Positions 1 to 64,000 of a DNA stretch of 64,000 nt are shown here, piece by piece. The stretch spans positions 46,683 to 110,682 of the forward strand of contig CAWEXU010000007.1 of assembly GCA_963813075.1 (NCBI GenBank), written 5' to 3'. This DNA is from Methanotrichaceae archaeon (GTDB lineage Archaea > Halobacteriota > Methanosarcinia > Methanotrichales > Methanotrichaceae). The translations under genes were made by a program, and so were the position numbers. Within the stretch, counting starts at the first letter, position 1; every line of letters starts with the position of its first letter. The notes under the pieces were generated by a model, which worked only from the letters and a program-made list of their open reading frames with translations, was not told where the DNA came from and made no database searches.

Positions 1-628
1 CTCAAATCATATAACAAATCCATTGAGATTGATCCTCAACTAGCAGATGCCTGGAACTCAAAGGGTCTGGTTCTTGGAAATTTGAGTCGCAACGATGAAG
101 CACTGAAGGCATTCGACAAAGCAATTGAGATTGATCCAGCACTCTGGGAGGCCTGGAACAATAAAGGTGTCACCCTCAATGAAATGGACAGATATGAAGA
201 GGCCATCGAGGCCTTTAATCAAGCTATAGAAATTGACTCAAACCAGATGGGACTATGGTACAACAAAGGCAACACATGTCTGAGCGGCGGGGAAATTGGA
301 AGAAGCACTCTGGTCTTACAATAAGGCCACAGAGATCAAACCCGAACATGCTGAGTCCTGGATAGGCAAAGGCGACAGTTCTTGGTTATATGGGAAGATA
401 TGAGGATGCCATAGAAGCATTGGAAAAAGCTATTCAGATCGATCCAGAGAATGGAAGGGCCTGGTACTTGAAAGGCTTGGTTCACGAACGAAGTTAATAG
501 CGATGCAGGAAGCTGAAGCTGCTTTTTCCAGGGCGGAAGAGCTGGGATACGTCGGAGAGGACAGTGAGGACGGAGATGACTATGTTCCGACCAAGTCTCT
601 TCTTGATTTGCTGAGAAGCCTGTTATGA
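1..628 (+). CDS. TPR-repeat protein, C-terminal part (starts before window; several frameshifts)
   Basis: Repeated TPR motifs (AW.NKG..L...YEEA..AF.KAIEIDP) in frame 1 from base 1; the pattern continues in shifted frames to TGA at 626-628. Confidence 0.8.
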
Positions 629-923
629 TGGCTAAATATGATAAGCCGGATAATAGGCAGGTGTAGCTTGCCAATGATCAATAGAAGGGAAGGGAGAATC
701 AGAGAGAAATATCCAGACGCACTTGAATGAACTCCCAGCCTTTCATCTATGCATCAGAGCAGCCACCAGTCATGATCCCCCCGGAATTTTTCATCTTGAA
801 TACGAGCGAGAATGATGCCTTTCCAGGAATACAGCCGAATGCCAGTCCATCAAAAGCGTTTCAACTAACAGCTATCCAGAAGATGTAAATATAGTGCATT
901 CTATCTTATTAATGGAGACATAG

Positions 924-1349
924 ATGACTGGTACTGATGCCATAAGGGCCACCGTGGATGAGCTTCTCCGGGTCCTCTCCGCCAGGAACATAATTGGCGA
1001 GCCTGTGGACCTGGAGGACAAGATCATCATACCCATCACCAAGATGGGGATGGGATTTGGCACCGGCCAGGGAATGGAACCCGGGGGCAAGGAAACCATT
1101 AAGGTCGAAGCAGGCGGCGGTGTGGGCATCATTCCAGTCGCTATTGTGGTGGTGTTCAAGGGGATTTCTGGTGAGGATGGAGTCAAGGTGATTCCTCTGT
1201 CCGGCCACAGCTCGGGCAACCAGCCCCTGGCCGAGCTTGCCAGTGTGGCCCAATCCATCCTGGAGAGATTCGCCGCCTCTCAGGAGAGAAAAGGAAAGGA
1301 GAGACAGGAGAAAAAGTCCTCTCGAGAGACAGCGGTGCACGTCGAATAG
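924..1349 (+). CDS. GerW/YtfJ-family protein
   Basis: IIGEPV..EDKIIIPITK.GMGFG.G...AGGGVGIIPVAIVVV signature. Confidence 0.85.
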   Translation: MTGTDAIRATVDELLRVLSARNIIGEPVDLEDKIIIPITKMGMGFGTGQGMEPGGKETIKVEAGGGVGIIPVAIVVVFKGISGEDGVKVIPLSGHSSGNQPLAELASVAQSILERFAASQERKGKERQEKKSSRETAVHVE

Positions 1350-1400
1350 ATTCGCTCGAACAGACGCCTGGCGAATAAACCTTGAGCTTGAGGCTTTCTG

Positions 1401-2327
1401 ATGCCATTGACCTCCAATATTCTGGCAGGGATACAGATCACTGATATTTTGACACTGGCAGCTTTCATACTTTTGCTTTTCATTGCCCTCCTGCTAATCG
1501 TTCTGATAGTCCCCCTTCGATTTTGCCTATTTTTATACAAGAATGGGCGGCTGGTTGAGGGAAAGCTAAGAGGGTCCTGGCTGGGAATATCCGCAGGCGG
1601 AGAGCTGATAAGCAAAGAGAGCGCAACTATTGGCAGGCTATGGATATCTTTCCTTAGCATCAGGATCATTAATCGAGAGATCTCCGCTCCATCAGCTCTC
1701 GATTTTATTGGATTGGTCACTAAAAGGGAACGGGGAAAGGAAAAGAAGGGCTATGCGGAGAGAAAGGAGGGTGCAGAGAGAAAGGAGGAAAAGGCAGAAG
1801 ACAGTTGGCGGGATCTGAGCCGGCATGACAAGAGCCGGCAAGACGAAAGCCGGCACGAACAGAATAGCATCAGCAGGGAAAGCACAAGCGGGGAATCAGA
1901 GGCTATCGATGATGAAGACGGCATCAGGACGCCCCGGCTCAGATCTATTCTGGCAGCCATGCCCGCGTTCATGAATTTCCTCCGCGACCTCACGGGATCG
2001 ATCAATTTCAAGACGATCCGCTGCCGTCTGGAGCTGGGGCTTGATGATCCTTCCGAGACGGCCATACTGGCGGGACGGCTCTGGGCCATAGCCGCTTTCC
2101 TCCGCTATCTTGGAGCGGACATCCTCATTAAGCCCTATTTCGAGGATGAAAGGCTGGAGGGAGAATTTCTGGCAGAGGCCGGAATGCGTCCGATCCATGT
2201 CCCAGTGGCATTCATCTCCGCCCTCAGCGAAAAAGGAGACGAGATCGCTGATAAAAGAAATAAGTTCTCAAAAGAGCACCATCTTCTCCTTGATGGCCCT
2301 TTGTGCGCTTTGTGTTCTTTGTGGTGA
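1401..2327 (+). CDS. DUF2953-like membrane-anchored protein (3' end probably frameshifted and overlapping a repeat)
   Basis: N-terminal TM helix; ELGLDDPSETAILAG motif; lies next to a ytfJ-like gene, the usual arrangement for this family. Confidence 0.65.
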   Translation: MPLTSNILAGIQITDILTLAAFILLLFIALLLIVLIVPLRFCLFLYKNGRLVEGKLRGSWLGISAGGELISKESATIGRLWISFLSIRIINREISAPSALDFIGLVTKRERGKEKKGYAERKEGAERKEEKAEDSWRDLSRHDKSRQDESRHEQNSISRESTSGESEAIDDEDGIRTPRLRSILAAMPAFMNFLRDLTGSINFKTIRCRLELGLDDPSETAILAGRLWAIAAFLRYLGADILIKPYFEDERLEGEFLAEAGMRPIHVPVAFISALSEKGDEIADKRNKFSKEHHLLLDGPLCALCSLW

Positions 2328-2366
2328 AATAATTAGCTATGCAATAAAATTAAGAACCTATTAACC
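2260..2366 (+). repeat. REP-like element with 9-nt periodic CTTTGTG arms
   Basis: CCCTTTGTGCGCTTTGTGTTCTTTGTGGTGAAATAATTAGCTATGCAATAAAATTAAGA recurs almost identically in inverted orientation within 37545-37655. Confidence 0.85.
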
Positions 2367-2379
2367 GGGGCAATGACTT

Positions 2380-2685
2380 TTGATGTCTGAAGCGATATTT
2401 GATGATGAATCGAAGAAAAGCAAATGGATCCCGAAAATACAGATGCATGTCCTGGCAGGAGCACAGATCAGGGCCGGAGAGAGGATAATTTATCCCATCA
2501 TCAAGGTCTTCGTCATCGCTGCAGAAGATCGTCTGCTGGGATTGAGAATCAGCCCGATTGCGCTGCTGATAGTTGAGCCTGGAATGCAGTATGCCTTCTC
2601 ACTGGAAGGAAAGAAAATGAATGTGGAGGAGATCTATAAGCTGGATGCCTCCCTGAAGGACATCGCAGCTGCATCGAGCCCTTGA
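2380..2685 (+). CDS. Small hypothetical protein, distant GerW/YtfJ-like
   Basis: GERIIYPIIKV...ISPIALLIVE echoes the motifs of 924..1349. Confidence 0.55.
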   Translation: MMSEAIFDDESKKSKWIPKIQMHVLAGAQIRAGERIIYPIIKVFVIAAEDRLLGLRISPIALLIVEPGMQYAFSLEGKKMNVEEIYKLDASLKDIAAASSP

Positions 2686-2818
2686 TTACGTGATAGTGAA
2701 CTGCTGCCTCCAGAGGGGTGCGACTTCTGACTACGACGAAACTTTTTTTGATTTGAGGCTCATCTGCTCGATTATATTTGATGCCGCTTGTTGATTGCTG
2801 CCCCTCAGATCGGGCTTT

Positions 2819-5351
2819 TCAGCGCATCCAGAGGATATGGGAATCCTCCATAGGAACAAATGCATCCGGATGATAGGGCACAATGCGAGGGGTATAGTCC
2901 TCAGCTTGCCTGTTCGCCGGCACATCGGCGCAGTAGACGAACCCATTGACTGAACCGGCAAGCTCTTCCCTCTGATCCATGATGATCCTGACCGGCTTTG
3001 CCTTTTCCCCCCGGCCTGACTGGGGCAGGGGATCAGCATAAAGCTCCACCTGAATATCATCTGGAGAGATATCGCCCAAATATGCCTCCACCTGGAAGCG
3101 CCACCGATCCTCCTCCAGGGTCACCTTCAGATTGCCGAAATGAATTCCTCTCCAGCAAAGGGCGATCCTCTCCTGCCAACCCACCAATTCCCTGGCCAGC
3201 TTTGCACCCTCTTTTGCCCTCTTTCTATAGGCATCAGCCGCCGGCTGGTAGACCTTCTCTACATACTCTTTCATCATCCGGTTGCTGCTATAGCGCGGGG
3301 TCAGCTCGGTCATGCTGGCCTTGACCTTAGCCACCCAGGATGATGGGACTCCCTGATCGTCCCGCTGGTAGAAGAGCGGAACTACCTCCTCCTCCAGCAG
3401 CCGGTAGAGCTCTCGGGCATCTTTATCATCCCTTTCCGGGCCAAAACCATCCGGGGACTCGCTCTCATCTCCCAGCAGCCAGCCCACCCTGGGGTCGTAG
3501 GCCTCATCCCACCATCCATCGAGGGTGGAGAGGTTCAGCCCGCCATTGGCCAGCACCTTCATGCCGCTTGTCCCGCAGGCCTCATTGGGGCGCAGTGGGG
3601 TGTTGATCCATAGATCCACCCCCGCCTGCAGGTGCTGGGCCAGATCGATATCGTAATCCTCGAGAAATATCACCCGATCCGATATGTCCGGCCGGTCGGC
3701 GAAGTTGGCCATCTGCTTTACCATCTCTTTTCCGGCGGTATCGGCAGGATGGGCCTTGGCGGCCATCAAGAGCTGTACCGGCATATCCTGATTGCTCAGG
3801 ATCCTGACCAGCCTCTCCTCGTCCCTTAAGAGGAGGTTGGTGCGCTTGTAGGCGGTGGCCCTCCTGGCAAATCCTATGGTGAGGGCATTGGGGTCCAGCA
3901 CGTGCTTTGCCGCCTCGATCTCCTCGGGCATGGCTCCATGCTCCTGCATCTGCCGGGCATGACGCCTGCGAGCATAATCGACGAGGTCTTTTCTGGCAAG
4001 CGCTCTGAAGTTCCAGATATCCTGGTCGTTCTGCCTGGCTATCTCTCCGATCTCATAGTCAACCCAGTCCGGACCGCAGCTTCCAGGGCAGGCTCTGCGA
4101 CCACAGCTTTTGGGCGGCAGGAGAATCCCAGGTGGGAATATGGACCCCATTGGTCACGTAATCGATAGGCACCTCATTCTTCGGCCAGCGAGGATAACGG
4201 GACTGAAAGATCCTCCTGCTCACCTGGCCATGAAGCCGGCTCACGCCGTTGACAAAGCAGCTACCACTAAGGGCGAGAAAGGCGATGTTAAAGGGACTGC
4301 TGTCATCCTTTTCGCTCTTCAGTCCCATGATGGCCAGAGCATTCGGCGGCAGGCCCCGAGCATTTGTATAATGCTTTGCATATTTTCTCAGGAGATCTCT
4401 GTCAAACCGATCGAAACCCGCCTCTACTGGGGTATGGGTGGTGAAGACATTTCCCGCCCGGGTGGCCCAGAGAGCCTCCAAGAATGAGCAGCCCTCCTCT
4501 TGCATGAAGCTATAGGCCCTGGCCAGGACCACAAATGCGGCATGGCCCTCGTTCATATGGCAGACCTCCGGCTTTATTCCCATCTTCTTCAGGGCCAGCC
4601 AGCCGCCGACCCCAAGGACGATCTCCTGGATGAGGCGCAGCTCCTGCCCGGGAGCATAAAGGCTGGCGGTGATCGCCCTATCCCAGGGGGAGTTTAAAGG
4701 ATCATTGGAGTCTAAGAGAAAGAGGCTCACCCGGCCGACCTGAGCCTTCCAGACCCTTAAATAAATGTGCCTCCCCGGAAGGCCGATCTTGATTCTGAGC
4801 CTGCCACCCTCCTCATCCCAGACCGGCTCTATGGGAAGGCTATTTGGATCGTTATAGGGAAAGGCCTCGATCTGAGATCCGTCCTGGGCCAGGAGCTGAC
4901 GGAAGTAGCCCTGCTGGTAGAGAAGGCCGATCCCTACCAGGGGAACTCCCAGGTCGCTGGCCGTCTTCAGGTGATCTCCGGCCAGGATGCCCAGGCCTCC
5001 AGAGTAGATAGGAAGGGCTTCAGAGAGGCCGAACTCCATGCTGAAGTAGGCGACGGAGCGCAGACTGTAGTGCTTCTCGCACCATCCAGGCTGGGCCAGA
5101 AACTGGGCGTTTTTATCCTGCCAATCTCTTATCTCCCTTCCCAGGACCTCGTCCTTCGCCAGCTCGTTCAGGCGGCTTTTTGAGATGTTTTGCAGGATTA
5201 GATAGGGATTTTTTGTCTTCTCCCAGGCCTCGGGATCCAGCAGCTCCCAGACCTTGTCCGTTGTCAGCCGGACAGTCCAGCGCAGATCAAGGGCCAGATC
5301 AGCCAGGCCCTCCAGCCCTGAGGGCAAATACAGGTCATTATGGCTATTCAT
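2819..5351 (-). CDS. glgP: Alpha-glucan (glycogen) phosphorylase, one frameshift near 4080
   Basis: YFSMEFG, YSGGLGILAGDH, HMNEGH, TNGVH, GFARRATAYKR and EACGTSGMK motifs split over ORFs 4059..5351 and 2819..4150. Confidence 0.93.
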
Positions 5352-5435
5352 TATTCCGCCTCGAGCAATATCCTTTCTACTCTCTATATTTTCTATCTTC
5401 TATTATCTTCTATCTTCTATAATCTTCTACCTCTC

Positions 5436-6539
5436 TTATCTTCTCTTGGTGACTATTGAGAGCACATCACAGTCCTGCAGCTCATGGTCCAGCCCAATGG
5501 ACTGGCCCGGGAACTTGGCGCTCTTTCCCCAGACCAGTGCATAGCGAAAGAGGTTAACGAAGTCCCGGTGCAGATGCTCGCATACCGATTTCACTGTGCT
5601 CCCATCCAGGAGCACCAGCGGCTCCTCCAGGTCTGCTTTGCCTCCCTTCGGCTTGAGGTAGATGCGGATGAACCCCAGGGTCTCGTATATATCATCCTTC
5701 AATTCCTCCAGGCCCTCGGTAGTGGCGCAGGATATGGGCAGATAGTCCCTGCCCAGGTCTTCTGCGATCTTGTCCTCGATGCCGCCATAGCGCAGGTCGA
5801 ACTTGTTTATGGCCACCAGAGATGGAATATAAACCCTGTTTCCCGCCAGGAAGTCAACCAGGCTGTCAGTGTCTATATCCTCCCGGACGGTGACATTGGC
5901 GTTCACTATTCCATAGGCGCGTATGATCTCTGCGATCTCAAACTCCGTCATCCGGGTCAGAGGAACTGTACTGCGCACGATGATGCCCCCCTTTCTCTCC
6001 TGGGTGATGTGAACGTTTGGCGGCTGCTTGTCCAGCCTTATGCCGGCTTCATACAGCTCCCGCTCCAGGACCTTTAGATTATAGTTGAAGACATCTCCTA
6101 ATAAGAGGATCATATCCGCTGCTCGGGCGGCGGTTATGACCTCCCTGCCCCTGCCCTTGCCCCGTGCCGCTCCCTTTATGATTCCTGGCATATCGAGAAT
6201 CTGAATCTCGGCCCCTTTGTGCTTCATCACTCCAGGGATGACCTCAAGAGTGGTGAACTGATAGGCAGCCACCTCAGACTTGGAGCCGGTCAGATAGTTG
6301 AGCAGGCTGGATTTGCCTACAGACGGAAAGCCCACCAGGGCCACAGTGGCGTCGCCGGATTTCTTGATGTAGTATCTTCTCCCTCCGCCGCCGCCTTTGA
6401 TCTTCTGAAGCTCCTGCTGGGCTCTGAGCTTGGCTATCTTGGCCTTGATCTTGCCCAGGTGATGCTCAGTGGCCTTGTTCTTCTGAGTATTGAAGATCTC
6501 CTCTTCCAGCGCTTTGATCTGCTCCTCAATGGTTGCCAT
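5436..6539 (-). CDS. DRG/OBG-family GTPase with TGS domain
   Basis: GFPSVGKS, YQFTT, DMPGII and NKFD motifs; C-terminal TGS domain. Confidence 0.93.
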   Translation of the reverse strand: MATIEEQIKALEEEIFNTQKNKATEHHLGKIKAKIAKLRAQQELQKIKGGGGGRRYYIKKSGDATVALVGFPSVGKSSLLNYLTGSKSEVAAYQFTTLEVIPGVMKHKGAEIQILDMPGIIKGAARGKGRGREVITAARAADMILLLGDVFNYNLKVLERELYEAGIRLDKQPPNVHITQERKGGIIVRSTVPLTRMTEFEIAEIIRAYGIVNANVTVREDIDTDSLVDFLAGNRVYIPSLVAINKFDLRYGGIEDKIAEDLGRDYLPISCATTEGLEELKDDIYETLGFIRIYLKPKGGKADLEEPLVLLDGSTVKSVCEHLHRDFVNLFRYALVWGKSAKFPGQSIGLDHELQDCDVLSIVTKRR

Positions 6540-6661
6540 TTAACGTCCTCTTAGTCGGCAGGGCGGCCAAAAAAGCCTTCCCTGCCATCAGATAGAAGTG
6601 TGATGCGCCACTTTCCCAAAAGCAATAGGGCTCCTCCTTTATAAGCTATGGTATGGGGTAA

Positions 6662-7380
6662 TCAAAAGAATTTTGAGGCTAATGAGTGCCTCATCTCGCA
6701 CATCTGCCGAGTATGGCAGGACTGGCAGGGAGATCCATCCGGCCGGTCGGGGAGCTGGCCGTCTTTGATCAGGCGGATCCTGTCGCGAATGCGCAGTACC
6801 CGGGCTTTGTCAGTGCTGTGGATCTGTGCCACCTCGCACCATCCCCAGGCCGGGATACTCCACCTGTCCCCATTCCACCTTTGTATTGCCCTTCTCCCCC
6901 AAAAGGAGGGAATAGCCGGCCAGGATAAGACGATCTCTCTTCCAGATGCCGTTCTCCGGCGGCCGGCCGGTGCGGATGATCGATGGCGTATTTCCTGGAG
7001 CCAGCCTGTCCAGCCTGCCGGAGAGGCCCAGCCTCTCTGAATAGAGCTCCACATCCGCCTCAAAGGGAATGAGCAGATCCATCTTCTCGCCAAGCCCTCT
7101 GGCCAATTGTCCGATCTGGTCATTTGCCTCCTGCAGGGCAGCCTGAAGCTCGCCCGGCTCCAGATCATAGATCAGGGGCAGCTCCACCTCCAGCCTTCCG
7201 AGAGCCTCTCTTGAGCTGGCCTTCCAGGTCGTCCTCCTGCAGCAATGAGAGGACGAGGCTGCGCATCAGGATCTGTTTTGCACTGCTGGATCTGGTCAGC
7301 TTTCCCAGGGAATCGAAATAGACAAGCCTGGGGCAGCGCAGATAAAGGCCGATGTCGGATATCCTGACGGCAGGGTACAT
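6662..7380 (-). CDS. Solo Cas4/Dna2-like Fe-S protein (two frameshifts)
   Basis: N-terminal ISDI..YLRCPR, central LSGRLD, C-terminal CQSC.....C; pieces in ORFs 7165..7380, 6810..7187 and 6662..7168. Confidence 0.75.
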
Positions 7381-7468
7381 CTGGCTGATATTCGCCCTCT
7401 ATCTTTAAAAATTTTTGGATATGACAAACTCATTTGGCTATTATGTCCTTTGGGTGATGCTCTCCATC

Positions 7469-8770
7469 CTATAGGGAGCGCGGCGGCCTGGCTCTGGATT
7501 GCAGCGATTGGGTCAGGTTCGCCAGCCTGGCAGAACTGCTCATTTCCTCCCTCAATCCCAACTTGACCAGCCAGACATCTTCCGCTCCGGATCCGTATGA
7601 TGCGGTTATCCCTGCCAGGATATAGTCTCCCTCCCGGTTCTGAATGACAAAGCTGCCGATATCGTCTTTCATCCCGCCGAGGACACTTCTCCACTCCTCC
7701 TGTCCGGCGGAGTTCGTCTTTATGATCAGGCCATCCCTTCCCGATTCATCTTTATCGATTCTTCCGCCGATGACAAAGCCGCCATCGATTGTCTGCTGCA
7801 AAGAGGTGCCTGAGCTTCCAAGATATGATCTCTCCCAGATCTTCCGGCCACGCAGGTCCACCCGGATGAGAATGATCCTCTCCTCTTCCAAACCGGACTC
7901 GGACCTGCCCACCAGGGCATAGCCGTCAGCAAGCTCCACCACCTGAAAGGCGGTGTCATCCCGATCTCCTCCGTAGGTGGCATTCCAGGTCATGATGCCC
8001 TGGCCATCGGTCTTCAATAGCCAGATATCGTCACCTCTCGTGCCCTGTGATGCCGTCCTGCCGGCGACGATAAATCCACCCTCCCGGCTCTGAATGACGG
8101 ATAATCCCACATCATCCTCTGTGCCGCCGTAGCTTCTCTCCCAGAGGAGGTCTCCAGTATCATCGGTGCGAATGAGCCAGAGGTCTTTTCTGCCGTTTCC
8201 TTTAGATTGAGTGTAGCCGGTGGCGATATATCCTCCATCATCGGCCTCATCCACTGACCAGCCACCGTCGCCTGAGGAGTGTACAAATCCGCCAAAGGTA
8301 TTATCCCAGATCAGGCTTCCATTCCCATCCATCTTCACCAGCCACAGCCTCTCCTCGCCCATGCCAAAGGAGTTTGTGCTCCCGGTGATGATGTAGCCGC
8401 CATTGCTCGTCTCCCGGACAAAATAGCCCACATCCTCGCCCGATCCACCCAGGATCCTGCTCCAGAGGGAGTTTCCGTCCAGATCGGTCCTTATCAGCCA
8501 CAGGTCGCTCTTCTCCCCTCTGGTTGCGGTATTGCCTACCAGGATGTAGCCGCCTTCACCGGTCTCCTGCACAGACCAGGCACCATCGCCATACTTTCCT
8601 CCATAGGTCCTGTTCCATTCCTCTTCTACTTCTCCGCCATAAAGAGATGCTGAGACCGGAGAGATATGATATAGAGAGATGAGGGTGAGGAGGAGAATGG
8701 AAGAAAGGATGAGAACGAATAAACAGGAGATATGCAGGAATGGGGGATTTAGGGGATAATGGATTTTATC
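7469..8770 (-). CDS. Secreted repeat protein, beta-propeller-like (start uncertain)
   Basis: About seven repeats of Q...GG.I..G.T....DLWLI.TD..G...W...GG; the frame extends upstream of 8572 into a hydrophobic signal-like stretch. Confidence 0.7.
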   Translation of the reverse strand, partial: DKIHYPLNPPFLHISCLFVLILSSILLLTLISLYHISPVSASLYGGEVEEEWNRTYGGKYGDGAWSVQETGEGGYILVGNTATRGEKSDLWLIRTDLDGNSLWSRILGGSGEDVGYFVRETSNGGYIITGSTNSFGMGEERLWLVKMDGNGSLIWDNTFGGFVHSSGDGGWSVDEADDGGYIATGYTQSKGNGRKDLWLIRTDDTGDLLWERSYGGTEDDVGLSVIQSREGGFIVAGRTASQGTRGDDIWLLKTDGQGIMTWNATYGGDRDDTAFQVVELADGYALVGRSESGLEEERIILIRVDLRGRKIWERSYLGSSGTSLQQTIDGGFVIGGRIDKDESGRDGLIIKTNSAGQEEWRSVLGGMKDDIGSFVIQNREGDYILAGITASYGSGAEDVWLVKLGLREEMSSSARLANLTQSLQSRARPPRSL

Positions 8771-8782
8771 ATTGATTCCTTC

Positions 8783-9447
8783 CTAGATCCCTCTATCCTG
8801 GAATTTCACTGACTTTTCCATAGAGAAGCTCCCGCTAAGAAATGTGCTGGAGTCAATGTCATTTTTGCCCATCTGATGCTGGGAGGAGGTGATTGCATAG
8901 TGGCCCAGGAACTTGGAATTGCTGCTGGATCCTATCCCTTGCTGTCCGGTTGAATCATCCAGGCCGGAGTTGATGGCTTCAAGGCAGGAGGATGTCTCGG
9001 CGGAAGCAATAGTGGCAGGTCCATTGGCTCGCTGATGAGTTGATGGATGTGTTAGTAGCGGAGGAGTTGATGGCTGATGTATTGGCTGCAGATAAATTGG
9101 CTGCGGATGAGTTAATGGAAGTGTTATCGTTGGACTGGCTAATGCCGGACAATCCCGGATCATATGGGTTTGATCTTTTCGAACTGGAGGGGATAGAACC
9201 GCTATAGCCTGCCTTTCCTCCACCGGCCGAACCGCTCTGGGAGAGCATATCATTCAAGGCCCCGTTAATCCTCTCCTCCAGCCTCTTCGTGTCTGCGCTC
9301 ATGATCGATAATCTGGAGTGTCTTATCTTCCGGAAGGCCGTTCTGGCCGGCTTCATTCTGGCAAACAGAAGACAATGCCGGAAAGATAAGTGCCATTATC
9401 AAGATGATCAAGACTGCAATCTCCGCTTTCATTATCCCCACCATCAC
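8783..9447 (-). CDS. Hypothetical secreted protein with Asn/Ser/Ala-rich repeats (frameshifted)
   Basis: Signal peptide in 9265..9447, NTSINSSA repeats in 8979..9356, C-terminus in 8783..9253. Confidence 0.55.
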
Positions 9448-9530
9448 TGCTACGAAATAAAGATGTGATCAATACAATTTCAACTTTTCTATGGATAGCA
9501 TTTATCTGTCCCTAGTGGAATCATGCCTCT

Positions 9531-11887
9531 GTGTACCTGGATTATTTCCCCTATGAGTCTCTCCGCCTCTACCAGGATAAGATGCTGGACGCAGTCTATG
9601 AAGTGGTGAGCGGAGGTAAGCAGGGGATTTTAATGATAGATGCTCCCACCGGCACAGGAAAGACCAGCTGCATCAGTGCTGCTCTGGCCGCAGCTCCGGG
9701 AAAGATCGTGGTGGCGGTGAGAACAGTCTCTCAAATCGATATCTACATCGATGAGATCAATCGCATATGGTCAAAAACCCGGCATAAGCCGGAGATCGCC
9801 TATATGGTGGGAAAGCAGAGGATCTGCCCTTTAGAGAGCGAGTTTCGGGGGGAGAGCGTCTATGCCGGCTGCTCCCGACTTCGAGAGTGGACCAAAAACT
9901 ACGTCTCCTCCAGGATCGCCAAGGGCAATGCCAGCATCTACGATCCTTATGCCGATGACATGCCCGAGGAGGAGCCTGGCTACAGGACCTTCTGTCCATA
10001 TTACCTGCGAAGCCGGGAGGGCTTCGAGATCAACGGGACCGTCCATTTCCGCCGCTCCGCCCGGGCCCTGGATGTGGTGGAAGACCTGAAAAAGAGAGTC
10101 ACCCCGCCCTCCAGACTAGAGGACTCCTGCCAGGGCATCTGCCCCTATGAGATCATGAGCCTGTATGCCAAGAACAGCGATATAGTGATCATGAACTACT
10201 CTCACCTCTTCAGCCCCGACTTCCAGGATATCATCTTTCAATGGCTGGAGATGGATTCCGAGAAGGTCACTCTGATCATAGACGAGGCTCATAACCTGGG
10301 AGATGCGGTGCGGGCGATGAACTCACGCCACCTCACCCTGCGGATGATAGATCTTGCCGGGACCGAGGTGGAGAAGTTCGAGGGCACCTTAGGGCAGGCC
10401 AGGCTGGATGAGACGAAAGAGGGTGCCTCCTGGAGGAGAGAGGGAATCAGGGTCATAAGGCTGCTCCTTCCCAGGCTGAAAAGGTTCCTCTCAGAGCCGG
10501 CTGGAGAGGATGCCGGAGGGGGAGGCTCTGATGGATGCCGACCTGTTTCGCGCCTTCCTCTATGATGGGATCGATGATATCGACGAAGCACTATCCTATT
10601 TCTCAGATGTGACCGTAGCGGTCGCCGATCTTAACCTGGCGGAAGGGGACAGGGAGAACCTGCAGGGAGATATTCAGCCCAATCTCGCCCTGGTGCTGCT
10701 ATTCCTCAGGGACGTGGAGACGGCGGAGACCGATATCGCTCTCCAGAGGAAGATCGTGGTCACCGGCTCGGGGAAAAGGAAGCTCGTCCGGCTGGAGGTC
10801 AATAACATCGACCCTGCGGCCAACATCCGGCGGATCACAGATAACATCAATGCCACCATCATGCTCTCCGGCACATTCTCTCCTCTTGAGGCTTATGAGC
10901 TGTACTGTCTGGGTGAGGATGGCAGAGCAAAGAAGCTGAGCCTGCCCAATCCCTTCCCCAAAGAGAACCGCCTCCTCCTGGCGGCAAAGAAGGCCACCAC
11001 CCAGCTGGAGCAGAGGGAGGATATGGACAACAGGGAGGAGATATCAGGGCACATAAGATCGCTGATCGAGTGCGTCCCGGGAAATGTGGCGGTATTTTTC
11101 ACCTCTTATCCCATGATGAACAACTACCGGGACGTCTGTCTCTCATCCTCCAGGAAGGTTGGAAAGAAGCTCTGCGTCGAGCCGCGCAGTGCAGACGAGG
11201 TTCCAGAGCTGTTGGACCTGTTCTTCTCTTTAGGTGCCAGAGGGGGGGCCGTCCTGACAGGAGTGTGCGGGGGCAAGCTGGCGGAGGGGATCGACTACAA
11301 AGGCGAAGCCCTGAAGGGAGTGGCGGTGGTCGGGCTGCCACTGGCCGCATATGATGAGATCCAAAAGGAGATCAACAGCTATTACACCATGAAATATGGC
11401 AAGACGAAGGGGATGCTCATCGCTTATACCCTGCCTGCGATAAACCGGGGGCTTCAGGCTGCAGGAAGGGTCATCCGGGCCGAATCGGAAAGAGGCGTCC
11501 TGCTGTTCTGCGACCGCCGGTTTGCAGATGACGATCTGGGGGGAGTCAATCAGTTCCTCCCCAACTGGGTGAGGGAGGAGTTGATTGTAGCGGATGCAAT
11601 AGAAGGACGGGAATTGATCAAAGAGAAGATCGCGAAGTGGAAGACAGAGGGTATTTCCGAATATGTGCCTGGCTGGCAATTCAAAGGATGTGGAGGGAAT
11701 GCAATTGCAGGAGAATAGCAGAAAGGGCAGTGAACTTTTCGGAGAGAGGAGGACGAAGCCCCGAAGGGGCAGCAAGAGGGATCTGAGAGAGCTGGCAAGA
11801 TCGTTAGGCCTCGGGCAGTCCAGCCCCAAAATCGATGCTACAGCCAATAGATCCGCCCCATCTGGCAGGAAGGATAGGGGAGTCTAG
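9531..11887 (+). CDS. xpd: XPD/Rad3/DinG-family Fe-S DNA helicase (frameshifts near 10490 and 11700)
   Basis: Q motif, DAPTGTGKT, Fe-S cysteines, DEAHN, MLSGTF, EGIDY and QAAGRVIR motifs. Confidence 0.85.
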
Positions 11888-12231
11888 TTGATCTGCTCAG
11901 CTTCCAGCACCCGCAGAGGGATGGTGCCCAGAGCCTTTCCCACACTGGATTTGGCTATCCTTCCCGCATGCTCCTCGCTCTCTGCATTGAATATCTTGAT
12001 CTCGAACAGAAGTGCCACCAGGGCCGTGCTGCTCACGAGAAAGACGCCGTCTAAGGATTCATTGCATTCAGGGCAATCCCACTGGCCAACCTCTACCTCT
12101 ACAAAGTCCATCTTTCTCTGGTTCAATCTCTTGCCCGCCTCAGAGATGGCCACACCAATGGCATCATCCTCGGTCTTGACATCTCTGACCAGCCAGGCAC
12201 CCTCCAGCAAGACGTTGAAATTCGGCATCAA
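11884..12231 (-). CDS. UPF0212/DUF555 family protein
   Basis: AWLVRDV...DDAIGVAISEAGKRLN, CPEC, and FNAES.EHA.RIAK motifs. Confidence 0.85.
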   Translation of the reverse strand: MMPNFNVLLEGAWLVRDVKTEDDAIGVAISEAGKRLNQRKMDFVEVEVGQWDCPECNESLDGVFLVSSTALVALLFEIKIFNAESEEHAGRIAKSSVGKALGTIPLRVLEAEQIN

Positions 12232-12583
12232 CTAAGTGCTAGGATGATGTATCATATCTACTTTTTCCGCCAGAAATCGCTTTGGTTTTCCAGTCTATCG
12301 CGAAACGCATATTCATGGCAGGCGGAATTTTCAGCATAGATAGAGGTTGCCAGTCCACTTTTTGTTCGGCAATTTTTCAGTGTTTATATCTGTTTATTGC
12401 CTGCAGTATTGGAGCGAAGCATATACTATTAATAAGAGAGCATCATTCGGAACATTATGTCTGAGGAAGCACCGGCTATTCCGGGATTATCACTTTATTG
12501 CAGCATTTTTATTTCCGTTCCCTGAAAACGTTATCATACATCAAGTCGTTAATCATCAAGCATAAAAAGAGGGTCTTGCATAT

Positions 12584-14619
12584 ATGCGAGAGGATATGCA
12601 AGAGGACAGGGCGGTAGATAACCGGAAAAAGGTCCTGGACTACATATCGGATAACCCTGGCTCACATATGAGAAAGATAGCCAGGGAGTTGGATATGCGC
12701 CTGAGCACTCTGCGCTATCATCTCGATCATCTGGAAAAAAAGGGTTCCATTGCCTGCCAGAAGCAGAATAACTTAAAGGTATATTTCGCTCAGGGCAAGC
12801 TCAAGCCCATGGAGAAGACACTGGCCCCGCTGCTTCAGCAGAAGCGTTTTCGCGATATCATTCTCATTCTGATTGAATCTCCCGGATTGACATTTTCCCA
12901 GATCGTCGATAGCCTCTCTATCGGGGCCTCAACCACCTCAAAATACATCAGTATACTTGAAGAGAAAAAAATATTATTTCATGAAAGGTCTGGAAGGGAG
13001 AAAAAATATTTTGTAAATAATAAGGGGAGTGTGATTGATCTTCTCACGACCTACAAGCAGATGATGGCCGATATGAGCTACGAGATTCGCACTCCGATGA
13101 ATACTATCATAGGCATGACCAGCCTCCTTTTGGATGAGAAGCTGACAGCTGAGCAGAGGGATTTTGTGGAGACGATCAAGGTAAGCGGAGACGCTCTAAT
13201 GTCCATTATCAATAACATCCTTGACTTCTCCCGAATAGAGAGAGAAAACATAATCCTTGATATCCAGGATTTCATTCTGAGCGAATGCATCGAAGAAGCC
13301 CTGGATTCTGTGGCCTTGAGGGCAGGGGAGAAGAGGCTGAACCTGGCCTACAGGATAGAAAGAGGCACTCCGGACGGAATCTGGGGCGACCGCAAAAAGC
13401 TCTATCAGATACTGGTCAAGCTGCTGGATAATGCTGTCAAGTTCACAGAGAAGGGAGAGGTTCTGATATCGGTATCATCTAAAGATGGCGACGGCCTCAG
13501 TGAGATTCAATTTGCAGTCAAAGATACCGGTATTGGCATTTCTTCAGAGATGATGGACCATCTCTTTGAATCTTACAGCCAGGTGATGGACCGGCTATCC
13601 CAGTCCTTTCGCCAGGCCAACTTCGAGTCGTTCAGCGGCATCGATCCTGCGGGAGGATATAATCCAGGAGCCGGCATTGGGCTTGCCATCAGCCGCAGGC
13701 TGGTGGAAATGATGGGAGGGAGAATCTGGGCGGAGAGCAATCCCGGAGAGGGATCGACGATTCACTTCTATATCAGGGCAGAAAGAGCAGAGATCAAGCC
13801 CCCATATGTCGGAATCCAGCCAATGCTGGAAGGAAAGCGAATTCTCATCGTGGAGGAAAACACGACCATTAAGGATATGCTCCGCCATGTAGCTTTGGAT
13901 TGGGGCATGCTCCCTGTGGCAATCGAATCGAGCGAATCGGCGCAGAAGATGATTCAAAGCGCCATTCCCTTTGACCTCATCCTCCTCGATACTTCTAGCA
14001 GCAAATTTCAGGAGCGCAAATGCCGCCAGCATTGTTCGTATGCATAACCGGTCCATTCCCCTGGTGACCCTCTCATTTGCGGGGGAGGATGTGCAGTCGG
14101 GCCTGTCGGATGCTGCCCTGACAAAACCGATAAAGATTTCCCAGCTCTATGATGTCCTCACCGGGGTTTTGGCTGCCCAGCCCCTCCTGAGTGCGAGAGC
14201 CCTCTTCACCCAGGACGGCGAGCCCGTCGGCTGGCCGGAGAGTTCTGCTGGTGGAGGACAATATCTCCAATCAAAAGGTTACTTTAGCCATGCTCAAGCG
14301 CCTGGGATATGAGGCCGATCTGGCCGCCAATGGAGTCGAGGCGCTGAAAGCATTTGAGAATCGCGATTATGATATCGTCCTGATGGACCTGAGAATGCCG
14401 GAGATGAACGGCCTGGAAGCCACAAAGGTCATCCGGGAGCGCTGGCCGGAGAGGAGAACAAAGATAATAGCCATCACTGCATTTGCATTGCAGGGAGACA
14501 GGGAGAAGTGTCTTGCCGCCGGGATGGACGACTACATCAGCAAGCCTGTGCGGATGAACGAGCTGGAGAAGCTGCTGGAAAAGCATGTGGGCTCAAATAT
14601 TATCCCTCAAGCAGCTTAA
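12584..14619 (+). CDS. Tandem wHTH + HisKA-like + HATPase + two receiver domains (FilR1-like architecture; frameshifted near 14000 and 14200)
   Basis: N-terminal wHTH (NPGSHMRKIARELDM..STLRYHL), H-box read as MSYEIRTPMN, N/G boxes, and REC domains ending AGMDDYISKP. Confidence 0.85.
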
Positions 14620-14896
14620 TAAAATTCAACGAGAATTGCTTCTTAATAGCGTCAAAATCATCATTATTTATATACATTTTAGAATTTTTGGTCTAACTGA
14701 TGCATTTATTTTTCTAAAATGAGCAGCATGGACGGATATATAGTTATATTAGAAAGCTGGAATTAGCAATTGGATAAGAGCGTCAATGACTTGAAAACAT
14801 CATTAATGCTTTGGGCTGAGATTTGATTTAAGCCCAGAAGCATTATGAGAGCAAATGGATGAAGGAATCAGCGAGTCGCGAATTGGATGATGGAAA

Positions 14897-17800
14897 ATGG
14901 ATATTGCCGCCGAGAGTGCAAATGCTGCTGCAGACTCCCCTGACAGCGGCCTGGATAATGAGCCCCATGACTCCCAGCCGCCTGCATCCAAATGGGTCTT
15001 TCCATTTCGCTATTCACTGGCCATTGCAGGCCTGACCGTCATCTTTTTTGCCTTAATATTATTCCTTTTGAGGGACGATCCGGATAAATCCACCGCTTTC
15101 TCAGATCTCGTCCTCATCCCGATTAACGGCATAGCTGCTCTCATTCTTTTTTATGCCGCAAGGTCATCATATAAACAGAACAAAAAGTTCTACTGGGCCT
15201 GGCTGATATTCTCCCTGGCCACTTTGAGCTTTGCCTTAGGAGATGCTATCTGGGCTTATGAAGAGGCTATCTTAGGCATCGATCCATTCTACTCAATTGG
15301 AAACATCTTCTTTTTAGCGTACTACCCGCTATTTTTATTGGGGATATTCTCCCTTCCATCCCAGGAATTTTCGGTTAGAGAGCGCTCCAAGATGATCCTG
15401 GATTTCGGAATAGTGATGATCGCTGGGACCATCATGTTCTGGGACTTCATCATCGGACCGGTCATCCAGGAATCAGCAAACTACAACCTTCCCACATTGA
15501 TCATCTACATCTTCTATCCGCTTGGGGATATGATATTGCTCTTCTCGGTGCTTGAGATCCTCTACCGGAAGATCTATGGCAATGAAAAGAGGCCATTACT
15601 CTTTCTTGCTGCCGGTCTGACCGCTCTGATCATAACCGATTCCATATTCCTCCGCCAATCATGGCTGGATACATATGTAGGCGGAGGGCTTCTCGATTTG
15701 GGCTGGGCCATATCATATGTTCTGATAGGCCTGGCAGGAATGGCTCAGGCTGACGAGATGGCGAAGAATTCTCTGAATAAGATTGCTACAAGACAACTGC
15801 GCTATGGGGAACTGACCTGGATCATCTACCTGCCCTATATTTGTGCAGCGGGAGCTTTTGCATTGCTGATTTTGAGCCATGAAAATCCCATTGGCCTGTC
15901 CTTTTCCACTCTATCCGTGGCAGTAGGGGTAATAATCGGCATGGTCATTTTGCGCCAGGTTATAGTGCTGAATGAAAATGCCAGGCTTTATAAGAAAGCT
16001 CAGGAGGATATCCGGGATCGAGAGCTGGCCCGATCGGAAGTCATACGGCTCAACGAAGAGCTTGAAGAGCGGGTAGCCCAGCGCACTATGGAGCTTGAGA
16101 ATGCCAATAAAGAGCTTCAGAGCGAGGTAGTGGAGAGAATTCAGGCAGAAGCAGCTATGAGGGATTCCGAGCGCAGAATGGCGGACATCATCAACTTCCT
16201 CCCCGATGCTACTTTCGTCATAAACAAGGATGGAGTGGTGATCGCCTGGAACCGGGCCATAGAGAAGATGACCTCGGTCGAGGCAGAGGATATGCTGGGA
16301 AAGGGCAATTACGAGTATTCTCTGCCCTTCTATAAAGAACGAAGGCCTATTCTGGTCGACCTGGTACTGAATCCGAACCTTGATCTGGAGAGCCGCTACG
16401 AAGAGCTCAAAAGGCACGAAGACAACAGCCTGGTCGGCGTCAGCTTCATCTCTAACCTCAAGGGGAGCCTGATCTATCTTCTGGGCAGTGCAGCAGTCCT
16501 TTACGATTCCGAAGGGAAGGTCTATGGGGCAATAGAGTCCATTCGTGACATCACCGACCGGAAGATGGTAGAGGAGGATCTCAAGAATGAAAGAGACAGA
16601 GCCGAATCAGCCACAAGGTCCAAATCCAATTTTCTGGCCAATATGAGCCATGAGATACGCACTCCGATGAATGCGGTCATCGGCATGGCCGGCCTCCTCC
16701 TGGAATCGGATTTGAAGCCTGAGCAACGCGACTACCTGGAGACCATCCGGAACAGCGGAAACTCACTATTGGCCATCATCAACGATATCCTGGATTATTC
16801 CAAGATAGACGGTGAGAAGATGGAGCTGGAGATCCTGCCCTTCGATCTCATGGGCTGCATTGAGGTTTCTATGGACCTGGTGGCAGCAAAAGCGGCAGAG
16901 AAGGGGCTGGAGCTGACGTACTTCCAGGATGATCTTGTTCCCAGGGTGATAATGGGAGATGAGATTCGTCTGCGTCAGGTGCTGGTCAATCTCCTGGGAA
17001 ATGCCACAAAATTTACTGAAAAGGGCGAGATCGTCTTATCCTTGAGTTCCACCCCACTGGAAGAGGGAAAAGTAGAGCTGCATTTTAGAGTTATGGATAC
17101 CGGAATCGGCATATCTCAGGAGAATTTAAGCCGGCTCTTTCAGTTCTTCACCCAGGTCGATTCCTCGACCACCAGGCATTACGGAGGAACCGGTCTGGGA
17201 CTGGCCATAAGCAGGAGGCTGGTGGAGATGATGGAGGGAAAGATCTGGGTGGAGAGCGAGACGGAAATAGGGAGCACATTCCATTTCACCATTCGCTGTC
17301 GGGCGTGTCCTGATGAAGCCGCCCTGGATCAAACCGGGATGATCCTCTCCGGCAAGAGGGTGCTGATAGCAGAAGGCCATGATTCGGTAAGAGAGATGCT
17401 CTGCCAGCTCGTCAGCTCCTGGGGTATGAAAGCAGTAGCTACTGGCACAGGCAGGGAGGCGATAGAACTCATGGCGAAGGAGAATGCATTTGATTTTATG
17501 ATTTCGGATGCCCACTTGCCTGATATGGATGGGGTTCTCATAGCCGGACAGATCAGGGCAAGAGGCAATCTTCCATATGTGATATTGATCAGCCATATTG
17601 GTGAGAGGATACAGAGAGATGATTCTGTCTCCGGGTGGCTGACCAAACCGGTGAAACCCCGTCTGCTCAAGGGTCTCCTCATCGATCTGATCTCTCCGGC
17701 AAACGGAGAGCCCAAAGATGCGTTGGGACAATCCCCGACTCCTGTGGAGAAGACCAGTAACCTTTCCATTCTCCTGGCAGAGGATAACCCGGTGAACCAG

Positions 17801-18136
17801 AAGGTAGCGCTCATAATGCTCAAGCACCTTGACTACAGGGCAGATGTGGCCCACAGCGGTCCTGAAGTCCTGGCATGTATGAAAGAAAAGCACTACGACG
17901 TCATTCTGATGGATATCCAGATGCCGGATATGGATGGCCTTGAGGCTACCCGACTCATTCGCAAGATGTCCGGATCCAACTCTCAGCCGTATATCATTGC
18001 CATGACCGCCTATGCCCTGGAGGGAGATAGAGAGGAGTTCTTGAGCACAGGCATGAACGATTATCTTAGCAAACCGATCCAGATAGGAGAGCTGAAATCG
18101 GCATTAAAAAGATTTGAAGATATGAGAAAAGATTGA
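14897..18136 (+). CDS. Membrane-bound hybrid sensor histidine kinase (multi-TM, PAS, HisKA, HATPase, 2x REC)
   Basis: Many TM helices, PAS domain, ANMSHEIRTPMN, GGTGLGL, and two receiver domains. Confidence 0.92.
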   Translation: MDIAAESANAAADSPDSGLDNEPHDSQPPASKWVFPFRYSLAIAGLTVIFFALILFLLRDDPDKSTAFSDLVLIPINGIAALILFYAARSSYKQNKKFYWAWLIFSLATLSFALGDAIWAYEEAILGIDPFYSIGNIFFLAYYPLFLLGIFSLPSQEFSVRERSKMILDFGIVMIAGTIMFWDFIIGPVIQESANYNLPTLIIYIFYPLGDMILLFSVLEILYRKIYGNEKRPLLFLAAGLTALIITDSIFLRQSWLDTYVGGGLLDLGWAISYVLIGLAGMAQADEMAKNSLNKIATRQLRYGELTWIIYLPYICAAGAFALLILSHENPIGLSFSTLSVAVGVIIGMVILRQVIVLNENARLYKKAQEDIRDRELARSEVIRLNEELEERVAQRTMELENANKELQSEVVERIQAEAAMRDSERRMADIINFLPDATFVINKDGVVIAWNRAIEKMTSVEAEDMLGKGNYEYSLPFYKERRPILVDLVLNPNLDLESRYEELKRHEDNSLVGVSFISNLKGSLIYLLGSAAVLYDSEGKVYGAIESIRDITDRKMVEEDLKNERDRAESATRSKSNFLANMSHEIRTPMNAVIGMAGLLLESDLKPEQRDYLETIRNSGNSLLAIINDILDYSKIDGEKMELEILPFDLMGCIEVSMDLVAAKAAEKGLELTYFQDDLVPRVIMGDEIRLRQVLVNLLGNATKFTEKGEIVLSLSSTPLEEGKVELHFRVMDTGIGISQENLSRLFQFFTQVDSSTTRHYGGTGLGLAISRRLVEMMEGKIWVESETEIGSTFHFTIRCRACPDEAALDQTGMILSGKRVLIAEGHDSVREMLCQLVSSWGMKAVATGTGREAIELMAKENAFDFMISDAHLPDMDGVLIAGQIRARGNLPYVILISHIGERIQRDDSVSGWLTKPVKPRLLKGLLIDLISPANGEPKDALGQSPTPVEKTSNLSILLAEDNPVNQKVALIMLKHLDYRADVAHSGPEVLACMKEKHYDVILMDIQMPDMDGLEATRLIRKMSGSNSQPYIIAMTAYALEGDREEFLSTGMNDYLSKPIQIGELKSALKRFEDMRKD

Positions 18137-18142
18137 TTCTGA

Positions 18143-18856
18143 TCAGATCATCCTGTCTTCTTCCCTCTCTTCTATGAAAAGCTCTGGCAATGCATTCATG
18201 TACTCTTTAATCATGATTGGAAAAGATCTGGACTCCATAAATCGCAGACCGAGCTGCTCAGCCCAGCGCTGAATGCCCAGGTCCTGGGAGACGACAGCAG
18301 CATCCAGCTCCTTGGCCAGGAGAAGGACATCGATGTCCGGAGCGCTATCCAGGATGCCGTAGCGGAGTGCGGCTCTGTACTTCTCGCGGAACTTTCTTAT
18401 TATGCTCCCCACGACCTCCCGTTCTATCTCATCCTTCATATCTTTCAGGTCGCCACTGTTTTCGGATAAAGAGATACACCTGGAGACCGATTCCCAGATC
18501 GCTTCCTCGGATATGTTCATCCCCTTGTTTATGCGGCTCCTCATGTAATCCACATACTCATAAAAGATCTTTGAGGGCACCTTGACCTTATACCTATCCG
18601 GGGTCTTCTTGACCAGCCAGGTGTCGACCTTTCCCAGGACGCGGGAATCGCAGTTATTGTGCCTGGCGAAATCCTTGATCTCATTGTAGACAGAGGGATA
18701 GGGTATATAGCAGCTGATCCCCAGGTGAAGCCTGCCCTCTGAAACGCGGTTTAAGATGGCATTCATCCCTTCGCAGATGTCGGTGGCGCCCTCGCTCTCC
18801 CAGGCCATGGAGTCTGTAAGTGCAGTTGTATCCAGAACGAATCTTTGGCGCAGCAT
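18143..18856 (-). CDS. Protein-only RNase P homolog (HARP, PIN-fold; also annotated as RNA ligase partner protein)
   Basis: [42 protein letters not shown] motifs. Confidence 0.88.
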
Positions 18857-18884
18857 TGCTGAATGTAATGTATCAAGTCATATA

Positions 18885-18929
18885 AGATAGCTTCCAAGAT
18901 AGCTCCCACAAGATAGCTTCCAAGATAGG
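18885..18929. repeat. Short tandem repeat AAGATAGCT(T/C)CC between divergent genes
   Basis: aagatagcttcc-aagatagctcccac-aagatagcttcc-aagatag. Confidence 0.7.
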
Positions 18930-18965
18930 TATCACCTAAAAAGGCTAATAAATCCCTTCTGTCGA

Positions 18966-19700
18966 ATGGGATATGTGACTATTGTGCAACCTCTGGTCTT
19001 CACCCTGGCCAGAATTGAGAACCTGATGCATCAGGTGAGCTTCGATCCAGCGGAGATGAAAGGCAAGATCATCACCAATACCACCAGGGTCAAAAAAGAT
19101 GTCCTGGACGATACGTTAGCCGTCTTCTATGATACCATTAACAGCGGACTCGCAGTATCGCCGATGATCAAGGTCGCGGAAGGAAAGAGGCTGGTAAAGA
19201 TCAAGACCGCTTGCAGCCTGACCCTCTGCGGCGTCCTGCTCAAGCATGGCATACCGGTCCATCCCCGGGGCGGAGGTCTGGTGGAGGTGGTGGAGAGGGA
19301 GCCGACCAGATTCACTGATATGCTCATGTATTGGGCTACCACGGTCGATCCAATAGACGTCCTGACCGCCCAGGGGCTGATGGACATCAACGGAATGATG
19401 CGCACTGGAAACGGCCGGATCCTGGGCAACCTCCATGAGGCGCCTATGCTCGCCCGGGACAAAATCGAGGATGTGCTTGACAATCTGGCCCGGGCGGGAT
19501 TTGCCGGGGTGCTGGAGCTGGGCCAGCCGAATATGAATGTGCTCGGGGTCTCTGTGGAAAGAGATCATGTGGGACTGGCGCTGGTGGGAGGAACCAATCT
19601 GGTGGCTGCAGCGAGGGAGTGTGAGATCGAGGTGGTGCACGAGTCCATCAGCGACCTGACGGATATTGCCGAGATGAAGCATATCGAAGAGCTTCTTTAA
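18966..19700 (+). CDS. nrpRII: Nitrogen regulator NrpRII-like (DUF128 domains, no HTH)
   Basis: TACSLTLCGVLLKHGIP, RFTD...Y..TTVDP, G.G.ILGN and GGTN motifs. Confidence 0.8.
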   Translation: MGYVTIVQPLVFTLARIENLMHQVSFDPAEMKGKIITNTTRVKKDVLDDTLAVFYDTINSGLAVSPMIKVAEGKRLVKIKTACSLTLCGVLLKHGIPVHPRGGGLVEVVEREPTRFTDMLMYWATTVDPIDVLTAQGLMDINGMMRTGNGRILGNLHEAPMLARDKIEDVLDNLARAGFAGVLELGQPNMNVLGVSVERDHVGLALVGGTNLVAAARECEIEVVHESISDLTDIAEMKHIEELL

Positions 19701-19739
19701 AAGAATTGTTCTTATATCACAAGCGATCAATTCCCCTTT

Positions 19740-21475
19740 GTGATCGATTCCGCCAAGAACCGCGAGATAGCTGGCGTTCTCTACCAGATGGCAGAGCTCT
19801 TAGAGCTGCATGACCAGAACCGCTTCAAGATAATTGCCTACAGCAAAGCGGCAAGGGCAATTGAATCCCTGAAAGAGGATATCGAGCAGGTCTGCCGGGA
19901 AAAGAGGCTCCAGTCCATTCCCGGGGTTGGCAAGGCGATAGCAGAGAAGATCGAGGAGTACCTGCGCACTGGGAAGATTCAGTCCCATCAGGATCTCCTG
20001 GCGATAACCCCTCCCGGCCTGGCTGAGCTTCTCCAGATCTCAGGCCTGGGCCCAAAGACGGTCTTTATGCTCCATGAGAAGCTGAACATAACCAATCTGG
20101 ATGAGCTGGAGAAGGCAGCAAAAGAGCACCGGATTCGCCGGCTTCCCAGGATGGGTGAGGTTCGCGAGAAGAATATAATAAAGTCCATCGAAAGGTACAG
20201 GAAGCGAAGCTATCGCATTCTCTATAGCTCTGCCGAGCCCATTGTAAATGAGATCCTGGCATACCTGGGCAGGATGGAGGGGCTTGGAGCATGCCACTGC
20301 CGCAGGCAGCTACCGCAGGAGACGGGAGACGGTGGGTGATGTCGATATCCTGGCCACCGCAGCAAGGCCGGAGGAGATCGTGGCGGCATTTGTGAGAATG
20401 CCCCTGGTGGAAGAGGTCCTGGCCAAAGGTCCCACCAAAGCAAGCGTCATCATGAATGATACCATCCAGGTGGATCTGAGGATAGTTGAGCACCGATCAT
20501 ATGGCACTGTTCTGCAATACTTCACCGGCTCCAAGGAGCATAACGTCCGCATGCGCCAGCTGGCTTTGGATCGAGGCTATTCCCTGAGCGAGTACTCCCT
20601 CACCCGGCTGGCCGATGGCCAGGATCTGTTCTTCGACAAAGAGGAGGATGTTTACCTGGCTTTAGGCGTGGAGTACATCCATCCTGAGCTGCGGGAGGAC
20701 CGGGGAGAAGTCGAGGCGGCATTGGGAGGCCGGCTTCCCAGGCTCATCGAGCAGGAGGACATAAAAGGCGACTTGCATGTCCACAGCAGCTGGTCGGATG
20801 GAAGAGCCTCGATTATCGAGCTGGCCAATGCCGCCCGAGACTTGGGCTATGAGTATATCGCATTATCCGACCATTCTCCATCTGTCGGCATCGCCGGCGG
20901 TATCGGGACAGATAAAATGGAGGAGAAGATCGAGGCGGTGGCAGCGGCAAATGAGAATCTGGAGGGAATCGCTGTCCTGATGGGGGCGGAGGTGGACATT
21001 AAAGGCGGACGGCAGCCTGGACTATCCCGATTCTCTCCTGGAGAGGATGGATGTGGTTGTGGCATCAGTTCACATGGCCCAGCAGCAGAAGGAAAGGGCG
21101 ATCACAGGACGGCTGATCTCGGCCATAGAAAACGAGAACGTGGATATCATCGGCCACCCCACGGGAAGGATCATCAACCAGCGAGAGCCGTCGGATATGG
21201 ACTTCCAGGCGGTCCTGGATGCCGCGGCAAGGACGGGCACCATTCTGGAGATCAATGCTAACCCCGGCCGTCTGGACCTGAATGATTTGAATGCCAGAGC
21301 GGCGAAGGAGATGGGGGTTAGGATGAGCATCAACTCCGATGCCCACGATGCCCAGCAGCTGCTCTATATGAGATATGGAGTGAACGTCGCCCGGAGGGCC
21401 TGGCTGGAGAAGAAGGATATCCTCAATGCTATGGATTTAAGGGATCTTCTCCGGTTTCTTAAAGAGAAGGATTAG
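19740..21475 (+). CDS. polX: DNA polymerase X with PHP domain (two frameshifts)
   Basis: HhH motifs, AGSYRRRRETVGDVDIL, FTGSKEHN, DLHVHS, GHPTGR and SDAH. Confidence 0.92.
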
Positions 21476-21693
21476 CCGCCAGGATCTGGCGGGCTGATCA
21501 AATGCTTCATAGTTTGTGCTAAATATTCTTAGTTGTGCCATAAAATCCTTATTAGTTAGACTCGTATTATTGAATCAGAGGCTTAATGGGATCTTATGCC
21601 CTGTCTAACTTCGTATGCAATCGGCTGGATGAGGCCTGCTGCAGACGGATGGGAGCCTCAAGATGAGAATGCTATAAAAAAAGGAGATGTCAC

Positions 21694-21852
21694 ATGCCCA
21701 AGATAATTGATTTCGACCTCCCAGAATCGCTGGCCAACTCTCTGAAGGCTTATGCCGTGAAAACAAAGGCTAGTAGCATAGATCACAGCCAAATTGTGGA
21801 AGCGGCATTGATTGAGTTCTTCGAGAAGCGTGGCGTCAGAGTTGATACTTGA
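21694..21852 (+). CDS. Small ribbon-helix-helix-like protein, 52 aa (below ORF-track cutoff)
   Basis: AAGGAG RBS just upstream of the ATG; MPKIIDFDLPESLANSLKAYAVKTKASSIDHSQIVEAALIEFFEKRGVRVDT has a beta-strand/helix/helix pattern. Confidence 0.7.
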   Translation: MPKIIDFDLPESLANSLKAYAVKTKASSIDHSQIVEAALIEFFEKRGVRVDT

Positions 21853-21928
21853 AGAGGATTTGTTGGATGCGGGATTGTGTCCAGGTAGTCTGCCAGACGG
21901 AATCCAGCATCCAGATAAGTTTATCCTT

Positions 21929-23206
21929 TTAGTCCTCCATTATATCCCGAAAGATGGTCTGCTCTCTTCCCGGTCCTACAGATACCGCAGAGATCTCCAC
22001 CCCAAGCAGGTCCTCTAATTTTTCCACATAATCCCTGGCGTTCTCCGGCAGATCATCATAGTCTCCGATCCCGGTTATATCCTCGGTCCAGCCAGCCACC
22101 TCCTCATAGACTGGCTTGCAGCGGGCGAAGTCTACGGTGCTCTCCGGCGGATAGCCAAGGGTTTCGCCGTCCAGCTCATAGCCCACACAGATCTTTATGG
22201 GATTGATGCCCGTGAGCACATCAAGCTTGGTGAGGGCAAGCTCAGTGTAGCCGTTCAGATATACGGACTTCAGGCCCAAGACGGCATCAAACCAGCCGCA
22301 TCTGCGCGCTCTTCCGGTGGTCGTGCCGTACTCGCTACCCTTCTCTCTCATCTGCTCACCCAGGGAATCGACCAGCTCCGTGGGCATGGGCCCCTCGCCC
22401 ACCCGGGTGATGTAGGCCTTGATCACTCCCACCACGTTGTCAACCATCACCGGGCCGACGCCCAGGTTTGCGCAGGCGCTTCCAGCAATGGTGAAGCTGG
22501 AGGTGACGAACTTCTGGGTGCCGTGGATGACATCTAAAAATGCCCCCTGAGCCCCTTCAGCCAGAACGCTCTTCTCCTCCAGGATAGCGATGTTGATCTC
22601 TCGGGAGACATCGGTGATCCTGCTCTTCAATTTCTTTCCGATCTCCAGATACTCATCGATGTAAGGAGCATACCTGACCACGGTTGGGTCGCCGCCCATA
22701 TCCAGGATGGCCTTCTCCTTGCCAGGTGCTATCTCCTTGAGCTTGGCTTCCAGCAATGCAGGATCGGTGAGGTCACCCATCTGGACCTCCTCGCGAGCGA
22801 TCTTGTCCACATAGGCAAATCCAATGCCACGGTTTGTGGTCCCGATCTTCTCCGTCCTCGCCTTCTCACGCAGGCCGTCCAGCTCGATGTGATAGGGCAT
22901 GATGATCGTCGTCTTGGGATCGATTCCCAAATCGACCTTAATGCCTTCAGACTCCAGGGACTGAATCTCATTCCACAGAACCCGGGGGTTAAGGACCACA
23001 CCCGGTCCGATCAGAAGCCGGCGACCGAAGATAGCGCCGCTGGGGACCAGATGGAGCTTGTATGTCTTTCCTCCCACGACCACGGTATGGCCGGCATTGT
23101 CGCCCCCCTGGAAGCGAACAATGACATCGTAGTTCTCTGCCAGTAGATCTATAACCTTCCCTTTTCCCTCATCACCAAACTGCGCACCGGTGAGTATTGT
23201 AAACAT
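21929..23206 (-). CDS. purA: Adenylosuccinate synthetase
   Basis: GAQFGDEGKGK, GGDNAGHT, EGAQG and GTTTGRARRCGW motifs. Confidence 0.97.
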   Translation of the reverse strand: MFTILTGAQFGDEGKGKVIDLLAENYDVIVRFQGGDNAGHTVVVGGKTYKLHLVPSGAIFGRRLLIGPGVVLNPRVLWNEIQSLESEGIKVDLGIDPKTTIIMPYHIELDGLREKARTEKIGTTNRGIGFAYVDKIAREEVQMGDLTDPALLEAKLKEIAPGKEKAILDMGGDPTVVRYAPYIDEYLEIGKKLKSRITDVSREINIAILEEKSVLAEGAQGAFLDVIHGTQKFVTSSFTIAGSACANLGVGPVMVDNVVGVIKAYITRVGEGPMPTELVDSLGEQMREKGSEYGTTTGRARRCGWFDAVLGLKSVYLNGYTELALTKLDVLTGINPIKICVGYELDGETLGYPPESTVDFARCKPVYEEVAGWTEDITGIGDYDDLPENARDYVEKLEDLLGVEISAVSVGPGREQTIFRDIMED

Positions 23207-23236
23207 ACTTCTTGAGATGTCGGGCCACGTAGATAA

Positions 23237-24145
23237 CTATTTTGATGGAAATCGTCCTCTTCTGCGATCCAGATTGGAGCAGACATACTCGGCGATCGCT
23301 TCTGTGACATCCAATCCCTGGGCCTCATAGATCCCTTTGCCTGATGGGGTGCCGTTCACCTCGATTACCGTCAGGCCCTCTCTCTTCTCCAGGAGGTCGA
23401 CGCCGCAATATACAGCGCCAATGGCACGGGCAGACCTCACCGCCAGCTCTTCCAACTCACCTGTCACAGGGCAGGGGGTGGGCCGGCCGCCGCGCGCCAG
23501 GTTGCTGATCCATTCTCCCGGCGGAGCATTGCGGTAGATGGCTCCCTGCAATCTTCCGTCCACCACGAAGGCCCGGATGTCGCGCGGCAAGGCGGAGGCA
23601 ACGGTGATGAACTCCTGCAGGTAGACCAGACCATTGGCCTCAACTATGCTCCGCAACCTTTCGATGTCCGACTGCTCGCTGCTCTTTAGGAGGATGATAT
23701 CCTTTCCTTTATAGCCGAACAGAGGCTTGGATACCGCCTTTCCGAAGGAATGCAGGGCCTCCTCGGCAACCTCTGGGCTGGTGGTGACCACAGTCCTCGG
23801 TGTGGGCACCGAAGCGTCATGCAGCCTCCTGGATGTAGCATACTTGTTTGCCGCACTGGAGATGGCCTCCGGGGGATTTATGACTGAGATTCCCAACTCC
23901 ACGAGGGCAGTCAGGGCCTCGAAGCGAAAGGAGACATCCACTGCCCCCCGCCTCCCCAGGTCACGGACCACCAGGGCGTCCAGGTCCAAAAGGTCGGTCC
24001 CGCCGCATCTGAAATCCAGATCCCCGTCGATGCCGCTTTTAAGCTCTGAGAAATCAAGGAACGTCGCATCCATCTGCCGCCGGGAAAATGAGGCCATTAA
24101 AGCGCTGAGCCGTCCAGTCGTCCCGGTCGGAGACCACGATTCCAA
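23237..24145 (-). CDS. mptN: RimK-type ATP-grasp ligase, probably tetrahydromethanopterin:alpha-L-glutamate ligase
   Basis: KPLFGYKG, YLQEF, RDIRAFVV, WISNLARGG and EVNGTPSG motifs. Confidence 0.75.
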   Translation of the reverse strand: MESWSPTGTTGRLSALMASFSRRQMDATFLDFSELKSGIDGDLDFRCGGTDLLDLDALVVRDLGRRGAVDVSFRFEALTALVELGISVINPPEAISSAANKYATSRRLHDASVPTPRTVVTTSPEVAEEALHSFGKAVSKPLFGYKGKDIILLKSSEQSDIERLRSIVEANGLVYLQEFITVASALPRDIRAFVVDGRLQGAIYRNAPPGEWISNLARGGRPTPCPVTGELEELAVRSARAIGAVYCGVDLLEKREGLTVIEVNGTPSGKGIYEAQGLDVTEAIAEYVCSNLDRRRGRFPSK

Positions 24146-24186
24146 CTTTCATGGGCGAGAGTTGGCGATCAGATATAATATCTTGA

Positions 24187-24268
24187 TTGTATCCAAGCCT
24201 CCCCGGCGTTGAGGGGGACGCCAGTTGGCCGCGGCCCGGAGGGACGACTCGCGATGCCCACTAAAAAA
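24187..24268 (+). repeat. GC-rich structured repeat element, copy A
   Basis: 30 nt identical to the reverse complement of 61337-61366; TTGAGGGG and GGAGGG.CGACTCGCG shared with the 58.4-58.8 kb copies. Confidence 0.8.
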
Positions 24269-24396
24269 CAATTTGCGTAGATAATATGTGAAAAGGACAT
24301 CTGCTAACTTTTTAATGATTCAGCCAACTGCATCGATTTCTTAAGGCGCAAGGCATCACGACAAAAGGTATCAAATACCAATACTGCCTAAGGACT

Positions 24397-24639
24397 ATGG
24401 CGATGAAGACATTACATTATAGAGTTCTGCTTCGAAAAGAGGATGATGGAACCTATACAGTGATTGTGCCCTCGCTACCAGGCTGCCTGACCTTCGGCAG
24501 GACGGTTGAGGAAGCGATGGAGATGGCAAAGGAGGCCATTGAAGGCTTTATAGCTTGCATGATTGAACGCGGTGAAGAAGTTCCCATCGAAGACAGCGAT
24601 TCTGTAGTATGTACCATTGCAGTTGAAGCAAACGCCTGA
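24397..24639 (+). CDS. hicB: HicB-like antitoxin
   Basis: Y.VIVPSLPGCLTFG.TVEEA.EMAKEAI.......GEEVP. Confidence 0.9.
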   Translation: MAMKTLHYRVLLRKEDDGTYTVIVPSLPGCLTFGRTVEEAMEMAKEAIEGFIACMIERGEEVPIEDSDSVVCTIAVEANA

Positions 24640-24668
24640 ATCTCTGGATAGCAATCAACAACACTAGA

Positions 24669-24893
24669 ATGGCGAAGTTACCCTCAATATCACCTGAAAA
24701 GCTGGCAAGAGTTCTTGAAAAGTGCGGATTCAAACTCGAAAGTATCAGGGGTAGCCATCACTTCTATTACAATTCATCAACAGAAAAATCAGCCGTGGTT
24801 CCGTTTCATGGAAATGACGTTCCAAAGGGCTTGTTGAATGAGATCTTAAAGGAGGCAGACATAAGTCGTGATGAGTTCTTTGAGAATCTTTAA
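24669..24893 (+). CDS. hicA: HicA-like toxin
   Basis: LEK.GF.....GSH......VVPFH..DVPKG.L..IL.EA. Confidence 0.9.
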   Translation: MAKLPSISPEKLARVLEKCGFKLESIRGSHHFYYNSSTEKSAVVPFHGNDVPKGLLNEILKEADISRDEFFENL

Positions 24894-25059
24894 GGCTGCT
24901 TATGTTGAAGATGGATGCTTTAGTCATCCTGTGAACGACGCTCAAATATATCGCGCCGCTGGATCCCATATCGATCCTTATGAAATCATTTACATTATCA
25001 TCGGTGATGTGATCTCATTCATTTATATCAAATCTACTTCATGAAAAAAAGTATTCCGC

Positions 25060-27031
25060 TCAGCCGAGGAGCGGAATCATATCAAGGGCCTTGGGGTTGA
25101 CGACAGCGGACGTGTCGGCAATCTTCTCTCCCAGAGCCCGAGCCTTGATCAAGGGGCGCACTGGCTTTCCGGCCTTGTTCCTGGGGATATCCTCAACGAA
25201 TATCACATCCGAGGGTATGGCAATCGGCCCCAGGGTCTTGCGCACGAAGGTCTTGATATCCTTCTGCAGGTTGGCGTCACCCTTAACGCCGGGGTTGAGG
25301 ACGGCATAGACCACAATGCTCTCGCCCTTCACCTTGTCCGGCTTGCCTACCACCGCCGCAGCTGCCACTGACGGGATGCTTTTCGGCTGAGGCCTCCACC
25401 TCTGCATTGGAGATCCGGTGGCCGGCAACTTTGAGGACATCGTCTCCCCGTCCCAGGGCCCAGATGTAGCCATCCTCGTCCACCCGGGCCTTATCTCCGG
25501 AGAAGTATTTGCCCGGGAAGGTGGACCAGTAGGTCTCATTATACTGAGCTGGATCCCGATAGATCTCCCTGAGCATGGACGGCCAGGGCTCGGTGATGAT
25601 GATATCTCCCGTGGCCCCAACCGCTGCAGGCTGGCCGTTCTCATCCACCACCAGGACATTGTATCCGGGCAGGGGGAAGGAGGGCGATCCGGGCTTGAGC
25701 GGGGTTATGGGCAGGGGGGCGATAACCTGAGCGCAGGTCTCGCTCTGGAACCAGGTGTCCATAATGGGAGCAGACCCGCCGCCGACATACTTTCTCCACC
25801 AGATGAAGGCATCGGGGTTCATGGCTTCGCCCACTGATCCCATCAGCCGGACGGTGGAGAGGTCGTACTTCTGCGGCCAATTCGGTCCCTCGTTCATGAA
25901 CATCCTGATGGCGGTGGGTGCGGTATAGATCACACTGACCCCGTACTCCTCGATGATGGAGAACCAGCGGCCAAAGTCGGGATAGTCGGGTGAGCCCTCA
26001 TACATGACGCTCGTCGCTCCCACACAAAGCGGTCCGTAGGCGATGTAGCTGTGCCCGGTGATCCATCCGATGTCTGCCGTGCACCAGTAGACATCGGTAT
26101 CCTTGATATCAAAAACCCAGGAGGTGGTGTATGCGGGCCCAACGCTGGTCCCGGCATGGGTATGAACTATTCCTCTGGGCTTGCCTCCAGCGCCTGCGGT
26201 GTAGAGGATGAAGAGAGGATCTGCAGAGTCCATGGGCAGCGTGTCGAATGTTGCCGGCTGGCCGGCCACAAAGTCGTCCCACCAGACATCCCTTCCCTCC
26301 TGCATGGCAGTCTCCTGGCCGTTCCTCTTTACCACTACCACCTTCTCGATGCAATCAAGTCCGGCGATGGCCTCATCCGCCTGGGGTTTGGTGGCGATGG
26401 GCTTTCCTCTGCGGTAAGAGCCGTCGCAGGTGATCAGAACCTTGGGCTGGCAGTCATCCAGGCGGTCGCGGATGGCGACGGCAGAGAATCCTGAGAAGAC
26501 CACCACATGGATGGCGCCCAGCTTTGCGCAGGCGAGCATGGCCACCGGCAGCTCGGGAATCATGGGCAGGTAGATTCCAACCCGATCGCCCTTCTTGACC
26601 CCCATCTTCTGGAGGGCATTGGCAAATCGATTTACATCTCTGTAAAGCTCGTAGTAGGTTATCTTGCGCACGTCGCCCACCGGCTCGCCCACAAAGATGT
26701 AGGCCAGTTTGTTCCGCCGCCATGATTTGGCGTGCCTGTCTACGGCATTATGGGCGATATTGATCTTGCCGCCGGTAAACCATTTGGCAAAGGGGGCTTT
26801 CCACTGCAGAACATCACTGTAGGGCTCAAACCAGTCGGCATAGGTCCTGGCCATCTCATCCCAGAACTGGACATAGTTCTCCGAGCACCAGGCTCTCAGC
26901 TCTTTCTCCGACTTCATGCCCTTCTCTTTCATCCAGGCCATAACAATAGAGTTCTCGACAAGGTCCTTGGGCGGATAGAACAGGCCGCCATTAGGGGTCT
27001 GAGCAGAATTTTCTGTTTTATTATCAACCAT
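25060..27031 (-). CDS. acs: Acetyl-CoA synthetase paralog with divergent P-loop motif (frameshift near 25380)
   Basis: Collinear with the other two acs; [11 protein letters not shown] and DTWFQSE motifs; YTAGAGGKPRG replaces [11 protein letters not shown]. Confidence 0.88.
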
Positions 27032-27729
27032 TTTAAATCGCCTTACTATATTAGAGCTTTAAAAGGCATTATTTGTCTTTATGTGATTTATTCACCTTTG
27101 ATTAATTGTTTGTAACACTGGAATGCCTTTTAGACAATTGATAAGGTTTTCATTACAAGGATATAAATTTGTTGAATCCTATTTATGATGATATATTCTC
27201 TTTTAACCTCTTTTATCTTCAATGGTCTTTAAATTTAGATTCTTAGTGTTGTTTGCCTCAATATATTCTTATTTGTTAAGAAAAGCAAATTCAGTGGCTA
27301 TCTACAATTACATCCAATCCCCGGATGATTTGAAGGTCATAATTGGAAGAGCATAGCTATCGTAAATGGCCATAATACATCAGAATCAATGATTATGATA
27401 AGCAGCCTCCACCGACCAGGACGTTGCCCCTGGCGGTAATGGATACATTTCATCACGATTCCTCAAATCAGGGGCATCAAATCAGCAGCATAATTGTAAT
27501 CATTCATTTTTGCGTCTATTTGACATGATCCTTGGAATTTGATGAGCATTAAGGGTAAATATGGTTGCGACGGATCATGCCAATGAAGTTCAAGGAAGAA
27601 TAGAGGCTGAAAGAGGAGCTTGCTTGGCAGGGGGAGGACCCTTTCGCCCAGGTGCGGCTTGGATATCAAGAGGCCCAAAGGGAAGATAAGGAGGCGAACA
27701 GGTCCAAAGCCATTCATTCAATATCGGAT

Positions 27730-28362
27730 TCAACCATATCCATATCTAACCATCTCCCGCAGGCCATCTCTGAATACTTGAAAGCTTTTGGAATTATTTT
27801 TATCTGGCTCCATGTATGCAGAAATAGTCTTTGCAGCCTCTATTTTGCGCAGACCTCCAATAAAATATCCCGATCTTTTTAGCTCACGCTCCATTGACTC
27901 CCATGTTCCTCCTTTTATCGAATCCGGGTCTTTGTATCTTGATTTGTGTCCAAGCGTCTTAGGAGTCTTTGGATAAGCCTGATTGAGAGCTTGAACATCT
28001 CCGAAAAACCATGCTTCAAGCTCTTCTATGGCAATTCTGTTCAGGACTTGGAATCTTGGATGGTTGTCTATGCTACCAGCCTTTGTTCGAGTTATCAGCC
28101 CTGCAGCATCCGCGGCCCTATCCATCCGTTCCTTGAGAGCTATGCAATTGGATCGATCTTCATCAACCAGTACAACGATTCTCCAGTCCCTGGGCAACCA
28201 TTTGGCATAGCCTCGCATTACCTGTGGCAGTTTTGATAGAAGATCATTCTTGCACTGATAGGGATGAATCTCGAAAGATGCACTTGTGCCCAAGATCTTG
28301 GGCACTATATTGAGGAGGGCAGCTTCTGCAGAGGGCTCTTCCACTAAAAATACTATATGCAT
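27730..28362 (-). CDS. DUF4276-family (TOPRIM-like) protein
   Basis: FLVEEPS, VVLVDED, IAIEELEAWFFGD and N.SKSF motifs. Confidence 0.8.
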   Translation of the reverse strand: MHIVFLVEEPSAEAALLNIVPKILGTSASFEIHPYQCKNDLLSKLPQVMRGYAKWLPRDWRIVVLVDEDRSNCIALKERMDRAADAAGLITRTKAGSIDNHPRFQVLNRIAIEELEAWFFGDVQALNQAYPKTPKTLGHKSRYKDPDSIKGGTWESMERELKRSGYFIGGLRKIEAAKTISAYMEPDKNNSKSFQVFRDGLREMVRYGYG

Positions 28363-28368
28363 GAACCA

Positions 28369-29628
28369 TTACTCCGCATGGAGCTTTGCGGTCCGGCTTG
28401 ACGACAGGCGTCTTGGACCTCCAGATTCTGTCAATGGATCGCCGACTTCAAAGTAGCCCTCCATCCAGAGGTAACCAAGCTGTGCGCCTTCATCCATAAA
28501 CTCCGTGATTCCTCGCATATCTGCAGCACGGCGGGCCTGTGTGTAACCCTGTTCATCCCTGTAGAGCACCCAAAGCTCCTCCGGCCTGAGACCGTTCACA
28601 AAGAAAGGTGAATGGGAGGTAACCATAAGCTGGGTTCGGGCTGTGGCCCGTCTGCACTCCTCCGCGAGTTCCGGCAAGAGCCTGGGATGAAGCTGGTTTT
28701 CCGGCTCTTCGATTCCAATGAGCTGAGGCGGCTGTGGATCATAGAGCAGAGTGAGGTAGGCCAGCATCTTAAGGGTACCGTCGGATGCGAATTTCGCCAG
28801 TATCGGCTGATCAAAAGGAGCATCCTTGATCTGCAAGAGAAGCCGGCCGTCTGGCATGAATTCGGAATCAACTTTTTCCAGTCGTGGAATCCGACGAGAT
28901 AATGTATCCAGGATCAGATTCAAACGGTCCTCGTGCTGTTCCTTCAAATACTGAATGACATTGGGTAGATTGTCGCCGGTTGCGGACAGCCGCTCTTGAG
29001 GACCTGCCTCAGAGAAGCCCCTGGTGCTATCCGCGGTAAGATATGAAAGATACCATCCGGTTATGAACTGGCGCAAGGCACTCACCCTTGGATTTTTGGC
29101 AAGCTGGCCAAGCGCATTAACAGCAAGCACATCAGGAGACGTCAGCATCTCATGGATCCTATCGCCCATTTCCACCGGTTTTTCTCCAGCAACCACCTGT
29201 CCCTCTCCATTTTTGAAATCGAGAAACTTAAATGGCTTTCCTTGCTGACCTCTTCTCCATTGTAGCCATTCCTCGGCTACATAAGGACCGCTGATGCCTT
29301 CGTCAATGGAGAGGTGATAGGTTATGATTGGCATATCGCTTCTCTCACGGTATTTCAGCTCGATCTCAATAGGACCACTGGATCCCCGAGAGCGGAGCTC
29401 TTTGAAGCGACCCCGTTTATCCAGAGCCTTTCGCAGGCCCACTGAGAAGCATTCCGAGAGAAAGGCAAAAACATCGAAGATGGTAGACTTCCCGCTGCCG
29501 TTTGGTCCGAGGAAGACGGTTAAAGGGGTGATGCCTCTGAGCTCAAGGTTTCGAAGGGCCCTATAATTCTTTATCTTGATATATTCGATTCTCGGAACCG
29601 AAGGTCTGGAGCGGTCTTCTTCAGTCAT
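28369..29628 (-). CDS. ABC-type ATPase (AAA_15/AAA_21-like)
   Basis: GPNGSGKS Walker A, SDGT signature, [11 protein letters not shown]alker B/D-loop, TSHSP H-loop. Confidence 0.9.
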
Positions 29629-29999
29629 GTCTCTATCTCCGATGGATCATTATATTATTTATCATAATCGAGATAACCTTTGGCAGTGAATCTCATCTTG
29701 TTCAGGTCTCAATGAATGAACTATTCAAAGCCTGAAACAGATTCTGGTAGGTTATTCAGGGATTCTCAATCCGGGAGATAACTTGGCCAATACTTCCAGG
29801 ATCTGAAGGATACGAGGATACGCCTGAGCACTCCCCAAGACAAGCCTTGCGGAAAGAGCTGGATAATCCTGGGCAGGCCTTAATGCAGCTTTCTCTGAAA
29901 AGTCAGATGCAGAATAAAGACTGGGCTGAATAAAATCCAGGCTGAATGAAACCAGAACGAAAACCAGACTAATAAAAAAAAGGGAGGGTGATATCCCGC

Positions 30000-31991
30000 T
30001 TACAGGTCAATGCGCGGGATGTTATCTACGGACTCGGGGTTAGCCAGAGCAGAAAGGTCTCCGGTCTCCTTGCCCAGGGCCTTGGCCTTGATGACACGGC
30101 GCATGATCTTGCCGGACCTGGTCTTGGGGACATCCTTCACGAAGTAGACCTTGTCCGGGTATGCGACCGGGCCGAGGACCTTCCTGACGTGAGTGGAGAT
30201 CTCCTTCTTGAGCTCTTCGGACTCAGCAACTCCATCCCTGAGAATGACGAAGGCGACGATCTTCTCGCCCTTGACCTCATCGGGCTGGCCGACCACGGCT
30301 GCCTCAGCGACCTTGGGGTGGCTGACAGCGGCGGACTCGACCTCAGCGTTGGAGATTCTGTGTCCTGCAACCTTCAGTACATCATCGATTCTGCCCTGGA
30401 TCCACCAGTAGCCATCCTTATCGCGGGTGGCCTTGTCTCCAGCCAGGTATGTGCCGGGCTTGACCTGCCAGTACATATCCCAGTACTCCTTCTTGTACCG
30501 GACTTCATCTCTGAAGAAGGCACGGAGCATGCTTGGCCAGGGAGTCTTCTGAACGATGTTGCCGCCGTAGCCCAGTGGCACGGAGTTGGCATCCTCGTCG
30601 TAGATATCGGTGTTGAATCCAGGCAAGGGGAAGCACACGGAGCCGGGCTTCTCGGGGGTCATGACCAGAGGAGCGATGACGTGGCATCCGGTCTCAGTCT
30701 GCCACCAGGTGTCGATGATGGGAGCCTTGTCAGAGCCGATGTTCTTTCTGAACCACATGTATGCTTCTGGGTTCAATGGCTCGCCCACAGAGGCCAGGAT
30801 TCTTACCTTGGACAGATTGTACTTCTTCACGAATTCCTCGCCGGTCTTCATGAACATCCTGATAGCGGTGGGTGCGGTGTAGAATACGGTGACGCCGTAC
30901 TTCTCAATGATAGACCACCAGCGGCCCAGATCAGGGAAGTCTGGAGAGCCTTCGTAGAGAATGGTGGTAGCGCCGAGGCACAGAGGACCGTATACCACGT
31001 AGCTGTGGCCGGTGATCCATCCGCAGTCTGCGGTGCACCAGAAGACATCATTGTCGTGGACATCCATTACCCAGGAGGTTGTCTGGGCCGGGCAGACGGC
31101 ATAGCCGCCATGAGCATGCTCAATACCCTTGGGCTTGCCGGTTGTGCCGGAGGTGTAGAGGATGAACAGCCTATCTTCTGGGTCGAGCATAACGGTCTCG
31201 CATTCCTCAGACTGGCCCTTCACGAAATCATCGTAATAGACATCGCGTCCCTCGGTCATGGGTACTGCTACCCCGGTTCTCTTGACGACTACTACCTTCT
31301 TGACGGAGGGTGCAGTCTTCATTGCCTCATCCACGTTGGGCTTGAGAGGCAGGGGCTTTCCGCGCCTGTAGAAGCCGTCAGCGGTGACGACAACCTTGGC
31401 CTCAGCATCGTTGACCCTGCTGTTCAGGCCACCGGAGGAGAATCCGGAGAAGACGATGGTGTGAATGGCACCGATCTTGGCGCAGGCCAGCATGGTGATG
31501 GGCAGCTCGGGGATCATGGGGAGGTATGCAACAACTCTGTCTCCCTTTACCACACCAACGCTCTTCAGGGCATTGGCCATCTTGTTGACCTCTACATAGA
31601 GCTGAGCGTAGGTGATATCTCTGGCATCGCCGACTGGCTCGCCTATGAAGTGGTAGGCAACCTTGTCCTTATTGGCGCCCTTGGCATGCCTGTCCACGGC
31701 GTTGTAAGCGACATTGATCTTGCCGCCGGTAAACCACTTGTAATAGGGCTTGGCGGAGTCGTCAAGGACCTTGGTGTAGGGCACAGACCAGTCTGCAAAG
31801 GTCTTTGCCATCTCATCCCAAAACTCAACATAATTGTCAGAGCACCACTTGCGCATCTCCATCTCTGTCTTGAAGCCCTTCTTCTTCATCCACTGATATG
31901 CATTGGAATACTCAATTATATCCTGTGGGGTGTTGAAAATCCTGGTCTCTTCCTGCAGAGAAGCAGTCTTTGCTGTTTCAGCCAATTTCAT
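30000..31991 (-). CDS. acs: Acetyl-CoA synthetase (AMP-forming)
   Basis: [20 protein letters not shown] and [11 protein letters not shown] motifs; AGGAGG RBS. Confidence 0.96.
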
Positions 31992-32172
31992 ACCTCCTTC
32001 TAATCTAGATCTGGCGTTCCCGGCTCCCGATTTAGTCAGACTTTGTTTTTGAAGAGAATTCTATAGTACTTCTGAATGTCTCTTCGGGCTGACTTTCCTC
32101 TTAATTGCACATCTTGCGCGCCGGAGGGGGCTCGGTGAACTTCGAATCGAGAACTTCTTGCTCATTTATAAA
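31992..32172 (-). promoter_or_regulatory. Putative TATA box and long structured 5' leader of acs
   Basis: TTTATAAA at 32165-32172; nested inverted repeats AGTCAG/CTGACT (32034-39/32089-94) and GAAGAGA/TCTCTTC (32051-57/32079-85). Confidence 0.5.
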
Positions 32173-32333
32173 GTTATCGCGATATTAATGTTCATAGTAG
32201 TTAATGGTAATTATTTATCAGTAGTATACTGTGTAATTCAAATATTTTTTTAAAAGAATATGGCGTATAAAATGCCCAAACATAAGATGGATTAATACTA
32301 TCAAAAAATAAGATTATAAAAAAGTGTGCCCGC

Positions 32334-34322
32334 TCAGATGAGCGGGATGGCATCAACTGCATCGGGGTTAGCCAGAGCGGACAGATCTCCGGTGGGCTTT
32401 CCTAATGCCTTGGCCTTGATGACACGGCGCATGATCTTGCCGGATCTGGTCTTGGGCACATCCTTGACGAATAAAACCGTCTCTGGGTAAGCTACTGGAC
32501 CCAATACTGTGCGGACGTGCTTGGCCAGCTCCTTCTTCAGATCCTCAGTCTCCTCCTGTCCGGTCCTGAGGATGACGAAGGCCACTATTACCTCACCCTT
32601 GACCTCATCAGGCTTGCCGATAACTGCAGCCTCAGCCACCTTGGGGTGAGATACGAGTGCCGACTCCACCTCTGCATTGGAGATTCTGTGACCGGCAATC
32701 TTCAACACATCGTCGATCCTGCCCTGGATGAAGAAGTATCCATCTTTGTCCTTCATGGCCTTGTCGCCGGCCAGGTATGTGCCGGGCCTGATATCCCAGT
32801 AGGTGGACCAGTACTCTTTCTGGTACCTCTCGGGATCTCTGTAGAAGGCCCTGAGCATGGATGGCCAGGGTGTGTTGCTGACGATATTGCCTCCGGAGCC
32901 AAGAGGAACCGGGTTGGCTTCCTCGTCCAGGACATCGATATTGAATCCTGGCAGCGGGAATGTCGCAGAGCCGGGCTTCAATGGAGTGATGGGCAGGGGA
33001 GCTACCATGAATGTGCCGGTCTCAGTCTGCCACCAGGTGTCCATAATCGGCAGCTTGCCAGCGCCAAAGGTGTTTCTGTACCACATCCAGGCCTCGGGAT
33101 TGATGGGCTCGCCCACAGATCCGAGAAGCCTCAGGCTGGAAACATCGTACTTCTTGGCCCAGCTATCTCCGGCCTTCATCAACATCCTGACTGCGGTTGG
33201 CGCAGTGTAGAAGACTGATACCTTGTTGTCCTGAATTATCTTGTACCATCTTCCCAGGTCTGGGAAGTCAGGAGAACCCTCATACATTATGCTGGTTGCA
33301 CCAAGAACAAGCGGCCCGTAGACGATGTAGCTGTGACCGGTAATCCATCCGATATCGGCTGTGCACCACCAGACATCATTGTCCTTAACATCAAAGACCC
33401 AGTGCAGAGTCTGTGCGGGACCTACCTGGTATCCGCCATGGACATGCTCAATGCCCTTGGGCTTGCCGGTGGTGCCGGAGGTGTACAGGATGAACAGTCG
33501 ATCCTCTGCGTCCATCTTCTCGCATTCGCATGCCTCGGACTTTCCGGCCACCAGGTCATCCCACCAGATATCTTTGCCCTCTTTCATGGGGACCTCGACG
33601 CCGGTCCTCTTGTAGACCACTACCTTCTGCACCGATGGGGTATTGGCAGTAGCCTCGTCAACATTTGGCTTGAGGGGCAGTGGCTTGCCGCGCCTGTAGA
33701 AACCATCCACAGTGATAACCACTTTTGCCTCAGCATCCATGATTCTGCTGTTCAGGCCGCCGGAAGAAAATCCGGAGAAAACAATGCAGTGAATGGCTCC
33801 GACCTTGGCTATGGCCAGCATGGCAATGGGCAGTTGAGGGATCATGGGCATGTACAGCATGACTCTGTCTCCCTTGACTACGCCCAGACTCTTCAGGCCG
33901 TTAGCGAATTTATTGACTTCTTTTTCCAGTTGTGCATAAGTTATCTTTTGGGTGGGCTGATCGACGGGTTCAGGGACGAAAATGTAGGCTACCTTATCCT
34001 TCTTGGCCCCCTGGGCGTGCCTATCAACGCAATTGTGGGTCACATTGCACTTGCCGCCCACGAACCATTTGGCATATGGTGGCTTCCATTCCAGGGTTGA
34101 GGACCAGGGCTCAAACCAATCGGCATAGGTCTTGGCCATCTCTCCCCAGAATTGGATGTAGTTGGCAGAGCACCAAAGGCGCATTTCACGCTCTGTCTTG
34201 AAGCCCTTCTCTTTCATCCACTTCATTACGTTGGAGTTCTCAGCTAGATCCTTGGGTGCCTCGAATATCCTGGTCTCTTCCAGTAAGACGGATGTCTTTG
34301 CAGTTGCTTTTTCCTCAGCCAA
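32334..34322 (-). CDS. acs: Acetyl-CoA synthetase (AMP-forming)
   Basis: Same canonical motifs as 30000..31991; GAGGAGG RBS before a TTG start. Confidence 0.96.
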
Positions 34323-34807
34323 ATCTTATTCCTCCTCTTATAAGCGATGATCGTAGATCCATCCCTGCAATTGATGTGAGATTTGCTTTCAATACATCAT
34401 GGATTGTAGAGCCCCGGCTGCTCCTCTGGAATGGGTCTTAGAAGCATCTTCACGAATCATTATTTTCATTATTTATAAGGTTAATGGTATGCAAAATGCC
34501 TATAAGAGCATTTTTTTAAAAAATTTAGGTGTGTTCATTCTCATTCATGCCCTTTATGGTTCAGATGGCTTCAATGCGATCAAATATTGCTTCAAATCTA
34601 TGATGATTATTTATAGTATGTTGCCGATATGTGAATCGTCCATATGGCAATCGCGATTGCATGATCCATTAACGATTCTGCAGATCAAAAATTATATAAA
34701 ATAATATTAATATTAAAAAGCTGTAACTCTCTGTGCCGCCATGCATTCGATTATATTATTAATAATAAATACGATTTAAATTTGAAATATTACACCCTGA
34801 TCAGAAA

Positions 34808-36182
34808 TCAATCAACTGCTCTTCCTGAGACATAAAAGGAGTTGCATCCCGTGATCTCAACCATCACCCTCGAACCCAGGGGAATATTTTCTCCGACCAC
34901 CACCACACCCAGGTAGTTTGCCGCCCTGGCCTTCACTGTGCCTCCCTTTCCTGCCTCCACCGCCAGGCAGGGCAGGAGCCTTCCCAGGTAACGGCGATTC
35001 TTCCTGGCGGCAATATCCAGCCACAACTCTGTCATCGCCCTTGAACGGTCCTTCTTTATTCTGTCGGGCATGTCGTACATCCCCGCCGCTCCTGTGCCCG
35101 GCCGCTGAGAAAAGCGAGTGACATTGACCTTGTCCGGCTGCAGGCGATCTATTGCCCTCATGCTTTCCATAAAGTCCTCTTCCCTCTCGCCGGGAAAGCC
35201 TGTTATTATATCGGTGATTATGGTGATATCCTCATACTTTTTCCGGAAGGCATCCGCGACTGCCAGGAAGTCTTTTGCATTATATTTCCTTCCCATGCTC
35301 TGCAGGATCTCATCGGAGCCGGATTGCAGGGGGATATGGAGAAATCTGTAGACTTTAGGGCTGCTGAAGGCCTCGATCAGCTCCTCCAGCTGGAAAAGGA
35401 TGCTATCGGGATTCATCATCCCCACTCTCAGCTGGAAGTCTCCCGGGAGCCGAGCGGCCATCTGGAGGAGCCCGGCCAGGCTGAACCCCAGATCCCGACC
35501 GTAGGCCGCCGTGTCCTGGGCGGCGATCTGGATCTCAGCTGCCCCCTGCCGCTGCCACCCTCTTTATCTGGTCTATGATCTCCTCAGGAGGGCGGCTTTT
35601 TAGCCTGCCCCTGGCCTTGCGGACGATGCAGTAGCTGCAGCTCCCATTGCACCCCTCGGCCACATTGACAATGCTGCAGAGGCTGCAGAGGCTCGATGGG
35701 AGGAGAGGGGATGTGGGGAGAGGATGTGGGATGAGAGGATGTGGGAGCGCTCGATGGGGAAGGCATGATGGTGAAGATGATGATGAAGATGAAGATGATG
35801 GAGAGCATGACAGCGATGCATTTGGCATGCTCTCTTGCCCTGCCTGTCTGCGGGATGGTGAATCCCCAAACAGGTCTGCCAAGGCTGTGGCCCGGGCTCC
35901 ATTCAGCAGCCCCATGATCTTTCGGCAGCTTATCCCGCGGATGGAGTCGGGCAAGGCTTCAGCCAGGCAGCCGGCCACAACCAGCCTCTCGCCCTCCAGC
36001 TGCCGCAGCCGGCGGAGGACCTTTCTCTCCGTCCTTTCGGTGACCGCGCAGGTGTTCACTATCACCGCCTCCGCCTCCTTCAGGCCGGAAGGGGTATGGC
36101 CCATCTCCTGCAGGGCCTCCGCCAGATCCAGAGAGTTTCCGAAGTTCGATGTGCAGCCGAAGGTCTCGATATAAAACTTCAT
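34808..36182 (-). CDS. tRNA methylthiotransferase (MiaB/MtaB-like radical SAM), frameshifted
   Basis: ETFGCTSN, NTCAV, EGCNGSCSYC, HIPLQSGS and TDIITGFPGE motifs; C-terminal TRAM domain. Confidence 0.88.
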
Positions 36183-36200
36183 TAAATCCTCATTAAATCC

Positions 36201-37265
36201 TCATGATATGGTTTCATTCAAAGGCTGATCCTCAAGCCCATTTCGGGCCATCTCCTCTCTTCTCACCTGATAAATCCCTATGATCGCCCCGATGACCGCG
36301 GGAGCGAGGAAGAAGCCGCCGATCCCCGCCACCAGAGCCCCACCGAAAAAGGAGAGCAAGACCAGCAGGGGGTGCATTGAGGACCTGGTGGAGATGATAT
36401 AGGGCCTTATGAACAGCTCTGAGGGAAGGTAGATGAGAGTGGAGCTGATGACCAGGAAGAATAGCGCTCCCTCCAGGCCCACGGCGAAGTAGCGGTAGAC
36501 GGCCAGGGGGACCAGGACCGCCCAGGAGGTGAGGATCGGGACCATGCCGGCGACAAAAACGATGCTCGCCAAAGCTATGGGCCGGGGGATGTTGAAGAGA
36601 TAGAATATCACCGCTGCGATCAGGCTTCCCACGATTGAGGTGTAGACGGTGCCGATGAATATGCCGCTCAGAATGCGGTCGATTCTCTCGATGTACCTCT
36701 CCAGGACTCTCATATCTCCGTCCGGCAGGAGGGATATCAGCGATCCCACGAAGGCCTCGCCGTCCAGGAGGATGAAGTAGCAGATGGGAAAGGAGATGAG
36801 AAAGTTGATTATCCCCAAAGAGGCCACCCTGCCGATCTGGAGGATAGGAATGGATGCTGCCAGGGAGGCGATCAGGCCGAAGACGTTCTCAAAACCAGAG
36901 AGCAGGCTCTCCCTGGCCCAGGGAGGAAGTTCGGTCGCCGTCTGCTGCATCAGAATGCCCAGCCATGATCGAAGTGCCTCCTGGTTTTTTGCCAGGGCTA
37001 TTATCTGGTTGGCCACTTCAAGGGTCCCCAGGCCCAGCATGAGAAATATGGGGACCACGACGCAGACGGCAGCGACGAGCGAGCCCAGCCTTCTTCTCTT
37101 GCCGAACATGTCCCTGATGGGCCGGCCCACATAAGCGAAGACGCTGCCCAGGATTATGCCGTCTAAGAATGGAAAGGCAAAGTAGGCGGTCACGAGGACC
37201 GCGGCCAGGGCTAGGAGCAGGATACCCTTGTGCTCTCTGCACCAGCGACCAGGGTCGTAGTCCAT
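36201..37265 (-). CDS. AI-2E family transporter
   Basis: Multi-TM protein; RP......MHPLLVLLSFFGG....IGG..L.P motif. Confidence 0.85.
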   Translation of the reverse strand: MDYDPGRWCREHKGILLLALAAVLVTAYFAFPFLDGIILGSVFAYVGRPIRDMFGKRRRLGSLVAAVCVVVPIFLMLGLGTLEVANQIIALAKNQEALRSWLGILMQQTATELPPWARESLLSGFENVFGLIASLAASIPILQIGRVASLGIINFLISFPICYFILLDGEAFVGSLISLLPDGDMRVLERYIERIDRILSGIFIGTVYTSIVGSLIAAVIFYLFNIPRPIALASIVFVAGMVPILTSWAVLVPLAVYRYFAVGLEGALFFLVISSTLIYLPSELFIRPYIISTRSSMHPLLVLLSFFGGALVAGIGGFFLAPAVIGAIIGIYQVRREEMARNGLEDQPLNETIS

Positions 37266-37506
37266 GGGTCACACCGAGGAACGAAGCATTTTGTCTTATT
37301 GCGGAGTTCGTCTGCTTGATAGATATGAGTGACGCTTTATTAATGTTTCAAGGGTATGAGAACAGGTGGATAGATATATGCCAGAGGTCAAGGATGCGCA
37401 TAAGAAGATGATGACTGAGGATCAAGCGTTCTTCAGGTAGGGAAATGAACTCTTCTTGAGGCTTCGCCTGCCACTGTTTTCTGTTCTTTTTTCTTGCCTT
37501 GATCGT

Positions 37507-37655
37507 CTCCGTGAGTTTTTGTGAACTTTGTGCGCTTTGTGGTTGGTTAATTTGGCTCTTAATTTTATTGCATAGCTATTATTTCACCACAAAGAACACA
37601 AAGCGCACAAAGGGCCCATAAAGGAAAAGACGGCACTCCTTCGAAAGCTCATCTT
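37507..37655. repeat. Palindromic REP-like element
   Basis: TTTGTGAACTTTGTGCGCTTTGTGGT arm, AT-rich spacer, inverted ACCACAAAGAACACAAAGCGCACAAAG arm. Confidence 0.85.
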
Positions 37656-37658
37656 CTC

Positions 37659-38798
37659 TCATGCATACGCCAGCTCCAGCATCCCCTCCAGCCGCTCCAG
37701 CCTCTCCCCAGGATCCTGGTTCTGCTCACGCACCCAGGCGAGCAGCTTCTTTACCGCCCGGCCACTGTCGATGATATCTCCTGCCTTCTCCACTCCCTCT
37801 CGCAGGTCCTCTGAGCGGCCGGTGATGCAGAGCAATGGAGCAGCATTCAGGCATACGATCTCCCTTCTGTCCCCCCGATCTAAACCTGACAGGACCCGAA
37901 GCAGCCTTACTGCCTCCTTTTCGATATCCCCGAGGTTGAGAAGGGCTGATTCATCCCCCTTCTCCAGGCCCAGGTCGCAGGCATAAAGAGCATACTCCCT
38001 GATCCTGCCATCCTCATCCAGCTCCGCCACATCCGTTCTGCCCAGGGTGGAGAGCTCATCCATCCCCCGCAGATCGTCCCCGCTCCGGCCGTGGACCACA
38101 AAGGCCCTCTTGTAGCCGATCTCCTTCATCGCCTGGGCGATGGGCAGAACCATCTCCCGGCTATAGACCCCACGGACCCCGTAGGCGGGCAGAGCGGGAT
38201 TGGCCAGGGAGCCGGCGATGTTCAGGACGGTGCCGAACCTGATCTGAGAGAGGATTCTGGAGAGGGCAGAGGGGTGGACCTTGCCGCTCATGCCGTTGAA
38301 GATGCCGATCCCTGCCACCTCGATGCTCCTTTTCACCAGGTCCACATCGCAGTCCACGTCGACGCCCAGCATCTCGAGCATATCCACTGTGCCGCAGCGG
38401 GAGGTTATCGCCCGGCTGCCATGCTTGGCCATATTGATGCCATCCGCTGCCGCCACAATCGAGGCTGCGGTGCTGATATTGAAGGTCTTGATCGAGTCCA
38501 TGCCCGTGCCGCAGTTCTCCGCCAGCGGCCCCTGGACATCGGGCCGGACCTTCAATGTGTCCACCTCGTATATCGCCTCCCAGATGCCGGCGATCTCCTC
38601 CGCTGTGGCTCCCTTAGCGGTGATGGCGGCCAGAAACGCCCCCTGCTGCAGATCCGGCTGCTCGTTTTTCAGGATCTGGCGGAATAGCTCAAAGGCCTCG
38701 CCTCGGCTAAGGCTTTTGCCTTTGATCAGATCGTCCACCTTCCTTCCAAAGTGCTTCAAGCTCTCTTCCGACACCACTTTCGACAAATCTCTAGCCAT
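37659..38798 (-). CDS. Anthranilate phosphoribosyltransferase-like protein (divergent TrpD paralog)
   Basis: CGTGMD..KTFNIST, AKHGSR, VVHG...MDE and LNAA motifs; GGGAGGG RBS before ATG at 38798. Confidence 0.8.
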   Translation of the reverse strand: MARDLSKVVSEESLKHFGRKVDDLIKGKSLSRGEAFELFRQILKNEQPDLQQGAFLAAITAKGATAEEIAGIWEAIYEVDTLKVRPDVQGPLAENCGTGMDSIKTFNISTAASIVAAADGINMAKHGSRAITSRCGTVDMLEMLGVDVDCDVDLVKRSIEVAGIGIFNGMSGKVHPSALSRILSQIRFGTVLNIAGSLANPALPAYGVRGVYSREMVLPIAQAMKEIGYKRAFVVHGRSGDDLRGMDELSTLGRTDVAELDEDGRIREYALYACDLGLEKGDESALLNLGDIEKEAVRLLRVLSGLDRGDRREIVCLNAAPLLCITGRSEDLREGVEKAGDIIDSGRAVKKLLAWVREQNQDPGERLERLEGMLELAYA

Positions 38799-38889
38799 CT
38801 TCCCCTCCCTTTCGCTATAATTTCCATGCCTAATGACTATTGATTCTGAATTGATTCTATCGATTCTAATGATGCTATTGCTGCTCTTT

Positions 38890-40011
38890 TTAAACCGCAC
38901 AGACAACCGACTTCAATCCTTCTCGCCTGGAGGAATGCTCAAATGCATCCCCGATCCGGTCCAGATCAGCTTTCTTGGTGATGATCCAGTCGGCCTTTAT
39001 CTGCCCGGATTCAAGGAGCCGGGCTGCCATTCTGTTCTGCCGGCTGCTGCAGCCGTACGAGCCGGTGATGGTCTGCTCAAGGTAATGCATCGAGCGCAGG
39101 TCGATCGTCTCCTCATACTCGCCTGGCCGGGGACCGGAGAATATGCAGATTCTCCCCCCAGGCGCAAGCAGCCTCATCTGCCTCTGGCTGATCTTCACCT
39201 CCGGGGTGGCAGTGAGGATAGCGTCCACTCCCCTGCCATCGGTCTCGCTCAGAACCGTCTTTTCCGCTTCACTGAGCATATCCGGATCCTGCCCATCATC
39301 ATCCCGGTTGCCGGAGGATAGGTCGATCACCTGGGCAGAGGTATGCCTCCTGATCTCCTCGATCCTTCCGGGCAGCCTCTCTGCCAGCAGGATCTTTTCC
39401 GCCCCCTTTAATTCCGCCAGGAGGACATGAAGAGCGCCAATTGGTCCTCCGCCCCAGATCAGCACAGTGTCCCCCTCTCTGACCCTGGCCTGCTCCTGTC
39501 CGTTAATGCAGCAGGCTAAAGGCTCGGTCAGGGTGAAGAGGGCAGGGTCCGCTCCCTCTGGCAGGGGATAGAGAGCGGTACTACTGCCAGAAGACTCAGA
39601 AAGGCTCTGAGCGGGCAGGGCCAGATACTGGGCAAACCCCCCGTCGATGTTGAAGCCGATTATCTTCATATCCCGGCAGCGGTTGTCTGCGCCCTGCAAG
39701 CAGGCAGGGCAGCATCCGCAGGCGATGCCCGGCCAGATCTGGACCAGATCGCCCGGCTTAAAGCTGGAGGAGCTGTTGGCTCTCGCCTTAAGGTCGATCT
39801 CCTCTATCCGGCCCACAACCTCATGCCCCAGGACGCGCGGATAGCAGAGGTCCCGGTGCCCCTGATAGAGCATCTTGATGTCCGTTCCGCAGATAGCGCA
39901 GGCCTCGACTCTGATCAGCGCCCCTCCCGGAGGGCACAGAGGATCGGGCAGATCCATCAGCTCCAGGTTCTTTGGGCTTTTCAGCACTGCTGCTTTCATG
40001 ATTCGGTCCAC
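38890..40011 (-). CDS. Zinc-dependent medium-chain dehydrogenase
   Basis: CGTD, GHE, CGCCPAC......C, EPLAC and GGGPIG motifs. Confidence 0.88.
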   Translation of the reverse strand: MDRIMKAAVLKSPKNLELMDLPDPLCPPGGALIRVEACAICGTDIKMLYQGHRDLCYPRVLGHEVVGRIEEIDLKARANSSSSFKPGDLVQIWPGIACGCCPACLQGADNRCRDMKIIGFNIDGGFAQYLALPAQSLSESSGSSTALYPLPEGADPALFTLTEPLACCINGQEQARVREGDTVLIWGGGPIGALHVLLAELKGAEKILLAERLPGRIEEIRRHTSAQVIDLSSGNRDDDGQDPDMLSEAEKTVLSETDGRGVDAILTATPEVKISQRQMRLLAPGGRICIFSGPRPGEYEETIDLRSMHYLEQTITGSYGCSSRQNRMAARLLESGQIKADWIITKKADLDRIGDAFEHSSRREGLKSVVCAV

Positions 40012-40015
40012 GGCC

Positions 40016-41069
40016 CTATTTTTTGGGAAGCTCGACCGTCATCAAAACCCGGTCGGTCTCACTGACCAGTTGCTCCTGAGTGAATCCATAAAGCCCCGCC
40101 AGAAGGCTGGCTCCGCCCATGCCCACTCCCTCTTTGACATAACCCTGGGCATAGACCTGCAGCCCGGGAATCTTCGATCTCTCAAGACCCGGATCGGCAT
40201 AGTAGTAGGGCCTCTTCGTAGCCTCCACTATCTGCCGGAAGTTGGCCGTCCGGTCCTCCATGATGTACTTCGTGGTGGCAATGGAGATGTCCCCTTTCAG
40301 GTCCAGGGACTTTCCCAGAGCCAGCACAGTTGCCATCTGCGTTCCCCCTGCCAGCACCACTCTACACCCGGAGTTGGAGCAGGAAAGGCCGCTGATCAAT
40401 CCCAGGGCGCAGGGCATCATGGGGTCGCCCAATTCCCGTATCGCTTCCATTGGATCGTCCTTCAGGCTTCCCGCAGCCACTCCGGCCCGGTTCATGGCCT
40501 CTGCTGCCACCTGCTCCTTGAGGCCTGTCGGATTGGAGACAAAGCTGCTGCTTACCTTTTCCCTGTAGCCGAGGGCCCGGAGGACGGCTAAGAGCGGTGG
40601 TTGTGCCCCCTGCTATTGACTCCCCGATGAAGATGCAGTCAGAGAGCCCGGCAAGCTTGCTTCCCAGCCGCCTGGCCCTTTCAAATGTCCCCTGGGGATC
40701 GATGACCGCGCTCTCCTTTCGGATGTCCCCTCCAGGCTGGCCTCCCAGCTCAACGTAAGGTACGGCCGGCTTTTTTCGCAGGCCTGAGGCCACGAATAGG
40801 GAGTTGATGCCCGTGAGGTTCAGGGCCGCTTTGGTGATCACCGCCGGGGTGGGCGAGCCTCCGGGAGCTTCAGGCAGCTCGGGCATGGTGATGATTTTGT
40901 TGGTCTCCACCAATTCCGCGTCTGCTCCTGGGGTGTAGTCGGTCAATTCGGGAGTGGTACCCGCGGCGGAGAGGCCGGGAATCTTACCGGTGTCCGTATT
41001 GGATATGATGCAGAGGAATAGCGGCCGCTGGGGGCGAGGCCCGAAATCGGGATAGATCCATTCTGGCAT
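40016..41069 (-). CDS. cobT: Nicotinate-nucleotide:base phosphoribosyltransferase, archaeal CobT (frameshift near 40585)
   Basis: IPGLSAAG, TPGADAE, GESIAGGTTTAL, LAGGTQM and KEGVGMGG motifs. Confidence 0.9.
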
Positions 41070-41255
41070 GAAATACAATCAGGCGATCCGGGTATATTAA
41101 ATCAACGCTACATTATTTAATTCAAGTTTATTTGAATGGCGCTAAAGTGGTTTTGTACTCTCGCGCAGATGCCACCGATCGCTATTGAAGAGACTTTCAT
41201 CTTCTTTTTTTCTCCATTCCAACCGATATTGAAAAGTCCCCCTGGGGTCGTCTTC

Positions 41256-41284
41256 CTCTGTCCGCTCTGTGACTCTGCGGTTTT
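41256..41284 (+). repeat. Single REP-like arm
   Basis: CTCTGTCCGCTCTGTGACTCTGCGGT, same periodic motif family as the other REP-like elements. Confidence 0.55.
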
Positions 41285-41470
41285 TCCCGTATACCAGATT
41301 CCTTTTTCTTCTCATCTCTGGCGATATCAGCCCTGTTCAGCCTGCCTCCCCCGAGGTCTTCTAGGGCATTGCTCGACAAAGGCTTATAAAGGAGAAGGTG
41401 AGACTGAGGCTTGTTGTAGGCAAATGACGAAAAGTCTATCGCCGAATAGTGGAATACTGGAGGTTTATAA

Positions 41471-42224
41471 TTGAGCATAAGATTCTTGATTCTTCCCCTG
41501 ATGCTCGCATTGCTCAGCGCAGGCCTGTCTCTAGGGCAGATCGCAGATAATACAAGCATTGTGGATGATAATTCCAGCATACTGGCAGCTGAAGATCTGA
41601 ACGCCACTCTGGCCTTGAACCAGAGCGCCCCCCTGAATGGGACTGAGAATGTGACCGTTCCCGCAATCAATCTGACGCCCGCACTCTCGGGACCTAATCT
41701 GAACTACATCTGGTCGTTCTCCGGCATTGAGGCCGGCCCCATAACCATGGTTCTGGAGCAGAATGGCAGCGATCTCCTCGGCCGGGCCAAGTATGAGCCG
41801 GAGGGCGGAAAAGCCTGGAATGCCGATGTCATGGGCTCAGTTGCAGGAGATAAAGTGGACCTGACCATGAGCGCTGTGAAGGACAATGTGATGACCATCA
41901 CCAGGCTGGCAGGCACCTTCGCCAATGAGTCCGTCAGCGGCAACTTCACCCAGGTGAGCGAGGGCAAGATCCTCAGCAACGGCACCTTCAATGCCATGTG
42001 GATCAATCCGGACACCTCCAGCTACACTCCGGCAACGGTCGAAGTGCCAGCAGCAGTGGTGGCGCCAGCTGCCATCGTGGATAATGCGACCACGACTGAC
42101 TGAGACTGCTGCTGAAGAGGTAAAGGAAGAGAAATCAAGATTCGTCGACGTTCGTGAGTACAAAGATAAAATCGGTCCGGGCGGCGACCTGAGCGGCATT
42201 CCGCCAGGCATGAGCGGATTGTAG
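41471..42224 (+). CDS. Hypothetical secreted protein (frameshift near 42100)
   Basis: Signal peptide; YIWS.SGIE, AKYEP.G..AWNA, WINPDTSSY and C-terminal DVRE shared with the next gene. Confidence 0.75.
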
Positions 42225-42276
42225 AGATAAAGGATCGCCGGTGGCCTGAAAAACCGGCATATCAACTCTTTTTTTC

Positions 42277-42500
42277 CGGTTCCTCGCTGTTTCTTGTGGG
42301 TAATAGAATGGTCGAGTCCTCTGTGAGTTCTCCGTGCGCTTTGTGCCTCTCTGGTAGTAGTTCGTACACAGTGGTTATAACCAGTGGCGAGCGACGTTCC
42401 ACCACAGAGACACAAAGTTCACAGAGTACGCACAGAGCGCCTAACCAAGAACTGGAAAATCATAGAAACCTCTGGTTAGCCACAGGAAATAGCGAAAAAC
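42277..42500. repeat. Composite nested palindromic REP-like element
   Basis: Inner arms 42319-42355 and 42401-42437 (CTCTGTG.../...CACAGAG); outer arms CGCTGTTTCTTGTGGGTAA and TTAGCCACAGGAAATAGCG. Confidence 0.75.
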
Positions 42501-42587
42501 CTTTTTTCCTCTATCCAAAGGAAGGCATCACCAAGGAACCTGGGATGCTTTATAGTAAAATAATGATAATAGGATAGCTAAGGTAGA

Positions 42588-44575
<1,988 letters not shown>

Positions 44576-44673
44576 TCACTCCCAGATTATCTCTCTTGCA
44601 GTATAATCCTTTGCCAGCATCTTAGGCCAGGATCAGGCAAAAGGTGATATAATTTCCAGACAAATTCTTTTCA

Positions 44674-45603
44674 ATGGCACTGGTGATAGGCCACCGCACA
44701 GCCTGCGCGCTGGCCGCAGAAAACAGCCTGGAGGGCATAAGAGCAGCGAAATCCTGCCTGGCGGATTATGTCCATATGGATGTGAGGCTCACTAAGGACG
44801 GCAAGCTCGTGCTGATGCATGATGAGAGCGTGGACAGGACTACAGAGGGCAAGGGAATGGTCCAGGATCTGGACTATAAGGAAATCAAGTCCATCCATAT
44901 CAAGTCACTCCATACCGGAAATGAGCCGGTCCCCACACTGAGAGAGGCTCTATCCCTGGCAGAAGAGCTGGAGCTGGGGGTGGTGGTGGAGATGAAAGAG
45001 GAGGGCCTCGAAGCCCTGGTGGCAGATGCCGTTCCGAAGGAAAAGAGTATCATCACCTCCTCTTATCACGCCAGCCTGCGCGAGATCAAGGACATCTCCG
45101 ACCTTAAAACCGGAATCATCATAACCTCACTGCCCATAAAGCCGGTGGAGCTGGCCTTATGGGCAGAAGCTGATGCCATATTTCCCAGGAGAGTTAATCC
45201 TCGTTTTTTCAAGGAGGCGCATCAGCAGGGCCTTGAGGTCTATCCGGGGGTGGTCAACACGGTGGAACAGGCGGCCTGGCTTCTGCGTCTGGGAGCGGAC
45301 GGCCTCTTAACGGACGATCCCTGTCTCATAAAAGAGGCGCTGGATCAGCCGGTCAAGGCCACGGGGAGGGCCAATTGCGAATATTATCCCTGCCACCACT
45401 TCGAGGATCAGGATTGCACCCACTGCTTCTGTCCCCTGTATCCCTGCAAGGACGAGGATCTGGGCAAGTTTGTGAGAACGAAGAGGGGGAAGAGGTTCTG
45501 GAGCTGCATCGACTGTAAGCTCGTCCACCGGCCAAATGTGGCAAAATATCTGGCCGCCCACCCAGAATCGACTACGGAAGAGCTTAAAGCCCTTAGAGAC
45601 TGA
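44674..45603 (+). CDS. Glycerophosphodiester phosphodiesterase-like domain fused to a Cys-rich small domain
   Basis: GHR, ENS, DVRLTKDG, MHD and TDDP motifs; C-terminal CEYYPCH....DCTHCFCPLYPC...WSCIDC...H. Confidence 0.8.
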   Translation: MALVIGHRTACALAAENSLEGIRAAKSCLADYVHMDVRLTKDGKLVLMHDESVDRTTEGKGMVQDLDYKEIKSIHIKSLHTGNEPVPTLREALSLAEELELGVVVEMKEEGLEALVADAVPKEKSIITSSYHASLREIKDISDLKTGIIITSLPIKPVELALWAEADAIFPRRVNPRFFKEAHQQGLEVYPGVVNTVEQAAWLLRLGADGLLTDDPCLIKEALDQPVKATGRANCEYYPCHHFEDQDCTHCFCPLYPCKDEDLGKFVRTKRGKRFWSCIDCKLVHRPNVAKYLAAHPESTTEELKALRD

Positions 45604-45642
45604 TCAGACGACTCAGATCCAAAGCACCTCGTATCGCCGTTA

Positions 45643-46134
45643 ATGCTTTGGAATATAGCTCTTACCGACGGAAAGCTTTATGGATACCTGCGGGATAATG
45701 CAGACCTCATGAGACATATTATGCTTGTACTGATTGCTCTGATTGCTCTGGTCGGGCTTATGCCGGGCGGCATGGGCAAGGATGCTGCGCCGTTTGAAAT
45801 GACAACATTTAATGAAGCAGGTGATGCATCTATATTGACCACTCCTTCTATAGCTGCCTTCCTAAACGACAGCTGGGTGCCAACTGGATTTGTCGCTCCC
45901 TCTGCAAGCGCTCCTCTGTATAAAAAGAAATCACTCAGCAATAACACCACCAACTCCACATATGCCATTTATGACTTCCTGCAGAACGAAACCAATACCA
46001 CAAACAATGCCACCCTGGAGAACTATATGGTAAAAGGCGGCAGCATATATCAGTTCCTGAAGGACAACTGGACCTCTTCCACCCCGGTTCAGGTCATCAA
46101 GACCGCTCCATTCACCAAGGGCAAAATGAGCTAA
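45643..46134 (+). CDS. Hypothetical secreted protein (start may be 45709)
   Basis: Signal-peptide-like N-terminus; many NxT/S sequons; repeated I..FL...W motif. Confidence 0.6.
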   Translation: MLWNIALTDGKLYGYLRDNADLMRHIMLVLIALIALVGLMPGGMGKDAAPFEMTTFNEAGDASILTTPSIAAFLNDSWVPTGFVAPSASAPLYKKKSLSNNTTNSTYAIYDFLQNETNTTNNATLENYMVKGGSIYQFLKDNWTSSTPVQVIKTAPFTKGKMS

Positions 46135-46184
46135 AGCTCATCTTTTTCTTCTTCTTTATTTATTAGTATATTATTATTCTTTAT

Positions 46185-47942
46185 TTATGGTTTTGCTCCA
46201 GCATATCTTCTGACATTGAGGCTCACCATATCAAAGGGAATGGTGTGCCTGTCCTGTCTGATATGAGTCTGAAGCATCTGGTATTCCCTGCTATAGGATG
46301 AAGCAATCTCTTTGGCGTAGCCTATTCCCTCTGCGGTGAGCATGTACTCATACCTCTGCAGCCACTGGCCATCCATCTCATAATGCCTCTGGTCCTGATA
46401 GATCATGCCATTGGCTACCAGGATCTGGATATCCTCAAAAAGCCTCTCGCTATAAGGAAAGCCGTATTCGGAATGAAAGGAGTAGTCGAATAGGCCGGAG
46501 AGGCCGGCAGAACCCTGATCTCTGAGCCTGGCCACCGTCCGGTAGAGCCAGGTTATGTTTCTGATCCGGGGCACCAGGATCTTCTCGCCGTATCTCTCGG
46601 AGAGCATATTGTGCAGGGTATAAAAGAGCAGCAGCAGTCCATCGATGGGAAGATAGCTCTCAGAGCGGATAAAGGTCAGAAGCTTCGACGCCTGCTCTTT
46701 CACCACCTCGAGGGATATGTTTGGCTGATCATCAGAGAAGAAGGATATGGCGATTTGGCGGGTTAGCGACTTGACCAGTCCCGCCGCCAGTGCGGATTCA
46801 TCATAAAGAAAGCCGCCTGTCTGGGTCCTCATAGAGCGGGGCACTCCGCTGCCAGAGGTGATGCTCACAAAAGCCCCATACTTTTTAGAAAGAGTATCCT
46901 CGAAGAGCTTTCTCATCCTCCCGTGGCGGGATATGGTGGATAGAGCCATCCTGATATCCGGAGCTAGAGAGCGATGGTCGAACCTGGCAGCCAGCGGATA
47001 CTCCCTGCCAAATTTTATCCTCTGCAGTAGATCGCGGGAGACATCATCCCCCTTCTCCCAGATGAACCGCAACAGGTCTGGATCGGTGTACTCCTGGAAG
47101 AACAGCATTATCCTCTTCTGGGCGTCTTCCTGATCCATTCTGGCCAGAGCGTTCTCCAGAGCGGTGAGGAGCATAGCCCTTATCGACTGGACAGAAGGGT
47201 GATAGATCAGAGCATTGTAGTGATGGGCTCTGGCGACTAGCATCGATTCTGCCGCCGTCTGGGACATCTCCGCCTGGTAGTCTCCCCGGCCGGCCAGAGT
47301 TATTCTCCCATTGCATATGATGAGGGACTCTAGGATCTGGTCCGTATCCACCAGGCCCAGGGATACGCCGGAGTGGTGGGAGTCTCTGAGCAGAAAATCC
47401 ACTCTGTCCGCATCCAGGTCGCCCACTATGATCTGGCCCAGTGGGGGCAGCTTTCCCTGAGCGATGTCTGCAATCTCGGCAAATAGCCTGTCCGCATCGC
47501 CAAAATCCCTTTCTGCTATCCTTATGGCCTCTTCGCCGAAAGGATGGCAGGAGATTATTTCTCTGGTGAACTCCTCGTGCCTGGAGGCCCTTTTGCCTTT
47601 TAGCTGAGGCTGGACCTCGGGGTTGCGTCCCAGGACCCCCTCCACGGCATGAGAGAGGGCGGAATGGCCCAGGTCGTGGAGCAGTCCCGCCAGGCGGACC
47701 TTGCGGACGTCATCTGCAGATAGGTCCAGGTGCTCGGCCATTCTGCCGGCCATATGCATGGTTCCCAGGGAATGCTCAAATCTGGTGTGGTTCGCCCCGG
47801 GATAGACCGCTTCCACCAGGCCCAGCTGCTTTATCCCTTTAAGCCTTTGCACCGGCCGGGATCGGATGACCTGCCACTCCAGCTCATCTGTCTGGATTGT
47901 GCCATGTACTGGATCGCGAATGGCACCTCTTGCGATCTTCAC
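46185..47942 (-). CDS. HD-domain phosphohydrolase (dNTPase-like) with C-terminal extension
   Basis: RDPVHG, QRL..IKQLG, HTRFEHSLG, LLHDLGH and DADRVDFLLRDS motifs. Confidence 0.85.
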   Translation of the reverse strand: MKIARGAIRDPVHGTIQTDELEWQVIRSRPVQRLKGIKQLGLVEAVYPGANHTRFEHSLGTMHMAGRMAEHLDLSADDVRKVRLAGLLHDLGHSALSHAVEGVLGRNPEVQPQLKGKRASRHEEFTREIISCHPFGEEAIRIAERDFGDADRLFAEIADIAQGKLPPLGQIIVGDLDADRVDFLLRDSHHSGVSLGLVDTDQILESLIICNGRITLAGRGDYQAEMSQTAAESMLVARAHHYNALIYHPSVQSIRAMLLTALENALARMDQEDAQKRIMLFFQEYTDPDLLRFIWEKGDDVSRDLLQRIKFGREYPLAARFDHRSLAPDIRMALSTISRHGRMRKLFEDTLSKKYGAFVSITSGSGVPRSMRTQTGGFLYDESALAAGLVKSLTRQIAISFFSDDQPNISLEVVKEQASKLLTFIRSESYLPIDGLLLLFYTLHNMLSERYGEKILVPRIRNITWLYRTVARLRDQGSAGLSGLFDYSFHSEYGFPYSERLFEDIQILVANGMIYQDQRHYEMDGQWLQRYEYMLTAEGIGYAKEIASSYSREYQMLQTHIRQDRHTIPFDMVSLNVRRYAGAKP

Positions 47943-48018
47943 AGAACCGCCTGATCCATAAACGCTCTCCGCAAGGCATTATGCATTCTCATTTTATGCA
48001 TTTTCATTTTATGCATTC

Positions 48019-48420
48019 TCATTTCTGGGCTAACTGAAGTATGGCTGCTGCCAAATCACCCCCGGCCTCCAGAAGGGCGGCTTTAGCCTCCTCCGGCTTG
48101 GCCCCGGTCTGGGCAACCACCAAATCCACATCGGATTGGGGAATCTCTATAATTTTCTCCTCTTCTGCTGCCGTTCCGGACGGAAGGCGCTCGGTGGCGT
48201 CGCCTGAGATCTGAAAGCTGCGCTGGCCGTGGGCATCCATTATCGCGACAGAAGCGTTTTGTATCACGATCTCCTTGTCGGGCATGCGGATGATGACCTC
48301 GATGACACCTTCAAGCTCATCGATGTCTATTCCCATGTTCTTGAGCATACCCTTCATCTTCTTGGGGTTCATGCCACCCCTTCCTCCTAAACCACCTAAA
48401 CCAGGAAACATGTTAATCAC
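48019..48420 (-). CDS. nac: Nascent polypeptide-associated complex protein
   Basis: MNPKKM..M...MGI, EVII motif, and UBA-like DV.LV..QTG.....A..AL....GDLA.AI. Confidence 0.92.
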   Translation of the reverse strand: MINMFPGLGGLGGRGGMNPKKMKGMLKNMGIDIDELEGVIEVIIRMPDKEIVIQNASVAIMDAHGQRSFQISGDATERLPSGTAAEEEKIIEIPQSDVDLVVAQTGAKPEEAKAALLEAGGDLAAAILQLAQK

Positions 48421-48578
48421 TCCAATCCAAGGAGTCGATTATCGTAGGTAAAGATATCTGTCACTATTGTGGGCAAAAGGCGATGGAGCGATATACCTAT
48501 CTCTTGGGGTTAGCTGCAGCCGAATCCAGCACCATCTTTATAAAGACCTGAAATAAAATAGCGGATCGGGGTATTAGC

Positions 48579-49188
48579 TTGAAAAAGATGATCTCATTAA
48601 TTCTGGCTCTATGTTTTGTATCCTTGATTGGGACGACATTATCTCAAAATGATAGCAGCGACTGGCGCAACCATGGCCGTCCTGAAGCAGGATAGCGGCA
48701 CAAATCTCTCTTTAATGAATATGACTCTGTACAGCGCCGCCATGGATATGGACGCATTTTCTGTGGGCGAGGCGGTTAAGTTTAAGGCCCCTTATCCCGG
48801 CTGGAAATTAAAGCAGGTAAGAATTGCAGGCTGGAACGGCTTCGATGGGAACACGACATCAATTCCTGATTCAGATAATTTCCTGATCGAGGTGAGGGAT
48901 GCAGAGAAAAATCTCCTCTACAGGATGGCGGATTCCCAGAATGCTTACTTCACTTTCCCGGCCATAATTCTCCGGGGAATAGACATGCCCTCAATTCCAG
49001 TGACTGATGAATTCTATTTGATCTTTTATGATCGGGGCTCGATGTTCATAGGAATGGAGCTGGAAAATGCCACAGGCAACTCTTATTTCTATGACAGTCT
49101 GTATTCTGAACTGCTCCCAGTTGAATTCACAGACGCGAACAACGTTACAACCAAGGTCAACTGGGTCATCAGAGCGGTAGGAGAGTAA
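48579..49188 (+). CDS. Hypothetical secreted protein (5' frameshift)
   Basis: LKQDSG, EAVKFKAP..GWKL, FYDRG and VNW.I.AVG shared with the next gene. Confidence 0.7.
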
Positions 49189-49317
49189 AAGGATTTTTCT
49201 AATTGCGGCCTGGCAGGCAAGCCAGACTGCATTCAACCTTTATTGGAAAAAAACTATTCTCATGCATCAGAATCTTTATATGGGCTCGGTTTATCTCCGA
49301 TATATTGAGGTGATCAT

Positions 49318-49928
49318 TTGAACAAGATGATATTTTTGATATCCGGACTGTTCTGCATGGCATTATGTTTTGGAGCCATGGCTGCAGACACGCCATCCGG
49401 ATCAGATCTGACCATTCTCAAGCAGGATAGCGGAAAGAACATCTCTGAGATGAACCTGAGCTTTCTATCGATAATCGATGAGTTTGGGGCTGATGGTCTT
49501 GGATATGGCAGAGGCCGTCAAGTTCAAGGCTCCCAAGTCCGGCTGGAAGCTATATGGGGTGCAGATACTGGGGTGGAGCGGCTATAATAATACCACGCAA
49601 AGCTACCCAATGGACAGGAACTTCCTCCTTGAGATCAGGGATAATGACCTGCGTCTCCTCTATAGATTTGCAGATGCCCAGAACGGCTACTTCCTCTCAG
49701 ATCAGGGCCCATTCTACGGAGTGATAGAGATTCCACCTCTGGCGGTCACCGAGGAATTCTATGTGGTCTTCTATGACCGTGGAGGCATGATCGTAGCTAT
49801 GGAAGATGGAAAACGGAACTGGCAACTCATTCCTCTACGGCAATGGGAACCTTGAGCCAGCGCAACTGACAACGGCGACCAATGAGACCATTGGCGTTAA
49901 CTGGATAATTGAGGCTGTGGGCAAGTAA
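49318..49928 (+). CDS. Hypothetical secreted protein, paralog of the preceding gene (two frameshifts)
   Basis: Same motifs split across ORFs 49318..49587 and 49478..49855, ending TAA at 49926-49928. Confidence 0.7.
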
Positions 49929-50061
49929 GCTTGAGGATGCATATCGACCGGAAAGCAGGTCTTGAAAATATGCTATCTGGATCGATTCCCGCGGGCCTGT
50001 TCCCGCGGGTAGATTCTCACGGCGAAAACCAGTTATAGCTGCACATCCCAAACCCTGGACG

Positions 50062-50724
50062 ATGTTTGAGTCCAAAGTGGCCTGCATATGCGGCCTTCCC
50101 GGCATTGGAAGCGTGGGCAAGATGGCTGCCGACTATATCAGCACTGCACTGGGATGCAGCAGCGTTAAACCCTTTTTTTCCAATAGCTTCCCGCCCCAGG
50201 TTATGATCTGTGACGGCCGGACAGAGCTCATGCATGCAGAGCTACTGCGGTGTCGGGACAAGGAGAAGATATTCGTGCTCTCCGGGGACGCCCAGCCTCT
50301 GGATGTGTTGGGAATGCACCAGCTGGCAGGAGATATCCTCCAGGCAATAGAATCGGAAGGCGTAACCGATGTAATAACCCTGGCCGCCTTTGTGGGAGAG
50401 ACGACGGAGAGCATAGTTGGTGCAGCCACAGACCCCGAATCAGCAGCAGAGCTTGAGGATTGTGGAATAACCCTGCTCAGGAGCGGGGCCATCGGCGGCA
50501 TGAACGGCCTATTGGCAGGACTTGCGCCCCTCTATAATATGAGAGGTTACTGCCTGCTGGGAACGAGCACCGGAGCCGATATGGTGGATATCCCGGCGGC
50601 AATGAACCTTCTATATGCCATAAGGGATCTATTCAAGCTCGAGCTGGATTTCTCCCTGATGGAGTCGATCCTCAATGAGCCGGATGAGACCGTTCCTGAA
50701 GAAGTGGACATGAATTATTGTTAA
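50062..50724 (+). CDS. PAC2-family proteasome assembly chaperone-like protein
   Basis: GLPGIGSVGK, FPPQV, GDAQP, IGGMNGLL and D..AA motifs. Confidence 0.85.
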   Translation: MFESKVACICGLPGIGSVGKMAADYISTALGCSSVKPFFSNSFPPQVMICDGRTELMHAELLRCRDKEKIFVLSGDAQPLDVLGMHQLAGDILQAIESEGVTDVITLAAFVGETTESIVGAATDPESAAELEDCGITLLRSGAIGGMNGLLAGLAPLYNMRGYCLLGTSTGADMVDIPAAMNLLYAIRDLFKLELDFSLMESILNEPDETVPEEVDMNYC

Positions 50725-51588
50725 ACTGGCCTGGCAACCAGCGATCCCTTTGGAACGGCCAATTTTGCTGCTACAGGCTCGCATTTGGCCCGCAGGATAT
50801 AGATCAGCCTGCCCTTCAGTCTCTGATCGAACTCTGACATGGTCTCGAAGTTGCCCATGCCTTTGGACAATATCAGCCATTCCGGATCGAACAGGAGGAT
50901 AGAGGCCTCCGGGCTCAGGTGTTCTAAGGCCGTTCCCACCACATTGCCGGTAGGTATTACATCCACCTCGGAGAAGCTCTTCAATTCATCGGCCGTAACA
51001 TCATTGAGGATGGGCTCGGACTTCGATCCCACCACCACGGTCTTGCCCATCTCTTTCAGCTTCTCGATCACGAACAGATCGAATATGACCTCGCCGCGAG
51101 TTGTCTGTCAGATAAAGGATCCTGTCAAACGACTCCAGGCGCTTTTTCAGTTCATCCATATCCGCCTGCAGGCTCTCACGAAGGGTATCGGCAAAGACCC
51201 TGCCGAATGTCAGGTTATCAAAATCGTGGCCTTTGACCCCAAACTCCATGCTGTTCGCTGCGGAAGCGATTCTGATCAGAGCCTCGATCTTGTCCGGGGA
51301 TTGCTCATAAAACTCCATTGCCCGAGGTAGGAGATCCCTGGCCACCTGGTTGCTCTCCTCCTTGAGCTCTCGATATGGATCTGAGCTTCCGCTTCTCCTT
51401 TTGATGATCAGCTCCCTTTCTGTGCCCATCAGGGCCGGCACTCCACCTTTATTGCAGGCCATGAAGTCCAAGAGCTCCTCTATTGCCGCTTTCTTATCCT
51501 CTTCCCGGGAGAAGACCAGATCGCACTCGAACTTCGCCCGGTCCAGAAGGCAGGGATAGCAGTTGGAGGCTACCCTCAATACGGCCAC
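50721..51588 (-). CDS. DUF89/ARMT1-like damage-control phosphatase (frameshifted)
   Basis: C.PC, DPY...K, AN..EFG, TDN.GE, ILNDVT, KGMGNFE and AKC motifs. Confidence 0.85.
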
Positions 51589-52433
51589 CTTCCTGACAGC
51601 ACCCGGATGACATCGGGAATCACCCTCTCCCCCACGTGCACACAGGACCCGCCGCTCAGGACAAAGACCAGACCCTTATCCCCGACTGCATCACGAATGA
51701 TCTGAGTCATCCGGGGATAGGCCTCAAATGTGAGGTTGAATCCACCATAGTCGTCCTGATGAGAGTCATGGCCGAAGATGACAAAGGCTATCTGGAAGTC
51801 AAAGTCTTTGGCCAGCTCCAGGCCGCTTTTGAGGGCGGAGAGGAATCGCTCATTGTCTCCTCCAAAGGTGAGTCCGATATCGTAGTTGTTCCTCAGAGGA
51901 TCGTGCTCTTCCCCTGTGCCGCTGTGCATATTGATGTGAAACACGTTTGCGTCGTCTTTGAAGAAGTCGCGTGTGCCATCGCCGAAATGGGGGTCTACAT
52001 CCACGATGAGAAAGCGCTCAAAGCCCATCTGCCTCAGGCGCAGGATGGTGATGGCCACATCGTTGAAGTAGCAGAAGCCCCAGCAGCTCCCCCTTGAGGC
52101 ATGGTGACCGGCGGTTCCCGTAAAGGCGAAGGCGGACTCAGCCTGGCCGGTGGCCACCATCTCTGCGGCCATCATCACGCTGCCCGCAGAGAGAATGGCC
52201 ACATCCCGGTACTGATCCGTATCCATGTTGGCCATATGCGTCTCGGTATGAGCCTCTCTTACCAGCTCTATTGGAGCGGGCCTGGCCCGAAATACCTGTA
52301 CCTCTTTGCCATCGACCAGTCCGGACTCCATCAGCTTCTCGAAGGATGGCTGAACTCTCTCCTTCAGGACGCTGAATCCGTGCTTGCCGAAGTCCTCATG
52401 ATAAGTAATTGCGACCTTCATTGGCGACTCCAA
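51576..52433 (-). CDS. Histone deacetylase-family protein
   Basis: AGHHA, GFCYFND and DVDPHFGDGT motifs. Confidence 0.9.
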   Translation of the reverse strand: MESPMKVAITYHEDFGKHGFSVLKERVQPSFEKLMESGLVDGKEVQVFRARPAPIELVREAHTETHMANMDTDQYRDVAILSAGSVMMAAEMVATGQAESAFAFTGTAGHHASRGSCWGFCYFNDVAITILRLRQMGFERFLIVDVDPHFGDGTRDFFKDDANVFHINMHSGTGEEHDPLRNNYDIGLTFGGDNERFLSALKSGLELAKDFDFQIAFVIFGHDSHQDDYGGFNLTFEAYPRMTQIIRDAVGDKGLVFVLSGGSCVHVGERVIPDVIRVLSGRWPY

Positions 52434-52448
52434 ATTTATCTTTAAAGC

Positions 52449-53958
52449 TCAGTTATGCGGGGGTACCTCTCCAAGCAGCATGCCTTCTACCACTATTGGC
52501 ATAGCCCTCTTGGCATCCTTCACTGCGCTATCCAGCTCCCAGTCTGAAGAGGAGCAGATGGTGATCAGAGGCTCGCCTTTCTTCACCCTCTCCCCCATCT
52601 TCTTGTGGATTATGACTCCTGCTTTCTGGTCAGCTGGGGCACCAGCCATGCGAGCCAGTTCGACCAGCCGTTTATTGTAAAAGGCCACCACGTAGCCACC
52701 AGCCGGAGCCAAAATCTCCTCGCAGTTCTCGCCGATGATTATATCCTCGCTCTTCACATTGGGGTTGCCTCCCTGGGCCTCGATGATCTGCATGAGTTTT
52801 GCATGAGCCTTTCCGCTGGTGAGGATCTCTTCTGAAGCGGCGTAGCCTTCTCCCCGTCCTACCACTCCCCCCATCTCCAGCAGTATGCCGGCTAATGAGA
52901 GGCTCTTCTCCCTCAGGCTGTTTGGCCCGGGCTTATTCTCCAGTAGGGTAAGCGCCTCGCGCACCTCCAGGGCCGGTCCTATGGTCCTTCCCACGGGCGA
53001 GCCTCCAAAGGTCATGGCACATTCCACTCGAATTCCCAGCTTTTCACCCAGGTCGATGAGGTCCTTGGCCAGTTTTCGACCTTCTTCTGGCGTGGCCAGC
53101 TTGGTGCCCGGTCCCACAGGCATGTCCACCACCACGGCGTCAGCGCCGACAGCTCCTTTCTTGGCCATGATGGAGGCGAGCATCTGGCTGTAGGGATCAA
53201 TGGATAATGCATACTCCGCTTTGATCAGCTTATCATCTGCCGGGAGCAATATTGGTGGCTCCGCCCCAGACGATGACTCCGCCCACCTTCTCTGTGATCT
53301 CCTTGATCTCACCGGCGCTGAACTCCACCGGAGCCAGGATCTCCATCAGGTCAGCTGTGCCGCCTGCTCCGGTTATAGCCCGGGAGCTGGTCTTGGGGAT
53401 GAGAAGGCCGGCAGCTGCCACTATGGGGACGATGAGAAGAGACACCTTATTTCCGGGAACGCCGCCGATGCTGTGTTTGTCCATTACCGGATGGGTGTCG
53501 AAGTGGATCCTCTCGCCGGTCTCAATCATCGCTTTGGTCAGCCAGACAACCTCTTCGGAGGACATGTTATGGATGTAGGAAGCGGTAACATAAGCCGCAA
53601 GCTCAATGTCGCTGAGGTTGTTGTCCACGATGTCCTGCACAATGGTCCTGATCTGATCCTCGCTGAGCCTCTGGTTATCCATCAGACTCTTTATATGGCA
53701 GATTGATGCCGGTTTAGGAGCAGGCAGGATATCCACATCCACCGGATTATTAAGGTCCTTGAGGGCCTCGGTGAAGATGCCGATCTCTCCGGGCTTGACC
53801 ATCTCCATGGTGGTGTCAAGCAGGGCAGTGGTGACCGCTCCCTTGGTCCTCACCTTGACCCGGTCTCCAGGATTCAGGCCCCTCTCCCGGGCATCGACGA
53901 CATTAAGCATGACTTTGTGCTGACCTATCTCTATATCAAAGGGTCGAACTTGCAGCAT
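52449..53958 (-). CDS. AMP phosphorylase (frameshift near 53240)
   Basis: DKHSIGGVPGNK, PKTSSRAIT..GGTAD, ASIMAKK and IGPALE motifs. Confidence 0.92.
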
Positions 53959-53973
53959 TTTTATAACCTCTCA

Positions 53974-54901
53974 TTAAGCAGAATTTTCCAGCAGCGTAAG
54001 CGATCTTATCCATTCTCCCCGTGCCTCGCGGGTGGTTCCCACCACCAGACGGAGGCCATTGGCCGTCTCTTCCAGGACTCCCTTCGCTTCAATCCGCTCT
54101 CCGGGAAGGGCCTGGCCGGCATAGGTGTGGGTGAAGCAGAGGATCTCCTTTACTTCTGGATGATCCAGCCGGAAGATGGCCGGGCTGTCGAAGGCAAACT
54201 CGCAGTCAGTGACACCAGCCTCTATCCGCATTTGGCCAACTGGCCTGCCCTCATCCAGCGGCTGGATCTGGTCCCAGTCACGGGTGAATAGCAGGTCGAA
54301 GTAGGTGCCAAAGATCATGCCCCGGTTTCCCTTTCTCTTTTCATGGAGCATGAACTCCTCCAGGCTGATCTCGGGATTTCTCTTGGAGTATATCTTCTTC
54401 CAGGTATCTTCATCCAGATCCTGGATGGTGCCCTCCCTTTTCGCACGCTCCACTATATCTCTGGCCCTCCACCACATGGGACCATAGACCACAAAATCGA
54501 TATCAGAGGTTGGAGCCTCCAATCCTATGAGCCTGGAGCCGGTGATCCCCATCTTCTCCCAGGGCACTTTACTCTGATTCAGGATGCGGGCGAGCTTCTC
54601 CGTCTTTGGGTCCCTTTCTGCCACCGCTCTTAAGCCCTGGGATGGGTCGTAGAGCCTGAGGACATCGGATTTTGGGACCACATGCAGGTCGCGAACATAA
54701 TCCGGCCTGTTCTCGCCGCAAAAACTCGAATGCCTGGTCAAAGTCCATCTTGCGATAGCTTATGCCCCGAGCTTTTCGCTCTCCCGTCGGGTCGGGGACA
54801 TATCTGAGCAGGGAGCGAAGGCCATGGGAATGGTTGTAGTCTGAGACGGCAAAGATCCAGCCCTCAGGGGTTTCAAAAAAGTCTCTGATCCGGGCCTTCA
54901 C
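53974..54901 (-). CDS. Archaeal nucleotidyltransferase-domain protein (frameshifted)
   Basis: RIRDF, LRYVP, GITGS.LIGL....SDIDFVVYG and FTHTYAGQA motifs. Confidence 0.78.
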
Positions 54902-55470
54902 CTTATCGCCTTCCTCACTCTGTCCAGGCCTGCGCCCGGCCGGATGATCTCTCTTTTCTCCAGGTCCAGGAGAGTGGAGGGCTGGCAGTACATGCACTTG
55001 CCCCCATCCACCACCAGGTCCACCCGGTCCTCAATTTCCTTTGAGACCTCCTTGGCGGTCACCGGCGCTGGCTGGCCGGTGCGATTGGCGCTGGTTGAAG
55101 TTATCGGCCCGGCTTTATCGATTATTCTGAGGGCGGACTCGTGGTCCGGAAATCTGATACTCACCAGCGGCGAGCCGGCGGTGAGAATATCCGGAACCAC
55201 GCTCTTTTTCCGGACCAGGATGGATACCGGTCCTGGGAGGAGCGCCTCTAAAATCTCTAGGTCCTCATCGCGGATCTCGGCCACGTTTCTGAGCATATCC
55301 AGGTTTGAGACTGCCAGAGAGATGGGTTTGGAAAGAGGCCTTTTCTTGATCAGAAAGATCCTCATCACCGCCTGCTCATCCAGAGCATTGGCCCCCAGGC
55401 CGTAAACGGTCTCGGTGGGGTAGACTATCGCTCCCCCTCCAATGATAAATCGAGCTGCACTGGCGATCAT
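54898..55470 (-). CDS. L-threonylcarbamoyladenylate synthase (TsaC/Sua5 domain)
   Basis: YPTETVYGLG, KKRP..KP, LPGP, TSTSAN and PST motifs. Confidence 0.92.
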   Translation of the reverse strand: MIASAARFIIGGGAIVYPTETVYGLGANALDEQAVMRIFLIKKRPLSKPISLAVSNLDMLRNVAEIRDEDLEILEALLPGPVSILVRKKSVVPDILTAGSPLVSIRFPDHESALRIIDKAGPITSTSANRTGQPAPVTAKEVSKEIEDRVDLVVDGGKCMYCQPSTLLDLEKREIIRPGAGLDRVRKAIR

Positions 55471-55473
55471 GTC

Positions 55474-55962
55474 TTATTTCCGTTTGATGTTGGCTATGTC
55501 CCCCAAAGTAAGCCCCCTACCGGAGCCGCCGGACTTGACCTGAGCCTCGCTGGCCTGATCGGTAAGCTTGATCTTCAGCTCCCTTTCAAGCTTCTTTCTG
55601 ACATCATCCTCAGGTGAAATGTCCTCTCTCTCGATCTTCTTCAGGAGCGTGGCCTTCTCTTTAATCCTTGCTCCCAACTCCTCTGGCGACAGTCCCAGGC
55701 CCTCCCGCGCCTCTCTGATCTTGCGCCCGAAATCCGGGACTAACTCCACCAAATCCTTGAATTGGTCGCGCGGTTTGGGCCGCGTTACTGTAAAGGCCCT
55801 CTCCACAGGAACCATCTTCCGCGGGACAGGTGACCATTTGTCCTCTGGTTTTCCGAAGCGCGCACAGCTCTTGCATACTTCCATAGTTGATCGTTCAATC
55901 ACTATTTTTTGGGGTAAACCTGAGATTTCGGCGCCGCAAATCTCACATTGTTTATCGGTCAT
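55474..55962 (-). CDS. mbf1: Archaeal multiprotein bridging factor aMBF1
   Basis: CEICG...VCKSC Zn ribbon, HTH, and C-terminal TLGD. Confidence 0.92.
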
Positions 55963-56025
55963 TTCGGAAACCTTTATACGGGTCAAAGTTTAATAACCTT
56001 TGTAATTATGGATAGTGGAGAAGGC

Positions 56026-57243
56026 ATGAATGAGTCACAGGCCGGCGCGGATTTCTCGCGCTACATCCTGGACCGGATGCGCCAGCTGGAAGAGCGTAAC
56101 CTGGCGCTGCGTGAGCAGAAGGACCGCGTAGAAGGCGAGAAGAGGCTCATAGAGAACCAGAAGCTCAAGTTCGAGCGTGAGGCCCGGAAGCTCAGGAGCG
56201 AGCTGGAGCGCCTGCGCGTCGGTCCGATGATCGTGGGAACCATAGTCGATGTTCTGGATGAGAACCGGGTGATTGTCAAGAGCAGCACCGGCCCCAGATT
56301 CGTTGTGAGTCTATCACAATTCATTGAGGAAGAGATTAAGGTCGGCGCTCAGGTGGGCCTGAATCAGCAGTCATTTGCGGTGATGTGCGTTTTGCCCTCT
56401 CCCCGCGACCCGGCGGTCTTCGGCATGGAGATCGAGGAGGCTCCGGATGTGAAGTTCTCTCAGATCGGAGGCCTTGACACCCAGATATCCGAGATAAGGG
56501 AGATTGTGGAGCTGCCCTTAAAGCGGCCGGACCTGTTCACCTCGGTTGGAATCGAGCCGCCCAAGGGCGTGCTACTCCACGGGCCTCCGGGCACGGGCAA
56601 GACCATCCTGGCCAAGGCAGTTGCCCAGAGCACAGAGGCCACATTCATGCGGGTGGTAGGCTCAGAGTTCGTGCAAAAGTACATCGGCGAAGGGGCGCGC
56701 CTGGTCCGCGAGCTGTTCGAGCTGGCCAAGAGCAAATCCCCGGCGATCATATTCATCGATGAGCTGGATGCCATCGGCGCCCGCCGCATGGATGGAGCAA
56801 CCAGCGGAGATCGCGAGGTTCAGAGGACTTTAATGCAGATCCTGGCGGAGATGGATGGGTTTGATGCCAGAGGCGAGGTCAAGCTGATCGCCGCCACCAA
56901 CCGTCTGGATATGCTCGACCCCGCTCTCCTCCGGCCGGGCCGATTCGATAGGGTGATTGAGATCCCCCTGCCCAGTAAGGAGGCGAGGGAGTCCATTCTC
57001 AAGATCCACACCAAGGGCATGAACCTGGACCGTGATGTGAACCTGAGGCTGATAGCCGAGCTATCCGAGGGCTCAAGCGGAGCTGACCTGAAGGCGCTCT
57101 CCACAGAAGCAGGCATGTATGCCATTCGGGAGGAGAGGACCACCGTCTACCAGAGCGACTTCGAGAGGGCAGCAGCCAAGATCCTGCTCAAAGATAGGAA
57201 CCATATGGCTGAGCCTGAGGGGCTCATTCAGCAGTACATCTGA
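56026..57243 (+). CDS. pan: Proteasome-activating nucleotidase
   Basis: Coiled coil, OB domain, [25 protein letters not shown], and C-terminal QYI (HbYX-like). Confidence 0.95.
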
Positions 57244-57297
57244 AGTCTCGATAGATACGAGTGCAATTGGATCCGCAGAAATGAAATCCCCAAGATT

Positions 57298-57775
57298 GTG
57301 ATCAGATCAGGCGACCAGTTCATAGCCGGCCGCTCCGGCGGGGTGGTCGGGGCGATCATTTCCTGGCGCGGCGGCTTTGCAGGCGTGGCTCCGGCCCATA
57401 TTTTTCTTCAGGCGGGAACGCGAGAGCTGAGAGTGGGAGGCATCTCTTGCCGGGTATCCTATATTCCGGATGACGCCGATCTGGCCTTTTTTCCCATTCC
57501 CGCACCCTGCCAGATTAACGGCTCTGGGCAAACCCCATCCGGGAGAGGCAGAGCTGGTGAACGCCCGCCATTCCATCGCCTGCCGGGTATCCGATTCCTC
57601 CTGGTCGATCGTCTATGTGATTCTGCCCCCTGGAGACCTGCCCGGACCCGGGGATAGCGGCTCAGCCCTGGTGCAGGATGAGAGGGTTGTGGGGCTGCTG
57701 CTCTCCATAAACATGCACACCTGCCGGGGGACGGCGGTATCGGCGGAGATGATAGAGAGGGAGATCGAGAAATAA
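57298..57775 (+). CDS. Small trypsin-like (PA clan) serine protease homolog, frameshifted
   Basis: APAHIF (His), DADLAFF (Asp) and PGDSGSALV (Ser) in order across ORFs 57298..57657 and 57470..57775. Confidence 0.6.
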
Positions 57776-57819
57776 TATTGGTTCTTAGCAGTTTTCTATG
57801 CCACTATTTCTCTCCCGTT

Positions 57820-57888
57820 TTTGTGCCTCTGTCTCTCTGGTGAAATCGGGATGCTTAGGCCTCACCACAAAGGAACAAAGGCACAAAG
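57820..57888. repeat. Palindromic REP-like element
   Basis: TTTGTGCCTCTGTCTCTCTGGTGA ... TCACCACAAAGGAACAAAGGCACAAAG. Confidence 0.75.
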
Positions 57889-58311
57889 AAAAATTCTCTG
57901 CCGTACATTACCAACACAATTTAGCGAGGAGCCACCAAAAAGTAGCTTGCACATGATAAATTGCCTTTATCAATTTCTGCGGCTCTACATGAATAACTCG
58001 GAATAGTGTAGATTATCGTACACTATATCGGAAAGAACACCGTCAACGGATTTAAACATTGAGAAATAGACTGAAGATTCGATTTGGTAACCAGGCCCCC
58101 GTCCAGCAGGCCATTCGAGCCAGAGGACCTGGAGAATTGACTGAAGGTCCGATTTCGGCACCAGGGAGGTGTCCGACCTGCGAGGTGCGCGAAAGATCAG
58201 AGCATATCGAAAATGCCTCATTGACGAGGGAAATTATTCAGATCCTAGCATAAGTCCAGGAGGTTCTCGAAAATCGGCTTTTTTTCGACAGTAAGAACCC
58301 TAAAGGACTCC

Positions 58312-58346
58312 GTATCCATGCTGAAAAGTCGAGACCCTCTGGGCCG
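58312..58346 (+). CRISPR. Possible single decayed CRISPR repeat
   Basis: GTATCCATG-CTGAAAAGTCGAGACCC matches the reverse-complement array repeat at 19 of the first 27 aligned positions. Confidence 0.4.
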
Positions 58347-58397
58347 TTGGTGAAATCAGTTAATTTCAAACTATTCGATCTTGCATTGGACCTTCGA

Positions 58398-58535
58398 GCC
58401 TGGCGAATTCTGCCTCTGTATAATTTTATATTCACAATCCAAAACCATCGAAGGCTCATTCCGATCTCTCTTGCTTTGAGGGGGCCCCTTTGCCTGCGTC
58501 CAGGAGGGCCGACTCGCGGCGTGCACAAAAAAAAC
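58398..58535 (+). repeat. GC-rich structured repeat element, copy B
   Basis: Imperfect direct repeat of 58652-58790; shares ACCATCGA.GGCTC, TTGAGGGG and GGCCGACTCGCGG with the 61.3 kb copy. Confidence 0.8.
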
Positions 58536-58651
58536 AGTCTGTGTAGATCAATCTTAGCCTTGATAATATCCCTGGATTCAAGAAATCGACCATGCCGATA
58601 TCCAACATCCTTCGAGCCTATCACGAGCAGTTCAAACTTTCACCTGGTCCC

Positions 58652-58790
58652 GCCTGGCGAATTTTCCCTTTAATATATCTCAATGCAAAAACCATCAACG
58701 CGCAATTCTGATCTTTCTGGCTTTGAGGGGCCCTCGTTGCCTGCATCCCGGAGGGCCGACTTGCGGCGTCCCGGAAAGTGAGAAAACTGT
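58652..58790 (+). repeat. GC-rich structured repeat element, copy C
   Basis: GCCTGGCGAATT...AAAACCATC...CTTTGAGGGG...GGAGGGCCGACTTGCGGCGT. Confidence 0.8.
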
Positions 58791-58833
58791 CCTTGACGCA
58801 ACCATATTTCGAGAACATGTGATAACAGGCCGA

Positions 58834-59739
58834 TCAAGATACCAGATACACCCCGGCAACGATCAGCACCGTCGCCGCAATCTTCAGCACAATCGTTCTG
58901 CCGTTAGAATCCTCCACCAGCATCCCGGGAAGGAGCGAGCCCAGGATAAGCACATAGATCAGGGTGATGAACGGCTGCAGAGCGGAGACGCTGGATACCA
59001 GGGCCACCGATCCCAGGGCATAAGCGAAGATGAAAGCTCCCCGGCCCAGGAAATCGAACAGCTCATTCAAGAAGAGAATCGAGAGGAGCCTCGGACCGGA
59101 TCGGAAATAGCCCCCCACCTCCTTGCGAACCTCTCCCCTGGCTAAGAGAGCGAAGACCGCTATCAGGCTTCCCAGCGACGACCAGACGATCAGATGCCAT
59201 TCGATCATGTAGTCGAGCAGGTACTTGGAGGCCAGGGAGTAGGCGGCAGTGAAGATCCAGAAGACCGCCATATACTTCAGAGCGGGCGAGATCCTGCCCC
59301 TCTCCCCGCCACTGCCAGGGTTTGAGGCCGGGTGGTAGGAGATGAGCAGGGCGGCTGCGACCAGCAGGGCTCCGCCCACATAATCTGAGGGCCGGAGGAT
59401 CTCGCCCAGGAAAAGGAATTCCCCCAGAAAGACGAATACCGGAAAGACATAGACCTGGCCGGCGATCCTGCTCGTCTCCTCCACACTGAGGGCGCGCAGA
59501 TATGCCGCCCAGAGGATCACCTGCACTACGCCAATGGATAGGGCATAAAGGCTATGGGGATAGACGAAATCCAGCCCGGCATAAGCCAGGACGGGCAGGA
59601 GGAAGATCTGCTGAATCACTACCAGGACGAACAGGTATGCCAGGATATTATGGACATATCTGCCCAGGTAGAACTTATCTATGATCCCCGTGACCGCCAG
59701 GCAGGCGGCTCCTGCAATAGAGAAAGCAAACCAGTCCAC
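58834..59739 (-). CDS. EamA/DMT-family transporter
   Basis: About ten TM helices; PVFV......LGE motif and its internal repeat. Confidence 0.85.
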   Translation of the reverse strand: MDWFAFSIAGAACLAVTGIIDKFYLGRYVHNILAYLFVLVVIQQIFLLPVLAYAGLDFVYPHSLYALSIGVVQVILWAAYLRALSVEETSRIAGQVYVFPVFVFLGEFLFLGEILRPSDYVGGALLVAAALLISYHPASNPGSGGERGRISPALKYMAVFWIFTAAYSLASKYLLDYMIEWHLIVWSSLGSLIAVFALLARGEVRKEVGGYFRSGPRLLSILFLNELFDFLGRGAFIFAYALGSVALVSSVSALQPFITLIYVLILGSLLPGMLVEDSNGRTIVLKIAATVLIVAGVYLVS

Positions 59740-59793
59740 GAATTCTCTTTTGCCATGGGGTTGTTATAGATTTCCCATACTGAACTTTAATTC

Positions 59794-60777
59794 TTATGAA
59801 CACCTGGCAGTCATGGTAGTCACTTTGATCAGGCCGTACAATGCCTCGTTGACCGGAACAGCAATGGAATGCTCTTCTCCCAGGCGGACGATATAGCCGT
59901 TGATGGAATCGATCTCCTTGGTCTTGTTATTCAAAACATCCTGGAGCATGCTGCAGCTGTTCTCTCCTGTCTTCTCGGCTACAGAGAGGACCAGCTCCAA
60001 AACAGCATCGGGATCAAAGCTCAAACCCTCCGCTGCAGCGACCGCCACAGCTTCCTCGACCACCCTTTTCACAGTGCTCTGCAAAACCGGGGAAAGGATG
60101 ACTTTGTTCTGCTGCCGGGCCAGGGCGGCTATCGGATTTATCACCGAGTTGATAAAGAGCTTATTCCATTGCTGCCTCTTGAAGTCTGCTGAGAACTCGA
60201 CCGGGAATCCCCGCTCTTCAAATCGGGCTTTCATGAACTGCTCTAACTCCCGCGGGAGGCTGTTTTCGATGACCGTCGTCCCCTTGCCCTTCAGCTCTAT
60301 TTTGCCCTCACGGGCGAGCTTGACCCCGTTGGAGGTGATCCCCTCATGAATCCTCCCCAGGGCTCCAGGGACCTGGGTCTCGAACAGCTCCCGGTTTCCC
60401 ATGCCGTTCATCAGCAGGAGGAAAAGGGCATCTTTCAGCTTGCCATCAAGGAGGCCCGATTGTGCAATCTCTTCGCAAAGCCTCTGCAGGGAATATGTCT
60501 TGACGCATATCACCACCACATCCGGATGAAAGTCGGATCTGGCAAATTCATCAAGGTCGGTGAACAGGTGCCTGAAATGCACCTGCATCATGCCTTCGGG
60601 AGCCTCCACCTCCAGGCCATCGGATCTGATCTTTTCCATATGCCCGGACCTGCCCAGAAGGGCCACATTCTCGATTGTGGCCCCATCTTCAGAGGGTGGA
60701 TCGGAGAGCATATAGCCCATAAGGGAGCCTATCGCCCCCGCGCCGTATATCAGGATATTTGCTGATTTGTCATTCAT
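59794..60777 (-). CDS. panE: Ketopantoate reductase family protein
   Basis: GAGAIG, VKTY, NGMG, W.KL.IN..INP, SMLQD and EIDSING motifs. Confidence 0.9.
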   Translation of the reverse strand: MNDKSANILIYGAGAIGSLMGYMLSDPPSEDGATIENVALLGRSGHMEKIRSDGLEVEAPEGMMQVHFRHLFTDLDEFARSDFHPDVVVICVKTYSLQRLCEEIAQSGLLDGKLKDALFLLLMNGMGNRELFETQVPGALGRIHEGITSNGVKLAREGKIELKGKGTTVIENSLPRELEQFMKARFEERGFPVEFSADFKRQQWNKLFINSVINPIAALARQQNKVILSPVLQSTVKRVVEEAVAVAAAEGLSFDPDAVLELVLSVAEKTGENSCSMLQDVLNNKTKEIDSINGYIVRLGEEHSIAVPVNEALYGLIKVTTMTARCS

Positions 60778-60959
60778 TTGCTCGATCGCCCCATGGTTTT
60801 TCAATTAAATTTTATTTGCAGTTCATCTCTTTTCTTTACTCTCATCAACACTCATCTTCTATTCTAGATATTCTATTCGATATCTTCTCTCATTACTCTA
60901 TTGTGCCCAGATCTGCAGCAAGGGCATCATCCAGCCGGTCACTGTGATATAGGGGGCAT

Positions 60960-61140
60960 GTGATCCGGGGTTGTGATCCGGGGTTGTGATCCGGGGTGTG
61001 ACTGGGGATGCTGACTTGCAACGGGAAACGCAGGCGAGAAAATAGCGACAGGCTCCAGCATATTTTCAAGGGCCGGGGAAGGTTGGATACAATCGAGGCA
61101 GATGCAATGCAGCAGATGCAATCCAGGCAGATGCAATAGG
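60960..61140. repeat. Short tandem repeats
   Basis: GTGATCCGGGGTT x about 3 and GCAGATGCAAT x3. Confidence 0.7.
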
Positions 61141-61281
61141 GGCAAGCCGTTGATAGGCTATTGATTATATCGTAGTTAATATTCTCCGGGCGGGCCAGGA
61201 TATAATCTGCTACTCCCTGCAGATCATATGATATTCTGGATCTCAGCACCAAAGGAATCTTTTGATTTGCACATGCTGAGC

Positions 61282-61389
61282 TTTTTTTTACGGGACACCG
61301 CGAGTCGGCCTGCTGGCCTCCCGCGCAAGCCCGGGTCCCCTCAACGCCGGGGAGGCTTGGATACAAACGTGGCGAGCCGTCGATGGTCT
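61282..61389 (-). repeat. GC-rich structured repeat element, copy D
   Basis: Reverse complement reads ACCATCGACGGCTC...TTGTATCCAAGCCTCCCCGGCGTTGAGGGG...GGCCGACTCGCGGTGTCCCGTAAAAAAAA. Confidence 0.8.
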
Positions 61390-61747
61390 TAGAAACAACA
61401 ATACGAATATTATTTTTATGTAGAATGAAAAAGCAGCACGAGATTGTGTAAGGAGAGATTGTCCAGTAGTTTTATAATTGAGATAGTATTTACCAGGCGG
61501 GCTGGGGCCACTTCTTCTCAGAAATGGATAGGATAACGGTGTTCGAAACATGGACCTAGCGGCAACGAGTGTTTCAATGGGGCCACTTCTTCTCAGAAAT
61601 GGATAGATCGAAGAGAACCCGAACCTGAGCAAGTTACAGGGTTTCAATGGGGCCACTTCTTCTCAGAAATGGATACCAAATGAGTCCGGGTTGAATTTTC
61701 GCGGAGTTTCCCATGGAAAACCAAAAAAATCAAATACAAGAGACGAG

Positions 61748-63067
61748 TTATCCACCTCCATCAGATGACCTTTTCCGGTCGGGCTTATTCACAGAAATAT
61801 CTTCAAGCACTCGCATGAGGGCCTTCTTCCGGTTACTTTCGCTCATTCCATAAAAGGCATCCACAATTGCAGCTACCTTATCCGTCAGATGCTCCACCTT
61901 CAAAGAAGGTTCATGGCAGGACTCATTTCGACCCGTTCTCCTCTTTCTGCAACCAACCTCTTGGTAGAACTCCTGGTTGATCAGAAGATGATAAATGAGA
62001 CAGATGAGCTTCCTGGCCACGGCAACTATTGCCACATTATGCTCCTTCTTTTTGCTCAGCCTCTTGTAGAATCTGGACAGCGTTGTATTTTTCATATTAG
62101 CTATGGTCTGGGCAGCCTCGACAAGTACAACTCGGATATACTTGGAACCGCGTTTTGTGATTCCGCATTTCCTCTTTTTGCCGGCAGATTCATTTTCACC
62201 GGGATTGAGGCCACACCATTTCGCCAGTTGGTCAGGGGTCTGAAAATCTCTGTAGTCTCCGATCTCTGACAGAATGACTGAACCTGAGATAAATGCGATT
62301 CCAGGGATGGACATAACAATAGCCAAATCCGTGCTCTTCTTTTGAATCTTTTTCAGAACCTCAAAACTTGTCTTCTCTATTTTGGATTCGACATTGTCCA
62401 TGATTTCGAGAGCATCCCTTATCAGCATTCTATTTGTATCACTCAGTTCATTGGCAAGTGCTGATCTGATCTCGTCTTGTTTTTTCCTGATCTTTCCGCA
62501 GGGTATGCCTTTTAGGATCTCTTCGGTAGGGTTGTCTTCAGCCAGACCTCTTATGATATGATTTCCAGATTTGCAGAATATATCGTCCATAGAAGAGCTG
62601 AGTTTAACGCCATTTGATGAGAGATATTTGTGTATCCGATTCTTGAACTGAGTTCGCGTCTTGACATATCCTGCTCTGGCTCGCGTTAGGTTCCTGAGTT
62701 CTCGGTCTTCATCGCAAAAAACCCGAGATCTCTTGATTTGATTATTCAAACACAGAGTTGCAATATGCTTTGAATCTTTTGAATCTGATTTGTCATTTGG
62801 AATGGACTTTATCTGCAGAGGATTGGCAACAATGGTATCTATGGTTCGGCTCAGAGCATCATAAATCGGGATCCAATAGACTCCAGTAGCTTCGAATGCA
62901 ACCTGTTCGCATTTGTTAGCTGCAAGCCAGCTTCTAAATCTATCAAGTTCGGATTTTGTTGTCCCAAAATTCTCTCGAATCGGCGGCACTTCGTCGCCTG
63001 CTATTGTGGCAACGATCAGATCTTTATGGACATCTGCACCGCAAACTCTTTCTCTTCGCTTTTTCAT
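61748..63067 (-). CDS. IS110-family transposase/recombinase
   Basis: DEDD RuvC-like motifs GADVHK, FEATGVYW and KSDSKDS; SIPGI and GLNPGENESAG (catalytic Ser region). Likely start is MKKRRERV at 63067. Confidence 0.95.
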   Translation of the reverse strand: MKKRRERVCGADVHKDLIVATIAGDEVPPIRENFGTTKSELDRFRSWLAANKCEQVAFEATGVYWIPIYDALSRTIDTIVANPLQIKSIPNDKSDSKDSKHIATLCLNNQIKRSRVFCDEDRELRNLTRARAGYVKTRTQFKNRIHKYLSSNGVKLSSSMDDIFCKSGNHIIRGLAEDNPTEEILKGIPCGKIRKKQDEIRSALANELSDTNRMLIRDALEIMDNVESKIEKTSFEVLKKIQKKSTDLAIVMSIPGIAFISGSVILSEIGDYRDFQTPDQLAKWCGLNPGENESAGKKRKCGITKRGSKYIRVVLVEAAQTIANMKNTTLSRFYKRLSKKKEHNVAIVAVARKLICLIYHLLINQEFYQEVGCRKRRTGRNESCHEPSLKVEHLTDKVAAIVDAFYGMSESNRKKALMRVLEDISVNKPDRKRSSDGGG

Positions 63068-63079
63068 ATATGTCTCTGC

Positions 63080-63226
63080 CTGATATGGGCAGATGATCAT
63101 TCCCTTATTGGGGATAATTTCCCATACGCGTTCTAAGACGCAGTCCCGTATTCGAGGGGTATTGGCTGGTTTCAATCGCGGGATCAAGTGTCCCATAAAC
63201 TTGTCAGCCTTCACTGCCCATATCAG
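63080..63226 (-). ncRNA. Candidate IS110 bridge/guide RNA
   Basis: 13-bp perfect closing stem (63080-63092 / 63214-63226); contains ATTGAAAC (63169-63176, equal to the repeat end) then ATGGGAAA (63118-63125, equal to the IS far end); TATA-like TTTTAAT at 63242-63248. Confidence 0.6.
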
Positions 63227-64000
63227 ACTTAACATGGACGGATTAAAATATCTGGTTTTCCATCCGTCACGTGTGAGCCCCTGCCTGGGCTCATGGGCGT
63301 TTCAATGGGGCCACTTCTTCTCAGAAATGGATAGTACTGTTCTGTGGATTTCGGAGATGGAGCCCACGGTGTTTCAATGGGGCCACTTCTTCTCAGAAAT
63401 GGATAGCGAGCTTCTCCATAAGAATTCGGCAAAGCTGCCGAAACTGTTTCAATGGGGCCACTTCTTCTCAGAAATGGATAGATCGTGGGACCTCTGGAAA
63501 GCGCCCGGTTCATGAACGAGTTTCAATGGGGCCACTTCTTCTCAGAAATGGATAGGAAAAGATGGCATTGGCATCCCCGGCAAGGACGGGAAAGTTTCAA
63601 TGGGGCCACTTCTTCTCAGAAATGGATAGGGCCGATTGAGCCGGGAACTTATAATGCGATTATGTGGTTTCAATGGGGCCACTTCTTCTCAGAAATGGAT
63701 AGAATTAAAAAGGAGGTAAGATTAATGGAAGAATTAAGCGAGTTTCAATGGGGCCACTTCTTCTCAGAAATGGATAGAGAGGCCATGAGGAAGTATATAG
63801 CAGTAGTAAGTGAAAACGTTTCAATGGGGCCACTTCTTCTCAGAAATGGATAGTGGAGCGTACGTATGCGGGCGTTCCGGATTTGCTGCTAGGTTTCAAT
63901 GGGGCCACTTCTTCTCAGAAATGGATAGGGAATTAGGGGAGATTGTGACTGCAATCGCTAATCGAAAGTTTCAATGGGGCCACTTCTTCTCAGAAATGGA

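What the first reader, a model, noticed from the sequence alone, without database searches (positions are those of the whole stretch)
61641..63334. IS110 inserted precisely at the conserved end of a CRISPR repeat
Seen (minus strand): the left junction is ...GGCCCCATT-GAAAC-GCCCATGAG and the right junction is ...TTTTCCATGG-GAAAC-TCCGCG. The same GAAAC core flanks both sides (+ strand GTTTC at 63299-63303 and 61706-61710). Removing 61711-63298 plus one core restores repeat-spacer-repeat with a 29-30 nt spacer, which is short for this array, and the adjacent repeat also lacks its terminal base. Established: IS110 elements integrate by conservative recombination at a short core shared by donor and target. 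Inference: the element targets the ATTGAAAC repeat end, a multicopy and widely conserved site, and leaves the repeat intact. Alternative: the ends lie near the 11-bp inverted repeats, but that leaves about 60 nt unexplained.
Basis: partly seen in the sequence, partly recalled or inferred. Interest (0 to 1): 0.85.

Follow-up and report, generated by a model that had tools for sequence, protein, structure and literature searches.

The report
RNA-guided transposon landing in CRISPR arrays
A small jumping gene of methane-making archaea carries a guide RNA that spells the last eight letters shared by several kinds of CRISPR repeat, so most of its copies sit in the host's CRISPR arrays, and the RNA appears to read the element's own left end in an unusual way.

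Summary
Observation confirmed. The element is an intact IS110-family insertion sequence (1,593 bp, 439-aa recombinase) of a Methanothrix-type archaeon; its three copies in this genome all follow a CRISPR repeat's 3' ATTGAAAC. Across 19 guide families, guide and flank change together (69 of 76 letters; shuffles 23.7). The crossover core is AA, not GAAAC. Of 122 distinct left flanks, 77 are CRISPR repeats of four families and 41 ordinary sites. Arrays hold roughly 57-83% of all ATTGAAAC sites, so preference beyond the motif is not shown. The guide is invariant in a 34-protein clade while siblings switch guides. A fourth RNA segment matches an internal left-end site about 25 nt from the core, not the canonical right donor. 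Thermus IS1000 also sits inside CRISPR repeats. Nine paper searches found no report of CRISPR-targeting IS110s; the scan had noted other repeat-targeting IS110s, none at CRISPR. No activity was tested. New variant of a known kind.

The parts
61708..63300 (-). IS110-family element counted with one AA core (1,593 bp); same orientation as the array
61748..63067 (-). Recombinase ORF, 439 aa; D12/E59/D95/D98 and S294. The upstream ATG at 63235 lies in the non-coding end and is probably not the start
   Evidence: Pfam PF01548 + PF02371; NF033542 255 bits over cut-off 140; alignment to IS621; motif positions; relatives start at the same place
63080..63227 (-). Predicted bridge-type RNA, closed by a 13-bp stem (63214-63227 with 63080-63092)
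   Evidence: fold z = -4.35 for the left end; 24 consensus pairs, 8 with compensatory changes, 34 sequences; depth about 4,900 against 24-143 in the ORF in 1 of 2 RNA runs, contigs only
63197..63205 (-). Target loop, 5' strand (GACAAGUUU): complement of core plus right flank; only AA-AC is obeyed in this clade
63169..63179 (-). Target loop, 3' strand: ATTGAAAC at 63169-63176 (4 target letters, AA core, 2 handshake-like letters)
   Evidence: covariation with left flank, 69 of 76 against 23.7 shuffled
63143..63151 (-). Fourth guide-like segment (AUACGGGAC), matching the internal left-end site by identity
   Evidence: 89 of 108 against 63.3 shuffled; canonical right donor 12 of 96 against 11.7; 10 of 13 further loci
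63117..63125 (-). Donor guide AUGGGAA(AU), matching the right end of the element
   Evidence: 37 of 39 against 26.2 shuffled
63266..63274 (-). Internal left-end site matched by the fourth segment
63273..63294 (.). DNA hairpin (inverted repeat) between the core and the internal site
   Evidence: DNA fold on both strands; inverted arms seen by eye in siblings
63253..63263 (-). Left sub-terminal inverted repeat, 11 bp
61713..61723 (+). Right sub-terminal inverted repeat, 11 bp, 3 nt from the core
63299..63334 (-). Intact CRISPR repeat whose 3' ATTGAAAC (63299-63306) is the reconstituted target; the array continues to the contig end
   Evidence: same repeat family lies beside cas4g/cas1g at the start of this contig
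61677..61705 (-). 29-nt spacer, now cut off from its upstream repeat
   Evidence: no other copy in 58 genus genomes or in the viral contigs
61499..61676 (-). Trailer end of the array: two repeats and a degenerate terminal repeat

Best explanation
An active IS110-family bridge recombinase element. Its left end makes a ~148-nt RNA. The target loop pairs with ATTG-AA-AC; the recombinase crosses over at the AA core and inserts the element with no duplication, always in the array's direction. Donor and target share AC after the core, so the upstream repeat is rebuilt exactly. Because nothing beyond AC is read, any spacer may follow. The motif equals the 3' eight letters of at least four host repeat families (the crRNA 5' handle; recalled knowledge), so arrays supply most perfect sites and collect about two thirds of the copies. 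Shown from sequence: boundaries, core, motif, guide-flank covariation, empty orthologous sites. Inferred: RNA-DNA pairing and chemistry (by analogy with IS621); selection keeping the guide on the handle (about 60%); a donor loop that holds the right end with one guide and an internal left-end site with the other, both on the same DNA strand (about 70% that the segment is a guide; its role is open).
For: Three copies here, each after a repeat end. 77 array and 41 non-array left flanks share the motif. Guide covariation on three canonical segments, none of 20,000 shuffles reaching the observed values. Copies inserted into the guide of another copy, as the motif predicts (L178, L037). Joined flanks align without a gap to empty orthologous sites for 3 of 13 loci tried. 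An end-to-end junction in a contig of two exact 1,596-bp units. Catalytic residues intact. Guide shared by 561 of 561 clade pairs at 70% or more protein identity, against 31 of 66 sibling pairs. High depth over the RNA in run X15.
Against: No biochemical test. Shuffles ignore relatedness, and the clade pairs are not independent. Run X17 shows no excess over the RNA region, and all runs were contigs. The canonical second donor guide is absent. The array share of insertions (76% of exact-motif flanks) fits availability at 0.78 (p = 0.63) but exceeds it at 0.66 (p = 0.035) and 0.57 (p = 7e-5), so neither a preference nor its absence is settled. No empty allele of this very site was found. Short-read contigs can join flanks wrongly through a repeated element.
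Confidence: 0.87

Rival explanations
1. The match to CRISPR repeats is a coincidence: RNA-guided targeting is right, but the guide was not selected for arrays; arrays merely hold many copies of the motif.
For: Nearly all sibling guides end in AA-AC or similar by scaffold, so few free letters are needed. Array share of insertions is near availability. In G001 only 2 of 6 copies are in arrays.
Against: Guide invariant over 34 proteins down to 76% identity while flanking guide letters and sibling guides change. The read length stops exactly at the repeat end. An unrelated IS110 lineage in Thermus also has a guide matching a CRISPR repeat.
Confidence: 0.35
2. Arrays are favoured beyond the 8-mer, through repeat structure, transcription or Cas proteins.
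For: 3 of 3 copies here; excess over availability if arrays hold only 57-66% of sites; near-cognate sites outside arrays are far more numerous.
Against: Four unrelated repeat families and 41 ordinary sites are used; 3 of 3 has probability 0.52 from availability alone; selection against gene insertions would give the same excess.
Confidence: 0.15
3. The fourth RNA segment is not a DNA guide but a duplicated protein-binding or structural motif, and the left end is recognised by protein.
For: Identity to the top strand at a site 25 nt from the core fits no pairing scheme in the passages read; this element itself has 2 mismatches in 9.
Against: It changes in step with the DNA site across 12 classes and in 10 of 13 further loci, mostly from other families; it sits where a 5' guide sits, just before an inner hairpin.
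Confidence: 0.25
4. The element ends at the 11-bp inverted repeats, or the junction is an assembly artefact.
For: The assembly shows indel noise and shares four spacers between the two ends of this contig.
Against: The same boundaries recur in many genomes and metagenomes.
Confidence: 0.01

Closest known systems
IS621 of E. coli and its bridge RNA (PMC11208160, PMC11208158; passages read)
   Same: DEDD plus serine recombinase; RNA in the long left end; two-armed target loop; 2-nt core; handshake-like letters (17 of 19 families match); aimed at a host repeat
   Different: Only weak protein similarity (34 bits); target arms in reverse order; 11-bp inverted repeats; multi-loop donor part; second donor guide displaced to an internal site; effective target 8 nt
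IS1111-group elements such as ISEc11, ISPa11, IS4321 (PMC11187229, passages and section 6; PMC11208160, passages)
   Same: Sub-terminal inverted repeats in the 7-17 bp range; top-strand complement precedes bottom-strand match; donor letters in a multi-loop
   Different: Non-coding region upstream; left repeat 36 nt from the core; 439 aa against 330-350 aa; IS4321 matches only residues 251-379 at 61 bits
IS1000 of Thermus thermophilus HB8 (NC_006462; PMC6352166, passages read)
   Same: IS110 family; both copies found on pTT27 lie in CRISPR repeats and the left end holds a 7-nt complement of the repeat
   Different: Splits the repeat after its fourth letter at a CA core; IS621-like donor guide. 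The paper read the match as recruitment of IS ends into CRISPR, not as targeting
CRISPR-associated transposons (recalled)
   Same: RNA-guided insertion linked to CRISPR
   Different: No Cas or Tns genes in the element; the array is the target, not the source of the guide

Membership tests
IS110 family (bridge recombinases) | DEDD RuvC-like domain plus PF02371 domain | tested here: met
IS110 family (bridge recombinases) | Catalytic D, E, D, D and serine | tested here: met
   D12, E59, D95, D98, S294; E, D, D and S align with IS621, positions
IS110 family (bridge recombinases) | Insertion at a short shared core without target duplication | tested here: met
   (3 of 13 loci had an empty orthologous site, all gap-free)
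IS110 family (bridge recombinases) | Non-coding RNA with a loop matching both halves of the target | tested here: met
   covariation
IS110 family (bridge recombinases) | Circular intermediate with joined ends | tested here: inconclusive
   one contig of two exact units with the junction; circle or tandem dimer; no such joint in 4 runs laid
IS110 family (bridge recombinases) | RNA bound by the recombinase and needed for movement | not testable with these tools
   needs experiment
IS621-type bridge RNA | Donor loop pairing with both donor halves next to the core, on opposite strands | tested here: not met
   right-end guide present; canonical left-end guide absent, 12 of 96 against 11.7 shuffled
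IS621-type bridge RNA | Bottom-strand match 5' of top-strand match | tested here: not met
   order reversed relative to the recombinase gene
IS110 group (narrow) | Long non-coding region upstream of the gene | tested here: met
   231 nt upstream, 37 nt downstream
IS110 group (narrow) | Sub-terminal repeats absent or short | tested here: not met
   11-bp perfect repeats
IS1111 group | Sub-terminal inverted repeats of 7-17 bp | tested here: met
IS1111 group | Long non-coding region downstream | tested here: not met
IS1111 group | Transposase related to IS1111 over its full length | tested here: inconclusive
   IS4321 matches only the C-terminal part; no tree with ISfinder references was built
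CRISPR-associated transposon | Cas effector and Tns genes inside the element | tested here: not met
   one gene of known family only

The most novel reading that the evidence does not exclude
IS110 elements have repeatedly evolved guides aimed at CRISPR repeats. This lineage mimics the 8-nt crRNA handle, so it homes into arrays of several Cas types as a safe harbour, silences the next spacer and can splice arrays of different repeat families together. Its whole methanogen subfamily uses a donor loop that grips both element ends on one DNA strand, across a hairpin, as suited to a single-stranded circle or to target-independent excision.
Probability: 0.4. Interest if true: 0.86.

Novelty: new variant of a known kind. 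Interest (0 to 1): 0.72.

Why it matters
It gives a natural RNA-guided parasite of CRISPR arrays with over a hundred mapped sites, and a testable route by which arrays are broken, silenced locally or fused. It supplies an archaeal bridge-RNA family with many natural guide swaps and a donor segment that does not fit the IS621 scheme, which bears on the open question of how IS110 ends are recognised during excision. It also suggests that the Thermus IS1000-CRISPR match in print reflects insertion into the repeat rather than recruitment.

Tried and rejected
Empty allele of this site: the spacer occurs in 1 of 59 genus genomes (this one) and in no viral contig; no joint skipping the element in 4 runs, all contigs. 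No copy in viral contigs or phage records. Rfam: one chance match below threshold. Canonical right-donor guide and reverse-complement reading of the fourth segment: no signal. Guide letters -7 to -5: no signal, 16 of 57 against 14.4. Mismatch types did not tell the RNA strand. Short spacer as an insertion scar: rejected. One search used an out-of-frame protein query; its hits were used only as a lead and redone with DNA anchors. The tree is the quick tree; the careful search did not finish. No structure or complex was predicted. Group placement (IS110 against IS1111) was left open. In one search, 7 loci were dropped because the script found no left repeat.

Full report
Observation. The window ends in a CRISPR array of 36-nt repeats that read CTATCC...ATTGAAAC on the minus strand, with a degenerate trailer repeat at 61499-61531. 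Between the repeats at 61641-61676 and 63299-63334 lie 1,622 nt in place of a 33-42 nt spacer. The insert encodes an IS110 recombinase of 439 aa from 63067, with the catalytic residues in place. Related loci are titled Methanothrix or Methanotrichaceae. The same repeat family lies beside a cas4g/cas1g gene at the start of this contig.

Boundaries. The genome holds three full copies, each directly after a repeat's 3' end and each followed by a different spacer. A DNA search of 59 genus genomes found matches in 49. All 30 left and 32 right ends listed keep the boundaries. The G varies on the left and the C on the right, which puts the crossover in the AAA; siblings fix the core as AA. For 3 of 13 insertions tried, the joined flanks align without a gap to an empty orthologous site in this genome. 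One metagenome contig is two exact 1,596-bp units with the end-to-end junction, either a circle or a tandem dimer.

Target. Genomes and one metagenome scan (115 stretches) gave 122 distinct left flanks. After three manual moves, 77 are CRISPR repeats, 41 are other sites and 4 were set aside: one insertion into another copy's guide, one end-to-end junction, two too short. The repeats fall into four families by their last 17 letters (30, 25, 15 and 7 sites). Of the 41 other sites 24 end in ATTGAAAC and 17 are near matches. The set includes short relic ends, and distinct flanks need not all be independent events. On the right, the first two letters after the core are AC in 22 of 22 array and A in 24, C in 18 of 26 other flanks; letters 3-7 match the guide 1.4-1.5 times in 5, about chance. 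Arrays hold 92 of 119 ATTGAAAC sites here and roughly 57-83% in five other genomes, judged against a reversed-pattern control. The array share of exact-motif insertions, 77 of 101, fits the upper values and exceeds the lower ones. A preference beyond the motif is therefore not shown, nor excluded.

Guide RNA. The left end folds far better than shuffles (z = -4.35). An alignment of 34 relatives keeps a 13-bp closing stem and inner hairpins, with compensatory changes in 8 of 24 pairs. The target loop has GACAAGUUU on its 5' strand and GCG-AUUG-AA-AC on its 3' strand. In siblings these become, for example, CCCT, GCGG, CACA, AGTG or TATA, and the flanks follow. With one element per guide family: left guide 69 of 76 letters (shuffled 23.7; n = 19), right guide 67 of 91 (47.0; n = 13, best offset), donor guide 37 of 39 (26.2; n = 13); none of 20,000 shuffles reached these values, though shuffles ignore kinship. 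In RNA run X15 the depth over 63094-63247 is about 4,900 against 24-143 in the gene; in X17 there is no excess; two DNA runs are flat; all are contigs, so this is a hint only. Contigs ending at 63220-63227 in letters I recall as a sequencing adapter agree with the stem's 5' edge.

Guide conservation. Among 58 recombinases, the 34 with ATTGAAAC form one supported clade at 76-100% identity. All 561 pairs at 70% identity or more share the guide, against 31 of 66 sibling pairs (quick tree; pairs not independent; the clade was gathered by whole-element and left-end DNA, not by the guide). Their right arm is obeyed less than in siblings (mean 4.0 against 5.5 of 7), which suits a variable spacer, though some siblings are as loose. 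This favours, without proving, selection for the repeat end.

Unusual donor reading. No RNA segment complements the DNA next to the core at the left end (12 of 96, shuffled 11.7). A 9-nt segment placed like a 5' guide instead equals a site just before the left inverted repeat, about 25 nt from the core and behind a DNA hairpin (89 of 108, shuffled 63.3; 12 classes). An RNA model found relatives in 11 of 150 phylum genomes. In 13 further loci, 10 show an exact 6-9 nt match at this place, two show one mismatch by eye and one none; some are near-duplicates. Both donor segments would pair with the same strand. My best reading (inference) is a donor loop that holds both ends on one strand, which would fit the single-stranded circles and donor-only excision reported for other IS110s (10.1101/2025.10.25.684509, first fifth read; 10.64898/2026.08.31.748434, abstract).

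Effect on the array (inference from established Cas6 processing). The upstream repeat is whole, so upstream crRNAs are spared. The next spacer loses its repeat and should give no crRNA. Later spacers depend on read-through. In G046 a copy joins a 31-repeat array of one family to end repeats of another, as recombination between two copies would give; assembly error is not excluded.

Comparison. It works like IS621 (PMC11208160, PMC11208158; passages). It is an IS110-family member but fits neither group: upstream RNA as in IS110; 11-bp repeats and guide order as in IS1111 (PMC11187229; passages and section 6). On Thermus pTT27 both IS110-family copies found lie inside CRISPR repeats and the left end carries a 7-nt complement; PMC6352166 (passages) saw the shared 32 bp and read it as recruitment. 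Searches gave no paper describing an IS110 aimed at CRISPR repeats; the library lacks most subscription papers, ISfinder was not available, and no supplements were read, where this element may be listed. Also seen: PMC13626964 (abstract), 10.64898/2026.10.21.760802 (passages and section 2.4; it removed RNA residues overlapping 25-nt donor windows and reports no displaced guide in what I read), 10.1101/2025.05.14.653916 (passages). The scan's notes list other repeat-targeting IS110s, none at CRISPR.

Verdict. Real, well supported and mechanistically explained at the level of sequence. New variant of a known kind; interest 0.72.

Noticed in passing
L280:~950-2150 and L281 (NC_006462, about 134-135 kb and 145 kb): Both Thermus IS1000-type copies interrupt a CRISPR repeat at a CA core; the left end holds matches to the repeat and to both donor halves.
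   Followed up: partly
L277:4082-8245 (G046): A copy sits between a 31-repeat array of one family and terminal repeats of another: a hybrid array. Mixed flanks also in metagenome loci L171, L193, L219, L234, where mis-assembly is likely.
   Followed up: partly
L178; L037 (G043): Copies inserted into the ATTGAAAC guide of another copy; in L037 the duplicated first 125 nt are missing.
   Followed up: partly
G000 C7:1-330 against window 63335-63590: The two ends of this contig share four spacers with small indels; strain mixture or assembly overlap.
   Followed up: no
G000 C31:103291-103350 and C13:45180-45238; L053, L057, L059, L064: Relic left ends of about 45-60 nt without the gene, some at CRISPR repeats; possibly non-autonomous derivatives.
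   Followed up: no
G000 C8:~7900-9400: A sibling element (42% protein identity) with guide and target CACA-AA-GTCACAG; close kin occur in six copies in G001.
   Followed up: partly
window 63238-63263: An AT-rich stretch just behind the left inverted repeat, 20-30 nt before the RNA's predicted start, could be an archaeal promoter (by eye; not tested).
   Followed up: no
window 61748-61945: The recombinase has a C-terminal tail of about 65 aa beyond the family models; function unknown.
   Followed up: no
window 58441-58522, 58688-58769, 61283-61310: Dispersed copies of a short intergenic repeat, in both orientations.
   Followed up: no
G000 C10:~96550-96620: Two repeats abut with no spacer at the trailer end beside the third copy.
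   Followed up: no

What the first reader, a model, noticed from the sequence alone, without database searches (positions are those of the whole stretch)
63080..63250. Candidate bridge RNA carrying a guide identical to the CRISPR repeat 3' end
Seen (minus strand): a TATA-like TTTTAAT (63248-63242), then about 147 nt closed by a perfect 13-bp stem CTGATATGGGCAG/CTGCCCATATCAG. Inside, a TCCCG/CGGGA-closed loop holds ATTGAAAC, exactly the last 8 nt of the repeat at the insertion site. Further downstream lies ATGGGAAA, exactly matching the element's opposite end (61707-61714). Established: IS110 bridge RNAs have a target-binding loop followed by a donor-binding loop whose guides match target and donor up to the core. 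Inference: an archaeal RNA-guided recombinase programmed against CRISPR arrays, i.e. a mobile element using its own guide RNA to parasitise the host's guide-RNA locus. I could not identify the right-hand guides, and 8-nt matches alone are modest evidence.
Basis: partly seen in the sequence, partly recalled or inferred. Interest (0 to 1): 0.92.

Follow-up and report, generated by a model that had tools for sequence, protein, structure and literature searches.

The report
Bridge-RNA insertion sequence targeting CRISPR repeats
A 1.6-kb jumping gene of the RNA-guided IS110 family in a methane-producing archaeon carries a guide RNA that spells out the last eight letters of CRISPR repeats, so it lands at repeat-spacer junctions; the mechanism is known, but this target and this RNA layout appear to be undescribed.

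Summary

- **The element.** Window 61707-63298 (minus strand) is an intact IS110-family element. It sits directly after ...ATTGAAA|C of a CRISPR repeat. All 3 full copies in this genome sit at that position, next to different spacers.
- **The RNA fold.** Its 5' non-coding end folds into a basal 13-bp stem (63226-63214 with 63092-63080) enclosing two internal-loop modules. Covariation in 40 homologues supports the fold.
- **Guide covariation.** In 64 independent insertions of 40-100% related elements, the loop-1 8-mer (here ATTGAAAC, 63176-63169) equals the left flank 8/8 in 55. The loop-2 8-mer (ATGGGAAA, 63125-63118) equals the element's right end 8/8 in 58. 44 of 45 and 9 of 10 guide changes are mirrored in the DNA.
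- **Targets.** Four unrelated repeat families that share only ATTGAAAC are hit. About 43% of insertions lie at non-CRISPR ATTGAAAC-like sites.
- **RNA hint.** Metatranscriptome contigs suggest an abundant RNA of about 146 nt.
- **Differences from IS621.** The left guides lie on the 3' strand of each loop. There is an 11-bp subterminal inverted repeat. No right-donor guide was found. Thr stands at the position of the catalytic Ser.
- **Earlier scan notes.** The scan has seen bridge-RNA IS110s elsewhere, none listed at CRISPR repeats.

The parts
63299..63334 (-). CRISPR repeat directly upstream of the element. Its last 8 nt, ATTGAAAC, lie at 63306-63299. The C at 63299 is inferred to belong to the element's left end.
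   Evidence: The same junction is seen at 3 of 3 copies in this genome.
61707..63298 (-). IS110-family insertion sequence of about 1.59 kb. The AAA(C) word is shared with the target at both junctions.
   Evidence: Ends are defined by three copies with different flanks and by 64 junction pairs in relatives. A relative (L038) shows a perfect head-to-tail unit of 1596 nt.
63068..63298 (-). Left non-coding end, 231 nt.
63274..63293 (-). Terminal hairpin of the left end, UGAGCCC/GGGCUCA. It lies outside the abundant RNA.
   Evidence: fold. The arms covary (AUGAUCC/GGAUCAU in L005/L073; read; scan). Depth is low in the 63247-63307 bin.
63253..63263 (.). Subterminal inverted repeat, left copy (ATGGAAAACCA).
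   Evidence: I4: 11 nt, 100% complementary to 61713-61723. It covaries with the right copy in relatives (CATGAAAAAC/GTTTTTCATG in L005).
61713..61723 (.). Subterminal inverted repeat, right copy. It abuts the 8-mer read by the donor guide.
   Evidence: I4.
63242..63248 (-). TATA-like TTTTAAT, a possible internal promoter. Not established.
   Evidence: It lies 15-23 nt (measured from its 3' edge, 63242) upstream of the adapter-joined contig ends at 63219-63227. Its sequence is not conserved in relatives.
63080..63226 (-). Bridge-RNA core, 147 nt, closed by a 13-bp basal stem (63226-63214 with 63092-63080).
   Evidence: I2. Fold z-score is -4.8. On 40 homologues 86.5% of cells pair, against 26-46% for slid controls. 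RNA-library contigs of very high depth and adapter-joined ends sit at 63219-63227 and 63082.
63164..63209 (-). Target-binding module. It comprises the closing stem GGCUG/CAGCC, the 5' strand ACAAGUUUAU (63204-63195, with GUUU at 63200-63197), the distal hairpin (63194-63180) and the 3' strand GCGAUUGAAAC.
   Evidence: The closing stem covaries (U-A, C-G and A-U at column 24/67). The distal stem changes from GGGA/UCCC to GAGA/UCUC.
63169..63176 (-). Left target guide, ATTGAAAC. It is identical to the top strand of the repeat tail, so it would pair with the bottom strand.
   Evidence: 8/8 match to the left flank in 55 of 64 insertions. 44 of 45 guide changes are mirrored in the flank.
63197..63200 (-). 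Short right target guide, GUUU, complementary to the top-strand AAAC. The bases 5' of it face the spacer and vary freely.
   Evidence: the base 5' of UUU is complementary to the first right-flank base in 45 of 64 (shuffled mean 29.4; 0 of 2000). Longer matches occur in relatives.
63102..63158 (-). Donor-binding module. It comprises the outer stem CCCU/AGGG, the middle stem GGGAC/AUCCC, the distal hairpin GCGU..ACGC (63141-63128) and the 3' strand GUAUGGGAAAUUA.
   Evidence: helices 4-6. The outer stem changes from CUCGUG/CACGAG to CUUG/CAAG in relatives.
63118..63125 (-). Left donor guide, ATGGGAAA. It is identical to the last 8 nt of the element's right end.
   Evidence: 8/8 in 58 of 64 and 7/8 in 6. 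9 of 10 guide changes are mirrored in the right end.
61748..63067 (-). Recombinase gene, 439 aa (P0001).
   Evidence: Pfam PF01548 (E 1e-21) and PF02371 (E 2e-25). NCBIfam NF033542 scores 255 bits against a cut-off of 140. IS621 chain 8wt6_A matches at E 1e-7.
61707..61714 (-). Right-end terminal 8-mer, ATGGGAAA, read by the donor guide.
61677..61706 (-). The C at 61706 (inferred last base of the split repeat) plus a 29-nt spacer. The array continues at 61497-61676.

Best explanation
This is an active IS110-family insertion sequence of a Methanothrix-type archaeon. Its target is chosen by a bridge RNA encoded in its own left end.

**What the RNA is.** The mature RNA is probably the ~147-nt module between the two arms of the basal stem (63226-63080). 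It carries two internal-loop modules.

**Module 1, the target.**
[quoted passage not shown] **Module 2, the donor.**

**Strand exchange.** Exchange happens inside the shared AAA. The product is repeat...ATTG-AAA-C[element]...ATGGG-AAA-C-spacer.

**Why CRISPR arrays are hit.** Only the 8-bp word is read and nothing on the spacer side. So every repeat-spacer junction of any array whose repeat ends in ATTGAAAC is a site. Arrays are hit mainly because they hold most copies of that word.

**What is shown and what is inferred.**
- Shown: the family assignment; the junctions; the fold by covariation; the guide-flank and guide-end covariation.
- Inferred: RNA-DNA pairing as the cause of target choice; the position of the crossover; the RNA ends; the promoter; how the left end is recognised.
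For: **Recombinase.**
- Both IS110 Pfam domains are present.
- NCBIfam 'IS110 family RNA-guided transposase' scores 255 bits against a cut-off of 140.
- The protein matches IS621 in the PDB.
- D12, E59, D95 and D98 are invariant in alignment A1.

**Recent activity.** There are 3 copies of 98-100% identity, all at ...ATTGAAAC|GCCCATG..CCATGGGAAAC|spacer, with three different spacers.

**Fold.**
- On 40 sequences under 97% identical, 86.5% of cells pair, against 26-46% when the partners are slid.
- 11 pairs change on both sides; the shuffled mean is 5.7, and 0 of 500 shuffles reach 11.

**Target guide.**
- 55 of 64 insertions match 8/8, 6 match 7/8 and 3 match 6/8.
- There are 15 guide classes, among them ACTGAAAC, CCCTAAAC, GCTAAAAC, CACAAAGA, CAACAAAC, GTTGAATC and ATATAAAC. 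Each sits at its own word.
- The permutation test gives 0 of 10,000.

**Donor guide.** 58 of 64 match 8/8. ATGAGAAA, ATGCGAAA, ATGTGAAG, ATAGAAAA and ATGGTAAA each match their own right end.

**Right target guide.**
- The first right-flank base is complementary in 45 of 64 (shuffled mean 29.4; 0 of 2000).
- 7-nt matches occur in L096, L045 and the 36%-identical G093 element (CUUAUUU with AAATAAG).

**Crossover inside AAA.**
- L009 has ATTCAAAC on the left but GGGAAAC on the right.
- In 7 of 40 ATTGAAAC-guide insertions the base after AAA at the right junction is not C, while the left junction keeps AAAC.

**Only the 8-mer is needed.**
- Four unrelated repeat families and about 20 non-CRISPR sites are used.
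- Four loci show an element joined to the DNA that encodes another copy's ATTGAAAC guide (L011/L104, L022, L037, L097).

**RNA.**
- In two metatranscriptome runs of one study, contig depth in the bins 63064-63246 is 886/6840/4745 and 1027/2532/2405.
- Depth over the gene is 3-150, and 10-35 in the 63247-63307 bin.
- Adapter letters are joined at 63219-63227 and at 63082.

**Excised form.** One relative (L038) shows a perfect 1596-nt head-to-tail unit with the junction CCATGGGAAAC-GCCCATG.
Against: - No experiment shows that the RNA binds the recombinase or sets the target.
- No guide for the left-end (right-donor) half-site was found. The 5' strand of the inner loop of module 2 is only 1-2 nt, and a column-by-column scan gave no non-trivial partner for the variable left-end bases 2-5 (and my reading).
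- The guide order in both loops is the reverse of IS621.
- The residue aligned with IS621's catalytic S241 is Thr in 81 of 81 full-length relatives.
- Rfam has no matching family.
- Nine of 64 target matches are imperfect. Several ATTGAAAC-guide elements sit at xATGAAAC (L013, L028, L042, L045, L056). L060/L061 carry TCTGAAAC but sit at TATGAAAC.
- The RNA evidence comes from assembled contigs of one study. Such contigs cannot show strand, true ends or level, and they may pool related elements. Two runs from two other studies show no enrichment.
- The TATA-like motif is not conserved.
- The sequences are related, so shuffle tests overstate independence. The lineage-level permutation mitigates this but does not remove it.
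Confidence: 0.85

Rival explanations
1. The mechanism is the same, but the lineage is a dedicated CRISPR-array parasite functionally coupled to the array. Its orientation is always that of the crRNA, so read-through from the CRISPR leader, possibly with Cas6 cutting before ATTGAAAC, would supply left-end RNA. Insertion would disable or exploit host immunity rather than merely use a harmless multi-copy word.
For: - Every array insertion has the sense orientation of the repeat, forced by the asymmetric target.
- Arrays can be heavily loaded: 4 copies in about 9 kb of one array (G106) and 2 in one array of G050 and of G036.
- The guide word is the most conserved part of otherwise unrelated repeats.
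- One relative with the guide ACTGAAAC sits in a repeat that ends ...GGGAACTGAAAC (L050).
- The host has Cas1 next to one invaded array, and Cas6-family hits.
Against: - 21 of 48 ATTGAAAC-guide loci, and 3 of 5 copies in the near-complete genome G050, are outside arrays.
- In this genome 90 of about 116 free ATTGAAAC sites are repeat tails, so array occupancy needs no preference beyond the word.
- The abundant RNA does not include the first ~70 nt of the left end, as read-through plus Cas6 cutting would predict.
- None of 84 host spacers matches the element beyond 12 nt.
- No effect on crRNA production was measured.
Confidence: 0.2
2. The structured left end is only a 5' leader that regulates recombinase expression. 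Target choice is made by the protein, and the two 8-mer matches are chance or by-products of insertion.
For: - The structure ends 13 nt before the start codon.
- ATGGGAAA is not a rare word in the window: 6 copies against 3.6 expected.
- No right-donor guide was found.
- Older work saw IS110 ends as regulators of expression (as described in PMC11208160, passages read).
Against: - 44 of 45 changes in the loop-1 segment and 9 of 10 in the loop-2 segment are mirrored in the flank or the right end. This holds across 15 and 8 classes, while the surrounding scaffold stays constant.
- A protein-read target would not require the RNA-coding DNA to change in step.
- A by-product of insertion cannot write the flank into an internal loop 120 nt inside the element.
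Confidence: 0.04
3. The ATTGAAAC inside the element is a captured fragment of a CRISPR repeat (a relic of recombination with an array), not a guide.
For: It is identical to the repeat tail, and the element lives in arrays.
Against: - Only 8 nt match. The bases 5' of it (GCG, GTG, GAG, CTA) do not follow any repeat.
- Relatives that never touch arrays carry, at the same position, the word of their own non-CRISPR target. Examples are CACAAAGA at the end of a TnpB element, CCCTAAAC in a palindromic repeat, and GATAAAAC in G093.
Confidence: 0.01

Closest known systems
IS621 and its bridge RNA (IS110 group; Durrant et al. 2024, PMC11208160; Hiraizumi et al. 2024, PMC11208158; passages read)
   Same: - DEDD/RuvC-like plus Tnp-domain recombinase.
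- A structured RNA of about 150-180 nt encoded in a long left end.
- A first internal loop for the target and a second for the donor.
- Guides that include the core, with the two strands of the target read by the two strands of one loop.
- A base just 3' of the loop-1 3'-strand guide that matches the other DNA. Here the final C, or A in the L073 type, equals the first base of the left end. This recalls the handshake guides.
   Different: - In IS621 the left guides (8-9 nt, bottom strand) lie on the 5' strand of each loop and the right guides on the 3' strand. Here the 8-nt left guides lie on the 3' strand and the right target guide on the 5' strand. The gene cassette is therefore inverted relative to the guide geometry.
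- The core is inside AAA, not CT.
- The right target guide is cut down to 4 nt in the CRISPR lineage.
- No right-donor guide was found.
- The subterminal inverted repeat is 11 bp instead of 2-3 bp.
- Thr aligns with the catalytic S241.
- The host is an archaeon, and protein similarity is only E 1e-7.
IS1111 group of the IS110 family and its seekRNA/bridge RNA (as described in PMC11208160)
   Same: Long subterminal inverted repeats (7-17 bp in IS1111, 11 bp here) and targeting of repeated sequences.
   Different: IS1111 elements have a short left end and a long right end, with the RNA after the gene. Here the left end is 231 nt, the right end about 41 nt, and the RNA lies before the gene.
Tn7-like transposons of cyanobacteria that target CRISPR repeats (Mob DNA 2025, PMC11837452; abstract and passages read)
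   Same: A small, cargo-free mobile element that lands preferentially in CRISPR arrays and occurs several times per genome.
   Different: Those elements use a TnsD/TniQ-type protein to read the target and are bacterial. Here the target word is read by the element's own RNA, and the element is an IS110 of archaea.
IS110-family elements aimed at other repeats: REP sequences (ISPpu9 and ISPpu10; PMC12288879 listing; 10.64898/2026.03.19.712850 abstract), attC sites and transposon ends (reference list of PMC11208160)
   Same: The strategy of aiming at a short, conserved, multi-copy word. Relatives here do the same with the end of a TnpB element (L005/L073 type) and with a palindromic repeat (L049 type).
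   Different: CRISPR repeats were not found as a named target in five literature searches. No target-side stem-loop seems to be required here, because unstructured repeats and unique sites are also used.

Membership tests
IS110 family recombinase | N-terminal RuvC-like DEDD domain (PF01548) | tested here: met
   PF01548 matches residues 9-150 at E 1e-21, 77.8 bits against a cut-off of 29. D12, E59, D95 and D98 are invariant in the 6-sequence alignment A1. Their equivalence to D11/E60/D102/D105 of IS621 is by position, not by structure.
IS110 family recombinase | C-terminal Tnp domain (PF02371) and a whole-protein family model | tested here: met
   PF02371 matches at E 2e-25. NF033542 'IS110 family RNA-guided transposase' scores 255.2 bits against a cut-off of 140.
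IS110 family recombinase | Conserved serine nucleophile in the Tnp domain (S241 of IS621) | tested here: inconclusive
   In the phmmer alignment to 8wt6_A, 'RMSKAG' aligns with 'GITKRG', which places Thr304 at that position. The motif is xTKxG in 81 of 81 full-length relatives. A hydroxyl is kept. Whether Thr acts as the nucleophile is untested.
Bridge RNA (IS621 type) | Structured non-coding RNA with two internal loops, encoded in a non-coding end | tested here: met
   Six helices; 86.5% of cells pair against 26-46% for slid controls; 11 pairs with compensatory change. It lies in the 231-nt left end.
Bridge RNA (IS621 type) | Loop 1 covaries with the target on both strands | tested here: met
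   Left guide: 119 of 120 positions over 15 classes; 0 of 10,000 permutations reach this. Right guide: first flank base 45 of 64 against 29.4 expected. In non-CRISPR lineages 11, 9 and 9 of 20 for flank bases 1-3, against about 5-6 expected. The register varies.
Bridge RNA (IS621 type) | Loop 2 covaries with both halves of the donor junction | tested here: inconclusive
   The right-end half is met: 63 of 64 positions over 8 classes, permuted maximum 62. For the left-end half no covarying segment was found (reading).
Bridge RNA (IS621 type) | Left guides on the 5' strand and right guides on the 3' strand of each loop | tested here: not met
   Both 8-nt guides that are identical to the top strand lie on the 3' strand (63176-63169 and 63125-63118). 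IS621's order was taken from passages of PMC11208160 and PMC11208158.
Bridge RNA (IS621 type) | Expressed as a discrete RNA that binds the recombinase and is required for recombination | not testable with these tools
   There is only a hint of expression: high-depth RNA-library contigs and adapter-joined ends in two runs of one study.
IS110 group (versus IS1111 group) | Long left end, short right end, RNA in the left end, subterminal inverted repeat of only 2-3 bp | tested here: inconclusive
   The left end is 231 nt and the right end about 41 nt, with the RNA in the left end. These features are met. The inverted repeat is 11 bp, which is IS1111-like, so that feature is not met.
Rfam families | Match to a curated RNA family | tested here: not met
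   The only hit with E up to 1 in 61400-64000 is a chance match to TYMV_upPK, 20 bits against a gathering score of 38.

The most novel reading that the evidence does not exclude
A clade of archaeal bridge recombinases uses a mirror-image bridge RNA, with the gene cassette inverted relative to the guide geometry, a threonine where IS621 has its catalytic serine, and no RNA guide for one donor half-site. Within this clade one lineage has shed the spacer-side target guide and reads only the universal 8-nt crRNA handle word. It has thereby become a spacer-independent colonist of CRISPR arrays, able to enter any array ending in ATTGAAAC, multiply inside it and split it.
Probability: 0.35. Interest if true: 0.8.

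Novelty: new variant of a known kind. Interest (0 to 1): 0.64.

Why it matters
- **A new kind of clash between RNA-guided systems.** A mobile element's own guide RNA is aimed at the conserved handle word of the host's guide-RNA array. Until now, CRISPR-repeat targeting by transposons was found in the library I searched only for protein-guided Tn7-like elements (PMC11837452).
- **CRISPR array evolution.** Insertion splits arrays at repeat-spacer junctions. It removes the proper handle of one spacer. It can also seed rearrangements between arrays: L007 has different repeat families left and right of the element.
- **Bridge-recombinase engineering.** The clade offers natural variants not seen in IS621. 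These are swapped guide order, an 8-bp one-sided target, long subterminal repeats, and Thr at the nucleophile position. The Methanosarcinia clade supplies dozens of guide/target pairs that can be used as a natural reprogramming table.
- **Annotation.** CRISPR arrays of Methanothrix genomes that break at contig ends may do so because of this element.

Tried and rejected
- **Rfam.** A search of 61400-64000 at E up to 1 gave only a chance TYMV_upPK hit.
TCCCG/CGGGA is compatible in 87% of cells, but it is displaced by two helices with better support and is absent in the L005/L073 types. My first string for it was one column off. I read the slide -1 row instead of repeating the call.
- **Right-donor guide.** A scan of all RNA columns against junction positions was dominated by shared ancestry and by trivial self-matches. 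The basal-stem arm AUGGGC is complementary to the left-end GCCCAT but does not covary with it. A resemblance between the linker (CCAAUACCCC, CCAUGAUC) and left-end bases 4-13 runs in the identical sense, not the complementary one, and is inconsistent across lineages. I rejected both as guides.
- **Preference for arrays.** 3 of 3 copies in arrays is not significant, because about 78% of free ATTGAAAC sites are repeat tails.
- **Host spacers against the element.** None of 84 spacers matches beyond 12 nt.
- **Cas6.** PF01881 was not found in this 83%-complete genome. PF10040 and Cas1 were found.
- **Metatranscriptome runs X17 and X19** (two other studies) showed no enrichment over the RNA region.
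- **The joint 63097>63204** seen in four runs has a side of only 21 nt and probably comes from related elements.
- **Earlier scan notes.** There are none near this place or in this genome.
- **Literature.** Five searches found no paper describing an IS110 or bridge RNA aimed at CRISPR repeats. PMC3936711 only lists Transposase_20 genes in cas loci as probably random. PMC10883916 reports that the CRISPR-repeat-binding protein Cbp1 binds IS110-family ISC1229 in Sulfolobus. That is a different matter.
- **Not used.** Structure prediction, complex prediction and protein-atlas searches were not needed.
Full report
**1. What is there**

On the minus strand the window ends in a CRISPR array. Its 36-nt repeat reads CTATCC...GGCCCCATTGAAAC. 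Between the repeat at 63334-63299 and a 29-nt spacer at 61705-61677 lies an element of about 1.59 kb.

- The left junction reads ...CCCCATTGAAAC|GCCCATGAG.
- The right junction reads GGTTTTCCATGGGAAAC|TCCGCG.
- The 439-aa ORF (63067-61748) has both IS110 Pfam domains.
- It scores 255 bits, against a cut-off of 140, on NCBIfam's 'IS110 family RNA-guided transposase'.
- It is distantly similar to IS621 (8wt6_A, E 1e-7).

The genome (2.7 Mb, 31 contigs, 83% complete) holds three full copies at 100, 100 and 98% identity. All three sit at the same point of a repeat, next to three different spacers.

**2. The observation**

- TTTTAAT at 63248-63242;
- the perfect 13-bp stem at 63226-63214 with 63092-63080;
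- ATTGAAAC at 63176-63169, the only one of 13 copies in the window that is not a repeat tail;
- ATGGGAAA at 63125-63118 and at the right end, 61714-61707.

The strand folds well. The z-score is -4.8 for 161 nt, and 0 of 200 shuffles fold as well. The test had to come from relatives.

**3. Relatives**

- A scan of species genomes gave 11 loci, all from Methanothrix/Methanotrichaceae assemblies.
- A metagenome scan with a 6-protein alignment gave 80 loci, kept out of 237 relatives, at 40-92% protein identity.
- With the window's genome copies this made 91 loci. Of these, 68 have both junctions and a full left end. 64 remain after dropping repeats of the same flank pair.
- The scaffold ATGGGCAG...CUGCCCAU is kept down to 43% protein identity.

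**4. The fold**

I aligned 40 RNA regions that are under 97% identical (A2) and tested a six-helix model:

- a basal stem;
- a closing stem and a distal hairpin of module 1;
- outer, middle and distal stems of module 2.

The model pairs 86.5% of cells, against 26-46% when the partners are slid by 1-3 columns. 11 pairs change on both sides; the shuffled mean is 5.7 and 0 of 500 shuffles reach 11.

- The module-1 closing stem shows U-A, C-G and A-U at one pair.
- The distal stem changes from GGGA/UCCC to GAGA/UCUC.
- The module-2 outer stem changes from CCCU/AGGG to CUCGUG/CACGAG and CUUG/CAAG.

It competes with these helices and has no partner in the L005/L073 types.

**5. Guide covariation**

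*Target guide.* The 8 nt aligned with ATTGAAAC take 15 forms in the 64-insertion set. Examples are ACTGAAAC, CCCTAAAC, ACCTAAAC, CACAAAGA, CACAAAAA, CAAAAAAC, CAACAAAC, TAAGAAAC, GTTGAATC, ATATAAAC and TTTAAAAC. GCTAAAAC (L058) fits its own flank as well, but that locus lacks a full right junction and is outside the 64.

- The 8 nt left of the element equal the element's own form 8/8 in 55 of 64 insertions, 7/8 in 6 and 6/8 in 3.
- 44 of 45 guide differences from ATTGAAAC are mirrored in the flank.
- Pairing each guide class with its commonest flank gives 119 of 120 matches. After permuting flanks among classes the mean is 72.9 and the maximum 95; 0 of 10,000 permutations reach 119.

*Donor guide.* The segment aligned with ATGGGAAA takes 8 forms.

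- It equals the last 8 nt of its own right end 8/8 in 58 of 64 insertions and 7/8 in 6.
- 9 of 10 differences are mirrored.
- 63 of 64 positions match, against a permuted maximum of 62.

The misses: several ATTGAAAC-guide elements sit at xATGAAAC, L009 sits at ATTCAAAC, and L060/L061 carry TCTGAAAC but sit at TATGAAAC.

**6. The other strand of loop 1**

The 5' strand reads ...N-UUU.

- UUU faces the AAA.
- The preceding base is complementary to the first right-flank base in 45 of 64 insertions (shuffled mean 29.4; 0 of 2000).
- That base is G (giving AAAC) in the CRISPR lineage. It is C (giving AAAG) in L045, L049, L050, L052, L085, L090 and L096.
- Longer matches exist: UGACUUU with AAAGUCA (L096), CAUCUUU with AAAGAUG (L045), GGGUUU with AAACCC (L087), and UCUGUGAC with GUC(U/A)CAGA (L073/L005).
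- In five copies of a 36%-identical element in a Methanosarcina-like genome (G093), CUUAUUU faces AAATAAG. That element has GAUAAAAC and AUGCUAAA on the 3' strands.

In the CRISPR lineage the bases 5' of GUUU vary freely (CAA, CAG, UAC, GAC, CAU, CGU). This is expected if they face spacers.

**7. Where the strands cross**

- L009 has C at guide position 4 on the left (ATTCAAAC) but G on the right (GGGAAAC). Position 4 is therefore outside the exchanged segment.
- The base after AAA at the right junction is C in 33 of 40 ATTGAAAC-guide insertions, T in 4, G in 2 and A in 1. The left junction always keeps AAAC.
- That C on the left therefore belongs to the element, and exchange lies within AAA.
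- The last base of the loop-1 guide thus matches the donor's first left-end base (C, or A in the L073 type). This recalls IS621's handshake guides (PMC11208158, passages). I have not shown it to be the same thing.
- L038 carries a perfect head-to-tail unit of 1596 nt, with 0 mismatches over 1452 nt. Its junction CCATGGGAAAC-GCCCATG is the expected excised or tandem form.

**8. What is targeted**

Of the 80 loci with at least 30 nt of left flank, 33 have a flank that recurs in the locus or across loci.

- Five of the 33 are not CRISPR or are unverified: L037 and L097 (another copy's RNA gene), L049 and L065 (a palindromic repeat), and L078.
- That leaves 28 in CRISPR repeats: 27 with the ATTGAAAC guide, plus L050 (ACTGAAAC guide, repeat ending ...GGGAACTGAAAC).
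- The repeats fall into four unrelated families that share only the tail.
- 21 ATTGAAAC-guide loci (20 sites) are elsewhere. One of them lies inside another IS110's gene (L041).

Further counts:

- In the near-complete genome G050, 2 of 5 copies are in an array.
- One array of G106 holds 4 copies in about 9 kb.
- In the window's genome 119 ATTGAAAC sites exist. 93 lie in recurring contexts: 90 repeat tails and the 3 copies' own guide DNA. So 3 of 3 copies in arrays needs no extra preference.
- Four loci show an element joined to the DNA that encodes another copy's guide (L011/L104, L022, L037, L097). This fits a target that is just the 8-mer.
- Elements at least 76% identical were listed only in the window's own genus. 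The wider family is present in 86 of 301 genomes of the class at E up to 1e-40.

**9. RNA**

All runs served were assembled contigs, so strand, ends and level cannot be proven.

- In two metatranscriptome runs of one study, summed contig depth in the bins 63064-63124, 63125-63185 and 63186-63246 is 886, 6840 and 4745 (X15) and 1027, 2532 and 2405 (X16).
- Depth over the gene is 3-150, and 10-35 in the 63247-63307 bin.
- Contig ends carry sequencing-adapter letters at 63219-63227 on one side and at 63082 on the other.
- The abundant form carries 63159 G>A, as in a 92%-identical relative.
- Two runs of two other studies show no enrichment.

This is a hint for an abundant RNA of about 146 nt bounded by the basal stem. 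It would exclude the first ~70 nt of the left end, that is, the terminal hairpin and the subterminal repeat.

TTTTAAT lies 15-23 nt upstream of those ends (measured from its 3' edge, 63242). An internal archaeal promoter is possible, but the motif is not conserved.

**10. Comparison with the known**

The system works like the IS621 bridge RNA. It differs in these tested respects:

- (a) In IS621 the 8-9-nt bottom-strand guides are on the 5' strand of each loop and the top-strand guides on the 3' strand (PMC11208160 and PMC11208158, passages). Here the order is reversed in both loops, throughout the Methanosarcinia clade sampled. Geometrically this equals IS621 with the gene cassette inverted relative to the ends. 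That equivalence is my inference.
- (b) The subterminal inverted repeat is 11 bp, which is IS1111-like, yet the RNA is in a long left end, which is IS110-like.
- (c) No right-donor guide was found.
- (d) Thr aligns with S241 in 81 of 81 relatives.
- (e) The CRISPR lineage reads only 8 bp.

**11. Literature**

Five full-text searches found no report of an IS110 or bridge RNA aimed at CRISPR repeats. The nearest is a Tn7-like family that uses a TnsD-type protein (PMC11837452). I did not open the supplements of the bridge-RNA papers, which may list target motifs.

**12. Verdict**

This is a real, probably active bridge-RNA element. It is a new variant of a known kind, with an apparently undescribed target. 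Its relation to CRISPR arrays is best explained by its choice of a conserved multi-copy word.

Noticed in passing
window 62158-62156 (codon of Thr304 in the ORF 63067-61748); all relatives L002-L097: The residue aligned with IS621's catalytic Ser241 is Thr. The motif is xTKxG in 81 of 81 full-length relatives. An active clade with threonine at the nucleophile position would be unusual for this enzyme family.
   Followed up: partly
L005 (own genome C8:8043-9341) and L073-L077: A second IS110 element in the same genome is 40% identical in protein and has the same RNA scaffold. It carries the guide CACAAAGA and always sits 8 nt inside the 5' end of a TnpB (IS605 OrfB-like) element. The right flank is the same in 6 loci and the left flanks differ.
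   Followed up: partly
L011/L104 (G106:C12), L022, L037, L097: Elements are joined to the DNA that encodes another copy's target guide (nested or tandem copies). In L011 and L022 the expected first ~130 nt of the invaded copy are missing. This could be deletion between direct repeats or an assembly path.
   Followed up: partly
L038:5-3053: A perfect head-to-tail repeat of the whole element, with period 1596 nt and 0 mismatches over 1452 nt. It is either an assembled circle or an exact tandem.
   Followed up: partly
L017 (upstream of 3001): This copy has an internal deletion that runs from directly after its ATTGAAAC guide to the 3' part of the RNA (ATTGAAAC|ATCATCTGCCC). The whole donor module is removed, and the gene is also broken.
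   Followed up: no
L007/L110 and L020 versus L108: In L007 the repeat family left of the element differs from the one to its right. L020 shares its right flank with a non-CRISPR site of G050 (L108) but has a CRISPR repeat on its left. Both suggest element-mediated rearrangement or chimeric assembly.
   Followed up: no
window 63211-63213 and 63093-63100; alignment A2 columns 17/151: Next to the basal stem a U-U opposition becomes C-G in L053 and L055. The conserved flanks GUGAAGG and AUGAUCAU, and the 5' CUGA, loosely recall box C/D or kink-turn motifs. This is of interest given the proposed IS110-Nop5 kinship (10.1101/2024.06.21.599552, passages). I did not test it.
   Followed up: no
window 61099-61140: A short imperfect tandem of GCAGATGCAAT-like units lies in the non-coding stretch between the array trailer and the neighbouring genes.
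   Followed up: no
window 61497-61532: The trailer-end repeat of the array is degenerate in its tail (..GGCCCCAGCCCGCC instead of ..GGCCCCATTGAAAC). The copies in the window and in L002 lie within 1-3 repeats of the trailer end.
   Followed up: no
own genome C7:3766-4611, C17, C13: An intact Cas1 lies about 1.7 kb from the array that holds the copy L003. Two other cas1 matches carry stops or are split.
   Followed up: no
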